A DNA stretch of 58,884 bases, filler included, from Platydemus manokwari (lineage: Eukaryota): assembly GCA_037951405.1 (NCBI GenBank). It is 6 parts of 6 records of this genome, joined end to end, with 100 filler letters (N's around TTAATTAATTAA, not from the genome) between each part and the next. Parts side by side here need not be neighbours in the genome. Positions count along the whole stretch, not along the records: positions 9,833 to 18,800 come from JBBMOY011321649.1; 5 more parts are not named here. One strand, 5' to 3'. How positions within the stretch are numbered: the stretch's first letter is position 1; every line of letters starts with the position of its first letter. Shown here one piece after another: positions 1-58,884 of this stretch. The position numbers and the translations under genes are program-made. Below the pieces are notes generated by a model. That model saw nothing but the letters and a program-made list of their open reading frames with translations, was not told the DNA's origin and did not search any database.

Positions 1-211
1 ATTCTTATTATTATACATAATAATTTTTATTATTACCATTATTGTTATCAATCAATAAATTTTCAGAAGGCTTTAGTCTCTAAAAAAGTCGTGATTATAA
101 ATATTTTAAGGAACCTTTTTCCCGCAATATGAGTACATATCATTATTAAAATTAAATTTCATATTTTAGTTATGGAGATCTATTCCACACAAAACATTCA
201 TAATGAATTAC

Positions 212-3200
212 TGGAATATTTTGATCTGGTCTTTATCACATCATAAGTAAATGGAGCACTTAAACCGCTGTTACCAACTGACCACAGAACGATTTTATAA
301 TACTGACCGCTCTCCAACGATTTGATGATATGCTCATAGATATAACTCGAATTTTTCGATTTGGCTGAAACACTTTCAACTTTCGCCGGCAGATTCCCAT
401 CGTTGTCAGAATTTTCCGAATTTCCTAATTTGATCACTTTGATTTTGAAACTACTGATCGTATCCTGATTATCCAATTCCTTCATCCAACGAATTGCGAT
501 CGATGTTGCACTGTAATTTCGAACGTCTAATCCTTTTGGAGTACTAGGAACTGAAATTAAAAATATCCAATATCATCATCATATTCAATCCAATCGCTGC
601 ACCTTTGTTTTCCGTACGGACATTCATCGTTGCCGCCACACCGACACCATGTATTGTTCTAGCAGCAAGACTGATGTGATACAGCGTATTTGACCACAGC
701 TCGACTAGTCGATAATCGGTGCGATCAGGCGTTATTTTCAACACTTCTTCTTTATTCGGTATATTGGGAAATTTCTTACCGCTAACGACACGGTATTTTA
801 AAATATAGTCCAACAAAACCAAAGTTCTCGGCATGTGTGGAGGGGTCCAAATCAAATTAATTGAAGTTGAAGTAATACCTGCTCCCCTAAAGTCATGAGG
901 TTGTGGAGGAACTGAAAGTGATATAAGAATGAAAATAATAATTATTATATCAGAACGTGAAGCGAAAAGTTTGGCATCGAAAATTTCACATCATCGCCAA
1001 CATGCATGATTGGAGAACATCAATCATTTTCCCAATGGTGACATGCCTCAAAATAAATAGATTTATGGTGTGATAATCTCTTTCTTTTTTATTTTTTTTA
1101 TTTATTTCATTCTTATAGATAAATAAATAAATATATATATATGCATACCAAATATATTCCACACCAATAAATGAACATGAACAACACTGATTAATATATC
1201 TAATAATCAAAGCAAAACAACACATTTTTGTTCGAGCTATAGCAAAATAAAATAAAAACGAAAATCGGTTTGCTTGGTTCAAAAAGTTTTACTCACATTT
1301 TTCAACACAATGCTATTGGTAGTGTTGAATTAATACAGGCATAACCACAGGGTCAACAACATCTAGATTCAGAGCAAGACTCTTACTACAATTACCTGAA
1401 GACTCTGGGATTCGACATGGGAAATAAATTCAAAAACATAAATTCAGGGATAAAGGATAAATACAACAAATATAATATTCAAAAAAATCAATAAAATAAA
1501 ATTTTATCATAACTTTATTTACTGAAAATTAGTAAGTAGATTAATATTTGTTATAATTGGTTGGTGAATTATTTCTGTTCTCGGTTAATATTCGTTATTC
1601 GTGAGTAATTCATTCAAATTATTGATCTAAGACTCATAAGAAGGGTTGATCTATACAGTAAATTAAGTTTTGTTTTTGTTATTCCTATTGGAAAAGAAAT
1701 GTAAACACAAGATATTTTGTGTCGAAAAAAGAACATGGGATTTGTTTTAGGAGTGTAGGATCAAAAATGTCAGAAATTTTCTCGACTGGCAGCAATTGAT
1801 TTTATGAATTCTTAGAAATGAAAACTTCGCTTGAAGGTTGATTGTCAATGCCTATTTAGCATCAATAAAACCGGTTCCTGTGGGACTGAATTGAGTATTT
1901 ATCAGGTATATTGAAGATCAATACTCTTTCCTTTGAATATCCATATGTGTTATTCTTTTTAATTTTATATTTTTTTGTTTTGATGAAAGAAATATTTGGA
2001 ATTATTTTCTTGGAATCTTAATAATGTTTTAGACTTCTTATTACATTTTTCGGTTTATTTGTAGTAGGATGATATTTAGAAAAATGACTTTAAAATCTTT
2101 ATTATTTCAGAATTTTAAAATACTCTACTTTGTTCGGTTTTGTAGCTACAGATGCAATGCATTGAGTTCTCTAATAAGGGACAATAAATGCGATTCCTAT
2201 GTGTTATTATTTGTGATTATTAGCCATAAAATAGATCGAATAAATAATTATTTCCCCCTACTTCGTTTCACAAAATATTTCTCTCTCCATCTTATGATAA
2301 TTAGGTATGAAAAGTAAAATTCCATTAATATAACATTATCGATGTTCTTTTCAAGTTATATAAACCTAACATTTCATTGCCCCTTTCCTTGATTCGTTAT
2401 TTCACTGTCTGCACATAGCAAGTAACGCATAAAAGACAAAAATACGATTTCAATGTGTACTGGGGTTTTTCAATGTCGTGATAAAACATAAAAATATATC
2501 GAAACATAGTTTTGTTAAAACGAGTTATTATTTTTGCATCTGAAAACCAGGACGTCCGTGGTGCTTTAAATTAATTTTGCGATTCTAAAAGAAATATGCT
2601 GAAAATACATATCACAATATGTAGGCATACAAGTGAGATGAATTCTATAATTCCATTTCGATTAAAATTAAGCGGATTAAATAATTGTACAAAACAGCTA
2701 TATCTGAGATGTATTGCTTCAAGCTGCCCAGTTCATTTTATTTTAAATTATTCGATTTTCATATCGAATTGGTCTCGATAATAATAATTATGACTGTTTT
2801 TACTTTATAAAATCATCAGAGATATGGACAATTTGATCGATCTTATATAATCTGGAAATGCCTTTCTTTCGTTGTTTGGTTCAGAATTTGGTGAACAAAT
2901 GTATAGGAGGCGGAGAAGTTGCATTATTTTTATTGGTTTTAGGCGGGATTTGTATGAATGATTAACTTGAGGCGACGCGTGCAATTTTGCAAATTGAGTG
3001 ATATTCGAGAGATGCGATGGAGAAATTGTTCTTTCGAAATATTAGAATTTTAAATAATAGGATAATTTTTTGATATGAAATTGTTTTTGTAAATTCTGTT
3101 TAGTCCACTCATTATAACAACGATAAATAACTTTGGCGACCACTAGAAAGCATCCATTATGAATATAAATTTTAATGACAATCTTTACTACTTTTGGATT

Positions 3201-5315
3201 GTTATTTTTCTTCTTTATTTTGGGATAACAAAATACTAATTTATCGATTTACATACATTAATATTATTTATCCGCAAATCGATATTCCTTTATGACTTAC
3301 CAAGTGTCTGGGATGTGAAAAACGAACTTTTGAAAAAAATCAAAAAATTGTAAATAAGATATTTTTAGAGTAATTCTAAAAGACAAAAATATTTTTTTTA
3401 ATTTAAATATAAAAATAAATATTTTATTCTGAAAATTTTTGTTTAAATGAATCTATTTAATTAAATGTACAATAGAAAAAATGTACAATGTAAAATAGGA
3501 AGAGAGCATTATGGGCAACATCAGCCAATCATTTATGGCTAATAACGTCTGTCGATATTTTTATTTTTCGGGGTACTGAGTCCCCATTGTGATTTTCAAT
3601 TTTCTTTCTTTGATCAACAGCAATTTTTGTAATATTTTAGTGTTGTGTAATGACGGTTTTAATGATCTTGTGTGAATTGCTTTTTGCCAATTGTATTATA
3701 TCGAGATTTCATTCTAAGAATGATCGTAACGATTGAAATCAAGATAGACTTATTCTAGATCTGTCAGATTGGAGTTGATCCAAGGGTTTGGTCAGAATCA
3801 ATAGATGAGAATATTTTAACATCAACAGACGTTTATCTGGTATGTTTTGAGGTTAATTTATTATTCCTAATCCCAAATCGTTGGTGAAGAATCAGCATCT
3901 CTTTAGATAAAGATGTATTTTAGGTGGTTCATCCCATAATTCATCAGTAATATGTGAAAGATGATTATCTTCTTTCTTAATACTCATCGTTTTTTTATCA
4001 TGAAATACAGATCCCTTTAAGAAGTTCATAAAGAATTCATTCTACAGCCTTACCAACAACTAGGAACAATCTTCACATTACTGCACAGGTGAAAATCTCT
4101 ATTTAAGTGAGTTTCAATCAAGATTTCGAGAAACTCAGCGGGAGACTGAGTAGTGTGTAAGACACTTGTGCTCAACTATTTTCCAGTTTGGCAAAAAAAT
4201 AAAACAATGACTGCATTTTCAATCTGTTTTCTGTACGACATGCAGGTTCTTCAAAAGAAATAAAGTAAAACATAAGAATTTGAATATTTTTAACATATTT
4301 ACTGGTATTATTTCTATGTAATTTTTAGACTAAAATGAGTACCATATGGTTCCTCTTATTTACTATTTTCAAACCAAAGAACCTACTGAAAATACACTGC
4401 TCTAACAAATCAAAATATGATGTAATTTTACGATTAGAACTTCTTTTCTTTTTTTGTTTATAGAGATTGTAATAACATTCAATTAAAACAAACTCGATCA
4501 ATAATGCATCTTTATGAACTTTAATAGTTCAATTCTGATGAAGGGCATTGCCTTTGTTTTTCGTCAAAAATCAATCGCTATTTGTTGTAAATATTATCAA
4601 CATCAGTAAAATCAAGACTCAACGTACTGATTGTCGATATTTGGCATGTAAGCTCAATTCCATTAATTCATTAATATTTCGTTGTCCTATCAACAAGATT
4701 ACAAACGATTATGGCTTTGAATTTATGACTTCATCCAACAAAATAAATCATTTATTTAAAATGGATTTATCTGTCATACATGTTTCGATTCTATGAAGGT
4801 GAAAAATTCCCAACTTGTTCGGGCAGATTAATCCAGCTTCTTTGTATGTTACGATATTTGTAATTACTGTAATCATCATCATTTTCATTATCCAAAAAAC
4901 ACTAGTATAATAAATCATCTCAATGTGTAATCGAATAATAAACAAATATATAAATATAAAATCACAGGGGTTGGATGGGAATCGAACGACAAAGGGAAAA
5001 TTCTAAACATTAAAAATCGTTAATTTTAAATAATTTATGATAAACTATTTATAATAATCAGTAGACTATTTTTACAAAAATAAAAATCAAAGTGTTTCTA
5101 GTGGATGGATTTAAATTTTTACCTCCAGGCCTAACAATGATAGGAAAAGGGTCACTAACGGGTCCAGGACCAGCTTTATTAACAGCATTGACTTTGATAT
5201 GATATGTTTGATTGGTGAGGAGATCTCTAATATTTACATAATTCCGAGTGGTTTCTGATTTCTGCCATTGATTGATGGGATGTCGTAAGCTTCTTGAATA
5301 ATAGACATTGTATCC
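212..5315 (-). CDS. lar: LAR-family (PTPRF/D/S-like) receptor tyrosine phosphatase, internal FN3-repeat exons (partial gene)
   Basis: AG/GT-bounded exons 5315-5123 (GYNVYYSRSLRHPINQWQKSETTRNYVNIRDLLTNQTYHIKVNAVNKAGPGPVSDPFPIIVRPG), 911-603 (LPQPHDFRGAGITSTSINLIWTPP...LYHISLAARTIHGVG) and 550-212 (PSTPKGLDVRNYSATSIAIRW...YYKIVLWSVGNSGLS) splice in frame with phase-1 junctions. Order and motifs follow LAR FN3 repeats (GYRVYY..NW..TYSVKVLAFTSIGDGPLS..GVPGQP..F..SILLSW). Confidence 0.75.
3550..4250 (-). mobile_element. highly decayed Penelope-like retroelement fragment (GIY-YIG C-terminus)
   Basis: Minus-strand translation KAIHTRSLKPSL resembles the EAIHIR.LKPSL terminus of Penelope endonucleases. 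Many stops. Faintly similar blocks near 1700-1900 and 19900-20050. Confidence 0.3.
4550..4940 (-). mobile_element. decayed Gypsy-like RT fragment
   Basis: Frameshifted DD-like segment followed by YKEAGLICPNK, resembling L.EAGL.LNP.KC downstream of YxDD. Confidence 0.3.
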
Positions 5316-6595
5316 CTGGAAATTAAAGGAAATGTTTATGAGCGATTTTTATCACCGTCTTCAAATAGTCATTATGGATTATTTTATGTTTATATTTACG
5401 GAATATGATTTTATAACACGTGCTCGTGGAGAGATTTATTATTGTCGATCCTAATCTGGATAATGGAAAGAAACAAAATAAATAATAATTATCATCAATT
5501 ATCTGTATATATTATCATTATTTAATAGATAAAACAACATAAAGGAATAAAAATTTGCATCATACTCTTCAATATCACCAAATCAGATAAAATATTAAGG
5601 ATTAGAATTAAATTTTTAATTCTAAATTAATTCTCTTTTCAGTTCGTTTTTAATGTATGGTTTTTAAAATAGCGGCTGACATGGCGACTACGTATCTGGA
5701 TCCGATTCTGAAAATACCAACGACTGAAAATTATAGAAAAGAAGGTGCAAGATGCTGATTAATAACATATGACAATTCACGTGATTCAAACCCTAAACTA
5801 AAAGTGATAACCTCTGAATTTACTATTGTGTTTATCGTTAAACTTATTTTGGTCACGTGATCCAAATAAATATGACGGATTATTTATTGAATCCACCATA
5901 TATGCACAATTATAAGTTCTGTATGGCGCTATTATTTTATATAAAGCCCTCACTGAAAACGAATTGAAAAATCATGACAAAAAATTGTATTGGACTACAT
6001 TTATATAAATAAATTAATATATGAAACCAGGTTATAAAATCTTTTAAATTTATTTACTAAAAATTATCAAAATCATTATAAAATCCTCACTATTTATCAC
6101 ACCTCGTTTCGTATATCACACTGTCAAATATTCCGTTAAAATCAAACTTGTTTCTCCAATACAAAAACCGGGTTGTTAAAACAAAAAATGCGAAAGAATT
6201 AAATATCGATAAATCTTTCCAACAACTGAACTTCTTTTGTTGATATATTCTGTTTCGAAATATTAAAATCTCCATTAATTCCTCTCCTGCAGACAGTTAA
6301 GTGTCCACAAACTAGAAATCCCTCGAAATAAAATCCGTACTCCAATACAAGTGGCTTTTAAAGCAAAACTTTGTGTCAAGAAAAATTAAATTTATATTAT
6401 AAAGCAAAAATGCCGGTTGCTGCAATATCAGCATTGAAATTACTTTCATTTATTATCTGTAATCGATATTCTTGTGTCTTTACTTTTAAAATATAATAAA
6501 AAAAAACAAAAAAAATTTAGAGACAAAGGAAATTATAAATAATAAAATTTGAATAATTAAACCAATTATTTTACTTATTGACTTCAAATGTATTA

Positions 6596-6740
6596 ATTTT
6601 TTTATTTATTTTAATTAATTATTGATTTATTGATTTATTGATTTATTGATTTATTTTATTTTATTTTATTTTATTTTATTTATTTCATTGATTTATTGAT
6701 TATTATATTTATTTATTTAATCCACTTATTTATTTATTAT
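6596..6740. repeat. (ATTGATTT)n/(ATTTT)n low-complexity microsatellite
   Basis: Directly visible tandem units attgattt and atttt. Confidence 0.8.
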
Positions 6741-9389
6741 TATATCGTGTTTTATTCGTTACAAATGGCAACCTAGCTTCTAGCTTGCCTAACATAAATA
6801 AATTTATTCAATAAACGCATAATTATTTATCCACTGGATTTCATTTTTGGGAATCGATGATCAAGCTTAATTTATCATTATGAAAAAAAATGATAATAAA
6901 AAACTTATGATTATCGTTAATTTCAAATTAAAAAACCGGAAAACACCATTGAAAACGATCAATGGTTTTCCTCTAGATTTTTAGGATAATAAAATCCATC
7001 ATGAGACATAGAAAACAGTAAGACTTTCTAACTAGGAAAAGCAATGAGGAAATTAGATTGATGACAATTTCTTATTCGAATTATGGATGCAAAAAATATT
7101 CCATTGATAGTTAATAAGAAACCAGAATAGCAACACATCATGGAAAATCTTTGTTTTAATTGGTGAATACTTGTATTGATATATTTACCAGGTTTGTTTA
7201 TTATAAAACGGATCACTTAATTTCGATATATGTTGACTAAGATATAAAAATTACTGACATTCTTGATCAAATCCTGTTAGACTCTGACGATAATGTCTGT
7301 GGTCACGGGATCCACTTATAAACATCGGTATTCATTCATGATGGATTCTAAGGAATTACACAATCGATTTATTGTTAGACAATCTTTCAGAATCGAAAAT
7401 AACTTTTATCAGCGAGCCCTCTATAGATTTGATTTTAATTTAGGAATTACCACAAATAATTTGATGGATTTTTCTGTGGTTATTTATTAATTTATTCGTT
7501 TCACTTTCATTTATATCCCAAACAACATTCAAAGCCACAAAATCATAAATTTTTTGTGTTTGAACTTAGAATACATAATGAAACAAAATAAATAAAACTA
7601 AAAATATTGGGAAATTATTAATAATGTTGGATGGTGAGTGAACTTCGCTGATAAGCAAACCTGCATCGAGTGAGCATGTTGGTTGGATGTGGATTATGTT
7701 TGAATGCATAAAGATATCATTTTTATATTTGTACTCTCAATACAATTAACCGAGATTTAGCTCTCGTTAGAACGGTTATTAGCATTATTTTTTTAACCTA
7801 TTTATCAAGATAAGTTTGTTTAAACTTATTGCAATTTATTTGTTTTAATGTATCAAGGTTTATTAAATTTCATCCATCATTAAATATTTGTTTTATCTTA
7901 TTAATTTACTTTTTTATTCGTTATCATTTCTTTGTTTTAATGTGCTGATATTTATTTTCTCAATTATTAAAATTAGTTTTTCTTTACAATTTATTTATGT
8001 CATTATATCTTCATTTGTTTTATTAATTAGATCTGGATTCATGTTTATTGGATATTTATGACAATGTGTGTGCTTTGATGGGAGTTTAAGGCAAGTAAAG
8101 TCATTGGTAATTTTAAAAAATAACACAAAAAAGAGAATGATATTCTTTAAACATTTTATGAAAGTCACGTGGCAGTGTGGTTGAAGGGTTTAAAAATAGA
8201 ATATAATATCATTAGTAGAACTAGCAGAACCAGCTTAGAATTTTAAATGGGATGGAAATTAAATTAAAATCGAGTCGCATCATATGATACTTCACGGTAT
8301 AATTTAAAGGAATAACAGTCACCTTAAATATCTGTTAACAATAGAATAATATATACATGGGTGTGTGAGTGTGTGTGTGCTTTTGAAGGTAGAAAAGTTA
8401 ACAAAACAATTCTTATTTATGAAAACTACGACACATTCTTATTATTCGAAATACTGCGAGGTGATAATTGTTTGCCGTAAAGAAAATCCTTGAATTTTAT
8501 AATTTATCATTTGATCGGTATATCGAAAAACAAATCATTGAAAAAAATGTTTTGCAAAGAAAAAATAATTAACTCTCGAAACGAACTCAAAATAATCAGC
8601 AGGGAAAAATTATTTTTGTTTAACTGAATCAGTAAGAAAATTATTCGCGGTTAATTCGATTAATTCCTGATCAAAATTTGATGATATTTGTCGACGAATC
8701 TGTGTTGAGTTGAGATATTTTTGTTGATTAAAAGTATATTTTTTCCAAAGAATTCTTGTTTCCGAGGGAATAATTTTAGAAATGATTTTAAATGTGAATA
8801 TTCGATAAATGGGGTATTAAAAAAAGGTAAATGTGAAAGAATAATAACTAATAAATTACTTATTTATACATAAAAATGATATCCAGAATTGATTCTCATT
8901 CCTTATCAAGAGAATCAATTATTATTACTATAGGGTCATGTAAAAATGGTTCTTTTGATTTACTTCTGATGGATTTTTGGGTATAAATTAATTAAATTAA
9001 TTTTTTTATTTAAATTTAAGTGGTTTTTACCAGAATTTTTATATTTTATGTTTAGATTAAAATAACTCAATTTCTTGGAATGATGAAGTATTATATATGG
9101 TTAACAGGTCCCATGTTGATAACCAAAGTTTTCAAGACAGCTAGAGGAATAAATTGGCAGTTATAAATAATTAAATGATTGATTCGGTAGCTCATATCTT
9201 CGATCAAATATAAAGTGACATATAAAATCTTAATTCTATTTTTATCTTGTAATTTTTATGAGGATTGACTTATTCGTAAAGGTCATTTGATAGCACACTT
9301 CTTCGAATGTCGAATAGAAACAAGATTAATTTCAATTCTAATGTCAATACATTATATATGTATTGGAGCGTATAATTCACTTTCAATCT

Positions 9390-9720
9390 GATAGTTCTCG
9401 CCAATTTTCAATATCTATCAGTTGACCTACTTTGACATATTTTTGAAAAATTTAATTTTTAAGAGATTTTAAAGGTTTAGTTTATTTAATATTTGATTTC
9501 TAACAAAACTATATTGCTTTTACATATCTGAATAAAAAGTTAAAAATGTTTTACTGAATATGATTATATTAAATATATAGTTTGTTGTTATAATATCCAT
9601 AAATTTAAAATTCTATTAGGTGTATTAGTATGATTCCGGCTTTTTTTTAAAAAATAAAAACATTTTTTAAAATATTTATTTAATGAAATTCAATCAAAAT
9701 ATTTTCCATTTGCAGATATG
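9390..9720 (-). repeat. interspersed AT-rich repeat family A, inverted copy
   Basis: Reverse complement matches the aagtaggtcaa..ttgaaaatt.gcgag and aaatcaaatattaaata blocks of the copies at 20.7, 21.5 and 25.2 kb. Confidence 0.6.
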
Positions 9721-9732
9721 ACATTGGCCCAT

Positions 9733-9832
9733 NNNNNNNNNNNNNNNNNNNNNNNNNNNNNNNNNNNNNNNNNNNNTTAATTAATTAANNNNNNNNNNNN
9801 NNNNNNNNNNNNNNNNNNNNNNNNNNNNNNNN
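9733..9832. other. artificial contig linker N44-TTAATTAATTAA-N44
   Basis: Identical 100-bp spacer with six-frame stop cassette recurs five times. Confidence 0.98.
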
Positions 9833-10149
9833 ATTTATTTTTAATATAATTTTTTAAAAATATCTTTTAACTCAAATTATATATATTTTAATTATTTATA
9901 GTATTTTTAAATAAACCTCACAATACCAATTGATTATCGAGTTATAAATATGGATTAATATATAGGTAGAATGTGATTGGCTATTGCCACGTGCACTTGT
10001 CGAATCAGTGTGTATAAAATCTCTGCGGGTTATTTTCCACGGTTTCGATTTTTTCACCTATCCAATAAATGTACTAATTCAGTCTTTGAAAAAGGTTTCA
10101 ACCTCGAATAATGCGACTCAGCCTTGCTTAAAGCAGGAGACTATTCAAC

Positions 10150-11190
10150 TAATTTGATAACTGAAGGTATCATACAATTATCACTTTCAAATAATAATTT
10201 TTTAAAAAGTTTTATTACTGGTTGTCATCCTGGAGAATCTCATTTAAAAATCATGAACCCATTTAATAAAAGTAATCCAGTCCATAATTTTACTACATGA
10301 ACATTTTAAAAATAAGAAGAAATTTTAAATAATTATAATACAATTCTAGAATTAAATGATTCATCTGGAACCAGACTATTCCTCCAATTCCAAAAGATAA
10401 ACATAGACAAATGAATAAGATTGATGAAATCATAATGCAGCATGATGTTAATTTACAAGATTTACAAGATAGAAATTTTGCAGATTCAAAAATGATACAG
10501 AATATGTCTTACGTTTAGAGAAAAAATAGAAAGAATTGGGCAGTGCATGTAACACGCGAGAAAAGCTAAAGATCTAGTTATTAAAAATATTTGAAAACAC
10601 AGAAGAAAAAGTTAAAAAAGTAATTATAGAAAGTTATATGGTAAAAACCTATTATCTCAAGATTTACTCAATGTTTATAAGGTTAATAAGAAATTTTTGA
10701 AGGTAGAAATATTTGGAAATTTTGTGAATATGAAATAATTTTATAACATGCAGAAAATGATGGTGAATCTGTGTGTGTTCAAAGATTTATTAGAACTTTA
10801 AAGAAAGATGAGGAGACATTTTACAGCTAAAGGAAATCAAAAAAAGGATAATGATTCATCACAAAGCATAGGTAATAAATATTATAAAAAATTCATTGAA
10901 GTATTGGGACTAGTACTGCAGAACTTAAAAAAATTCAGAAATTATTAAAGAAAAAGTTGATAATCAAAATCATGAAAATGAAATCTTAAATGAAAAATTA
11001 AAATTTAAAGTTTTAAATAGAGTAAGAATAATAAATGTAAAAATAAATTTAACAAAGGTCATACTGCTAATTTTACAAAAGAAATATATATTATTTAAGA
11101 AGTTTGTAAAACAAAATCTATAACTTTTAAATTAATTGATTTAAAATATGAAAAATTATGGGGGAGATTTTATAGTAATGAACTTCATTA
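10150..11190 (+). mobile_element. decayed Polinton/Maverick (adintovirus-like) segment: PLA2-like ORF plus retroviral-type integrase
   Basis: 10381-10535 gives MNKIDEIIMQHDVNLQDLQDRNFADSKMIQ..TFREKIER (PLA2-like D..C/M..HD..Y..DR..AD motif). 10770-11190 gives CVQRFIRTLK..HFTAKGN..KFKVLNRVRI..FNKGHTANFTKEIY..TFKLIDL..GRFYSNEL (Polinton integrase ERFNRTLK...KFKVGD.VRI...KGYT.NW..EIF...G.FY..EL). Many stops and frameshifts. Confidence 0.75.
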
Positions 11191-12275
11191 AAATAAATTT
11201 TTGAAGATGAAAAGTAAAAGTTTCTTAATTTCTTTGGTTCAAGGCATATCACCGTTGAGATGAGAATTTATACCTGAGACCAGGAAGAAGGGAGCGGCAC
11301 TCATGAAAACAAAAAATGGATTTCCAGTGTAATCTATATCTAAGACATTTTATTATTATGTTTGTACTTTTAATTAATAAAAAATAAATAAATTTTTATT
11401 TAAAAACTAATATTGGAATTAACTTTAGGTTGATAAATGTTGAAATATTTTTAAAATAAGTTTTTTTTAATATTTATTAATTATATTTTTACACCAGAAT
11501 TGGGAATTGAATTGATAAACATGGCAATCTATTTCCAAACAACCATAATTTTCATATAAAATTTGTTAGTCGATTTATTATCACTGCATAAATTATATTT
11601 TGATTAATGGTTTATATCATCTGAAATTCCTCATAAATTTGATATTATTTTTAAATTATAGCTTTAGATCTTCTTCAATTTTTATCCGAGGAAACATTTC
11701 AGTATTCATAATGATATTTTCAATATTTATATTAGGAATTGGATTTTCAAAAATTACTTTTTTAAAATTTAATTTTTGGTGAATCATTTCTTCCAGTAAA
11801 AATTGTTACAGAGTCAAAATTTTTTTGAATATTTATTGTTAATTCATTCATCACGGTAAATGATTTCGGCCTAATGGCAAGTCAGAGGTAAATCAAGTTA
11901 AATGACAGTGGATAGGAATCCATTGGTAGACAATTATGGAATAGTGAATTCTAAATACTACCAGATACTGAACAGTAGAGTGGCCTAAAAATCGACAATT
12001 AATTGATTAACTCTGTTTTTAACAGAGCAAAATTTTACACCACTTATATATTATGTTTTGGCAGGTCATCTTCTTTATAATTTCAATATATTCCACTTTT
12101 TGAGCTCAATTTTGTAATACACCGTCGTCATTTATGATAATACCAGTTATGCAATATTATAACAGTTTATCTGACCTATTAATCTGTTATGTAAATTTGA
12201 AGTAAAATTTCAAATTTATTTATGATTGAAACATTATAATTTTAGTATGATTTGCCTTCATTAATACGATTAAAT

Positions 12276-12511
12276 GTGCCCTTGATTATGAAAGTGGTAT
12301 AAGTCATATATTTCTTTTTTGGAGATATTATGGGATTTGCATGTTAAAGAATTAAAAAATATTTGAGTATTATGGAATGAAATATTTTGACAATTAATTA
12401 CTGCCGGTAAATCAGCATTTAATATGATTGTGAAATTTATTACCATTTTTAAATGGAAATTTGGTTTTGAAAGGTTGAAATGACTTATACCACTTTCATA
12501 ATCAAGGGCTC
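12276..12511. mobile_element. MITE with 31-bp TIRs and 4-bp AAAT TSD (Sola1-like)
   Basis: GTGCCCTTGATTATGAAAGTGGTATAAGTCA ... TGACTTATACCACTTTCATAATCAAGGGCTC, flanked by AAAT at 12272-12275 and 12512-12515 (AWWT target typical of Sola1). Confidence 0.85.
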
Positions 12512-13399
12512 AAATATATTCTTCCTTTCTGTCATTCATTATAAATACTCTATATTTTATTTCTTCTAATATAATAATCGTAGAAATCTTTGCTTTTGGA
12601 ATTAATTTTTAAGGAGATTTCCAAATATAATTAATTAATATGAGAAAAAGAAATTGCAATTCCTCAAAGGGTTAATTCATCTCATTGTAAACTAATGATT
12701 GAGATACGATTTAAGATTTTTATTGAAAGAAATGTTACAAATATCAAATGGAATTTTTAAATAAATCAATCATCTTGGCTATGATTCATTTCGATTAGTC
12801 ATTTTGAGCCATGAAATGATTTGAATCGCTAATACCAGATCAGTAGGTATTTGCATTCATAATTACATAATATAACCATCGCACCGACAAATCATATACA
12901 TTCTTTAACTACCACATGCCAATTAATCTCTCCGGGTACATTGTTACTAGTAAAAGAAAAATTATGTATAGCATAATGACGTTTCTTTACTATGTTCTAA
13001 TCATTACAAGTGATTTTCCAGTTCATCATTTAAAATGATGTCGACATTTTAATTTTCTTTTACTTTTAATTTGATATATTTTTTCACAGAATAAATTTAT
13101 AATAAATTTTATAATTCACATTTTGTTAAAAATTTAAAAGATAATTTCACACAAATTTATCTTTTGTTACTTGTTGAGTTTAGAAGAAATGAAATAATTT
13201 GATACGAATTTGATTGTTTTATTCTTCATCACGAATTATCTCACTATTCGTTTAAATTAATTTCCAAAATTTATAAAACGGCACAATTAATGTATTATTC
13301 GATTTCTAATTTTATTACTTATTAATTAAAAAGGGATTCCGGATATATATTCGATGGATTGACCATTCTGTTAAAGCTGTTATTGATAGTGAACATTCA

Positions 13400-14050
13400 A
13401 GAAATTGATAAAGAATTTTTAAACAAACTAAATTAAACGATAAAGAATCTTGTATATAAAATCATACCAAAGTGATTTCTTGTTATCAACAATCAACATT
13501 TAAAATCAACTGAAGGTCGAATTGATTGTTGACGTAATGATCGATGAAAATCCTAATCATTTCATTATAATTATTATTTCAAATAAAACAAAAGCTATTT
13601 TCTATTATGATTTACATTCCAAAAATGATCTATGACCATCGATATAACACTTTCCAAATCTTTCATCAGATTTTTGAACTTGAAGAATCAGCAGTAATAT
13701 AATTGCTATTCACTAACAGACAATTTTTAAAGTACACATAATAAATATTTGATTTCTCTGATTCAGAAACATATGGATTGTATGGCTGACTATTAAATTA
13801 TTAAACATCTTCTAAAGCCAAAAACTTGATTGATTAAAAATTCTATATCTCAAATTGATTTGATCCTTAACAAACATTTCATTTGAGCTTTATTGTACAG
13901 TTTGTCAGAAATGTAAATTAAACGAAGCTGCAAAATTAGGGGGTAGATTGTATTGTTGAGAAACACGCAGTTCTTCAAAATTTATAATCGAAAACCAGAT
14001 CGGTACAAAATATATCTACAAAATTCTTACTCAATTAACATAAATTATTT
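13400..14050 (-). mobile_element. decayed non-LTR (LINE) RT fragment
   Basis: Minus-strand FLINQVFGFRR (QFGFR motif) with a degenerate LLD.QKAFD.VW-like segment downstream. Many stops. Confidence 0.35.
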
Positions 14051-14440
14051 GAAGCTCATATTCTTTTCCCATAGTAATTCAATCATAACAGTCTTAAATA
14101 ACTGATAAATATCGAGTTTTCTAATTATAAACTAAAATTATGTTATTAATTTATAATTTTATAAACATGTTGAATGTAAATATTTATTACAGCACTGTTT
14201 TAGAGGTTCTATGTATGTTTATTATAATTTCTTCTCTCTATTTGGCGCATGCTGAAGATTTGTCCTAGTAATCCAAATTTCATTAACAAATTAATTTATA
14301 ATTATTTAAAATTATAAATTCACTTAATACTTCGGTATCAATAATTTTACGATTCCTATCGATGAAAAAGAGTTCAATAATCAATTGTTATTTAAAGAAC
14401 CTACAACGGAATCAAACAAACATAAAGCAAAATACACACA

Positions 14441-15160
14441 TTAGCCAGTATGAACGTTACAAGGATGTCGATGCTTCGGATTGTGTCGCAGATAAAAAGC
14501 AGATCTGATTTCTGACATTGTACTATTCAGATAATTAAATAATAATTCGATCTCGAACTGAATGCTCATTTTGTCCGTTAAATCATAGAGCTCTTTGACA
14601 ATCGCTAATATTTCTTGTGACCACGGATGGAATTTGGTAATGACCTTTCCCGATTTTAAACCCCTTAAAATATGACAAATAAACGGCAATATGTATTCCA
14701 ATGAATCTTTGTATTCTTGATAACTATCTCGCAACAGACCTTTAAGATCGATACATATATGAATATCTTTCGCCAATGTCAATCGTCCAAGAAAGTTTCC
14801 CAAATTACGAAGATGATTCATTGCTCGAATGTCAATCGTGCAATTCTTCAATATGATGTCAATCTCTTTCTTTGCCAATTCAATAACCATATTACTGAAT
14901 CCGGGTGAATATTCTCCATAAGCATTTATAAACGATGAATACATGTCTATAAGATTCGTCTCTATTCGACATCTGGAAATGAGAAATATTCCCAACCAAT
15001 TCTCGGAGTTTTGTGGAACAATATTGGAGATTTCTTTGGAAGTCTGACCAATATTCAAATCGGACATATTGTTGATGAGAAATATCACACGCTTGTGAAC
15101 CGATTCACCAGGAAAATTAGATGAATTAATTTTAGATAATTTCAGTTGTTTTTGTGTCAT
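14441..15160 (-). CDS. stand-alone CNOT1-type MIF4G (CAF1/DDX6-binding) domain protein, 239 aa, intronless
   Basis: Colinear with the central CNOT1 MIF4G: VIFLINNMS (IAFIFNNLS), WLGIFLISRCRIETNL (WVSQYLVMKRVSIEPNF), LRNLGNFLGRLTLAK (LKNLGHWLGMITLAK), LEYILPFICHIL (LLYVVPFVAKVL), HPWSQEILAIVKELY (NPWTMAIMNVLAELH), IQFEIELL (LKFEIEVL). ATG 15160 has an in-frame TAA three codons upstream; the ORF ends with its own stop. Confidence 0.85.
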   Translation of the reverse strand: MTQKQLKLSKINSSNFPGESVHKRVIFLINNMSDLNIGQTSKEISNIVPQNSENWLGIFLISRCRIETNLIDMYSSFINAYGEYSPGFSNMVIELAKKEIDIILKNCTIDIRAMNHLRNLGNFLGRLTLAKDIHICIDLKGLLRDSYQEYKDSLEYILPFICHILRGLKSGKVITKFHPWSQEILAIVKELYDLTDKMSIQFEIELLFNYLNSTMSEIRSAFYLRHNPKHRHPCNVHTG

Positions 15161-15681
15161 GAGATATTAATCGGACATTGATAATTTTTATTGAATGTTA
15201 TTAATTAAAATATTATTTGCTATCATTATGAAAATCTGACGATAATTCAATTATCTGTAAAGAAAAGAGTTTATTTTTAGGATTCTTTCAACCATAAAGT
15301 TTTCAACAATAGTTTTTCTCAGAAGAGATTGATTCAATAATTATTACACAATTGCAGATTATTAATTTTAAAATTGTTGTAATACTTGAAATAAAAATGA
15401 AATAGCAACACACTTAATTAATCATAGAAGTAAATCTACATTATACGGAACTCGTGCTCATACATTGTCGCACACACGTGGTTATATAATTTATTTACTG
15501 ATATTTACTGATAATTATTAATCAATGTAGAAAAATAAATATATAAATAATAATTCTACGAAATCTACGTGACATAGATTGAATCTGGTTAAAGTCTGAA
15601 TAATAGAAAAAGAAAAATTTACAAATTGATTAAAGACAATTGTTATAGACCAATCGATCGAGTTGTCTGAGACAATCATCT

Positions 15682-17921
15682 CTAAGTATTGGAATTTTCA
15701 TGATAGACTTGAACGGCCATGATATCACCAGTAGAAATAGTTTGTGTACCCACACTTGTTGTCCCAATGGACCGCTGAGATCGATTACTTGCTTCAAAAG
15801 AGCTCGACGGTCTCGATATATCCTGAATGGAATTGATTTCCCCTGGTATACCACTCGAACTGCTTAAACATTCTGTAGACGATTGAGTGGGACTCGGAAC
15901 AGTTGTCACTGAATAATCTCCCAAATCAACTTGGTTTGGTTGATAATCCCAATCATTTAAATCGTCCTCTGAGTCCATTTTTGACAATTGAAGAATCTCT
16001 GCCAGCTCCTCATCTATATCGTGATAGGTGTTAATAATATTCCGTTGTTCTGACATAAGACTGGGACAACACGACACAGAATCGTTATCAACACTATGAG
16101 TATTGTTGAATGATTTTTTCTGAGTGTGAACAAGATCTCCACAAAATCTTTGAACGATATCTTTATCGGATTCTTTCCAAACTTGAGTTGCTCGCCACTT
16201 AGCTCTAGATTGTTTCGGGGCGAGAATCGCATTGAAATAAATGCATTCACCGACCTACACAAATATCATTAACAGATATCTATTAATAAAACAATGACGA
16301 TTGAAAATGAACATATTTAGTAATATACTTTTAATTCTCTCGATGTAAATAATTAGAATTATGCGTTAACAGTTACTTGACCATTAGTGATCTTAAAAGT
16401 TTGTGAAGCATATCCAAATACGATTTTTCACTCTTTAATAGAATTAAACATAAATCTAATCCAACATATTATTGCTGTAATGAAGACAGTATTATAGTAG
16501 TTTCAATTCAAATGTAATCCACTGACTAACATTAAGTATCGAATTAGTCCTAAGATAAGACGAGTCCCAGTTCTTACCGAAAAACTATTTTAAAATTAAA
16601 TCTTTTATGAATCCAGTAATAAAACATAAAATTTGTAGAAAAAAACAATATAAAATTATTTTAAATCGATTCAAATAAGGAAAAACAATTCAAGAAAATC
16701 TAGTTTTATATTCGACCTAATGAGATATTTATATTTTGTGGTGTTGAAAATACTCCTGAATTTCTCAATATTTACCTGAAAATGTCTTTGTAGATCGTCG
16801 AGGTGTTTGAAGATTGATTTGTCAAAGAAAACATGTTCATGTTGACCTAGGTCGACAATTCCCCAGAGTTTAGTCACATGGTAAACGTTTCCACATTGAT
16901 TAATGATTGTGCGCACCCCATCTTTAGTAGATACATCATCATTGACAATAATGCTTATCTCTTCAGTATCTAGACAAGAAACCTGGCCTTTTCTGTCAAT
17001 ATGAAATAAAGTTGTTTGCTTGCGAATAAATTCCTCCAATTCGATTTTCGTCCATCCAATGCAATCTCGAACGGAGGACGGCGCTTGTGCTAAATACAGG
17101 AACAAATGATTTACGCTGATCTTAGCACAAGTTTTTCTGCGTATTATAGTGCGTAAAAACATTGCAGCTTGAAACTCTCGACTGTCAATGGCAACTGATA
17201 GTTTAGAGCTCGTTGGAATAAGCCTAGGTTCCTTTTCTCTTTCAGAATGATTTATTATCATTGAAGTCGGTCGACCTCGTTTCACAACATTTCTATTGCT
17301 TATAACCGCTGATCTTGGTCTAGTTTTCGAAGCTCTCGAAAGACAAATAGACGAGAAATTGTCCCGAAGGCTTACTAAATCGCCCTGAATCTCAAATACA
17401 TGAGGATGTCGCTGGATAAATTTACGGAAGAAAGCTTGGGGACCAACAACTTTACGAATCGATTCAGATGCCTGAGATAAATGGCCAGCTAAGCTTTTAA
17501 TTTGAATCCAATGTTCTTCACGCTTTGCCAGTTGGGACTGAAAATATTTCACTGCTTCCGTTTCTTGTGCAAGATCGACAGGTCGTCTTAATCGATAAGA
17601 CTCACTTTCTGAACGAGAAATATTTCCATTCTCAAGATCCACACTGCTCGCACAATCTGATACATCGATTGGCGATACAAATTGACCATCGATTTGAAAT
17701 AGCGATGGATATTTCTCCATAAATGATCGCAGGCCGCTTATATTGAAACCACAAACCTCTTGCATGTCATTGCTAACGTTTTCTGCGAAAATTTTGCTCC
17801 CGAGTTCTTCTATCGATAACGATGTTTCGGAGTTCATAAGGACTTCTAATAAGAACAACATAGCACGGTGATTTGGATCGTTCATCATTTTATATAAACT
17901 GGCTTCTCTCAAATAATTCAT
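15682..17921 (-). CDS. Egalitarian-like RNA-binding protein (3 winged-helix/LOTUS-like repeats + OB/cold-shock-like domain + C-terminal LC8 motif), 572 aa, 2 exons
   Basis: Exon 1 17921-16776 (donor CAG|GTAAAT) and exon 2 16254-15682 (acceptor GTGTAG|GTC) join as HFQ|VGECIYFNAILAPKQSRAKWRATQVWKE. Egl-type repeats GLRSFMEKYPSLF, IKSLAGHLSQASESIR..FIQRHPHVF and LEEFIRKQTTLF. C-terminus VGTQTISTGDIMAVQVY resembles the Egl (S/T)QT.STGD dynein-light-chain site. Confidence 0.85.
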
Positions 17922-17952
17922 ACACGAATCAACATCTAATAAAAATGATGAA

Positions 17953-17955
<3 letters not shown>

Positions 17956-18012
<57 letters not shown>
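17956..18012. repeat. (AAT)n microsatellite immediately upstream of the Egl-like ATG
   Basis: About 19 perfect AAT units. Confidence 0.95.
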
Positions 18013-18800
18013 CAAAAATAATAATAATAATAAATCAAATATAAATCTCAAGAAATATATTAAAAAGATACTAAATGTGTACTTAATGCCTTGTCCAATA
18101 TATTAATTAATAATAAAACATTATATTGTGTACCGAATATTATTTTCAGCAAATTCTGGTTCAATTCATTTTCTATTTTATTCTATATTTTCCTAACATA
18201 AAATCGATATCGAGAAAATCATGGAAAAACATTCTAAAATTATCCGTGATTAAGACTAGATGTGAATTAAAGGATTCCTCAAATGATATTTCACGAATTT
18301 GTTAATAAACAAACCCATGATATTAAAACGATATCGAGCTGACAAAACGGGATGATGATATCGAAACAATATTAAATATCCTCTCAATACATTCCCGGTA
18401 TCATAAATTTTTTGTCAATATCTTTGTAAATATCAGCCCTAAAATCGATATCCAATAAAAACGAAAAATTCGTTCAAAAACTGATTAATCTAATTTCGGG
18501 TATTGGCATTATGAAATTTTGATAATTATCTGTCACCCGTAGGAATTTGTAATGGAAAGTTTTTTATAATTTAATTTAAGGACTCGATTTTGGTTTGTAA
18601 ATTTTCAAATAAAATTTTAGGTTCAACGATAATTCTGTAGGAGCTGAAACTCCGAAACATTCATCACTACACTACTGATTATGTCGATATATAAATCGAT
18701 AAAAAAAAATCTTCTGAATACATTCATGTCTATTTCACTGATTTGTCCGCAAGAATCTAAGATATCTGGAAATATTTGATTCTATTAACGAACAACTATT

Positions 18801-18900
18801 NNNNNNNNNNNNNNNNNNNNNNNNNNNNNNNNNNNNNNNNNNNNTTAATTAATTAANNNNNNNNNNNNNNNNNNNNNNNNNNNNNNNNNNNNNNNNNNNN
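18801..18900. other. artificial contig linker
   Basis: N44-TTAATTAATTAA-N44. Confidence 0.98.
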
Positions 18901-18989
18901 AAATATTTTTTAATTCTTTAACATGCAAATCCCTTAATATCTCCAAACAAGAAATATATGACTTATACCACTTTCATTATCAAGGGCAC
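18901..18989 (-). mobile_element. end of a second copy of the Sola-like MITE (truncated by contig start)
   Basis: Near-exact reverse complement of 12276-12365; terminus ...TCAAGGGCAC followed by ATAT (AWWT). Confidence 0.85.
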
Positions 18990-20720
18990 ATATAGTTTAG
19001 GGAAATATAACATGTAATTGAAACTAACTAAATATACATGTATATCTATGAATCTCAATTATTGTATAAATGGATCCCAGTGGACAGAATTGTTAGAAAC
19101 AGGGCTTGCTCGACTACTGTTATTAAAAATTCAGTCACTATAAAGTTTGTATTTGATAACAATGTGATAATGGTAATAATTGAATCGCCGATGTTTGATC
19201 CATTAGATACCAGGTTGGTTGGAATATTATCTGCTTCAGCAAGACATACCTGGGACCTCAATGACACATGGCTAATGTCGAATCCATTCAGAAGACGCGT
19301 AGTCAATTACTGTAAATGTAAACCTTAAAACCTAGTTTTCGAGGCACGACTAACTGTGTGAAAACAATTTTTCAATTTACACTCTAGGGTGAAATCTGAA
19401 GAAGTTCATTAGCCTATTTAATAGTGAAATTTATCTGAAGTTAAAATTTTTCAATAAATATATTTCGTGTGAAAGAAATTTACGTTCATAACGACACTGG
19501 GAAACCCGAAACCATTGTCCTTATCAATTAGATACACACATGCTCGCACTAATTTTCAAACACACTAATTGACAAATCAGAGAGTTCATTTCGTTTGGAT
19601 ACAACTCATGAAAAAAGACAAACAAGGCTGACCATAATCATCGTCACAAATCTTTAGGTTGCAATTAGAATGACAAATGAAATGAAGGTTTATATTTATC
19701 GTGAAATGATCTTATCGATTATTTATCATTTTCGTTCGGCAAATTTATATATTCATGTGACAATGATTTTATAAATTCATTATTTGTTGAGTATGCTCAA
19801 GTAACACAATATCGAATTTTAAAACACAAATCCAAATTTTATTGAATAATTAAATTGCCTTAATTTGGTAGAAATTATGAGAATTTAAATCGGATTAGAA
19901 ATCCACAAAATATTAATCGATCAGAAAGTATTAAATTCGAATATAGAGATTGGTTAGCATAGATTTCTTTCGACAGAACAACGGTTGAAGAATCAGTGCA
20001 CATTTGGTTGATAAAAATCAAGTATCTTCTTTATATCTATCGTACCTAATTAAAATCTTATGCCATCACAAGATTTATCTTTTGTGGCAATTTAATTGTC
20101 TTTTTAAATTATCCCGTTTTTTTGCTTGACCTGTTATTTATGTAATTTTTAATTCACACCTATCACGATCATTATAATTTCGTTAAAGAGTGTCATAAAA
20201 TGTAAAATCTTCAACCAAACTCTTGAAAATGTCTTCTTATGAAGAAAGAATGTTTAATAAAAGGTGATATATGAGGAATCTCTAAAGTAAGCAATCAATA
20301 TTTGTGAAACAAAAAGAACTAGAAAAATTTATGACAGAAGACTTGGAAATAAAGTTCATAAATAAATTAAATAAAGCAATAATAATTAAAATAATTTCTC
20401 GATTGCAACATATCAGTGGCGACACGGTAATCGATAATGAATGTAACCGAAATCTTCTAATTGAAAAATGGATTCCTTTTCCTATTGTATATTGATGAGT
20501 AGAAATGACTGCAATGCCAATCATCAGAGAACGATCTATTGCAAATATTATGACTCAATCACTAAACTCACCATACATCTTTTACAATTACGTTAACAGA
20601 ATTATTAATAATTAATAGAAATAATTTTATAAATTTATATTTATGAATTCAGAAGTGATTTATTTTAAAACACAAATAATCGAAATTTTTGGTAAAGTTA
20701 AGAAAAGGATTTGTTATCCA

Positions 20721-21000
20721 TATTGCAAAAATCTATAGTTTATTTAATTATATTCTTTAAAAATATTTTAAATTTTTGATTCATGTACTCAATAAGAATT
20801 TTAGCTGTTTAAAATAAAATATTAAATAGAGTAAAACCTCAAAATCTCTTAAAATTTGATTATTTGATAAGCGGATCAAAGTAGGTCAAATTGTACTTTA
20901 TTGAAAATTAGTGAGGACCCCTTTTTTAGAATTAGAAACAAACTGAAAGATAAAGTAATTTTTTAAAAATAAACATGCCAGGAGTTTATTAAGTCTTTTT
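20721..21000 (+). repeat. interspersed repeat family A copy
   Basis: Begins tattgcaaaa.tctatagtttatttaatt; shared blocks with the 21536 and 25209 copies. Confidence 0.8.
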
Positions 21001-21535
21001 ATAAATTAAAAAAAATTAATTTCAGAAATAAAAAAAAAGATAAAAAAAAACTTAAAAATAAAACTAAAAAACTAAAAAAATTATTATTATAAATTCGATG
21101 ATTTCTTGATTTCTTCACTTTTCTATTTCAAAGTCAAGATGTGACAATAATATAGAAAAACATTACCAAAAAGGCATCGAACTTAACAATTAAAATATCA
21201 CTTTATATTTAATTGATGGTGAATAAAGCGGATTTATTGGGGGTCTTATGTTATCGCTAGAAATCATTCTAAATGCTTCTTGATAACCGAGACATTTATA
21301 CTCAATATTGAATCGACAGAAAATTGTGATTGTTGTGTGCTGATAGAATTTAGATTGAATTTCGAATCCAAAATATGATAAAAATATTGTTATAAATAAA
21401 TTTTAAATAAATAAATAATGCATGGAAAATAATTACGAAACATTTTTTCTTAATTTAAGCTGAATTTATATTACTTAATTAAAATGTTAAGTTAAAAAAG
21501 TTAAACAAGCGTTCTAAAAGGAAATTTTAAATTTG

Positions 21536-22010
21536 TATTGCAAAATTCTATATAGTTTATTTAATTAAATTCTTTAAAAACATTTTGAATTTTTTATTTT
21601 AATTCCTAGGAAGAATTTTAGTTGTTTGAAATCAAATATTAAATACATTAGAGGTTCAAAGTCTTCTAATTATTGATTATTTGATAAATGGATTAAAATA
21701 GGTCGAATTTCTAATTTATTGAATTTTTAACATTAAACGCAAATTGAGAGATACTTTAAATTTTAGAGTTATTTTATAAAAATAAACAATGATAATATTA
21801 AAGATGTTTGTATTAACTAAGTCGATTTATAAGCGAAAAAATTCAAATTTAAAAACACAGATAACCATTAAGAAGTGTTGTAATTAGAATAAGAACTTGG
21901 TTTTAAAACTATGTTTTGTTCCTATTAACTGAATTAAACTATAAATTATCTCATGCGTGAAAATTAATTATTACGAAAGTAGGTCAAAGAACCCTTTTCT
22001 TAATTTAAGC
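21536..22010 (+). repeat. interspersed repeat family A copy
   Basis: gtattgcaaaattctatatagtttatttaatt... through ...ttttcttaatttaagcc aligns with 25216-25760. Confidence 0.85.
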
Positions 22011-22530
22011 CCTTTAATTGTTGTTGTATTTTGTAATTTAATAAATTTGGATTAGAAAAACAAGTGAATATATCAAAAAATTGACATTTTAATAAATTTT
22101 TAAAAAGCTCCAGTATATTTAATATTTTATTTCAAATTACTAAAATATTAATATGTTAATATAAAAATCTGTAATAATTGTAGTTATTACTCAAATATAA
22201 AATTTCTAAATTTATTATAACTAAGATAAAATTTACCATTATTCAAATTCCAAATAAAGCAATATTATTTTTTACATTTACAAAATTGCTACCCAATCTA
22301 GTTGTCAGAATTTATTTAATGTTGGATATGGAAGTCAAATTTCAATAAATTCTAATTCTAAAGTCTAATCGATATTATAAAAATAATTTTTTACCAAAAA
22401 TATTTACAAAACATTTCAATAATTAAATTTGACTTTTTATCATTTCCAGAAAAAGATTTTCTTTTAAATTATTAATCTTAATTATCAAAAAAAGAGCCAT
22501 TTTAAATTTTGTTGAATTAAATAACGAAAT

Positions 22531-23102
22531 ATGATTAGAAATCTATTAACGATTTGTAAAAGAGGTATGAAAAGTTTTTATTGCTAATAACTTATTAAAA
22601 TCATCTTATCGTCTCTCAGTTTCACCAAGACAAATAACAAAAGAAAACAGAAAATTTTTACACCGCAATAACAACACACAAAAATTGAATAATTCATCAA
22701 AGATTTTGTTGGTTGGAGGATCTGTTGGAATTTGCGCCGGTGCATTTTATTATTTATTAGATAAAAATGAACTGAAAGCAAATTGTTTCAATTCTGCAAT
22801 TTGTTCATCGGTTCTGAAAGCGCAAGATTCCGTTTATTCCCCCACCAAAAAACACGCTCTGTATTTAACTATCCATTTGAATCCCGATGCTCCTACTAAA
22901 GATATTGTAAAGGTCGTTGGCCAGATTAAGAAATATATCGATATTATTTCACCGAAAGATTTGCGAGATGATGATAATGAAATCCTTGCCGGTGTCGGAT
23001 TTGGTCCTAATTTTCTAGTTAAAGCACGACCACATAAAAAATCGGTGAATAATTTTTCTCATCACACCAGAAAAGGTCAACACGGATCCATGCCAAGCAC
23101 TG
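22531..23102 (+). CDS. DyP-type (dye-decolorizing) heme peroxidase, 5' exons, with putative mitochondrial presequence; remainder lost in or after the N-gap
   Basis: Exon 1 22531-22564 (MIRNLLTICKR), 55-nt GT-AG intron, exon 2 22620-23102 ending MPST G|GTAATC. KKHALYLTIHL..EILAGVGFGPNF..KGQHGSMPSTG matches the N-terminal ferredoxin-like half of YfeX-like DyPs (VGFG..., MPST.gD). The catalytic GxxDG exon is not visible. Confidence 0.7.
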
Positions 23103-23161
23103 GTAATCAATTGATTGCGATATATATAACTAAATGAAATCATTTTTTATTTTACAGTTTG

Positions 23162-23355
23162 NNNNNNNNNNNNNNNNNNNNNNNNNNNNNNNNNNNNNNN
23201 NNNNNNNNNNNNNNNNNNNNNNNNNNNNNNNNNNNNNNNNNNNNNNNNNNNNNNNNNNNNNNNNNNNNNNNNNNNNNNNNNNNNNNNNNNNNNNNNNNNN
23301 NNNNNNNNNNNNNNNNNNNNNNNNNNNNNNNNNNNNNNNNNNNNNNNNNNNNNNN
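23162..23355. other. assembly gap (Ns without linker cassette)
   Basis: Run of N with no TTAATTAATTAA core. Confidence 0.95.
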
Positions 23356-25208
23356 TTTAATTAAAAATGATGTTTTACTTCATTTTGTTTCATCAGCAAC
23401 ATTACACACTAAAACAAACCAATTGAATGCTGAAGGTAGTTGTTCATCTATTTTCATTATATTTTCTCATAAATTAATAAAAATATAGTTCCGATTTGGA
23501 TGTTTTATTATTAAACCAAAATCACTTCCTAAAAAAATGAAAAATAAATACATATAACGAGTGATTCCAATATTATCCATTGGTGACATCGACGAACTCA
23601 TGAAACAATCTATTTTTTATGGTTTAATATTTCTTATTCGAGAATTATTGGTGGTTGTCAAAAAATGAAGGTGATATTGATATTTGATGACAATAGCTAG
23701 AAGATTAATGTGCGCTGCCTTAGATTGTTGTGGGGAAAATAAGAAGATTATTTTGAGATACAGATCAATCTATATTTGGGAGAAAATTCATTTTTAATTA
23801 TAACGATGGTCGTATGCGTTTTCTGACAGAAGCAAAAATTTTAAATTGACAGATGAATCTTGATGAGTGGCATTTATTTTTTTTTAATCTTCTAACAATC
23901 ATTTCAGAACAATTAGAAAAGATAAATTCGGAAATCGAACAAAAGAAAAATTAGATAGAAGTTGTTTTAAACAAGATGTTGGTGCGCAAGTATATCAATT
24001 TTAAAATGTTTCATATTGTGTATTAAAGGAAATTTTAAAGCAGTCTTACATCAGTTAATTGACGAAATTTACTTCTCGATTTCTAATGAGTCAAATCTGG
24101 CTCTTCTTCTTAATGTGAATTGCCCACTAAGTCAAAATTCCGAGTAGGTTGTATCTAAAATTTAGAACAGGTATTCAGTATTAATTTATATAATTTATAT
24201 GAACCCAATGACAAAGCTAAACATCAATAATAAGCTTCAATTAAAACAAAACAATATATAAATAAATTATTGAGAAAATCTAAAATAACCAGAATTTGTA
24301 ATGTTTTTTGTTATTTTATTTAGAGTTTCCACGTGATTGGTTCAAATCGCATGTTACGTTATAATCATCTACAGTTTCTTCATAATTGTGTAAATGTTCT
24401 CTTCAAGATTTGTGTCGGGCTCATTAAAAAAATGTAAAGGATTAGTTTTATTTAAAGAATTTAAACTTTGTGAATGAAATACTCACGATGATAATCGGTA
24501 GAAAATTTATTTCAAAATTTATTACTCGTTATTGATTGTTACATGTCACCATCAGAAATTTTGGATTTTATGGCAGACTACTCCCACTTAAATTCGTACG
24601 TTTTATAAAATTCATACTCGTACGTATATTTAATCGTGATATTTAGTCTTTTACTTTTTGATTTATTGGATTTAGAAATTTCTTTCTTCGAAAATTTACA
24701 TCCCATCGGTCTTCTATTTTATATACAAAATAACTCGTAAAATATGATTTATCTTTGAAACTAAAAGTAAAATAAAATTTAATAATCATGAAAATATTCC
24801 TCCATTTTATCAAATGTTATTTTTTGGAATTTCAATTCATGGAGAAACACAATTACTTTTTAAAATGTTATTAACTCCGATTTTTTTAGATTTTAATAAT
24901 TTAAAAATATTTTTCAAAAACTGTTTATCAAGAAGAATATCAAATTTTATGCCATGGATTTAAAAATGGTTATCAAAAGAAAGAATAAACAAAAATATTT
25001 GAAGACCGAGATAAATTTGATGAAAATTTGACCATTGGAGAAATTTGTGCAAAAATGTTTCCACAAAAACTATATCCATAATTATAGGAAAGAAATTTAA
25101 AAAGAAATTAATATTATTTGGTGATTGTATAAGCGAAAAACTCAAGTCATTCTGAGAATTATTGGCTAAAGTTACGAAAAGGGGTCTTAAAATCAAATTT
25201 TAAATTTG

Positions 25209-25760
25209 TTGAGTGTATTGCAAAATTCTATATAGTTTATTTAATTATATTCTTTAAATACATTTTGAATTTTTTATTTAATTACTTAAGAAGAATTTAA
25301 GTTGTTTAAAATCAAATATTAAATAGATTAGAGCTTCAAGAAATCCTAAAATTTGATTATTTGAAAAAGGGATCAAAGTAGGCCGAATTGAAATTTATTG
25401 AAAATTAGCGAGGACTCCTTTTGATATTAGAAGCAAATTGAGAGATATTTTCAATTTTTACAATTATTTTATAAAAAATAACCAATGATATTATTAAACA
25501 TGTCAGTAATTAACTAACTCGATTTATAATTAAAGAAAATTAAATTTAAAAACTCAAATAATCACATAGAAGTGCTGTGAATCAGAATAGGAACTATTTT
25601 CTGACTCTGTTAGACATCCTAAAAGTGAGATATTAACTGAATTATACGAATAAACCAAACATCACAATTATACATAAAGTAAGTTATAAAATTATTTCAT
25701 GTGCGAAAATTCAATATCAGGAAAGTAAATCAAAGCACCACTTTTCTTAACTTAAGCCGA
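25209..25760 (+). repeat. interspersed repeat family A copy (longest)
   Basis: Aligns over ~500 bp with 21536-22010 and partly with 20721-21000. Confidence 0.85.
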
Positions 25761-27542
25761 AATATTTATTTCATAATTATTTAAAATTTGTGGAGAATTT
25801 AAAAATTATTTTTAATGAATTTATATCCTTTATTATTTAAAAATTTATTGGAAAATTCAGATCTGAAGCAGTAGCTTTAATTAACGAGAGTCGAGAGTTT
25901 CTTCCTAAAGTTTAGTATTTAAAATGTAGGCACCCTTAATTGGATTTGCCCTTAATAAAGGAATAGAAGAATCAAGCACAGATTGTAGTTTTAAAAAATA
26001 AATAAAGAAGCTGTAGACAAGCAATATTCTATTATTTTATTAAATCAATGAATATCAGAACTTTCCAAATCTCTTTAAAAATCTGCTATTCAAAATCAAA
26101 ATTCGACTTTATTGGCGATGCAAAAACAACGACCGGAAATAAAAGATCCAAAAGGTGTTGAAGAAAAACAGGACAACATTAATACTAAATTGTTTAATAA
26201 GATTTTATAAAGTAGAACACCCGAAAATACTTCAAGATTAGAAATTAACTGTTAAAAGGACGTGACCAAAAGTAGAGATTGAAAGATTAAAAATCAAGAT
26301 TTTCAAATATAAAGATAAATAACATTAAATTTGTGGTTACAATTTCTCGATTTGGAAAAAATCAGTTAATTTATGGTTCAGTTGGATCCAATTTTAAATT
26401 TGCAGAATACCCGAGAACATAAAAATAATATAAATAAATATTTTAAAATGTTAGAATTAAAAATTTTTGAACCCAACAAACATATATATTTGTTTCGTTT
26501 TCTTGCTTTCCTTATATTTCATATTTGCATATTAATTCCAGTTCTAAGAAAATATTTTATCGTTTTATTTTTTTATCTAAAACTAAGCTACCCTCAAATT
26601 ATCATTTTTGTGTAAATTTATAAAAGGTCGATTTGAAATACCAATTTGATTGAAATTATTTGGATTCATTTTAAAAAATGGAATGTCATTCCATGTATTG
26701 TGTCGAATGAGTATAGAGAGAAAATTAAAGATTGAAAATGAAATGTATGAAAAGAAGAAAGCATCAATTTATAATAATTAGAAGATTAATTTTAAAAAGA
26801 AAACAATCAGTATAAAGTAAAAAATTATATTTTTTATATTTAAGGTATGGTATGAAGTACGAGTGTGTAATGATACTGATCATGGGTTTCAAATTCACTC
26901 TGAACGAATTGTGATGTGATAGATTTTATCTAATAAGATCTACAAAACTGATTTCTAGTGAACTATTGGTCATGATTACTAGTAGCTCAATCATCGATTC
27001 CCAAAAATCATTTCTATATATATGAAAAGAAATCCAATAGAAATTTGAAGTCATCTGAGACTTTGTATGGGTTCTAATACAATTCATTTTTAACTTTGTT
27101 ATTTTAATTAATGCAAAAATCGCAACAATAAGAAAATTAAAACTCATAATAAAAAAACATTTCAATATTAAAAAATTACGCAATTGATAATGAATGTTTT
27201 CAGCTAGAAATACAAAATCCAAAACCTTTTTGTCATTAAAAGAAGTTCTAAAATATAAAAAAGTTTTCCAATAATGTGTTTATATTAATCAATTATATTA
27301 TCTGTAGATGATGATAACTTGAATAAATATGAAAAGTTCAAAATTTTAATAATTGTAGTTCACTGATTAAATTTATGAAATTAAAAGAAAACTTTTTACT
27401 TTAAAAAACTTCTAAATAACTTATATGTTTCATATTAAAATATTTTTTGCTAATTAACTATTAATGTTAAATTTTCAGATTTTTGATTAACTTTTAATTA
27501 TAGAATTCTCGCTGTGTGTCTGTTATTAGAAGTGGCTCTTTA

Positions 27543-27864
27543 ATGACTGAAAAAATTCACTCCGGTCAATTTATGATTAGCAAATACGATGAAGAGTCAG
27601 ACAATGAAGATACGAAAGTTTATAATAAAACAAGAGGATACAATTTCGAACCGAGTCTTTTCAAAAAGAATTTCACATTTTCTGATGGAACAACAGAAAT
27701 GTTGGAAATTGATGAAAGTTTACAAAAGATGTTCCAATTTTTATCATTGACGATGTCCGGTAAAATTACGAATCCGAAATGGAATTCGTTCAAAGGTGTG
27801 AAATTCCATTCGAAGGATAAAATCCGATTGAACAACATTATCTGGCGAGAATATCATATGCAAT
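27543..27864 (+). CDS. mlxip: Mondo/ChREBP (MLXIP/MLXIPL) first coding exon, Mondo conserved regions I-III
   Basis: KIHSGQFMIS (IHSGHFMVS), IDESLQKMFQFLSLTMSGKITNPKWNSFKG (IDxSLTKLFECMTLAYSGKLVSPKWKNFKG), DKIRLNNIIWREYHMQ (DKIRLNNAIWRAWYIQY); donor T|GTGAGT at 27865. Confidence 0.92.
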
Positions 27865-27899
27865 GTGAGTTATTTTGGCTTTTTCCGGGGGATTTTCCC

Positions 27900-28870
27900 A
27901 TAAAATATGGCGGAAGATAATTTGGTCCATCGATTAAATAATGCCCGAACCCAGATATGCTATCGAGACGACAATATTGATTTAAATGGGGCGGGGCGAG
28001 TATTTCGTTGTAAATTCACGATGTCGAGTGGCGAATCTCATCGAAATGGAGAGAAAAATCGAAAATATCGATAAAATTATCGCGGTTTAACTGGTGCAAT
28101 GACGAATTCGAATATTTAATCTCGCCCACCACATGGTGAACACGTGATTCGTGTCGACGATGGCTGCGATGGGTTGCTTAGAGATTTGTGTTATTGATCA
28201 TTTACTGTTCTATCTTTGTGCCGAGAATCAGAAAATCGATTCCGTTGCCATGGTAAGCGATTTTCTCGTGTGAGGGGGTGCCTGGGATTTGCTTGTTTTT
28301 GGGGGGAGCACTTCTTTGTTGAGATGAATTCGGCAGAGTTTGATTTAATTTGAAAACATCTCGTTGTTGTTATGGCAACTGTTGGTCGATCTTCTGCTTC
28401 TTTGCGAATGATCTCGGCGGTGACCCTTCATTACATATTGATCGATTATCAGTGCTATCTTTGTTGACCAGCGATTTATTTATGCCCTATTACGGCTACC
28501 ATGTGCCGATTTTAATTGGTTATCACAAATTATTGGCCTACATTCAGTTGCCATGGCAATGTTGCACAAATATATCACAATGCTCGTGTTCACATGGCCG
28601 TTGATTGTGTCGATCTTCATGTTGGGCTTGCTCAATCCTTGATATTGATGTGCTGCGCTGATATTTTATGGCTTGTTTGCGTCGATAATATTGGAGAATA
28701 AATATTGATAAAATGCGTGTGGTTGGATTTTAGTTTTTGATATTTTTGGTGACGAATTCCAACCGATTGATTAATCGATCGATCGATCGATCAACCAGCC
28801 CACCATTCACTGAATGAAGGTCAGCAGACTGAATCATAATGCTATGGTTTCTATGACAACCGAACCTACA
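27900..28870. promoter_or_regulatory. CpG/GC-enriched regulatory block in the Mondo intron (YY1-like, GC box, ChoRE-like double E-box, four X-boxes)
   Basis: AATATGGCGG ~27904; GGGGCGGGGC 27988-27997; CACATG-N5-CACGTG 28130-28146; X-box-like 14-mers at 28244, 28366, 28547 and 28847. Confidence 0.5.
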
Positions 28871-29234
28871 TTTGTCGTGTGGATATACGTGCGGTTAAAT
28901 CGATATTTCGAGTATCATTTTCACAATGGGACCCAAAGGTCGAATTTGGACTCAAATCGAAAATCATTATTTTATCTTTTTATCGAATGGATTGAACGAT
29001 CAATTTATCTAAGTCTAGCGCACACCTCTCAAATATTGATTGGATCGTCATTATCAGATTTATCGATTTTATCTTCTTTACCTTAATTGAATATTTTTTA
29101 TTCATTTTGGCTACTGTTTTGATTGATTATTTGAAATTTATCGATTTTATGGATTTAGCAATGAATTGATGGAAGGTGGGGGTATTCCATTATTTGATTG
29201 ATGTTATCATTTATTGATTATGATTTTGCTGGTT

Positions 29235-29594
29235 GATGGTCACAGATATGATGGTCACAGATATGATGGTCACAGATATGATTGATGGTCACAGATATGA
29301 TAGTCACAGATATGATAGTCACAGATATGATGGTCACAGATATGATTGATGGTCAGAGATATGATGGTCACAGATATGATTGATGGTCACAGATATGATT
29401 GATGGTCACAGATATGATAGTCACAGATATGATGGTCACAGATATGATGGTCACAGATATGATTGATAGTCACATATATGATTGATGGTCACAGATATGA
29501 TAGTCACAGATATGATGGTCACAGATATGATGGTCACAGATATGATTGATGGTCAGAGATATGATGGTCACAGATATGATTGATGGTCACAGAT
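29235..29594. repeat. minisatellite, unit GATGGTCACAGATAT (15 bp) with +GATT (19 bp) and GATAGT/CAGAGA variants
   Basis: More than 20 direct tandem units running into the contig end. Confidence 0.95.
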
Positions 29595-29694
29595 NNNNNN
29601 NNNNNNNNNNNNNNNNNNNNNNNNNNNNNNNNNNNNNNTTAATTAATTAANNNNNNNNNNNNNNNNNNNNNNNNNNNNNNNNNNNNNNNNNNNN
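29595..29694. other. artificial contig linker
   Basis: N44-TTAATTAATTAA-N44. Confidence 0.98.
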
Positions 29695-29824
29695 GATATA
29701 CTTAGGTATATATTTTTATTGGATTATTAATTTTTAACTCATGCATAAATTTATATTTACTCGCCTAATTACAGCAAAATAATGACAATGAAAATAGCTT
29801 AACGTTCAAGCACAACACAAGAAA

Positions 29825-29862
<38 letters not shown>

Positions 29863-30949
29863 AGACAATTATTACTGAAAAATAAGCTATCGAAGAAATC
29901 AAATCGGATTTACAATTCCTAAAGATACTTGAATATATCATTTCAGTTAATTGTGATTACTACAACTAAATTTAAAAGGTTTTTGAAGTTGTTAAGCCTT
30001 TCATCGATTTGATGTTGCAATTTCATGCTGATTTCGAATCCCAATGTATGACTCATCCAATGAAGCAATAGAAAGATGAATATAATAATGTTTTATTTAT
30101 ATATTATTCTTCAAAGTTTAACTAATATTTGTGGAAATTATAACTTATTTAAAATTACAAAAGCACTTTTCAATAATTGGAATGAATCTGATTAGATGAT
30201 GTCAAATTTGTTATGATTGGGTGTTACAACAGCTTAATATTGTGTTTGCTACATTTTGTTGTTTAAATTCTACAAAAGTATGTGTAAATTTACCTGAGTC
30301 AGTTCGTTAATCTTGATTGCATTTGTAAACTACATCTCTAATGTAGTACAAAGATAAAGAAATTAAATGCATAAGAAAATGTTTGGCATAATTATAATTT
30401 GTTGTAATAAGAATAGTGTATGCATCTTTCTGTGTCACTGTTGGGCTGAATATCTGTTATAAATTATTTAAAAATTTTTAGTAAAAAATGGTTTTTTCGA
30501 TTCTTTTATTGTAAAAACCTTACAAAGATGGTTCTCTGTATATTATACATATGAATCCCCTATTCTATTTAAATAAAAAATGAAAACATCCAATTGTCTG
30601 TGGAACTCCCACCATCTTGAGGAGCACATTTTCTCTTCGTAGGTCGTTGGCTCTGGCTCGATCTTCTCACTCCGAACGACTTTTTGGGGGTATGTTTCCT
30701 CGGTATATTAAATTGCCCCATTTGCCTTCGTCGTCAAAAATTGTAGAGACAAAATTGCTGGATGATTTATGGTTCAACAATTTTGCAATTTTGAAAACTT
30801 TCGCTCCTGCAATGCGGATGCACAACTATTGCAGACAAATTAGTGATAAGGTTGTAAAGCCAGGTAAGTGTCTGACTATAATTCATATAAATGAAAGATT
30901 AATAATATAATCCAAATGGATGACATTAGAAAATACAAAAAGGAGTTAA

Positions 30950-31350
30950 AAGACTGTAAAAAAAACAAAATACAAAAAGATTTAAACTGAAAAATATGAA
31001 GCATGGATTAAATGGATACCCATTATTATCTGAAGATAGCGAAAATGCTAAGATGATGTATGGTCAATTTAAAGTGTTTTATAAATTAATATAGTTTCTC
31101 ACAATGTGTAATTGATGAAATAATATTTTTCTGAGAATAATTTAATTCCAACCAAATGATATAATGAAAATGTCAGACTTTAATTGACTCAGATTGTAGC
31201 AGTTGATGAGTGATTGTGTCTATAATTAAACAAAAATAATGAGTTATAATCCAAACTACCAAGATCAATTAGAGATGCTTTTCCCATCGAGACGTTGACA
31301 ATAGATTTCCTGATACCAGATAAGAATGCTGTAATCAGTTTAAGTTAAGT
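30950..31350 (+). mobile_element. possible decayed Gypsy integrase-region fragment
   Basis: AFPIETLTIDFLIPDK resembles the P.E.v.iDF integrase core start; heavily degenerate. Confidence 0.3.
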
Positions 31351-32511
31351 TTTGATACACTACATCGACATCTCCTTTTAATAATTGGTGCAATAAAAAT
31401 AAATCAAGGTATTATTTACTTCAAAGTTGAGTAGATATCTTATAGAAATACTTATTCAATCCACACATGCAATTGTTTGAACCCAAATCAATAGAGGACT
31501 CGATTAGAGAAATTATACATTATTTTCGATATAACGAAGCGCGAAATTCGATGGGGTGTGACACAAAATAGAAATTATAATTTCGAATAAATACAATATT
31601 ATTCAAGAAGCACATATTAGCAACAATTAACTGAAAAACAATATGTAATTAAAATTATTTAAACTTTATTAACTAGATGAATAGACCACTTAGGGTCTCA
31701 TTTCAACTATGGTCAAAATACACAAAGAGCAAGCAACAATGTTAACAAATACTGTGACAAGTGAAGCAATCTAATCAATTTACGCGATCAAAGGTTGACC
31801 GTAAGATTTCCATAGCCTTTTATGGATAAATTTCCCAATTTTTCTATCGGCTAGACCTATTTTCGTAAATTTTTCCTCATACTTTTAAAACCTTTACTAA
31901 ACTTCCTAATAATAAATTTTAATCTTAAGTAGATGCAGTCGTGAATTAAAAAGCTGTAGTCAGAAATTGATTATAAATCGGTGAAATTCTAGACATTTCA
32001 ACTGTAATATTTTATCAAGTATAAATATTCGATTATATTTTGGTATTAGAATGTCAGAATATTAATTTCTGTTGATTGCACATTTGGTAATTCGATTATG
32101 ACTCTAATATTATTAATTCACATCTCCATGGCAATAACGGATCGGAACAATTTTATATGGTAAATCAGATATTCTGACTACTTAAATAATTTTATCAACT
32201 TATGTTCCGCTCGACCGAGGAACAAATTGACGTTCGATTAATTTTTCAAATGTCAATAAAAATTTTTCCATCCAATATCAACGATTATTTTATCATCAAT
32301 TTGATTTACAAGCAATGAGAAAAGATTTGTCTCCATTGTTATTTTTTATGATGGTTTTCATAAATAACGAATCAAAAGCGTTTATTTGAAAATGAACAAA
32401 AAACCGAAAAAAAGTTCTCCTTCATCACAAATCAATCATTCAAGAAATAAAAAATAACTAAATTGAAGTGTATTTATGAACAATGTGAGCGTTATTATAG
32501 AATTGATTGGA

Positions 32512-34692
32512 TCATATCAATCGTTGTACGATGACAGCATTAAGTAGATTAGCATTTTGTAATGTTGCTGAATCATCAGATAAAATCTTATTCGGGAAAG
32601 TTGTCATCAGATGGAAGTTCACTGCCTGATATTGCGGATATTGGCTAAAATATTATTCGAATCAATAAACTCTATATAGCATTTAAATATAAACCAATGC
32701 CAGAAAATAAAAATGAGATCAAGTACACCAAGTTGTTGTGATAAGCATTTATATCAATAATATCCTATAGACCAGAGGTGGCCAACTTTTGTGTACGTAA
32801 GATCGACTTTTCATTTGAATAACATCTTATGCCATCGACTAAAATTGGCTTCAATATCGACCAGTTGGCCACCCTTGCTATAGACAATATCGCATATGTT
32901 AATTTATCGATTGGATGTTACAAAATCAATCACTATTTTCATCACAAAATATACAATGTTAATTCGAAAATATCGAACAATACGAAGTAATCTTAAACAT
33001 CAAATGAGACACCTGTGGTCGTTGGATCACTCCAGCGGAAATGCTCCTACATACCGACAGGACAAGTTTTGGAATCTTGCCTGTCAAAGTTATCTTAAAA
33101 TCCTATGTTTATGAAATAAATATTTGGTTTTCTGTGTTTACAAGCATTATTTGCCAATACCGGCTGATAATCCTTTCTATTCTTTACTCAAAGTATGATC
33201 TCGAATCCACTACTTAATAAAACGCTCTGATTGGTTGATTTGAACTCACGGTCAATTTCAAATCCATTATCACTTACCAATGTTTCCATGGATACCTGTT
33301 ATAATTGGATTTTCGTTCCAAATAAAGATATTGATCACAATAATATTATTTAACCATTACCGAATATCAATTACAAAAATGAGTTATTATTAAAACAAAC
33401 CTGATAATATGTTGTCTAATATCACCGACGGTATGATTGTGATTCATTCTTACCACAAGCCTAGATTAAATGGTAATAATTAATACAAGAACTGAAATCA
33501 ATATACCTATTATTATCAGCCAATCGAATTTGCAATTGAGTTATTGGTTGAGTTTCGTCAACAGAAATCGGCGAAACCAATTCTCTAGACTGAGAAACCT
33601 TGGAAGAATCGCTAATGATCTTAGGAACTGGCGATCCGAGCATTTGACCAGCACCTTGAAAAGGAACAAGTTTAGGTTTTGGAGGTGCTTTATACTCTTC
33701 CGACGAATGATCTTCCATGTTTAAATCGATTTTTGCATATTTGTATTGTTTTAATAATTCCTATAAAATAGGCAAAACAATCATTTTATCCTGGCACGAT
33801 CAGCCGACTCACATTGGGAATTTGACCAGAACTAAGGGAATTCAAAAAGGCCACATCGTTGGGATCCGTCAAAGATCGTAATTGACCATCTTCTACACTA
33901 AATCCATTGCTCCAGAATTTCACATTAACCTTTACTGGATTAGATTCGCTAGTGGTGGCACGCGCCGGCATGAGTTTTTGATTGTTTTCATCGCCAAGTC
34001 TAATATTGATTAAATAAATAATTGAAATGTTTCCAATTTCTTTAGAAAAGTAATTTGTTGATTATTAAATAGAAACCTGTATCCGCTGCCGGAAAAGATC
34101 TTGCAAGAGCCCGAAACCCCAGAATCTGGAGTATCTTCTGAAATAACTTCAGCACCATGAGTTTGAGCTGATTTGAAAAGATCTTGAAAATATTGAGATT
34201 TCTTATTTGACTTTGGTGGACCCAAAACTTGTTGCCCGCCACCTCTTTCAGATCCGCCAACATAGAAAGCTTGTCCACGCTCTTCATTTTCTTCATCAGA
34301 TCTAAGTGATACAGCTTAAAAATAGTGACAAATCATTCACAAATGTTTACTCATGATGTTTCAATGATGAAAGTGTCATAACTTTTTCGTCATTTTTAGA
34401 AGACTTGGGATTATTTTGACTAACTGCTACGTTTAAATTATTCAATCCTATATCCTTTGTTGATTCATTAGTATCAACATCTAGATCAACATCTTCATGA
34501 TCATCGACGTCATTAGCATAGTATGATAATATTGCTGCCTAATAGTTATTTCGTTCATTTATAATTATATTTCAATATAAAATAATTTACTTCAATTTCC
34601 CATTTAGCTGATTCTAGGTAGAATATTGCCACATTATTATCTGCTGCAGTTAATTCCATAAATTGTTGTATTGCTTCATCTTTATTATCCAT
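32512..34692 (-). CDS. nsfl1c: p97/VCP cofactor p47 (UBA-SEP-SHP-UBX), complete 7-exon gene
   Basis: Exons 34692-34591, 34538-34351, 34301-34077, 33999-33813, 33760-33507, 33460-33401, 32644-32512. Motifs [99 protein letters not shown]. Confidence 0.95.
32773..32877. mobile_element. 105-bp hAT (Buster/Charlie-type) MITE in p47 intron 6
   Basis: TIRs CAGAGGTGGCCAACT / AGTTGGCCACCCTTG; perfect 8-bp TSD CTATAGAC (32765-32772 and 32878-32885). Confidence 0.9.
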
Positions 34693-36599
34693 TACAAATT
34701 AAAATTCAAACTTAACAATCAGCTTGTTTGATAAATTTAAACAAAATAAAGCCATAGTAAAGTAAAAAATTCGAAAATAATCATCTTTTTAAGAAAACTC
34801 AATAAATCGATCATATGTTGCCTAGTTTTTGTAAATAACAATTTAATTTACTAACTTAATTTAATTAAGTGTATATGTAGTTGGATTTTTAAAATATATT
34901 TTAAGAAAATTGATTATAATTTATTAGAGTTGCACAGAATCAAGATTGAAATACCAATTTTAATTAAAATTAAATGTAAAACAACTTGCTTGTTAATTAT
35001 TGGTTACGCAACTTGGAAATTATTAAGGTATGAATATAAAAATATAAATAAATACTCTACTTTTAAAAAAGTGTGACTCAATATAAAGATATGAGACGAT
35101 AAGTAAATGAACAGTAAACAAATAAAGCATTAACCTATCATAGAAATTATCCAGTAACAAAAAGCAGAAGAGACTATATAAATCCAGATAAAAAATAAAA
35201 AATCGAATAGATAATTTCTTCTGGTGACTTTTTTTCAGTTCGTTTTAAATATGTGCTTACATTAATATTAAATTCAAAAGATTTACATCAATAAGTTATT
35301 GCCGTCAAACATAGCATCGAACATATAACAACCTTCTTCAAATCAATCTTCCTTGGATATGATACATCTTTCAGAGTTGATAGGCATTATTTATCAACAC
35401 TTTAGTAAAAATCTTCAGTGCACTGCAATTTCACTGCATTAATTGAATTACAATATCATATATACTATTTATTTTTATTGTTTAATTTATCATATCAGTA
35501 TTTATGGTAATAAGCAACCTTGGCATTAGTACTGGTAAAAGTCAGATATTGGTGGGTTTATTTCATTAATATAACATGTTCTAACAGCTATATAACTTAG
35601 ACATTTAAATTACCGACAAATAATTGTAGTTATTTTGAAGCATAAGAAATCATCACATTAAATTCCATCAATCCATTAAATTAAATATATTCAGGCAGAA
35701 TCAAAAATTTTTCAACTACTGTTTCTGAGGTTTAAATCTTTGCTGGACTTCATTTTCATTTACAATTCGTGGTAGACTCCAATTCATACATATGGAGTAG
35801 ACCGTTGTTAACATTTTTGCATGATATATTATTAGAACAATATTTTCCAGTATGAAACTCATAAAATTTAAATCTTAAAAGCCATATTCTTTGTTAGCTA
35901 CTTGACCTTAATTTTTTCTAATCATTAAGAATTTTTTCCAACGTAAGTAATACTCTGCATTAATCATAAATTGTCACTCGTCTCATATAATTGAAAATAT
36001 TGTTTTTCTTATTTTTGATTTTGTCAAAGTAATTTAATGTCATAATACACGATTATTTATTGTCATTTAACGATATTTTACAATTAACGAAAGCCTCTAT
36101 GAACAAGCCAAAATTGAGAAGTATTAAAAGTGTGAATTGTCTTTAGTATATCAGAAGGTACTTGATTTATGTAGAATTTGTCATTTATTTATTATCATAA
36201 ACTACCATTTGTATTTATCCATCACGAACCATAAAACCATATAAAATACTTTTAAAATAATAAATGCATAAAAATTGCAATAAATTGTATCTTTTATAGG
36301 GGAAATCAAAAATCAAAATTACAATCTGAAAGCTCTGAAAATTCGGACACAGATGAATGTCCCAAAAATTAGTTTCCTCATACTTGCAATGGAAACGGGA
36401 CAAAAACCTCGAAGTAAAGAGATAAAACGAGACCATGATTTCGAAAATAAAATAAAAATAAAAATGGAATATCGATCTTGATGTCTAAAACAATTCAACT
36501 CAGTCTACATCACAAAATTCAAAATAAATCAAAATTTCAAATCAACCAACCGTCAATGCAATCCAAAATAACATTCTGATGATCTGATCTTATTATTTA

Positions 36600-37320
36600 A
36601 TTATCCTTAGTAATTTCTGACGCGATAATAGCTAATATACGATTCCAGAAGATTCCATACCGGTAATCAAGAACCTGTTTATACCCAGTTTTCATAACTG
36701 GAAAACCGAATCATGTAAGCGTTTATTACAATCTAAAATAATATTCTAAAATTTATCATATTCTTATGTACGTAGCCGTGTCTCAATCTTGAAACGGTTT
36801 GCCCAAAATACGATGGTGTCATTTAAATCATAATCTTCTCTGCAGTTGATAAGGTTGAAATCAATCATAGCCTTAAAGTATGAAAAATTGCACTGGATGT
36901 TGTATTGTTGTATAATTGTATAATTTTATAATTGGCCGTTTAATAATATTTTTCAATTGTTTAAATCCAATTTTTGATTTTGATCAGATTCGTACAGTGC
37001 TTATAACAGTTAATAGTTAATAATTTTGTATCCAGGTAGCATTAATAATAATTTGCAGTAAATAAAATCTGTAAAAATCAATTTTATTTTTCAGCAACGT
37101 TTTTATTCAATAATTCTGGTGTTAAATATAAATAGTAAGGAAATAATTGCATCAATTGAGTTAACTTAAAGTCAAATTATAAGTTTTATCACTGTTGCCA
37201 CACCATTTGTCTTCACACAATAAGGTTGTGTGAGGCGAAGAATAAAAACATAAGGTAGATTACACCTGTGACCTTAATAAGAACTCGTTGAGGCTGGTTA
37301 AATCTGTAGTAATAATCAAT
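36600..37320 (+). repeat. decayed copy of the unknown retroelement-associated ORF repeat also at 45.1-46.7 kb
   Basis: Reverse complement of 37189-37310 aligns with 45761-45890 (ttaagg.cacaggtgtaat.taccttat...tattgtgtgaaga.aa); the ctggaaaacc block matches 45315 and 46262. Confidence 0.6.
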
Positions 37321-37365
37321 ATAAAAACCAGGATTTATGATAAACTATCTAAGAGCCAAGCGTAT

Positions 37366-37797
37366 TGTTTGGTCCTCAACAATTAATTAAACTCTTACTC
37401 CAAAATCGAAGGCAAATAATATTTTTTTCTTGTGTACTAATCAGTACACTTACACAAACTATACTGCACAAAATATCAACCAAAACTTGGCTTCCAACTG
37501 GCATCTTTACATCGATTTTTATATTTGCGACCTGTGTTTAATTTTTTGAGTCACGTATCATATTTTGATTTGATATTTGTTTTTCTATGTTCCTATTGGG
37601 TTTTTAAGTTTTTGCATGAGTGGGATTGGTCAATCTCTATGTGTGCGTTTCTGTGCGGCTATGCCCCTTTTTCCTATGATTGGTTGATTGTTATGCCTGT
37701 ATGGTTGTGCAGACATTTCAGATGTTAAAAGTGCTTAAACAAGAGTTCCAAGGTTCTATAATGGTATCTTTTGTGTGATGTTCTCCTCTACTCAACA
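37366..37797 (-). mobile_element. LTR (diverged member of the TGTTGAG...ACA family)
   Basis: Starts TGTTGAG and ends ACA on the minus strand; shares ccttggaac, gattgaccaatccca and actccaaaat blocks with the LTRs at 47496 and/or 54128. Confidence 0.7.
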
Positions 37798-38438
37798 TTA
37801 GTTAATCACAAATAAAAATATCTATTATTTTGTTAAATTCTATTTGTTACAAAGTTTTTTTATGATAATTTTATCAAAATCTTTTACCTGAAAATTCTAT
37901 CGTGTATCATTTTCCTATCCAGCTTTGCCTCAAAATAAATTTTTTAGGTAATTGGTTTTACTCCGAGAAATAGTTTGTCAACCGTTCTTTTGTTCAGAAC
38001 TTTGTTAGGGCTATTGTGCAAGGTTTAATTGTATATTACAGTTTTAAAATAACTGTTTATTGTGATTTTTATATTAATTGCAATCATTGTATTAATCAGT
38101 AAATCTTACTCTATCCAAATTTATTAATCGAGAATTTAATAAAAAAATAGGTGTCCGCGAGTTTAGTAGTATTGGGACTGATAATAAAATACTCAGGAAC
38201 ATTGTTACCGTGAGTATTATCTTTATATGGTATCGTTGGGGGAGGTGAAGGAATTAATAATAGAGCCATTTTTATTTAGATTTCTTGATTATTTTCAAAC
38301 TCCTTATTATCAAATTATTTATTAATTTTCTATATTCTGGATAAAAATCATTAATCTTTGCTAATACCAGGTTGAGTCAAAAGTTATTCATGTTTTTATG
38401 CAGGTATTTTATTAACACAAATTGTTATAACGCTGAAC

Positions 38439-38538
38439 NNNNNNNNNNNNNNNNNNNNNNNNNNNNNNNNNNNNNNNNNNNNTTAATTAATTAANNNNNN
38501 NNNNNNNNNNNNNNNNNNNNNNNNNNNNNNNNNNNNNN
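38439..38538. other. artificial contig linker
   Basis: N44-TTAATTAATTAA-N44. Confidence 0.98.
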
Positions 38539-38563
38539 TATATTATTTGAATGTGGTTTTCAG

Positions 38564-41500
38564 AAAAAAGCAACTCAGACAACTTCATCAACTACTCCAA
38601 TGCCAATCAATAGTCCAATAAAATATGTTCAACAGCAATCTCCTGGTACAATCCATCAGTCACCTTCACCATATCAACAAAACATTGTAAATCACAATCT
38701 ACAATCTCCACCAATGTCACAAAAACATAACCAATTTTCATTTATTCAACAGCAGCAGCAACAACAACAACAGCAGCAGCAGCAACAAATGAGTATCAGT
38801 GCTGAAATGATCAATATTAACAATCAAGGATTATCAAAGATAAATCAAATGAATTCTTTACAGATTGGTCCAATGTGTTCATCACCAATGGGTTACAGTA
38901 AAGTAAATTGAAATTGATTATCAATCTAATTCAATAGATCTCATAAATAATATAATAATAATTATTAAATAATTATAATTGATTTTTTATTATAAATATT
39001 ATATAAATATATAAATAATTAAAATTTCATTTACTAGTACGAATTGTTTGCATCTCAAGCTCCTGATCAACAGGTAATTTATCAACAAGAATTTAATAGT
39101 CCTCATCAATCATCATTGCAAATGCAAGTACATCAACAAGCAATGATGAATAATTCACAAAATATCGATTCTATAAGAATGCAACAGCAGCAACAACAAC
39201 AACAAGTTGCAATCAATCAATCCAATATTGTAAATCCCTCAACTCCATCTTTATTAGAAAATGAATCTTTAAATTCTCCTAATAAACAATATTGTGATTC
39301 AAATTTATCTCTTTCTAATCAACAATATCTTCAACCACCACCTCCACCACCAACTTGGCCACCAGTATCTGATCATCCTTCAATGCCGGCACCTTCATCA
39401 ATGAATGCATATCATCGTTTTAAAGGTGCTCAATCTGGTCTTATAAGTCCACTAGGTTCTCATAATTCGATACAAATGTCTCAACAATTATGTTGTCCAA
39501 CTAATGATAAAACATCAATTAATCGAGATAAATTGCAAGTTTCCACAAATATTAATTCTAATTCTGATGTTGTTTTATTGAACTCATCCTCAGCATCATC
39601 ATCATCAGCATCAATAAATCAATCAATGACACCAATATCACCAATCATTAAGGATATCAATGCTAATAATCAACAACCAATCAATTATGATATTGATACC
39701 AATAATAAATTGAGAGATATTATTAATAAACGCAATAATATTATTAATAATAATAGTCAAAAACAGCAAAATAATAATTTTAATCCAACTCAAATCTATG
39801 CTAATTCTCCATCTGGTATTGGTAATGTTAGTAATAATAATAATGGTGATAATTTATTATCTAGCCCTTCATCTGATCATAATTATAATCTAAATAATAA
39901 TAATAATAATTTACAGCAAATTCGTTCCAATGTTTCTTTATCATCACCATCATCAATAGTATCGAATATTGTAGAATCTGCTCCATCATCATCTATATCA
40001 GATCATGATAATTGTATGAATATTTCTTTCTCATCCATTAATCGAATAAATAAATCACAAACTCCCCAACCATCACCTTTACCACAATTACCGCCTTTGC
40101 CACCATCACCATCACCGATTACTATCAATAATAATCAACAAACATCATTACAAATGGTACCAATTGCATTTTCACCATCTCATATGTCGGATGAAAATTG
40201 TTCTATACAATCACAGCAAATCATTTCTAATAATAGTAACAATAATAATATTCAAAGGCAATATCAAATGACAAATAATTGTTATATGGATCATTCTAAT
40301 CAACAGAAATATTCTATTAATCAATCATCTATTAATCAATATGTTATATTGGAATCAAATAGTAGTAATAACAATAATAATATTACTAATGATCCAAATC
40401 ATATGACACCTAAATTGATTACTCAAAATTCCCAACAACAACACCCTCAACAGCAACAGCAACAACAGAGAATTCGTCACACTTCAAATCAATCCAATCC
40501 TGGATCTATTGTTGATCAACAACAATTATGTAGATCACATATTATGTCAGTGAATGTTACTGCCGGTGGTAATGGGAATAATGGAAATATTAATTATTTA
40601 TCACAACCAAAATTTAATCCCAATCAAAAATATCAACAAGAAATGTCTCCTCAAATTCGAAGTCCATATAGACAAGGATCATTACCACCACAACTACCTT
40701 TGCCAACACCATTACCATCATCACAACAACAGCAACAGCAGCAGCAACAACAGCAACAACATAATCTCGATATTGTTGCTTTATCAAATATAAATCATGG
40801 AAATATGAATGAGGAATGCATTTCATTATCTGATTCAAATATGACAGGTGCTGGATCAATACACATGGATACGAGAATGTCTCCTAATATTATGCAATCA
40901 CCTATATCTCCATATACTACGAATACACAGCAACAACAGCAACATAATAGCAACAACAACAACAATAATAATAACATACAACATCAATCTACCAATGTTC
41001 ATCAATTAGTTCATAAATTTCAACAGCCATCTCGACCAATATCAACTGGACTTGGAAAAAGTTTTGATTTATCTGGTTGTCAAATGTATTCACCAAGAGG
41101 AGATAATCATACACCACAATCATCACAAATATCTATACAAAACCAATCTGGTAGTGGTAATAGTAGTGTTGCCAGTGGAGGAGGTGGCAGTGGTGGTAGT
41201 GGAGGTGGAGGTCCAGGTACTCCAAAAAGCCCATGTTCTATTCAAAATAAAACATCTGGACCACTTTCACCATCAACAAAAGTGACAAATATTTCTTTAA
41301 ATCTCAATTCACATCAAAACAGTTTGATCAATACAAATAGCCGAATCAATCAACAACAACAATCTCTCAGTCCAGTTGCTACTAGCATGTCATCGCCAGC
41401 ATCAATGATGCAATCAAGTCCATTGGTAATAATAATATTTAATTCATAATTTTCCTATTTGTTTGTCATGAATTTTAGTTTCCAACATCGAATCCACATT

Positions 41501-44322
41501 CAATTAATAGCGATTATGAATCACTCCAACAATCATTCACATCAAAGTCATCAACAACACATCCATTAACACCAATCAATCGAGATGAAATTGGTGGATT
41601 TGAACCACCAGTTATTGTAACCAGAGTTAATGTTGATCGGAAAAATCTCGTTGCTACAACATCAAGTGATAATGTTGTCAATATTAATCATGAACAACAA
41701 CAACAACAGCAGCAACAGCAACAACAACAATATCGACAACAAATGGTCAATAATAATAATAATGAAATAATATCAAATAATACAATTGGTGGAGATATCT
41801 GTTCACCTGGTTCATATCCATCATCTACTGGTTCTACTGGTACAAGTCATCACAAATCATCCAGTAATACCACTACTGGTCTCATGACACAATCACAATT
41901 AAACACTCGACCATGTAAGAATTGTTTATAATAGTATTATTATTATTAATAATAATAAAACAATATATTATTAATTAATTAAATCAATAATATATAATTT
42001 ATAAACTCTTAAATTATTTATTCAATTAGAGCGAATGATGAAAATTTTGATGTGCTTACTCGCAGATTATATGGATTAGAGTTATATTTATTATGATAAT
42101 TATTATCAATTTTGTTATACATTATATTAAAATATAATTATATAATGTGTCGTATTAACTTGATTATTAGAATGAAATGTGTTTAGTTTTATGGTTGAAA
42201 ATGTTATTTATTATTTATGAAATATAAATAAATTTTTGATTTTTTTTATCGAAAAATTATTGTTTGTTTTGTTAATATTATTGATTTAATATTTCATGTT
42301 TTCTCTTTTTTAAACATTGAAACCATCATTATTTTATGGTCATCTATATGAACAAATTAAGGTACGTCGAATATTATTTGAATGCGTGTATCTATGTGTA
42401 TATTGATGATACTAATATAGATTTGTTTATGTTTATATTAATTTATGTTACCAAGTTCATGTATTTTATGAGATAACATTTATTATTATTGTTATTATTC
42501 ATATTAATACTGTTCTTTTTTCAGTTTCGAGATCCAATAATTCTAATCATGAAGATCCAAGAACAATTCATGCTTTATCTAACAGTACAAATTTTCTCTA
42601 TAGATCTGTGAGTCAACCACCACAACCACCATCACATCTTGATGATATAATCGCCAGTGTGGTGTCTGATTCGATAGCTTATAATGATGATACTCCTATC
42701 ACCCAATCGGCAGCCTTACAGCGACAAAATTCAACTGAATCCACTAATCTCGTCAATTCTTCAATAACTATTTCAAGTTATGATCAAGAAATAAAAAATA
42801 CTCCTGGTTCATCATTAATTAATAATACAATTCTTGATCCATCAAATGAGCCATTGGTGGCTCAATACCAGAGCAATATTAACAATAATAGAACTGGATC
42901 AAGAAATCTATCCAATAATCAATTGATATTCAATTCACCAAACAATTCCAATCAATTGAATATTAATCAAGCTAACCAACTTCTTAATTCTAAACAATCC
43001 TCATCAAACAGTTTTTGGTTGACATCATCTACCAACATTAACCCAGCAGCCAAAAATCAACAGATGTGTATATCTAATGCAACTCAGCTCATTGGACAAT
43101 TTGCTAATAATCAGTCCAAAATTATACAACATGGTCAAAATTTATATCAGGTGAATATTTTATAGAAATTATTATCATTACAATAATTATTATCAAAATA
43201 ATAATTATCATAATTATTATCATTATAGTTTTTGTTTTTCAATTCTAATATATTGATTTATCTTGATTATGCATAATGCTCTTGTATTTAAAAGCAATAT
43301 GAATTATATATTTATGCCACCGTACAATAAATTGTAAATAATATTTGTGATAAATATAAATAACTGATTCATAAATTCAAAAAATGCTGTATTCATCTTG
43401 TTTACAAAATATCTAGTTTTATATGATTAAAATTATTTTTAATAATGTTACTTCCTGTCTAATAATAATATCGATTATTACCAATATGATTTATCACTAA
43501 TGTATTTGGAACAAAATTGATTAGTTTTTTCATTTCATGTAGATGTATTCACCAAACAATTCATCTCAACAAATTATTTATACTCCTTCATCTATTGAAT
43601 TAAATCCCAATATAAGCACAAATAATAATGAGCAGCAAATTAATATGCTTACAGTGACATCATTGTCTAATCGTCAAAATTATCAATCTGTGCCTTTCAA
43701 TTCTATGAATCAATCAATCAGTGGTTATCAAGGTTCAATCGATATGGGACAAAATAAATCTCTTTCGGAATCAGATAAAAGTCTTGTACAATCCACTGAT
43801 CAGATAATGAGACAGTCTACTCGACAACAAGCAAATAATAATAATACTACAATGATCAAATTAAACCAGCAACATTTTTCTGGTATACAACAAATAGGGA
43901 AAACAAACAGTATTCAGATGCCTCAAATATCAACTCTTCCACAAAGTCAATTTCTCTATTCACCGGGTATACATGGTCAAGGTCAAAGTGTTGCCATGGT
44001 TGCTCAGTCGAACAACCAAATGAATTCAGGAAATAATTTAATTATGGGACCTCCTGTTTCGAATCTGAGACCGAACACTAACGTTGTAGCTCAACGATTT
44101 ATATGTTCAATCAATTCTAATGTTGGTGGTTCTAATAATCCAGGACAATCACCGCAATATGTTATCAATACTGCCCAAGGTAGTGGTGGTGGTGCTTCAC
44201 AATCTCCACAGCAGATTTCTTCTTTGATGATATCTAATAACAACAATAATTCAATGAACAATAACAACAATAACAACAACAATAATCAAGATATGTCCAT
44301 GAATTTTGGTCATTATAATTGA
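38564..44322 (+). CDS. C-terminal ~1520 aa of a large Q/N/S/P-rich low-complexity protein (probable transcriptional co-regulator; family not identifiable)
   Basis: Exons 38564-38902, 39038-41425, 41479-41914, 42525-43150, 43543-44322 join in frame at canonical GT-AG sites; polyQ/polyN tracts, many SP motifs, LDDII motif; AATAAA ~44425. The 5' exons lie outside this contig. Confidence 0.85.
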
Positions 44323-45099
44323 TTTGGTTCAATATGTGTTGTACTTATGGAAATCGTTAGGTCGTTATCGTCATACCAGTATTTCTTGTTTCTTTTCTTA
44401 GGTGATTTTGTCAAATGCATTGTAAATAAATATCCATCGTTTCAGCTGATATATCATTGCAGTTATTATTACTATTATTATATTGTTACTAATAATAATA
44501 TTATTATTATTATCATTTAACTAATTATTATTGTTAAATGTATTTCTTCTAATGAAATGAATCGTGATTATTATTCAAATAATGAATATAAATATAATTT
44601 CATTATCTGTTTTTCTTTTTATTATTTATTCTAGTGAGGTTTCATATTAATATAGACTAATATTGTCATAGATATTTCAAATATTTGTTTAAATTATTCT
44701 TATGGGATATAATAATGTAATCATCGCCTTGCTATTCTCGTTATCGATATTTTCAATGACTATTTTTCTAAAACAAAGGTCCATGGAATATTAATTTGCG
44801 ACATACATGGTTTTCATAGATGATTTGAATTTTATAAAATCGAAAAATTAATAAGTCATTAATATAATATAATCAGTCTAATAATAGAATCTATTCATTT
44901 GATAACTAAAATAATGCTCATTCTGACCATTCTCCAGGTCAACTTCATTTTGTATATTTAGAAAAGATATTTTACTTATGTATCTAAAAGGTAATGTTAT
45001 CATATATCCATTTCGAATTTTGGTCATTATGTCATGACAATAATTTATAATTATAATAATAAAGAAAAAAAACTAAAGTATGTTCATATGTAAAATGGA

Positions 45100-48000
45100 T
45101 TAAATATCACCGATTTTGATCACTATTTTAAAAAAGTGTTACGTCCGGGCGACACCGATGTATCCTAAATATTAGTCCCAGTTTATGAACCTTATTCAAA
45201 TGCCTAAAATTGCTGACACCAGTGGTAATGAGCAATGATATATGATCCCTTTTTAATTAATAACTAAATCTAATAATTACAAATTTTAGAAAAATATGAG
45301 GATATTTACTCTAAGGTTTTCCAGTAGAATACTGAGCATATGCGGAATTTTGATCTGTTTGATCGAAATCTCGATGTTGATATTATTGCACTTCTTCGAA
45401 TGCAACAAAAAGTGAATTCAAATATTGTGTCAGTGGTAATTGTGGATGCTGCCTTATATAGGTAGCGTTTAGTCATCTGTGGAGATTCGCTACGACTATA
45501 ATTTAATGTCGTGCACTTAATATCTTGGAGAGGAGTTCATTTATTCAAACGCAGTATTTGCTCTGTTATTAGTTTAATAAATTATCTTTTAATCGAGTTA
45601 TTGACATTAATGATTATTATCATTTCTACAAAGTTATTTATAAAATATTAATTAAAAGTTCCATTTATTAAACTTAAAATTTTCCAAATTATTAATTAAT
45701 ATTTTGTTACGTTCGGGTCTTATTGATTTTATTGTTTTATTAAGCTTCATTCTATTTGAAATCACTGTTGTTTTAATCGGTCTCTATGAGATCTTGATTA
45801 AGGCCACAGGTGTAATTTACCTTATTTTGTTGAATCTTCACATCGTACAACCATATTGTGTGAAGATAATAAGGGTGGCAATAGTGATATGTATTAACTA
45901 CCAGTAACCTATTTAAATTACTAATTGTGCTAAAAACAATGACAATGAACAATGATTAATGACCCCTATTCAATTAATAAATGATACTTGCTACTACAAA
46001 TGTTTATTAATAATTGACACCGATACAAATTGATTAACAATAATATAATAAAAATTACAAATGGATTTTGATACTACACTATATATTAACTTATAACGGA
46101 CCTTAGCAACTCTTGGATTAAGAAAACGGTTCATAAACTTCCTCTCGTGGAGCTAAACCCTTTACCTTTCGAGATGATTGGGTTAAAACTCAATAATAAG
46201 AGATAATTGATACGATATATAATATAAATTAGTATTTTACTCGAATGGATCTTACTGTGAGGTCTTCCAGTAAAATACGGGGCATATAGGGAATCCTTAT
46301 CTCCTGTACTAAGTGGTCTCTATTATGCGGTTCTTGAATACAAAATAATGTCTTCTCCGGTGTATAACAATCGATTTAATATGTAATTGTGCCTTCAGTA
46401 ATGTGTTAATGTGGCAGTGTTAATTTTGACTGTTGCTTTATGTGGGCAGCGGTGAATCACTCGTAGATATAATCTGCGATTAAATCTAATACCAGTGAAT
46501 TTATTATTTTTACTGGAATTTTTCTACCAGTGAGAGAAATTCTAAGATAAAATTTATTATACAGAGAAATATTCTCTCTGATCAAATTCAATCGGCTGAA
46601 TAATTTATTCAGTGACTGTATTCAATGTGTGAGATAATAGGTGACAATTTATTTTTCAATGTTGTTGCGCGATAATATATTGTGTGCTGTTATTTTATGA
46701 ATACATCCTCATTTAGGGAATTTAATGGCTTTTTCTTGTATGGGGTTTTTAAGGTATTGTTATTTCAGATATTTATAGATAATAATTATTATAAATACTA
46801 ATATAATATAATATTTTAAGCTGATTGCATTCAGATGTTCTAAGAGTTGTCAAATTATAAAAAATACATGTTGATTAAATAAAGATTAATACAAAAAAAA
46901 TAAAGGCACGTGTCATACGTATTGCCATGTGTAACATATATGATTGTTATAAACATTTATACAATATTGTCTGAATTAATATTTTGGTCAAAACCTTAAC
47001 AATGTTATCTAATTTACTTTATTTTGCAAAATTCTATTATTAATGAAATATCTTAAACCATTTTAATTTAAGTGTGATTTAAAAGTGTTAGAAGATAAAA
47101 ATAAAATATAAAATATATTAATATTGGTTCAAGAAACAATTGCTCTAAAGAATTTTTGTATTCTTTACTAAAGCCGAAATTCTTTTCTTCATCTTCGAAT
47201 GCCATCTGTTCGATAATATTACTTATCACAGAATCCTCTTTCTTGTTGAAAATTATTATTATTATTGACTATTACCTACTTTTTCTGCGGTTTCTAATTA
47301 TTTTAGAGTTCCTTGAATTATCTTAAATCATTTTTTATTAGTAATCTGTTCTACCATGGTATGATAATTATTAATTGTTCTTAAATTTTAGTCACCTTAT
47401 GTCAACATTTTTGATTATTTTGATCATATCATCTGCTTTTTTTATTATCATTTTCGTCTATATGTATTAATCAATTACTTTTCTTATTAAATAGTTGTTG
47501 AGTGAGATGAAATTCTGCAAAAAGAAAAACGAAATTACATCTTGGAACCTTTGTTTTGGCACTTTGAACATTTGCATGCCTATACAATAAGCCAATCATA
47601 GCGAAGCTAGAAGGTGAATTACAATTGGGAAAAAGGGCATAACTACACAAAACACACATTTAGGGATTGACCAATCCCATTCATGTAAAAATCTAAAAAC
47701 CCAATAAGAATACAGAAAGACAAACACCAAATCAAATTGTAGTACAACATGACACGGAGGAATACACACAGATCGAGAGTATAAAAACCAATGTAAAGAT
47801 GGACAACTGCCAATTGAAAGCCAGATTTAGGTAAATACACTGTGATTGTGTGTTGATTATTGTGGTTGTATATTGATTAATATATGTAATTTTGGTCTCA
47901 GGAGTTTTGTAATTCATTGTTATTCAACATAATCTTGCTTTTGTTCCTTTTCTATTTCTTGTATCAGTGTCTACGGTTCTCACACATGTGTTGGTTCTAA

Positions 48001-48330
48001 CATTTTTCTCCTGTTTCTTAGGTATCTGGAACATATAATTAGCATTCACATTGGATTTTCCAGCTCTATATATTATTTTAATATTATGGTTCTGAATCTT
48101 CAATGCCCATCAGATTAATCGACTGATAGTATCTCCATAGTTCATCAATCTTTCCAACGATTTTTATCCCTTTTTAGTACTATTTCTGTTTCATAAATGT
48201 ATTGTTGGAATAGATTTAGAGCGAATATTATGCATAAACATTCATTTCTCAGCCACCTTAGTGATTGAATAGAGTATGCTATGACATGAGTATTAGATAT
48301 CTTCAATGTATGAAAAAAATCTTTCAAACT
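45100..48330 (-). mobile_element. decayed Gypsy pol (RNase H region) followed by two tandem copies of an unknown ORF domain; interrupted by a solo LTR
   Basis: HVIAYSIQSL..ECLCIIFALNLFQQYIYETEIVLKRD (48300-48160) and LKIQNHNIKIIYRAGKSNVNANYM (48100-48030) match Gypsy RNase H motifs; downstream same-strand relics QEIRIPYMPRILLEDLTV (46310-46250) and KQIKIPHMLSILLENLRV (45360-45305). Confidence 0.65.
47496..47929 (+). mobile_element. solo LTR, 434 bp
   Basis: TGTTGAG...TTCAACA termini; aligns with 54447-54128; no PBS or PPT adjacent; near-TSD TAGT/TAAT; lies antisense within a pol relic. Confidence 0.8.
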
Positions 48331-48510
48331 ACAAAAATTATTACTCCCTCCACCTTCGGATCCATCCCCGAGCCCGGTGAAAAAACCAAAAATTAACATG
48401 TCCGCATATAATTTCAATTGATATTTCAATGGATTTTATTGGGTCTATAACTTAATAACCGGAATTTGACACCAGATGTAAACACTTGTGTGTGTGCTGT
48501 AGCAAATCAT

Positions 48511-48610
48511 NNNNNNNNNNNNNNNNNNNNNNNNNNNNNNNNNNNNNNNNNNNNTTAATTAATTAANNNNNNNNNNNNNNNNNNNNNNNNNNNNNNNNNN
48601 NNNNNNNNNN
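48511..48610. other. artificial contig linker
   Basis: N44-TTAATTAATTAA-N44. Confidence 0.98.
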
Positions 48611-48626
48611 TATTTTATTATCATAC

Positions 48627-48777
48627 CTGTCGGACAATTGAAATGTGGCATTGCTATCGCCCATTTTCTCAGTTGGTCAATTTGTTCATCAATATGTTCT
48701 GGATCTTCTTTCAAATTATCAACAGCAAATTGTTTTGATGATTTGCTAATTTTATCATAATCATATTTATCAGTCAT
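48627..48777 (-). CDS. CRAL-TRIO (alpha-TTP/clavesin-like) paralog, exon 1 only (cut by contig end)
   Basis: MTDKYDYDKISKSSKQFAVDNLKEDPEHIDEQIDQLRKWAIAMPHFNCPT, near-identical to exon 1 at 56433-56283; ~400 bp of upstream sequence also duplicated. Confidence 0.85.
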
Positions 48778-50229
48778 TATCACTGTGTCGATTCTATATA
48801 ATTAAGAAATTATTCACAAAATCGAATCAAACTGATATTTTATAGAAATAAAATAACACACACACCATTGAATGTGAAACACTGAAATAGTTATAAGGGC
48901 ATTGTGATTACTGAGTGCTTATTTTTTACGGCGACAAGCTAATGTAACAGACAAGTGGTCAAATTTTACAATTTCATGGAAATGTACAAATCGATATTAT
49001 CGATATTTTTTAATGAAAGCCTTTTTGTAAATCCAATACGTCACGAAAGCATGTACTTTCAAACAATTTTTCATTCCAGTTAATTAAAATCTTTTCAATA
49101 TTAACCCCATATTTCAGAAAATATATTTTGTCATTGGCCAGCAATAATTTATTTTTCACTGTATCTGAAATTCTTTTATTTCCATGATCTCTGAGATATG
49201 ATTCAGCATAACGAAACCTAGTGTACCAGTTGATTGAAGTTATTTTCTAAAATGGTTTTTGTATTTCAGGTACTTGTCGATATAGGTATCTTATATACTT
49301 TGGTTGTAGAGCATTATGGTATGGCTATTTAATATTGTTTAACACATGTGATATTGTTGTTCTATTCATAATTCCACTATATTGATTTCTCAACAGATAG
49401 ACTGAAAAGGTTCTTATCATTTTAATATCGATTAACACTTTCATGCTTTACATACTGGTTGTATTACTGGGGATAATATTTAGTTTAATATTTGATTAAT
49501 ATTTGACCACACCATTTACATCGTTGCGATACTCATTAATAAGCAGAAGAAACAACTACTGAAAAGCTTGCCAAAACAAACACAGAATTTCAATATTTTT
49601 AAAACCGTTAACAGAAAATATATAATAGGTACAAAAGGGTGGCTGTTGATATACTGTGCAAAAATTTCAAATCGAATGATATCCAGGAAGAGTGGGCTAA
49701 ACAGTAATTTGCAGGACCATTAACGATAAAAAATCTATAATGGATGTTGTTATCGAAATTATCTGAATTTCGGAGAACAAAAGATTCCCTACTTTCGAGA
49801 TAACGGTACACAGATTTGTTTAGGCAGTAATGAAAAACGGAATATAGCAGAATTCCATCATTGGAAAAATCTTTAGCAAGTGATCACGATTAATTGGGCT
49901 AAGAAAGCTAAACTAGACATAGATATATCTGAAGTAAGGCGTTCTATGAAGGCCTTCATGAATCAAAAATAAATTTATCGGCAGTCGAAGCAATCCGTAG
50001 AAATAGCTCTAAAATTTAGAAGATGCCACTGGAGGAAAAATTCCCCAAAAGTGAGGACTGATACCTCAAATCATTCTAAATTGAGGAGCACAATTGATAA
50101 TTATGATAATTATAAAAATAAACTTTTAAAAAATAATAAATTTACTAAATAAACAAATTGATTAATGCTTTAAATTCGTCAAATTTTTCAATCTTGAAAA
50201 TAAGAAAAAGCTATGTGTAAAATAATACA

Positions 50230-51170
50230 TTTAAAGTGACCAGGCACAATTGCCAAATTTGTGAAAATCGTTAAAAACCGTTAGAGCTTTCAAAGCACAT
50301 AAAAGATCTAAGAATCATATTGAAAAATATAATGCTTTAAATATTATATAACAACGCAATTCAATAAATTTCAGAGTTATGTAATAATGCTAAAATGGGA
50401 GATATTTATTAAAATTAATAAGTATTTTAAAACTATATTTACAAAAAAGAAGATTGTGTAAGAAATTCTGTAAAAAGGAATAAACAAAATGTAAAACTAT
50501 AAAATTTAGAAAACGAGGAGTATCCCATTATGTATATATCAACAGTTTCGAAAATTTTTTGAAGAAGGAAATAAATTATAATCTAAACCTCGATGAAAAA
50601 TTAAATAATTGTGACAAATAATATGTGGACAAGATAGGGAAGGGTAATAATGAAAAATGTCGATAATAACATGTAAAAATTTAAAAATTACAATCATCGA
50701 ATAACTATTCCATTTATAATAGCTGTAGAGATTGAATGTCTTGATATAGATATATTTAAGCCTACGTTGTATTTTAAATGAATTAAGTTTATAATTCAAA
50801 TTAAATTCAGATTTTATATAAAATGATATTTATATAAACTTGAATTGATTTGTTTAAATGTTTGTATTTAAATAGATTTTTGGTGTATTGACTTTTCAGT
50901 ACCTTTTTAATGTTTGGTTTTTAAAATAGAAGCGGATAACAAAGTCAAACGATAATTCTGCAAAAATGACAAAAAGCGTGATTAAAATCATAAATAAACA
51001 ACTACCTTCCTGTATTTATTTAAAATTAATTTCTAGATATCAAGATGTAATTAATAATGAAAGGAAATTATTTCAAAGTAAAGATTCCTTGAAAGAATTT
51101 ATAAAATTGATTTTGAAATTTATTAATTTTCAAGAAATAGATGGCTTCATTTACTTCTTTAATATATAAA
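50230..51170 (+). mobile_element. decayed Polinton pPolB-region fragment
   Basis: HNCQICE..AFKAHKRSKNH (C2H2-like) and KIINKQLPSCIYLKLISRY..KLFQSKDSLKEFIKLI resembling the KH.P.s....ivs.y....ly.G.d....Fi segment of Polinton polymerases. Confidence 0.45.
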
Positions 51171-51383
51171 TAACCTGCATGAATAAGGTCAACTACAAAA
51201 CTTTGAATAATAATTGTCCCTTTACCTGATGCATAACTTCTATCTGCTATTGAAAATTTACGCTTATTAATGTAAGTTTAGACACATTTACTTTATTTTA
51301 TGAGAAATGAATTCCTGGAACATATACCTTATTATTTTCAAATACTAATACAGATCATAAAGTAATATATTTTATATTTCCTT

Positions 51384-52850
51384 TTATAAATAGTTTACAC
51401 TTAAGTGTTGCTTTATCAAAGTTGACTTTTTAATGACGTATTCTTTTACTTGCACTCTAATAAAATTTGATTCCTGATATAGAAAATAATGCTTATTTTT
51501 GCTACTAGGAATTTTTATCGGATATGCTTCTGGGCATTCCGTTATATCCATTAACAAATAAATTTTTCCCATTTCCGTTTTAGAGCAATTGTATGCAATT
51601 AAGGCTCTAACTTCGTTACCGACGCTAAATATCGTGATCATCATAAATATTATGGCTTTTCTCTAAAATTTTAAAGATAACAGTCCACTTCTCAATATTT
51701 TACTTTTCTTATATTTTGATTTCATTAAATATATTTGATTTTTATTATTTCTTAATTCAATTTTATTAAATTCCGTATTTTCGTTTTTAAAGATAACGCC
51801 TACATGATTATTGTTATGATTATTAGTATCAAAATATTGATGAAATTGCAAGCCAAAAGCTGCCGTTTAAATGTCGTACGTAACATCATTTTATGCAAAT
51901 TGGCTCCTTTATATTCTCATTAATAATATCTTGCTCGTGAAAAACTCGAGGTTAATTTTATTTGCTTTTCCAATAACACATCCATATCTCAACAAATATT
52001 CATCGTCGTGTAAATTTTACCACAATATGATAAGATAATAACTGCTTCGTTTCTCAACTTTTCTGAAATTCTACTTCTGATTCTCTTTACCTTTATACAC
52101 CAATGCTCTTTGAAATTCTCCTGACTTCATCAAACTGATCTCAAACGGAGGTAGATTTAAACCTTTCTTTTTCCACATTTTTCCACACAACGTAACAATG
52201 CTTCTGAAAGAAGAATTAATAGGTAAACATTGTTCTATATACGGAACTAAAAAATATATTAACTCACCCAAATTACGAAACATTGATATATTTTCTCTGA
52301 TAATTTACAAAATTTTCACTATTTCGCTAAAATTCAATGGCTCCTTCTTTAAAAGCGTGCTCAGCTGTTTTGCATTTCTGTAGAGTTCTGCCTTTCTCCT
52401 ATACATCTTTTTCCTTTTTCACAACAATATCATTTTGTGGCACGATGTCATAAATTATCACATAATCATCATCACGTAGAATTTGATTTAAAAACGTAAT
52501 CTGGCTTCTGATATATCGAACTCTTGAAAAAGAATTTAGTTTTACTTTAATCAAATCTCGTATACAATTTTCAACAAAAATCTCCAAATCTTTTCGTTTA
52601 TAAGTAACCGCTATAAAATCTAACAATTCCGTCATTACCTTCATAAATCCTGAATTAATTCCTCTACTCCTCAAAATCTGCGAACACATAACCGTACAGT
52701 ATTCATTTTCATTTCCGCGTAAATTAGAAAGTTTACGACTGTCCGTAACCGTATTCCAAATTTTTCTCGAAATTTCCTCAAAACGTATCATACAAGTCTC
52801 TAATTTTATTTTCCAACTCCTCAATTTTTTAATAATCTCATTATCATCAA
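51384..52850 (-). pseudogene. decayed ORF: unknown ~400-aa region fused in frame to a signal peptide and a chuvirus/gB-type (class III) glycoprotein N-terminus
   Basis: AIIFMMITIFSVGNEVRA|LIAYNCSKTEMGKIYLLMDITECPEAYP...YFLYQESNFIRVQVKEYVIKKSTLI matches the hydrophobic-signal + L.(G/A)YDC....sLlDv.eC....iQllQ..eF..vkV.qC.I pattern of chuvirus-like G proteins. ORF 51851-51663 is in the same frame, separated by one TAG. Confidence 0.6.
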
Positions 52851-53051
52851 TTTTCTCACCACCACTATCATAATCTTCATTAATCTATCTCAACAATTTG
52901 TTTGTTTTGATCATGAAATTAACCGTATCTTTACCTCCTAGCCTCTCAATTCATCTTTCCATTTTATTTTTCATCATCAATACTGCTGATTCCCATGGAT
53001 TTTGTGATTTAGATTGTCTGAAATTAACTTTAAATTGATAGTCTTGAAAGC

Positions 53052-53995
53052 TTACTTTCTTTCTGAAAGATGATTACTGAAATCTACTTGTGTTTCGTAG
53101 ACATGATCTGGAAAATGCTCGAGGTTACCCCAGGAGAAGCATTTAATATGATCCTGGGTGTTAACCATGTCTCGTTGGGGTGATTTTGTGAAGATTCCTG
53201 TTTTGCAGTCTCTCCAAAGTTGACCGCATGTAAAGCAGTATCTGTTGCCTCGAACTATTGAATCTTGCCATTTAAAAATTGGAGAAGTGGAACTGCTTCG
53301 AGATTTTGATAGATTCTCTCTGGCAAATGAAAGTTTCGATTGATTGGCATAATGTTCAGTTCGGTTGCATTTAAAACATGTCACCCATAGCTGCTTCTTT
53401 GACGTAATTTCATGAATGATAGCGTGGATTTTGGATGGGTATTGTCGATGGGTTTTGTGCGTGATGGCCTTTCAATTTTACACAAAAAGGAGAGATATCT
53501 GTGGCATATATGACTTATTGATGTAGATTTCATTTCCACTCTCATAGCTCTTTTGATGTGTTCGTCGCAGGTTGTATGATCGACGAGACTGAGCGCTGTA
53601 CTGATGTGTTGATGCATTCCTTTCAAAAATTGATCCTCAACTACTTTTTGCGTTTGTGCTGGCCACTCCGCTTTCGGTCCGAATGTTTTTTTCTGCATGT
53701 ATTGATAGATAGTACGCAAAATCGCCTCCGGTTTGACCGGTTTTCTGCGATCTTGAGAAGGATTTTTGACAAATTATGAAGCCAACATCTGATAGGGCGT
53801 CTTTCATTGCTGTTCATTGGGCAATGTTTCGTCTGTCGATTTAATTGTAGACTTCTCTTGCTGCGTTTTTCAAATAAAGAGGAAGTCTTTGGATCATCGT
53901 CCTTTTAGTCCAACCATATGCCAATGCATCCATAAAATCCACGAGGTCAGCTGGGTCTCCACCATACTGTTCGACGGGAAGCTTTTGACAATTAA
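53052..53995 (-). pseudogene. Gypsy-type gag relic with CCHC knuckles
   Basis: LPVEQYGGDPADLVDFMDALAYGWTK; VVEDQFLKGM..I..AL; knuckles TCFKCNRTEHYANQS, YCFTCGQ..WRDC, IKCFSWGNLEHF; frameshifted. Confidence 0.8.
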
Positions 53996-54110
53996 CAAAA
54001 TCGTCTTGTGGAACTAGTCGTATCTGGTGTTGAATTGGCTGTTAGCCTGAAAAAGATTGGTTCTCTGAATCCTGGTTCTCTGAATACATAATCGTAAAAG
54101 TGTTCGAATG

Positions 54111-54447
54111 AAGGCTCACCAAGTAATTGTTTTGATATAAATTAATAACAAACTTCTGACTCCAAAATAATGTATATTAGTCAATATATAGCTACAACAA
54201 CTGAATTAAAACCTCAATAATTAAACACAAGCACAATGATTTTATTAAAATCTTGCTTTCATCTAGCACTTGTCTATCTTTACATTGCTTTTTATACTCG
54301 CGATCTGTGTGTATCTCTCTGTGTCATGATGTACTACAATTTGAATTGGTGTTTGTCTTTTTGTTTTTTTATTAGATTTTTTGGTCAAAACGAGAGTTCC
54401 AAGGTGTAATTTCGTTTTTCTTATACAGGATTTCATCTAACTCAACA
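54111..54447 (-). mobile_element. 5' LTR (54447-54128) plus primer-binding site (TGGTGAGCCTT, 54121-54111)
   Basis: TGTTGAG...AAAACA LTR homologous to 47496-47929 (with an internal deletion), followed 6 nt later by a TGG-starting PBS (tRNA-Arg-like) and then gag. Confidence 0.8.
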
Positions 54448-55074
54448 ATATTCACCGGATTTCAAATTTAATCAGTTATTGTAATTTTTCCAAATCTAGA
54501 ATATCAATAAAAATGTTTTTCACCAATCAAACCGGAATAAAAAAAATGAAAAAAAAATGCTAAATTTTATTTCAACACAAAAATTTTCGTTTCGAGGCGG
54601 TGGGATATCCCTCTCCTCATTTTTAGTTGGTACGTTTCGTTAGAAAGAAAAAGCAAATCAATTGTTAACGAATGATTACTATTATTATTATAAGACATAT
54701 TATAAAGGAATAAAATATTACTGGATTATTGATTTCGTTCAGGTACACTTTGAAAAATATTAATAGAGATATCCAGATTCAAAACTTTAAGAATAATTCG
54801 ATTAAAATTATTTCGACCTCAATTGAGGTAAAAGATTGTAGAATCTATCAGAGATTAACTAAGACAAAATGAATAGAAGTTAAAAAAACATGATAAAATT
54901 AATAAAATTATAAATTGTAATTTTAAAAATTTCTTTAATTAAAAATTAAGTCACCCATTGGTTCTAATATTGATTTATATTTAAACATCACAATCACCCA
55001 GAATAAATATTGTTATCAATGTCACGTTAATAATGGAAATCGGCTTGATAGTTAATTTTATCAATCAATAATTA

Positions 55075-56433
55075 TCAAAAATAATCTGGATATTCATCTA
55101 AATAATCCAATGTTTCTTCGTGACGAATCGATTCATCTACAGTAATATCCTTTAAAGGATGTCCATCTTTATAATAACTTAGGAATTGATCTTTAAATCT
55201 TTCTGTAAAAAAATGAGTAAATCATCAATTAAAATGAAAATATAAATCACCAGTATGTGTTTTTAAAGGAACTCCACACCCACCATGTTCGATTGGTAAG
55301 AGTTCTTTCAATCCAGGAATATGTTCACAAGCTACATCCATATCGTTTGTTAGAATAATCTGAGATTAATAATTTATATAGTAATAATACGCCAATCAAC
55401 AAACAAAACTAATGATAATAGTAAAATAGTATTCAAATTATATATATAACTATAAACATGTTCGACAAAACATAAACTATTTACGCACTTTGTTATCACT
55501 TTGTTTCTTCAGATGAAAAGACCACATTTTGAACGCTTCATCATAAATTTGAGATGCATTATAAAAAACATACACTTTTAATCGCCACGGGAAAATATCC
55601 TGGAAGTGATTTCATTGAATTTATAAATCTATAATCTTTAAAATACATGAAGGCACCTTGCCATTTCTATTAATAATTTATTATCAGTCCATGCTTCCGC
55701 TACCTTTGGTGATGCGCCCGTCATATCAGAGAATAATCGTACTCCGTGAATTTGAGTCTCTTCTTCGGACATAACAACCTCATATCCCATAAAGACCAAT
55801 GGAATCATTTGAGATATTGGAATCGTTTCAGGATTCCAGAATTCTGAAACACAAATGTAGATCAACTCAAATAGTTACAAGAAATGAAAGATAAATCCTC
55901 AACCATCACAATCCATATCATTACAATTATATGTTATCATAATCTAATGTTATTACTAAATGGAAAAAATATAATTAAATCTCCATCTTCATTCCTCCCC
56001 AATGGTGAAAAAAGTCTAAATATTTCACGATTTTTATAAATATTTGAATAATTATTAGTCTACTGTAATTCTAGAAATTCATTAATAATCGCGTCATCAA
56101 TGTTGGCATAATTGAAATATTGTGGAGTTCCTCTTTGAGAACATCTCACTGTACAAAACGAATCCAATTGTTTTTGAGCTGTTTTCAAATCAAATTTCGC
56201 TACTCTTAGAAATCGTAGTAAGAATTGAGAATCTGTTCAAATCATTTATAATATAATGATGAATATTATTTTATTATCATACCTGTCGGACAGTTGAAAT
56301 GTGGCATTGCTATCGCCCATTTTCTCAGTTGGTCAATTTGTTCATCAATACGTTCTGGATCTTCTTTCAAATTATCAACAGCAAATTGTTTCGATGATTT
56401 GCTAATTCTTTCATAATCATATTTATCAGTCAT
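55075..56433 (-). CDS. CRAL-TRIO/Sec14 lipid-binding protein (alpha-TTP/clavesin-like), complete 7-exon gene
   Basis: Exons 56433-56283, 56232-56064, 56015-55957, 55843-55647, 55599-55489, 55359-55251, 55202-55075; motifs DSQFLLRFLRVAKFDL, EETQIHGVRLFSDMTG, DIFPWRLK, LLPIEHGG. Confidence 0.92.
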
Positions 56434-57199
56434 TATCACTGTGTTGATTTTATATAATTAAGAAATTATTCACAAAATCGAATCAAACTTATATTTCATA
56501 GAAAACACACACACCATTGAACGTGAAAAACTGAAATAGTTTTAACAGTACTGTGATTGCTCAGTGGTTATTCTTTACGGCGCTAGGCCTATGTAAGAAA
56601 CAAGTGGTCAAATTTGACAATTTCAAGGAAATGTGCAAATCGATATTATTGATATTTTTAATGAAAGCATTTTCGTTAATCCAACACTTCACGAAAGTAC
56701 GTATTTACAAATTAGTCCTCATTCCAATTAATTAATATTTTCTAAATATAATCCTTTTTTCTCAGAAAAAAATATTTTATCATTGGTCATCGATAATTTA
56801 TTTAAATTCCAACCATGAAAGAAACAAAAAACTCATTTAAATGCAACATTAATTAATAATTAGTGGCAATAATTTGTTTTCTAGCTCAGCTAAAAACAAT
56901 TTAAGATGTGCCCAGCATTGAAACTAGTAAGTTCCACAATGCCATCTTAACTAATTGACTCGATTATGTTGAGAAACTACTTTTAACTATTTAAATTCAA
57001 ACTTGATATTTAAATTCAATTGATTATTGATTTGTAACATATAAATCTTCAGTGGATTTGTAAACCAGACAAAAGAGTTTATTAATTTTTGTATAAATCT
57101 TTACCAATATGGCTTATGACACTTCAGGAGAAGTCTCTCTAAAACAAGTGCCTGGAACAAAAACGAAAGACGATGTAAAAGAGGTACTCGAAATAAGAG

Positions 57200-57340
57200 T
57201 CATAATATCATGAGAACAAACCCAATTCATCAATAGTCATCAAAGATGAATAACGTATCCAATACGATGTATGTGGATTACCGAAGATTCAAGTGAGTTA
57301 CAGAAAAATTTATTTTCAATATGGCCGATATTTACCAACA
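57200..57340 (+). mobile_element. Gypsy RT fragment
   Basis: MYVDYRRFK*VTEKFIF matches the RmcvDYR.LN.vT..d.fP motif. Confidence 0.5.
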
Positions 57341-57779
57341 TCTGGACCGATTGATGTATCCTTAAGGTATTTATGAACTGTAAATGAGTTTATTGTTATA
57401 TTATATCTTTTTGATTACTGTGTTGATTATTTACCAGTTTTTTCCTCTGTATTTTGCACATATTTTTTGAGAGAACCAGATATACCGTTTTTCTTTGCAG
57501 TTCAGTAATAGTAAATTAGGAGGTTTTAGTAGTACTATCTGTTACGGTTAATTCTTTGATACTTTAAAAGATATTTTTGGCCAATAAAGTCTCAAATTGT
57601 TACCAATTTTTTATATATGATGTTTGGTTTTCATCGTAATCACGTTTGTATTGTTTTTGATGAAATTTTGCTTTTATGTTTACTAACCTTTGTTATTTCC
57701 TTAAACTGCCTTTCATTTCATTCTCATAACTGGTTTTTTGAATCTGAATTAATTTTATTTAACAATTTAAAATAATCTA

Positions 57780-58700
57780 TCATCCCAATGAATATTTCGG
57801 CAACATTAAGAATTTTGGGTACCTAAGATAGTATATATTTGGGCGTTAAGATAGTATTTTTCTAGAAAAAATTAAAAAGTTACCAAGGCTTGAAATTGTC
57901 ACCACATATACATTGTAACATATTCATTGCAGCTTTCTTGAAATGATCTGTACTTAAATGAACTTTTGATTATAATCTCTATTATTTCAATATTTTCCTA
58001 AAATCCATAATATCATTACTGGGATTATTTTATCTTGTTGAATTAGATGTCACAATTGTTTTCTAGCCAAGTTAATATTTTGTGCCGAATATACTCCTTT
58101 GTTTTTTACCTTGATTATCTATGCTATTTAGTCTTCTTTTCAATTCTAACTTTTTTGATGTTGCAATCATTTCACATGTGGTTATTCATTAATCCGTCGA
58201 TTTTATCGCAATTAAGCCTTGTTCTTTCGTTCGAAATTTAATAATATCTTTAATTATTTGTGGATAATATCGATTTTGTATTTTTCTGTGTATTTCTTTA
58301 GAATCAATTTTTGGCACCTTATGTTTATTCTTATCTTCATTCTTTTTGTTCAAAATTTCTTCTGTAAATCGTTTTCGACTAATGAAATTAAATTGCCCAA
58401 CTTTAGCAAATGTTAATTCATATTCATATAGGTCCACTCGGTATTTGATCATGATACGAGATGTGTGTCTTCCAATTGAAGTATTCGGCTGAACAAAAAT
58501 GATAGTGTATGATTATCTTCGTAAGTAAATAGAATTTATCTTGAAATCTTCTTCATTCTACTCTATATTCTCTTTCTTCTACCACAGAATCCATTGTTAT
58601 ATTCCATATTCTATACATTTCACTTTAATAGCGTCTTGATGATTGCTTCCAACCTACTACAGCTACTCTATTTCATATAACTATTCCTGATTAAGTTTCG
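57780..58700 (-). mobile_element. decayed Gypsy pol (RNase H to integrase zinc-finger region)
   Basis: HTSRIMIKYRVDLYEYELTF.KVGQFN..ISR resembles R..Rw.l.L.EY.f.i.y..Gk.N..aD.lSR; LGTQNS..IHW resembles hlGi.kT...y.W. Confidence 0.55.
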
Positions 58701-58884
58701 GATTTCAATAATAATTCTTTTCAATATAGCGATATAGAATATTCCATTCCACGAAGTCTTAGAGAAATTTCTGATAATAATGAAAGTACACAAAAAAAAA
58801 TTCCTAGTTTATAAAATAAATAATATTTTTTTTTGCTATTAATAAAACCCAATATAAAATGGTTCTATAGAATCTGATGAAGTA

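What the first reader, a model, noticed from the sequence alone, without database searches (positions are those of the whole stretch)
14441..15160. Stand-alone 'mini-NOT1': an intronless gene encoding only the CNOT1 MIF4G domain, with DDX6-contact motifs kept and CAF1-contact motifs drifted
Seen: an intact 239-aa ORF with its own ATG and stop that is just the central MIF4G domain of CNOT1, normally one module of a very large scaffold. Established: this domain binds CAF1 on one face and binds and activates the DEAD-box helicase DDX6/Me31B/Dhh1 on another. Comparing with human CNOT1 from memory, the DDX6-face motifs are retained (FLINN vs FIFNN; RCRIETNL vs RVSIEPNF; QFEIE vs KFEIE), whereas the CAF1-face segments are altered (AKDIHIC-IDLK vs AKNKPILHTDLDVK; TKFHPW vs RPPNPW). 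Inference: a retrocopy-derived module that engages DDX6 independently of the deadenylase, acting as an activator or decoy in RNP granules (planarian chromatoid bodies contain a DDX6 homolog).
Basis: partly seen in the sequence, partly recalled or inferred. Interest (0 to 1): 0.8.

Follow-up and report, generated by a model that had tools for sequence, protein, structure and literature searches.

The report
Free-standing CNOT1 MIF4G gene in flatworms
This is a real single-exon gene encoding only the MIF4G domain of the CCR4-NOT scaffold CNOT1; the same short protein is conserved across free-living and parasitic flatworms beside a normal full-length CNOT1, so it is an old, selected, apparently unstudied spin-off of the mRNA-decay machinery.

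Summary
Window 14441-15160 (minus strand) is an intact 239-aa ORF that is a complete CNOT1 MIF4G domain and nothing else (Pfam PF16415, E 4.7e-42; AlphaFold pLDDT 91; TM 0.82 to human CNOT1 MIF4G).

It is not an exon of CNOT1 and not a decaying copy. A stop lies 9 nt upstream of the ATG, and no other CNOT1 domain lies within 3.6-4.6 kb.

I found 32 relatives of 136-256 aa (all but two 216-256 aa) in unidentified close relatives, monogeneans, trematodes and cestodes. The eight distinct genomic loci read, the window included, are all single-exon. Three species carry a full-length CNOT1 on another contig.

Against the closest relative, 198 of 239 residues are identical, yet 125 of those use a different codon. 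That indicates strong purifying selection.

All 33 share a 3-residue deletion in one CAF1-binding loop, and PPN of PPNPW is lost in nearly all. The tested DDX6-binding residues (E1142, N1144) and FEIE are kept.

The remodelled CAF1 loops are strongly conserved, not drifting, and this protein still has V1251, P1257, W1258 and K1218.

No RNA or binding data could be obtained, so the function (most likely a DDX6 regulator outside CCR4-NOT) is inferred.

The parts
14441..15160 (-). Complete single-exon CDS (239 aa, ATG to TAA) of a free-standing CNOT1-type MIF4G protein
   Evidence: orthologues of 136-256 aa (all but two 216-256 aa)
14471..15112 (-). MIF4G / CNOT1_CAF1_bind domain (residues 17-230): ten helices forming five HEAT-like hairpins
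   Evidence: Pfam; AlphaFold2 pLDDT 91.4; Foldseek TM 0.82, rmsd 1.6-1.9 A to 5anr_A, 4ct4_A and 4gmj_A
15068..15082 (-). End of helix 1, FLINN (human F1101-N1105). F1101, N1104 and N1105 are kept in all short-family members that have a residue there. It includes position 1103, one wall of the pocket for DDX6 Arg386
   Evidence: PMC4138323
14951..14974 (-). Helix 3/helix 4 loop, RCRIETNL (human R1138-F1145). It carries the tested DDX6-binding triad as E, N, L
   Evidence: triad E1142R/N1144A/F1145A defined in PMC4478352
14741..14773 (-). Former CAF1 loop between helices 6 and 7, AKDIHICIDLK. It is 3 residues shorter than in every canonical CNOT1 and the invariant P1209 is lost; K1218 is kept
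   Evidence: 11 residues in 33/33 short proteins against 14 in 143/143 canonical; PMC3510486
14621..14647 (-). Former CAF1 loop between helices 8 and 9, KVITKFHPW, replacing (V/K)VFRPPNPW. V1251, P1257 and W1258 are kept; F1252, P1255 and N1256 are changed
14546..14560 (-). Start of helix 10, QFEIE. F1281, E1282 and E1284 are invariant in all 33 members; K1280 is Q in all 32 that have a residue there, and one residue (L1275) is deleted just upstream
15167..15169 (-). In-frame TAA 9 nt upstream of the ATG; it closes the frame
15255..15266 (-). Pyrimidine tract plus AG (acceptor-like) about 95 nt upstream of the ATG. It could be a 5'UTR or spliced-leader acceptor. Sequence only, unverified
14183..14223 (-). 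Two AATAAA hexamers 218-258 nt downstream of the stop codon; candidate poly(A) signals, unverified

Best explanation
Shown (about 0.9 or better): window 14441-15160(-) is a functional single-exon gene for a 239-aa protein that is a complete CNOT1-type MIF4G domain and nothing else. It belongs to a discrete paralogue family. I have 33 members of 136-256 aa (all but two 216-256 aa), found only in flatworms: four free-living-type sequences including this one, plus monogeneans, trematodes and cestodes. The family exists beside the normal 2400-3200-aa CNOT1 and has been inherited vertically under purifying selection. Inferred origin: a flatworm CNOT1 transcript segment was copied, most simply by retroposition, before the split between this window's group and the Neodermata. 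After a burst of change (stem branch about 1.1-1.3 substitutions per site) the copy settled into a new conserved form. Inferred mechanism (about 0.4): the protein is a CCR4-NOT-independent docking and regulatory module for the DDX6/Me31B-type DEAD-box helicase. It keeps the elements that the CNOT1 MIF4G uses to hold DDX6: the FxxNN end of helix 1, the R...E.N loop between helices 3 and 4, and the K...FEIE turn before helix 10. Its two CAF1-docking loops are rebuilt, so it either stimulates DDX6 away from the deadenylase or competes with CNOT1 for DDX6. An isolated human MIF4G domain is already known to bind DDX6 and 4E-T without CAF1 and to repress translation when tethered.
For: Domain identity and fold. 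Stand-alone gene: there is a stop 6-54 nt upstream of the ATG in all six loci then in hand, and only the MIF4G part of CNOT1 is found in any of them. Gene ranges equal the CDS length, meaning a single exon, in Dibothriocephalus, Protopolystoma, a Schistosoma-like contig, Taenia crassiceps and Calicophoron. Family; the species names come. Full-length CNOT1 lies on a different contig in Calicophoron, Dicrocoelium and Taenia crassiceps. Selection: against L001, 198 of 239 residues are identical and 125 of those use another codon; identity by codon position is 0.82/0.93/0.38; pN is 0.096 and synonymous sites are saturated. Discreteness: the short proteins form one clade with SH-aLRT 100, and its internal topology follows flatworm phylogeny. 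All 33 have the 11-residue loop against 14 in all 143 canonical sequences, and 7-9 of 9 signature changes against 0-4. Flatworm origin: in the first tree the sister group is flatworm canonical CNOT1. Holding the two together gives a tree 71.8 lnL better than the free quick search, p-AU 0.98. W1198F is shared by both groups. Retroposition: the Taenia parent gene has introns at about residues 1074, 1200 and 1310, in and around the MIF4G region. DDX6 face: E1142 is E in all 32 short proteins with a residue there (76% in canonical). N1104, N1105, R1138, F1281, E1282 and E1284 are likewise kept in every member with a residue there (32 or 33 each). N1144 is kept in 26 of 32. The tested DDX6-defective mutant is E1142R/N1144A/F1145A, and a free MIF4G binds Xp54 and 4E-T independently of CAF1 (PMC4478352). 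The Arg386 pocket is F1103/L1106/F1145 (PMC4138323), and these positions stay aliphatic in the short proteins. CAF1 face: P1209, F1252, P1255 and N1256 are 85-96% conserved in canonical CNOT1. None is kept in the free-living-type members, and each survives in only a minority of the parasite members. V1251 is S, T, R or Q in nearly all parasite members (one has P), and V1251R abolishes CAF1 binding. Complementary pattern: all seven full-length neodermatan canonical CNOT1s have N1144 replaced by A, S or T but keep the CAF1 loops.
Against: No RNA, protein or binding data exist for this gene. The only run holding the locus is genomic DNA. This window's protein still has the CAF1 hot spots V1251, P1257, W1258 and K1218. 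The rebuilt CAF1 loops are the most conserved blocks among the free-living members (11-12 of 15 identical where the whole protein is 53% identical), so that surface still binds something. The excess loss of canonical invariants at CAF1 positions is not significant by column (3 of 7 against 27 of 40 kept, Fisher p 0.24). Canonical-invariant basic residues K1114, R1189 and K1280 are lost in every member with a residue there. I place them on the DDX6-facing edge from HEAT topology alone, and F1145 is Leu, so DDX6 docking may also be altered. The full contact lists of the DDX6-CNOT1 crystal structures were not readable here.
Confidence: 0.45

Rival explanations
1. The protein still docks a CAF1/POP2 deadenylase, possibly one of the extra flatworm CAF1 paralogues, as well as DDX6. 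It would then act as a minimal alternative scaffold of the nuclease module, or as a competitor that pulls CAF1-CCR4 away from full-length NOT1.
For: The window protein keeps V1251, P1257, W1258, K1218 and probably H1212. These include two of the three residues mutated in the CAF1-defective construct and the K1218 equivalent needed in Drosophila. The rebuilt loops are the best conserved region among the free-living members. Schmidtea mediterranea has additional CAF1 genes (not7A, not7B, not7C.1, not7C.2; PMC3868585).
Against: The loop between helices 6 and 7 is 3 residues shorter in all 33 members, and the 96%-conserved P1209 is gone in the free-living-type members. The cis-proline motif PPN is replaced and the N1207-S1249 loop-stabilising pair is lost in this protein. 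In the parasite members V1251 is polar or Arg and the cestode (diphyllobothriidean) members have His at P1257. A family-wide CAF1 function is therefore unlikely.
Confidence: 0.25
2. The copy has taken on a new function. The domain keeps the MIF4G fold but now binds a different partner (another DEAD-box helicase, or a non-helicase protein or RNA) through its family-specific surface. The retained DDX6-type residues would then be mainly structural.
For: The stem branch is long (1.1-1.3 substitutions per site). A fixed family signature changes surface charge: D/E1097 to K, K1114 to Q/V/T, R1189 to G/M, K1241 to H/E and K1280 to Q. New loop sequences are strongly conserved. Other MIF4G domains pair with other helicases, for example eIF4G-eIF4A and CWC22-eIF4AIII among the weaker fold matches.
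Against: E1142 is more conserved in the short proteins (32/32) than in canonical CNOT1 (76%), and N1144 and FEIE are kept. These are surface residues of a mapped DDX6 interface, not core residues.
Confidence: 0.2
3. It is not a gene of its own. It is an exon or fragment of the real CNOT1, or of a fusion with the upstream Egalitarian-like gene, mis-read as stand-alone.
For: A GT-containing string (CCTT|GTAACG) near the 3' end and an acceptor-like tract upstream could in principle serve splicing. The Egalitarian-like gene ends only 520 bp upstream on the same strand.
Against: A TAA lies 9 nt before the ATG and there is no AG until codon 23. The start Met, the first residues and the stop position are conserved in the two closest relatives. 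No other CNOT1 domain lies in the flanks of any locus. The gene is annotated as a single-exon gene on a different contig from CNOT1 in three chromosome-scale assemblies. The Egalitarian neighbour is not conserved.
Confidence: 0.03
4. It is a dead retrocopy that happens to keep an open frame.
For: It is intronless and a partial copy of a large gene. No expression evidence was obtainable.
Against: The frame is open in 33 sequences across the phylum with near-constant length. Third-codon-position identity is 0.38 against 0.93 at second positions. Pfam scores are 145-166 bits in divergent members.
Confidence: 0.02

Closest known systems
MIF4G (CAF1-binding) domain of CNOT1/Not1, the CCR4-NOT scaffold (human 4GMJ, 4GML, 4CT4, 5ANR; yeast 4B8C)
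   Same: It belongs to the same Pfam family (PF16415). It has the same ten-helix fold (TM 0.82, rmsd 1.6-1.9 A). It shares the conserved core and the DDX6-side motifs: FxxNN, R...E.N and K...FEIE.
   Different: It is a whole protein, not one module of a 2400-3200-aa scaffold, so it lacks the TTP-binding HEAT domain, the CNOT9-binding domain and the NOT1 C-terminal domain. One CAF1 loop is 3 residues shorter and has lost P1209. PPNPW reads KFHPW. Four canonical basic residues are replaced.
Isolated human NOT1 MIF4G fragment (residues 1093-1317) used experimentally (Waghray et al. 2015, PMC4478352)
   Same: It is a free MIF4G domain of the same boundaries. That fragment binds Xp54/DDX6 and 4E-T independently of CAF1 and represses translation when tethered. 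This shows the module can work detached from the scaffold.
   Different: That fragment is a laboratory construct with wild-type CAF1 loops. Here the detached domain is a natural, conserved gene with altered loops and no known means of reaching an mRNA.
Plasmodium NOT1-G, a lineage-specific paralogue of NOT1 (Hart et al. 2021, cited in PMC12746107)
   Same: It is a lineage-specific duplication of the CCR4-NOT scaffold gene that was kept for a specialised role.
   Different: NOT1-G is a full-length scaffold paralogue. The flatworm protein is a single domain.
MIF4GD/SLIP1 and other small or modular MIF4G partners of DEAD-box helicases (eIF4G-eIF4A, CWC22-eIF4AIII)
   Same: These are about 220-aa all-helical MIF4G units that work as adaptors or regulators; several control a DEAD-box ATPase. 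This comparison rests on my own knowledge plus the weak fold matches.
   Different: They belong to different sequence families. The general MIF4G model PF02854 matches only faintly in some short-family members, and fold similarity is much lower (TM 0.5-0.6).

Membership tests
Pfam PF16415 CNOT1_CAF1_bind (NOT1-type MIF4G domain) | Profile match above the curated cut-off over the full domain | tested here: met
   144.3 bits against a cut-off of 33.4, profile positions 5-221 of 225; four other family members score 145-166 bits
Pfam PF16415 CNOT1_CAF1_bind (NOT1-type MIF4G domain) | Five HEAT-like helical hairpins superposing on solved NOT1 MIF4G structures | tested here: met
   Ten helices, pLDDT 91.4; TM 0.81-0.83 and rmsd 1.6-2.8 A to 5anr, 4ct4, 4gml and 4gmj, and TM 0.78-0.79 to yeast 4b8c, 4b89 and 4b8a
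Pfam PF16415 CNOT1_CAF1_bind (NOT1-type MIF4G domain) | Canonical CAF1-docking loops (P1209 loop of 14 residues; V-F-x-P-P-N-P-W) | tested here: not met
   The loop has 11 residues in 33/33 short proteins against 14 in 143/143 canonical. P1209, F1252, P1255 and N1256 are changed in this protein; V1251, P1257, W1258 and K1218 are kept
CNOT1/Not1 orthologue (CCR4-NOT scaffold subunit) | A large protein carrying the N-terminal HEAT/TTP-binding domain, MIF4G, the CNOT9-binding DUF3819 and the C-terminal Not1 domain | tested here: not met
   The protein is 239 aa with PF16415 as the only match above cut-off. tblastn with four full-length CNOT1s finds nothing else in the piece. True orthologues with all domains exist separately in flatworms
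Flatworm short MIF4G paralogue family (defined here) | 200-256 aa, PF16415 only, own Met and stop, 3-residue deletion in the loop between helices 6 and 7, L1275 deleted, K1280Q, K1114 and R1189 lost | tested here: met
   The window protein shows 9 of 9 signature states and falls inside the SH-aLRT 100 clade
Retrogene (processed partial copy of a parent gene) | Intronless where the parent has introns | tested here: met
   Single exon in the window, L002/L003, L004, L005, L008, L010 and L011. Taenia crassiceps CNOT1 has exon breaks at about residues 1074, 1200 and 1310
Retrogene (processed partial copy of a parent gene) | Located away from the parent gene | tested here: met
   Different contigs in Taenia crassiceps (JAKROA010000001.1 against ...05.1), Calicophoron and Dicrocoelium. 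Not testable for the window's own genome
Retrogene (processed partial copy of a parent gene) | Poly(A) remnant and target-site duplications | not testable with these tools
   The duplication predates the split between this group and the Neodermata and the flanks are 20-30% GC, so any such marks would be erased or indistinguishable
DDX6-binding MIF4G (functional class) | Residues whose mutation abolishes DDX6/Xp54 binding (E1142, N1144, F1145) and the Arg386 pocket (F1103, L1106, F1145) | tested here: inconclusive
   The window protein has E, N, L and I, M, L at these positions. Across the family, E is kept in 32/32 and N in 26/32, and position 1145 is mostly L. Conservative changes do not prove binding
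DDX6-binding MIF4G (functional class) | Physical binding to DDX6 and stimulation of its ATPase | not testable with these tools
   No complex prediction or experiment is available here

The most novel reading that the evidence does not exclude
Flatworms have split the two jobs of the CNOT1 MIF4G domain between two genes. Full-length CNOT1 keeps the CAF1 deadenylase dock, but in parasitic flatworms it has lost the otherwise near-invariant DDX6-contact Asn1144. A free 220-250-aa MIF4G protein keeps the DDX6 dock and has rebuilt the CAF1 loops for something else. DDX6-driven repression and granule function would then be controlled by a soluble, flatworm-specific factor uncoupled from deadenylation, with likely roles in neoblast or germline RNP granules and in parasite development.
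Probability: 0.3. Interest if true: 0.75.

Novelty: new variant of a known kind. Interest (0 to 1): 0.6.

Why it matters
CNOT1 is treated as a single scaffold that physically couples deadenylation (CAF1-CCR4) to DDX6-dependent repression and decapping. A conserved, naturally detached copy of the coupling domain shows that the module has been released from the scaffold and kept by selection across a large part of the flatworm phylum.

This provides a natural separation-of-function allele for asking what DDX6-MIF4G contact does without the deadenylase. The question is testable by RNAi in planarians, where CCR4-NOT and a DDX6 homologue are tied to stem-cell and chromatoid-body biology.

The family was found only in flatworms in these searches and is present in schistosomes, liver flukes and tapeworms. 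It is therefore also a candidate lineage-restricted component of parasite RNA regulation.

The sequences sit in databases under automatic names such as 'CCR4-NOT transcription complex subunit 1'. That label hides the fact that they are a distinct family. I found no paper that describes it.

Tried and rejected
1. Expression. The one run that holds the locus is genomic: its contigs are colinear across genes and intergenic DNA with no joints. Independent transcription, UTRs and trans-splicing therefore remain untested.

3. The primary DDX6-CNOT1 structure papers (Chen 2014, Mathys 2014, Ozgur 2015) are not held. I used interface residues quoted in PMC4138323 and PMC4478352 instead.

4. I read a short Logan contig of a schistosome-like member for a spliced leader or poly(A) tail. 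It has neither and looks genomic.

5. Conserved synteny or an operon with the upstream Egalitarian-like gene is rejected. The Taenia and Calicophoron loci have other neighbours or none.

6. In the free 176-row quick tree the short-protein clade sat next to P0103, an intronless 1917-aa CNOT1 from a metagenome. I rejected this as a long-branch join, because the tree holding the short proteins with flatworm canonical CNOT1 is 71.8 lnL better.

7. A column-wise Fisher test for preferential loss of canonical invariants at CAF1 sites was not significant (p 0.24), so I do not claim a statistical excess.

8. dN/dS could not be given as a number because synonymous sites are saturated in every pair with DNA available. 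Codon-position identities are reported instead.

9. Rfam and tRNA scans of the piece found nothing.

10. Short CNOT1-like proteins from other phyla among the top 150 representatives are fragments of canonical genes. They have the 14-residue loop and 0-4 signature changes, so they are not members.
Full report
**1. What is in the window**

The piece (9833-18800) is AT-rich, with 18-41% GC. On the minus strand, 14441-15160 is an uninterrupted ORF of 239 codons from ATG to TAA.

Pfam places it in PF16415 (CNOT1_CAF1_bind, the MIF4G domain of NOT1). The score is E 4.7e-42 at 144 bits against a cut-off of 33.4, and residues 17-230 cover profile positions 5-221 of 225. So the protein is one complete domain with 16 extra residues in front and 9 behind.

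The best solved-structure relatives are the human CNOT1 MIF4G chains 4ct4, 4gml, 4crw and 4gmj at E about 1e-25 to 1e-26, followed by yeast Not1. An AlphaFold2 model built on a 71-row alignment has mean pLDDT 91.4 and ten helices. It superposes on 5anr_A, 4ct4_A and 4gmj_A with TM 0.81-0.83 and rmsd 1.6-1.9 A, while other MIF4G proteins reach only TM about 0.5-0.6.

**2. It is a gene of its own, not an exon and not a wreck**

- An in-frame TAA lies 9 nt upstream of the ATG, and there is no AG before codon 23.
- tblastn with four full-length CNOT1 proteins (one vertebrate, two trematode, one cestode) finds only the MIF4G segment in the piece. That leaves 3.6 kb upstream and 4.6 kb downstream without any other CNOT1 domain.
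- Upstream on the same strand is a two-exon Egalitarian-like gene (WH_Egal E 2.4e-50; exon structure read). Its stop at 15682 is 520 bp from the ATG.
- Word and profile searches recovered 32 further proteins of 136-256 aa (all but two 216-256 aa) whose only Pfam domain, apart from faint general-MIF4G matches, is PF16415.
- Three of these are close relatives of unknown species: P0001 at 80%, P0002 at 77-81% and P0003 at 53% identity.
- The named ones are monogeneans (Protopolystoma, Cichlidogyrus), trematodes (Calicophoron, Fasciola, Opisthorchis, Dicrocoelium, Trichobilharzia, Heterobilharzia, four Schistosoma species) and cestodes (Schistocephalus, Dibothriocephalus, Mesocestoides, Taenia, Hydatigera, Anoplocephala).
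- In all six loci then in hand the ATG is preceded by an in-frame stop 6-54 nt upstream. In every genomic record the gene range equals the CDS length, meaning a single exon.
- Calicophoron, Dicrocoelium and Taenia crassiceps each also have a 2392-3223-aa CNOT1 with the full domain set, on a different contig.
- For planarians, a single full-length Smed-not1 is on record, and that study does not mention a short paralogue (PMC3868585).

**3. Selection**

Against the closest relative with DNA available (L001), 198 of 239 residues are identical, but 125 of those are encoded by a different codon. Identity is 0.82, 0.93 and 0.38 at codon positions 1, 2 and 3. pN is 0.096 and synonymous sites are saturated. 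GC3 shifts from 0.35 to 0.78 between the two species while the protein is held.

An ORF kept open at near-constant length in 33 sequences across a phylum is not a pseudogene.

**4. A discrete family with a flatworm origin**

In trees of the MIF4G domain the short proteins form one clade with SH-aLRT 100 on a long stem of 1.1-1.3 substitutions per site. Inside the clade the topology follows flatworm systematics: the free-living-type sequences, then monogeneans, trematodes and cestodes. This indicates vertical descent from at least the common ancestor of this window's group and the Neodermata.

In the first tree the sister group is canonical flatworm CNOT1. A larger quick tree instead joined the clade to a long-branched, intronless metagenomic CNOT1. 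However, the tree that holds the short proteins with flatworm CNOT1 is 71.8 log-likelihood units better (p-AU 0.98). Both groups also share Phe at the otherwise 93%-conserved W1198.

The Taenia parent gene has introns at about residues 1074, 1200 and 1310, in and around the MIF4G-coding region, and the short genes have none. Retroposition of a partial transcript is the simplest origin, but it is an inference.

The family has a sharp signature:
- The loop between helices 6 and 7 has 11 residues in 33 of 33 members, against 14 in 143 of 143 canonical sequences.
- Members show 7-9 of nine signature substitutions, against 0-4 in canonical sequences.

**5. The two interfaces**

*CAF1 side.* According to Petit et al. 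(PMC3510486), CAF1 is held by the loops between helices 6/7 and 8/9. The residues involved are K1208, P1209, H1212, K1218, V1250-F1252 and the PPNPW motif with a cis-P1255 and the P1257 'knob'; N1207-S1249 ties the two loops together. V1251R, or P1209Y plus P1257Y, abolishes binding.

In the window protein:
- The first loop has lost three residues, including P1209.
- N1207 is Asp and S1249 is Gly.
- F1252 is Ile, and PPN reads KFH.
- V1251, P1257, W1258, K1218 and probably H1212 remain.

In the parasite members V1251 is S, T, R or Q in nearly all (one has P), and the two diphyllobothriidean cestodes have His at P1257.

The rebuilt loops are not drifting. Between the window protein and P0003 (53% identical overall), the blocks covering residues 1211-1270 are 10-12 of 15 identical, the highest in the protein.

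Counted by column, canonical invariants are kept less often at CAF1 positions (3 of 7) than elsewhere (27 of 40), but this is not significant (p 0.24).

*DDX6 side.* DDX6 Arg386 sits in a pocket formed by F1103, L1106 and F1145, and E1142 bonds Gln333 (PMC4138323; that paper's isoform numbering is 5 lower). The DDX6-defective construct is E1142R/N1144A/F1145A (PMC4478352).

Across the family, counting members that have a residue at the position:
- E1142 is Glu in 32 of 32, against 76% in canonical CNOT1.
- N1144 is kept in 26 of 32.
- Position 1145 is Leu in most, and positions 1103 and 1106 stay aliphatic.
- N1104, N1105 and R1138 are kept in 32 of 32, and F1281, E1282 and E1284 in 33 of 33.

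Against a clean 'DDX6 face kept' reading, D/E1097, K1114, R1189, K1241 and K1280 are each 81-96% conserved in canonical CNOT1 and are replaced in every member with a residue there. From HEAT-repeat topology I place K1114, R1189 and K1280 on the same edge as the DDX6 contacts. This placement is inference and was not checked on coordinates.

A further point came out. All seven full-length neodermatan canonical CNOT1s have N1144 replaced by A, S or T while keeping the CAF1 loops. This mirrors the short proteins and hints at a division of labour between the two genes.

**6. Most likely mechanism**

- *Shown:* a conserved, selected, free-standing NOT1-type MIF4G protein exists in flatworms beside CNOT1.
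- *Established by others:* an isolated human MIF4G fragment binds Xp54/DDX6 and 4E-T without CAF1 and represses translation when tethered.
- *Inferred (about 0.4):* the flatworm protein binds the DDX6 orthologue outside CCR4-NOT. It either stimulates the ATPase or competes with CNOT1 for it. The former CAF1 surface now serves a different or altered partner.

Rivals:
- It still binds a CAF1 paralogue and forms a minimal nuclease-module scaffold or competitor (0.25). The window protein keeps several hot spots, and planarians have extra CAF1 genes.
- It has a wholly new partner (0.2).
- It is an exon of a larger gene (0.03).
- It is a dead copy (0.02).

**7. Novelty**

Searches of the held literature found no description of this family. 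A 2025 review of CCR4-NOT heterogeneity cites only the full-length Plasmodium NOT1-G as a scaffold paralogue and contains no mention of flatworms. Solana et al. list a single not1 gene in Schmidtea. The sequences are public under automatic names.

I rate it a new variant of a known kind. The domain and its partners are known. A naturally detached, remodelled and widely conserved copy is not.

**8. Limits**

- There is no RNA evidence for this locus; the only run holding it is DNA.
- The species of the window and of P0001-P0003 is not identified.
- The canonical CNOT1 of the window's own genome could not be searched.
- The DDX6 contact map is second-hand.
- Absence outside flatworms rests on one exhaustive representative search and one profile word search.

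Noticed in passing
window 15682-17921 (-): There is an Egalitarian-like gene directly upstream on the same strand. Exon 1 runs from the ATG at 17921 to a GT donor at about 16777. Exon 2 runs from about 16250 to the TAG at 15682. Pfam finds three WH_Egal stretches (E 2.4e-50) in exon 1 and nothing in exon 2, and no 3'-5' exonuclease domain was detected in the piece.
   Followed up: partly
window 17937-18033: A (TAA)32 microsatellite lies immediately upstream of the Egalitarian-like start codon. The reads tool skipped it as a repeat.
   Followed up: no
P0042, P0181, P0182, P0183, P0184, P0018, P0026 (L009 for Taenia crassiceps): Full-length CNOT1 of cestodes and trematodes has the near-invariant DDX6-contact Asn1144 (97% across eukaryotes) replaced by Ala, Ser or Thr in 7 of 7 sequences, while the CAF1 loops are canonical. 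This is the opposite pattern to the short paralogue.
   Followed up: partly
window 15255-15266 (-): A strong pyrimidine tract plus AG lies 95 nt upstream of the short gene's ATG and 420 nt downstream of the neighbour's stop. It might be a spliced-leader or 5'UTR acceptor, since flatworms use trans-splicing. There are no RNA data to test it.
   Followed up: no
L001 280-1023 versus window 14441-15160: The closest orthologue has GC3 of 0.78 against 0.35 here, at 80% protein identity. That is a very large codon-usage shift between related species.
   Followed up: no
L006 101-5854 (P0103), and P0011: Two intronless 1917-aa full-length CNOT1 genes from metagenome or unlabelled assemblies attract the short-protein clade in a free tree. 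The AU test shows this is a long-branch artefact.
   Followed up: yes
window 9833-14440: The 4.6 kb downstream of the gene has no ORF of 60 aa or more apart from one low-complexity frame, no Rfam or tRNA hit, and 18-28% GC. It appears to be gene-free spacer.
   Followed up: partly
L010 7838-9701 (+): In Taenia crassiceps a 120-aa gene without a Pfam match ends 300 bp upstream of the short MIF4G gene on the same strand. Tight same-strand spacing with an upstream gene is also seen in the window, but the upstream genes are unrelated.
   Followed up: no

Follow-up and report, generated by a model that had tools for sequence, protein, structure and literature searches.

Within one 8968-nt piece of the window (the whole stretch of Platydemus manokwari DNA that was analysed, 58,884 nucleotides) lie two genuine, separately translated planarian genes, both of them identifiable and arranged head-to-tail on the minus strand. 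Gene A is the orthologue of planarian egal-1, already published (Development 2025, PMC12579938), and gene B is an intronless paralogue of the CNOT1 MIF4G domain that stands alone and is specific to flatworms; the family to which it belongs, here called mini-NOT1, is previously undescribed and is the new part of the finding. We infer that the two genes are neighbours with a transcription unit each, and put the probability of this at roughly 0.55. The ~520 bp spacing proposed in an earlier sequence-only reading was confirmed by ORF coordinates as 521 nt (from the gene A stop codon at 15684-15682 to the gene B start at 15160), and its flatworm source was borne out, the animal being in fact a planarian. 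Gene A has two exons encoding 572 aa, and gene B encodes 239 aa; the features are as follows.

16776-17921, minus strand: main coding exon of gene A, an ORF of 382 codons ending RHFQ in phase 0
16255-16775, minus strand: intron of gene A, GT..AG, 521 nt (gtaaat at 16775; tgtgtag ending 16255)
15682-16254, minus strand: last exon of gene A, 190 codons and TAG (frame continuity, identity to P0008/L008)
15724-15747, minus strand: TQTISTGD, matching the Egl dynein light chain (LC8) site (family conservation, profile match)
15161-15681, minus strand: intergenic stretch, 521 nt, GC 24% (from sequence)
15255-15270, minus strand: acceptor-like motif ACTCTTTTCTTTACAG, the best such site on this strand (motif count)
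14441-15160, minus strand: gene B (mini-NOT1), 239 codons and TAA, with the MIF4G domain at 15112-14471 (Pfam, PDB, AlphaFold)
17936-18033, minus strand: (ATT)32 microsatellite followed by tttttattag, AG at 17937-17936 (tandem-repeat search, in-frame translation)
18628-18664, minus strand: tentative candidate for the mini-exon that opens the gene A coding sequence (MNVSEFQLLQNY and one further base, then GT)

The flanks of the pair look gene-free over at least 4.6 kb downstream and ~0.9 kb upstream, and an Rfam search returned only a sub-threshold snoRNA-like match.

The assignment of gene A to egal-1 draws on domain matches and on close planarian relatives. Three stretches matched WH_Egal (Pfam, E 1.1e-50), and residues 11-164 of Drosophila Egl (PDB 9rvy_D) were matched at E 2.9e-10, placing the winged helices ED1, ED2 and ED3 at ~17870-17670, ~17570-17364 and ~17189-16986, respectively. 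The main exon is 81% identical to the Schmidtea mediterranea Egal-1 fragment P0008, with the alignment stopping exactly at the exon end, while the last exon shows 73% identity to P0008 and 81% to L008. Residues 162|163 of P0008 align contiguously across the two exons, which supports the intron, and the paralogue L007 has an intron at the same position. P0008 itself matches the published Smed Egal-1 sequence, and the published egal-2 and egal-3 sequences, compared by eye, differ from gene A far more than egal-1 does. Gene A shares with S. mediterranea egal-1 (dd_8302) the three-module N-terminal domain, the spiralian central region and the C-terminal dynein-light-chain motif that mark the Egal-1 type, planarian and spiralian proteins of this type being taken as ~560-630 aa long.

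Set against Egalitarian proper, represented by Drosophila Egl and C. elegans EGAL-1, the likeness is partial. The ED1-ED3 winged-helix/LOTUS-like domains are present, and the GH.SQAS helix of ED2 is retained with Ser127, whereas in ED1 the alignment places Glu at His31 and Ser at Cys35, the protein is shorter (572 versus 1004 aa for Drosophila Egl), and the exonuclease-homology/XAD module is replaced by an S1/cold-shock-like OB-fold. His31 and Cys35 of Egl ED1 read the minor groove, and C35Y abolishes BicD binding (NSMB 2026, PMC13186709); the exonuclease-homology domain and XAD form part of the Egl RNA pocket (PDB 9RVY; NSMB 2026, PMC13186709). Neither exon of gene A, the two being searched separately, gave a Pfam or PDB match to the exonuclease-homology/XAD module. 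The OB-fold is split by the intron (first half 16910-16776, second half 16254-16141), and this intron-spanning domain was modelled on the orthologous segment P0008:106-203. AlphaFold returned a model with pLDDT 83, whose best folds were the S1-like domain of DBC1 and the cold-shock domains of Unr/YB-1; an S1/cold-shock-like barrel is thus predicted by the model in the place of the Egl exonuclease module. The description of gene A as an Egl-like RNA adaptor therefore holds for its N-terminal domains and C-terminal motif, but not for the RNA-pocket module or for His31/Cys35.

The last exon also encodes an acidic/Ser-rich linker and the C-terminal motif TQTISTGD, conserved across the Egal-1 family in the form [CST]QT.STGD. 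Neither exon 2 nor its final 35 residues used on their own matched any PDB sequence; with the family profile of the motif as query, the one PDB match was Drosophila Egl 948-977 (E 0.19). In this alignment, the motif Thr and Ser fall on Egl S965 and S969, with TQTIS of gene A over SQTLS of Egl, and the egl2pt mutation S965K/S969R abolishes Dlc binding. The motif thus appears to match the Egl LC8 site, and binding is predicted.

At the 5' end of gene A, in-frame codons for DVDSC directly follow the AG at 17937-17936 and precede the ATG at 17921, giving ...LLLISSFLLDVDSCM in translation; at the corresponding place, planarian Egal-1 orthologues have ...ISDVDSCMNYL. The AG behind the (ATT)32 tract probably closes a 5' intron. 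The published S. mediterranea protein differs in beginning 16 residues earlier (MDSSDFVPCISDVDSC); in gene A these seem to be encoded on a separate mini-exon further upstream, whose placement is tentative. Within the 879 nt upstream of gene A, M[DN]..[DE][FILV] is matched once, at 18628-18664; Egal-1 orthologues begin MDSSDFVPCIS or MDCLDIVPPSIS, and this stretch is put forward, tentatively, as the first coding mini-exon.

Gene B matched CNOT1_CAF1_bind in Pfam (E 4.7e-42) and the human CNOT1 MIF4G structures 4ct4/4gmj (E ~1e-26), and its AlphaFold model superposes on CNOT1 MIF4G with TM 0.74 at ~29% identity. MIF4G domains of the UPF2, PAIP1 and eIF4G types scored far below CNOT1 in the fold search. 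Where human CNOT1 is a 2,400-aa scaffold with MIF4G as one of its domains, the whole product of gene B is 239 aa. With five full-length CNOT1 proteins (2-3 kaa) as tblastn queries, only 15112-14483 was matched in the ~9 kb piece, and the N-terminal HEAT, TTP-binding, CNOT9-binding (DUF3819) and NOT1 C-terminal domains are absent from gene B; an exon of a complete CNOT1 gene was ruled out on this basis.

A related possibility is that gene B does not stand alone but represents part of canonical CNOT1, whether as stray exon, fragment or pseudogene. Many short database entries with this domain are fragments of full-length CNOT1; one example, P0126, lies between TTP-binding and NOT1 C-terminal exons in L005. 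We consider this extremely improbable here. The gene B ORF starts at an ATG of its own, preceded at 9 nt by an in-frame TAA, both termini (including the stop and C-terminal tail) are conserved in relatives of the same size, the surrounding 9 kb contain no further CNOT1 domain, and planarians have a separate full-length Smed-not1. In the tree, mini-NOT1 forms a separate clade of seven proteins, all from flatworms (SH-aLRT 100), which share a 3-residue deletion, and an exhaustive search returned two small clusters followed by a gap down to canonical CNOT1; an Egl-plus-MIF4G chimera was not present among its best matches. A dN of 0.10 with saturated dS further argues against a fragment and indicates purifying selection on gene B. 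An initial contrast in which mini-NOT1 evolved much more slowly than egal-1 had used the paralogue L007 and was dropped; against the true orthologue, L008, egal-1 has a dN of 0.12, similar to the 0.10 of mini-NOT1.

The literature searched contained no description of a stand-alone CNOT1 MIF4G protein, two metagenome scans (by protein alignment and by a DNA pattern from L002) found nothing, and exact-protein look-ups of the gene B product and of Schmidtea mini-NOT1 P0002 found no contig. Other free-standing MIF4G proteins, for example MIF4GD/SLIP1, use a single MIF4G domain as an adaptor in mRNA metabolism, and belong to other MIF4G subfamilies than CNOT1. A flatworm-restricted, strongly conserved protein of the CNOT1 type would be of interest to the CCR4-NOT field.

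Interface residues were compared with human CNOT1 MIF4G, whose structures include complexes with CAF1 (4GMJ) and with DDX6 (4CT4, 5ANR). On the alignment, mini-NOT1 retains E1137, K1218, V1251, P1257, W1258 and H1212. K1208-P1209-I1210 of loop alpha6-alpha7 are deleted in 7/7 mini-NOT1 proteins, PPNPW has become KFHPW, and the N1207-S1249 pair is lost, all of which points to remodelled CAF1-binding loops. The four DDX6 contacts compared (F1098, L1101, E1137, F1140) suggest a largely retained patch: the Glu is invariant, and the hydrophobics at 1098, 1101 and 1140 are Ile/Val/Leu, Met/Leu/Ile and Leu, respectively (F1140 -> Leu), position 1098 being variable in canonical CNOT1 too. The earlier identification of gene B as a mini-NOT1 was upheld: it is a free-standing NOT1 MIF4G, and it keeps the Glu and hydrophobic patch of the DDX6 contacts. 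Because it has none of the remaining CNOT1 scaffold, gene B cannot assemble CCR4-NOT. It may instead act as a free MIF4G adaptor, with DDX6, a DEAD-box ATPase, as its predicted partner and perhaps also, via its altered loops, one of several planarian CAF1 paralogues; in this way it would modulate or compete with canonical NOT1. With its CAF1 loops remodelled and its DDX6 patch largely retained, mini-NOT1 might act in nature to uncouple or to activate DDX6.

The strong acceptor that the sequence-only reading had placed ~95 nt before the mini-NOT1 ATG is real (CTCTTTTCTTTACAG / ACTCTTTTCTTTACAG, AG at 15256-15255, 94 nt before the ATG), but its frequency is no greater than chance: with such sites defined as at least 10/12 pyrimidines then YAG, the 8968-nt piece has 8 on its minus strand, where shuffles give 5.0 ± 2.2. 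A stronger site (12/12 pyrimidines) lies antisense inside gene A, and the true acceptor of the gene A intron (tgtgtag, 16255) is much weaker than the 15255 motif. All three frames after the AG reach a stop before the gene B ATG. In agreement with the sequence-only reading, no upstream frame can therefore be carried through the acceptor into gene B, and a gene A-gene B fusion through it is excluded. If each gene is its own unit, the 15255 site would be a motif arisen by chance or else the 3' splice site for a leader belonging to gene B.

The main competing explanation is an operon, in which a single promoter upstream of egal-1 gives a bicistronic pre-mRNA spanning both genes. Gene A would then receive its poly(A) tail within the 521-nt gap, and trans-splicing of a spliced leader at 15254, or at another AG close by, would free gene B. 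Spliced-leader trans-splicing is established in flatworms, planarians among them, and their operons commonly comprise two genes; as in the spliced-leader operons of Macrostomum, Schistosoma and cestodes, the genes here lie on the same strand across a short gap, with gene-poor flanks and an acceptor-like site before the second ATG that is the best on its strand and unable to extend a frame. The gap here is longer than the ~100 nt usual in such operons. Published cut-offs for flatworm operon candidates allow same-strand gaps of up to 300-1000 bp, and the intergenic mode of reported operons is ~100 bp; at 521 nt, the gap is above the 300-bp cut-off and that mode, and below the 1000-bp cut-off. 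Also against an operon stand the chance frequency of the motif and the 94-nt leader it would give (15254-15161), which would carry two upstream ATGs and two short upstream ORFs. No comparable acceptor was found in 279 nt of upstream sequence in L001, the closest relative with DNA. Copies of AATAAA precede the gene B ATG by 335, 115 and 32 nt, and one lies 13 nt before the CAG of the acceptor, an observation that counts against separate units; AATAAA close before an acceptor is also seen at places where polyadenylation and trans-splicing sites adjoin. Overall, we regard an operon as possible but doubtful; if it is real, it would be one more flatworm operon.

Comparison with relatives, to which the sequence-only reading had looked for synteny, gave a divided answer. 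The egal-1/mini-NOT1 pair is probably adjacent in a second planarian (SRR33002330) with saturated synonymous divergence, in favour of an operon, but the genes were not adjacent in the tapeworms Mesocestoides (10 kb examined) and Dibothriocephalus. Conserved adjacency is in any case weak evidence, because neighbours 0.5 kb apart stay together under neutrality. Together with the 521-nt same-strand gap and its gene-free flanks, this probable adjacency nevertheless counts against separate units. A 25-codon ORF tail upstream of the L002 mini-NOT1 was considered as a different neighbour and set aside, being too short to be distinguished from chance in AT-rich DNA. The published egal-1 co-expression tables and egal-1 cluster markers contain no CNOT/CCR4-labelled gene, a point against co-transcription, and the supplements of the flatworm spliced-leader paper contain no CNOT1 or Egalitarian entry.

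Alternatively, gene B could be driven by a promoter of its own and begin with a short untranslated exon in or beyond the gap, with 15255 as the cis-splice acceptor of a 5'-UTR intron. Such an intron would agree with a site that cannot continue any upstream frame, with the many acceptors shared by cis- and trans-splicing in parasitic flatworms, and with acceptor-like sites 17-33 nt before the ATG in the mini-NOT1 genes of Protopolystoma and Dibothriocephalus. It is unlikely nonetheless: no donor or first exon was identifiable from sequence alone, mini-NOT1 is otherwise intronless in all five loci examined, and the motif count is within chance.

We favour neighbouring, separately transcribed genes. 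Egal-1 controls the earliest asymmetric step of planarian regeneration (Development 2025, PMC12579938), which makes a conserved neighbour encoding a free NOT1 MIF4G an obvious candidate partner. Under an operon, both proteins would appear together after wounding. The hypothesised coupling of dynein-based mRNP transport to DDX6 repression could, in its most specific form, take the shape of a wound-induced, spliced-leader-resolved egal-1/mini-NOT1 unit in planarians: Egal-1, dimerised via LC8, would carry mRNAs such as notum along muscle microtubules, and the free MIF4G would engage DDX6 away from the deadenylase scaffold, silencing or releasing them. We hold this to be quite improbable; were it correct, it would fill in the post-transcriptional step that is missing from the head-versus-tail decision. 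Should the published dd_8302 contig be bicistronic, gene B would be masked by longest-ORF annotation.

The piece of the window at 9833–18800 (JBBMOY011321649.1) contained two genes, both on the minus strand and separated by 521 nt from CDS to CDS: gene A, of the Egl-like type, and gene B, here termed mini-NOT1. The ORFs and coordinates agreed with the sequence-only reading on the strand of the genes, the gap, the position of an acceptor-like motif and the unreadable frames behind it. Its gene names (Egl-like, NOT1 MIF4G) and its assumption of a flatworm were likewise right, and the names can be sharpened to an egal-1 orthologue and a stand-alone MIF4G. New here are a flatworm-restricted family of stand-alone NOT1 MIF4G proteins and its place beside egal-1.

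Coding features of genes A and B
17921–16776, minus: gene A exon 1, from the ATG at 17921 to the GT donor after 16776; 382 codons, phase 0
16254–15682, minus: gene A exon 2, from after the AG at 16256–16255 to the TAG at 15684–15682; 190 codons
15160–14441, minus: gene B, one ORF of 239 codons; a TAA in the same frame precedes the ATG by 9 nt

The piece was rich in AT, with GC at ~18–29% in non-coding stretches and roughly 30–41% across the two genes. In the 4.6 kb lying downstream of gene B (9833–14440, GC 18–28%), no ORF had a homologue and no other exon of CNOT1 or Egl-like type occurred, so that A and B form a tight pair in gene-poor surroundings. A snoRNA-like C/D-box match at 11785–11859, minus (snoMe28S-Am982, 27 bits, below the gathering threshold of 49; E = 0.3) is probably due to chance.

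The Pfam domain CNOT1_CAF1_bind covered residues 17–230 of gene B (E = 4.7e-42), the closest solved relatives were the NOT1 MIF4G domains of human and yeast, and the AlphaFold model (pLDDT 74) reached a TM score of 0.74 to NOT1 MIF4G, far above other MIF4G types. Gene B is a protein of its own, since full-length CNOT1 queries matched the piece only at 15112–14483; the N-terminus MTQKQ.K and the tail SAFYLRHNPKHRHPCN were common to relatives of 223–247 aa; the gene was an unbroken ORF in five loci; an exhaustive search of 1.84 billion representatives returned two small clusters (422 and 181 bits), with canonical CNOT1 at ≤111 bits; and seven proteins formed one clade (SH-aLRT 100, stem 1.18), whose weakly supported sister (76) includes a trematode canonical CNOT1. 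Named members belong to Protopolystoma (a monogenean) and to the cestodes Schistocephalus and Dibothriocephalus, and the relative P0002 is very probably the Schmidtea mini-NOT1 protein. Compared with its orthologue on L001, a contig of planarian run SRR33002330, gene B showed a dN of 0.10 with saturated synonymous sites.

The mini-NOT1 proteins of L001 and the window share 83% identity, with a third-position GC of 0.78 in L001 and 0.35 in the window. L001 and L008 (the egal-1 last exon of the same run) are sharply different in base composition from their orthologues in the window, implying very different GC content in two related planarians. At the canonical CNOT1 locus of an ENA contig (L005:6835–14687), the MIF4G part was called as a separate 273-aa ORF, flanked by the TTP-binding part on one side and the DUF3819/NOT1 part on the other; within this gene the opposite strand carried DDE_3 transposase-like ORFs, and a reverse-transcriptase ORF lay nearby.

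Unlike canonical CNOT1, all seven mini-NOT1 proteins have K1208-P1209-I1210 deleted from the CAF1-binding loop and have lost both the PPN of PPNPW and the N1207-S1249 pair, whereas K1218, V1251 and W1258 are retained. On the DDX6 side, E1137 is kept and positions 1098, 1101 and 1140 are hydrophobic. From these residues we infer that gene B may be a free MIF4G adaptor still meeting DDX6, with its CAF1 contact either gone or altered. Several CAF1 paralogues exist in planarians. TOB2/BTG-family proteins are CAF1 binders; one gene of this family, dd_7444, is a marker of the wound-induced longitudinal-muscle cluster of egal-1 (Table S1, PMC12579938).

Gene A carried three Egalitarian winged-helix domains, ED1–ED3 (Pfam, E = 1.1e-50), and its sole solved relative was Drosophila Egl, residues 11–164 (E = 2.9e-10). 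A word search gave ~200 relatives of 560–630 aa at 35–42% identity in nemerteans, annelids, molluscs and brachiopods, with the same three domains, no exonuclease domain and, in all, the C-terminal end [CST]QT.STGD.. A.Q.Y. The tail profile matched a single PDB sequence, Drosophila Egl 948–977, aligning TQTIS of gene A onto SQTLS with S965 and S969, whose mutation (egl2pt) abolishes dynein-light-chain binding; the weak E-value (0.19) is offset by the N-terminal match to the same protein and by the position of the tail match on a known site. As the ED3-to-tail segment spans the intron of gene A, it was modelled on the orthologous stretch of P0008, an S. mediterranea Egal-1 fragment, yielding a five-stranded barrel (pLDDT 83) with the DBC1 S1-like domain and the Unr and YB-1 cold-shock domains as top structural matches. 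Set against the Egl-RNA structure, gene A keeps the ED2 helix GH.SQAS with Ser127, but has Glu for His31 and Ser for Cys35 in ED1 and lacks that half of the RNA pocket which ExoHD-XAD forms in Egl.

The planarian egal-1 family, with the same three parts, has been published (Development 2025, PMC12579938). Since the published Smed Egal-1 (Table S3, PMC12579938) matches P0008, and gene A is 81% and 73% identical to P0008 across exons 1 and 2, sequence identity makes gene A the orthologue of egal-1 in a different planarian species. Alignment confirmed the exon junction, P0008 residues 162/163 being the last of exon 1 and the first of exon 2. Schmidtea egal-1 is induced by wounding within 3 h in longitudinal muscle (PMC12579938). 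A second Egl-like gene in SRR33002330 (contig L007; ~50% identity, intron at the equal position, after RHFK) is a paralogue of gene A, probably of egal-2 or egal-3 type, not its orthologue.

Published planarian Egal-1 proteins start with MD..D.VP.ISDVDSC, then MNYL. In the window, in-frame DVDSC codons lie directly 5' of the ATG at 17921, preceded by an acceptor-like tttttattag and an (ATT)32 microsatellite (17936–18033, minus), which argues that gene A probably starts on an upstream coding mini-exon. The piece offered one candidate, tentatively the first coding exon:

18664–18628, minus: candidate mini-exon of gene A, MNVSEFQLLQNY followed by GT

If the stretch at 17919–17935 (minus) is non-coding, a 5-codon upstream ORF there, ATGTTGATTCGTGTATGA, overlaps the gene A ATG at 17921.

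Synteny bears on whether A and B are one unit. In the SRR33002330 planarian, the true egal-1 last exon (81% identity, dN 0.12) lies on L008, which ends 389 nt beyond the stop codon within a minisatellite of ~45-nt units (1588–1637) bounded by tctgtaat[at]ga; the same repeat, in the same orientation, takes up nt 1–192 of L001, and the longest exact overlap is 18 nt. The shared repeat makes a join, and thus adjacency of egal-1 and mini-NOT1, probable, and would put the gap at ~0.7 kb or more. This assembly is broken at the minisatellite, which is absent from the window's gap. Adjacency probably extends to a second planarian, but not to two cestodes: mini-NOT1 was not found within 10 kb downstream of the Egl-like gene of Mesocestoides, and in Dibothriocephalus the two lie on separate contigs with 3.2 and 1.4 kb of empty flank, although either Egl-like gene may be another paralogue. 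Flatworm operon candidates are defined by gaps of at most 300 bp in one paper and of at most 1000 bp in another, where the mode is near 100 bp; 521 nt is compatible with an operon, not typical. No protein with both domains occurred among the best matches of the exhaustive search. Neither the bulk table nor the markers listed for the wound-induced muscle cluster, egal-1 among them, included a CNOT or CCR4 label (PMC12579938), a weak hint, as a bicistronic contig would take the annotation of its longest ORF. Because neighbours half a kilobase apart stay together even when unconstrained, we regard an operon as rather doubtful and independent transcription units as the favoured reading (~55%). Co-transcription of the pair, and the coupling of transport to silencing proposed for it, are ideas for which the indirect evidence is mixed.

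The motif described as a strong acceptor, ACTCTTTTCTTTACAG, does end at 15255, 94 nt ahead of the gene B ATG, with stops in all three frames behind it, but it is unremarkable: by a criterion of at least 10/12 pyrimidines plus YAG, the minus strand held 8 such sites versus 5.0 ± 2.2 in shuffles, and gene A contains a better one on its antisense strand. No comparable site was found in the 279 nt upstream of mini-NOT1 on L001; two parasite mini-NOT1 loci had acceptor-like sites 17–33 nt ahead of the ATG. A cis-spliced leader on gene B, a variant that could use such a site, seems improbable beside independent units. The 94 nt ahead of the gene B ATG (15161–15254, minus) also contain two upstream ORFs, of 12 and 3 codons.

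Follow-up and report, generated by a model that had tools for sequence, protein, structure and literature searches.

Genomic setting and layout of the element

The window is a 58,884-nucleotide stretch of Platydemus manokwari DNA (GCA_037951405.1) made up of six joined AT-rich contigs, with a G+C content of 28%. Among the host genes of the window are those for CNOT1, Egalitarian, CRAL-TRIO proteins and a protein with fibronectin type III domains. Named matches of the Egalitarian protein are 100% spiralian. In a tree with 23 named references, it falls on the flatworm side, outside the starred annelid/nemertean/brachiopod/bryozoan group, as a long branch that belongs to no starred set. These comparisons make a flatworm host likely. 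The element described here lies on the last of the six contigs (positions 48611–58884). Tandem CRAL-TRIO genes occupy the minus strand on either side of it, at about 56460–55070 and at 48800–48611. These paralogues are 7.65 kb apart and 87% identical across 545 nt, and their upstream spacers have no common sequence past 56803/49154.

Several other features were recorded in the window. A dispersed repeat family with 70–82% identity is present in several contigs (9393–9612, 20721–20971, 21497–21897 and 25168–25595), and a tandem repeat lies at 29230–29594. An ORF at 22571–23137 (plus strand), which by eye resembles a DyP-type peroxidase, has no match in Pfam at E 0.01. Downstream of the point at which the element breaks off, about 49300–50300 (plus strand) resembles decayed coding sequence by eye, and a Pfam search of this region in all frames gave no match. 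A scan of genome contigs returned a single locus, L001, which was judged to be a chance match and has no env, pol or gag profile match.

The earlier note described a minus-strand series of LTR, primer-binding site (PBS), gag, accessory region, signal and glycoprotein start, and each of these features is present, the second as a PBS-like site (Table 1). The 5′ LTR carries an internal deletion of about 130 nt. The candidate PBS opens with the same six bases as that of a Macrostomum errantivirus (PMC13524379 supplement); no tRNA gene was found within the window. A 3′ LTR of the element was not found in the window by nhmmer, and no target-site duplication was found for the element.

Two related LTRs, both probably solo, lie in other contigs. 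The LTR of the element is identical to the one at 47496–47929 at 239 of 301 positions (79%) and to the one at 37797–37366 at 187 of 284 (66%), and those two agree with each other at 273 of 406 (67%). Target-site duplications were sought at both lone LTRs, with no exact match. The three related LTRs reported earlier are present in three contigs, but because they are only 66–79% identical they do not by themselves imply intact copies in the host. Their divergence points to old, separate subfamilies. A Gypsy RNase H remnant at 48288–47968 (minus strand; pol HMM E 5e-8, Pfam E 0.0085) runs head-on into the opposite-strand LTR at 47496–47929, and the two are probably nested or rearranged elements.

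The gag capsid region, which matches that of a long relative, P0154, also matches a gag HMM (E 7e-4). It is followed by CCHC zinc knuckles, none of the three retaining a complete CX2CX4HX4C. Since the element has no RT of its own, the superfamily call is made from gag and from the relatives. The gag match together with the Ty3-like Pol of P0154 supports the proposal of a Gypsy-type LTR element. Taken together, the homology blocks contain 11 in-frame stops and 6 frame changes; stop-free stretches are the signal plus env piece (90 codons) and an accessory stretch (161 codons). This copy of the element is dead.

Table 1. Positions, strand and basis of the features of the element, the related LTRs and the second remnant in the window
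Feature	Positions	Strand	Basis or remarks
5′ LTR	54128..54447	-	320 nt; TGT...ACA ends; TATA-like box retained
PBS-like site (candidate)	54110..54121	-	begins TGGTGA, 6 nt after LTR
Ty3/Gypsy-type gag capsid, decayed	53534..54005	-	tblastn with P0154 residues 47-212, E 1.6e-9
Three degenerate zinc knuckles	53100..53381	-	translation; zf-CCHC Pfam E 0.013, below cut-off
Accessory module 1: helical region, then probable partly deleted ubiquitin-like domain	52402..52980	-	
Accessory module 2: helical bundle and ubiquitin-like domain	51944..52367	-	P0006, hhalign
Decayed linker	51660..51941	-	4 stops
Internal signal peptide	51603..51656	-	hydropathy and position as in relatives; alignment
gB/chuvirus-type (putative class III) env ectodomain start	51413..51602	-	ends after ~60 codons
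Related LTR, probably solo	47496..47929	+	434 nt; contig 5
Related LTR, probably solo	37366..37797	-	432 nt; contig 4
Second, more decayed remnant: env middle and C-terminal pieces, in order, with internal gap	57903..58699	-	env HMM
Integrase C-terminal remnant, downstream of second env	57452..57749	-	8.3 bits

The accessory region and the start of the glycoprotein

About 440 codons of accessory sequence separate the knuckles from env. This decayed region had been noted as some 400 residues of unknown nature; it is present, but hhalign and the model of a database relative, P0006, resolve it largely into helix plus ubiquitin-like (UBL) modules, one well supported and one probable. The better supported is module 2. 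It shares 39% identity with P0006 across 130 aa, and hhalign gives it a probability of 96.9% (E 1.4e-10) against a five-sequence profile of the module. Searched against the PDB, the five-sequence profile returned mostly ubiquitin-like chains (best E 0.0012). Residues 90–165 of the P0006 model form a confident ubiquitin fold (Foldseek probability 1.0) that superposes with a Z of 9.4 and an rmsd of 1.6 over 74 aligned residues, and the Atlas agrees.

Module 1 begins with a helical stretch of about 110 residues without domain assignment, and its ubiquitin-like part lies at about 52590–52417. It matches P0020 by blastp (E 3.4e-5) and a UBL HMM that itself includes P0020 (E 6.7e-5), while its hhalign match is weak (probability 3%, E 0.014). 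A single-sequence model of the 161-aa accessory ORF is too poor to search with (pLDDT 51), and the same ORF as a query in the ESM Atlas gave no usable match. Module 1 is a probable, weakly supported second UBL, as in P0154 and P0020.

No HMM match to a Bcl-2-like domain was found in the window, where the linker is decayed; the profile missed P0154 too. Weak Pfam matches to Bcl-2-like domains precede env in five of the database hits (P0011, P0015, P0017, P0023 and P0024). Accessory content varies across the family, as P0019 has neither a UBL nor a Bcl-2-like domain. A Gly-Gly after the last strand is found in none of the five aligned UBLs. Ubiquitin-like domains that act as tags for cleavage at Gly-Gly are a pestivirus-like arrangement. 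The lack of Gly-Gly in all five speaks against that role and fits better with adaptor or decoy domains that stay an integral part of the protein. Literature searches found no published description of a tandem helix plus UBL module for compact elements.

Immediately before the YNC that opens the glycoprotein, hydropathy peaks at 2.74, and peaks of 2.15–3.42 occur at the same place in relatives (motif found in 10 of 11 tried). The earlier suggestion that env follows extra domains by way of an internal signal peptide agrees with the window and with its relatives. The env start matches PF24664 (Monjiviricetes_fusion) with E 5.6e-7 and 28.3 bits against a cut-off of 27, although only across profile positions 5–83 of 653, corresponding to the signal and about 60 mature residues. 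An env HMM matches the same segment at positions 7–86 (E 2e-20), and similarity ceases near 51413. This profile match, with 27 of 29 database hits falling here, agrees with the identification of a chuvirus/gB-type glycoprotein in the earlier note; the predicted class III assignment is based on the N-terminal ~60 mature residues. With the 92-aa env piece as query, a word-indexed search returned no homologues; an exhaustive search did find some.

Polyprotein layout in relatives and loss of the 3′ part

In the exhaustive search, the accessory-plus-env frame was compared with 1.84 billion proteins, giving 29 hits, of which 27 match env and the other 2 match accessory sequence. A Pfam scan covered 23 of the 29, six short hits being left out. 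All seven hits longer than 1000 aa have retroelement domains; in six of them these were recognised by Pfam, and in P0019 from a CCHC motif together with a weak match to protease. In the long relatives a single ORF encodes gag, accessory domains, signal, env, protease, RT, RNase H and integrase. P0154 (3700 aa) has gag, two CCHC knuckles, two helix plus UBL modules (residues 519–662 and 762–912), signal, env, two proteases, RT, RNase H, integrase and a tail, and the solved structure nearest to its Pol is Ty3 Gag-Pol (E 9e-130). Env stands ahead of protease in one ORF in all five hits with a Pfam protease, and also in P0154. Two to four copies of the aspartic protease occur in several relatives.

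A PR-RT-RH-IN pol is present in P0016, P0030 and P0154 and absent from the window copy. In the same three relatives, hydrophobic segments correspond to the signal and the env anchor. Their integrase is followed by a tail in which two hydrophobic segments surround a region that looks beta-rich by eye, which suggests a second membrane protein. The tail has no Pfam match, and no published description of it was found in literature searches.

The window env groups with P0008 and P0009 in an env tree (SH-aLRT 88, 64 columns, grouping not starred) built without P0021, P0023, P0024, P0025 and P0032, and without P0006 and P0020, which have no env. By eye, 104 of 111 residues of the P0008 env are identical to the published env of Smed_errantivirus_1 from Schmidtea mediterranea. 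In the predicted proteins P0008 and P0009, the env pieces are joined to host genes (MRP-L47 and FAD oxidase); these fusions are most likely gene-prediction chimeras. P0030, a gag-UBL-env-pol polyprotein, is deposited under a 'Flavobacteriaceae bacterium' MAG, and its source is probably a mis-binned animal contig.

The earlier note allowed that the accessory and env ORF might be an unrelated nested insertion. P0012, P0015, P0030 and P0154 refute this, since in each of them a single ORF encodes both that accessory module and env. The window copy may likewise have had a single gag-accessory-env ORF, judging from these relatives. Between gag (54005–53100) and env no pol match was found, and env sits directly after gag and the accessory region (52980–51660). 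Likewise, no pol, env or LTR remains were found at 49150–51400. Because pol follows env in the relatives, its absence here is a truncation. The copy is the broken front part of an LTR element that has lost everything past the start of env. Accordingly, two statements of the earlier note fall: the glycoprotein does not end the polyprotein, since relatives place it in the middle with pol after it, and the missing pol is not a native absence. We read the locus, with a probability of about 0.88, as a dead, 3′-truncated copy of a compact GAG-ENV-POL Ty3/Gypsy element with a gB-type env, related to Schmidtea elements and to Burro/GYPSM1.

The list of features drawn up previously did not include a second remnant, which lies at 58699–57452 on the minus strand. 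Its env pieces match HMM positions 131–204, 209–275, 492–544 and 546–565 at 7.6, 3.7, 7.1 and 4.6 bits, and all beat the best of 60 shuffles (0.9 bits). The score of the integrase remnant, obtained with a profile built from two sequences only, was reached by none of 100 shuffles (best 4.5), and 28 other tiles scored 2.3 at best. Although these scores are low, the second remnant appears to place env before integrase, matching the order in the relatives.

The two remnants could stem from a single old insertion rather than from two, each keeping a different part of it after duplication or rearrangement together with the tandem CRAL-TRIO genes. Both lie on the same strand, their env pieces do not overlap (HMM 7–86 against 131–565), and each precedes one of the CRAL-TRIO paralogues, whose similarity is given above. 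Against this stands the lack of anything shared by the spacers upstream of the paralogues past the points already given, and the contig ends at 58884. We consider a single insertion possible, at somewhat worse than even odds. This reading bears on the history of the locus and does not conflict with the truncated GAG-ENV-POL element.

A far less probable explanation is an element natively without pol, a non-autonomous LTR-gag-accessory-env unit mobilised in trans. Such an element would account for the empty intervals between gag and env and at 51400–49150. However, env itself is cut short, with about 60 of its roughly 630 mature residues left, and a 3′ LTR is lacking, so the loss of pol is part of a truncation; moreover, pol comes after env in the relatives and in the second remnant. 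These points make a native absence very unlikely.

Comparison with known elements and a possible life cycle

GAG-ENV-POL Gypsy elements with gB-type env are described from Platyhelminthes, Nematoda and Bryozoa by Chary and Hayashi (PMC13524379), whose operational sense of errantivirus is used here. Their examples include Smed_errantivirus_1-6 of group C1a, with an HSV/gB-type env. Like the platyhelminth members, the window element has a Gypsy gag and a signal-led gB-type env, with pol after env in its relatives. The Smed errantiviruses are reported as intact, with up to 215 copies (PMC13524379), whereas the window copy is dead and truncated. As that study selects intact ORFs and near-identical copies, the window copy, with its stops and its divergent LTRs, is a relic of the lineage rather than an intact member. 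The words 'ubiquitin' and 'Bcl' do not occur in the main text of PMC13524379, whose figures or supplements may annotate accessory domains, and the entry mechanism of gB-type errantiviruses is there called unknown.

The giant planarian Gypsy elements Burro/GYPSM1 are described as carrying two or three CCHC knuckles in their gag, along with a Ubi2/SUMO-like domain and BCL2. Their env resembles the fusion proteins of mononegaviruses and is placed after gag and before pol in the same frame (PMC6431247). The account of Burro in the same source gives an internal region of up to 25 kb, a polyprotein of about 4,900–5,100 aa and MATH, BIR, ankyrin, SMC and BCL2 accessory motifs, and it mentions decaying fragments of such elements in Dugesia japonica. 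BURRO1 transcripts are reported to rise after Piwi knockdown (PMC8532177). The window element shares with Burro/GYPSM1 a ubiquitin/SUMO-like domain upstream of env. It differs from Burro in that gag to env takes up about 2.4 kb and the accessory modules are all of the UBL kind; a Bcl-2 domain was not detected. Its short interval from knuckles to env is not that of a giant element with the Burro domain set, and none of the MATH, BIR, ankyrin and SMC Pfam families was matched in 8 translated pieces.

Anakin elements of mosquitoes are BEL/Pao elements with a chuvirus glycoprotein (PMC7642597, PMC10084718, PMC13524379), and they too are LTR elements bearing a chuvirus/gB-like glycoprotein. They raise the question whether chuvirus glycoprotein cDNA was recently captured by, or by chance inserted into, an LTR element with no relation to it, possibly one of the BEL/Pao type. 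The Pfam family matched here is named after Monjiviricetes fusion proteins, and such captures have been reported in arthropods (PMC10084718). Against this, the long hits are without exception retroelement polyproteins, a number of which carry the same UBL module upstream, and the relatives' Pol is of the Ty3/Gypsy type. Anakin further belongs to another superfamily and host; the window gag matches Gypsy relatives with Ty3-like Pol. We regard capture into an unrelated element as very unlikely. Very unlikely as well is domestication, in which a fragment of gag, UBL or env would now serve as a host gene or piRNA source; the stop-free env and accessory stretches might speak for it, set against the many stops and frame changes, knuckles that are all degenerate and an env without about 90% of its length. 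The Drosophila errantiviruses gypsy and ZAM are infectious env-bearing Gypsy elements (PMC13524379); they have an F-type env and gag-pol-env order, unlike the family in the window.

The compact GAG-ENV-POL element from which the copy derives would have worked as follows. The LTR would drive a single transcript with one long ORF, encoding Gag, knuckles, helix plus UBL modules, signal, Env ectodomain and transmembrane anchor, and continuing after the anchor, in the order shown in relatives, into protease(s), RT, RNase H, integrase and a tail. Going by hydropathy, the internal signal would send Env alone into the ER, probably with a cut by signal peptidase. Gag and the UBLs would remain cytosolic, and the Env anchor would bring Pol back to the cytosol. 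The element's own protease may then free the cytosolic domains, yielding Gag, Env and Pol in about equal amounts without splicing or frameshifting. By analogy, a class III Env could fuse particles with neighbouring or stem cells. We give roughly even chances to a role of the UBLs as integral adaptors or decoys directed at the ubiquitin-proteasome system of the host, as opposed to cleavage tags. After insertion, the window copy would have lost all beyond the start of env and then decayed neutrally.

The gag-env-pol layout is already published (PMC6431247, PMC13524379); what is added here is the annotation of tandem helix plus ubiquitin-like modules and a second remnant that appears to have the same order. 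The dead copy itself settles no open question. The finding gives Gypsy elements of gag-env-pol order and gB-type env one further host, and the tandem module annotation ties the compact Schmidtea errantiviruses to the giant Burro elements. It is conceivable, though unlikely, that the host retains an active compact one-ORF lineage, with tandem helix plus UBL modules and no Bcl-2, whose Gag-Env-Pol is threaded through the ER into enveloped particles; a second membrane protein might also be encoded beyond integrase, as in P0154, P0030 and P0016. If so, such a lineage would be a small and manageable model for how retroelements pass from cell to cell among the stem cells of flatworms.
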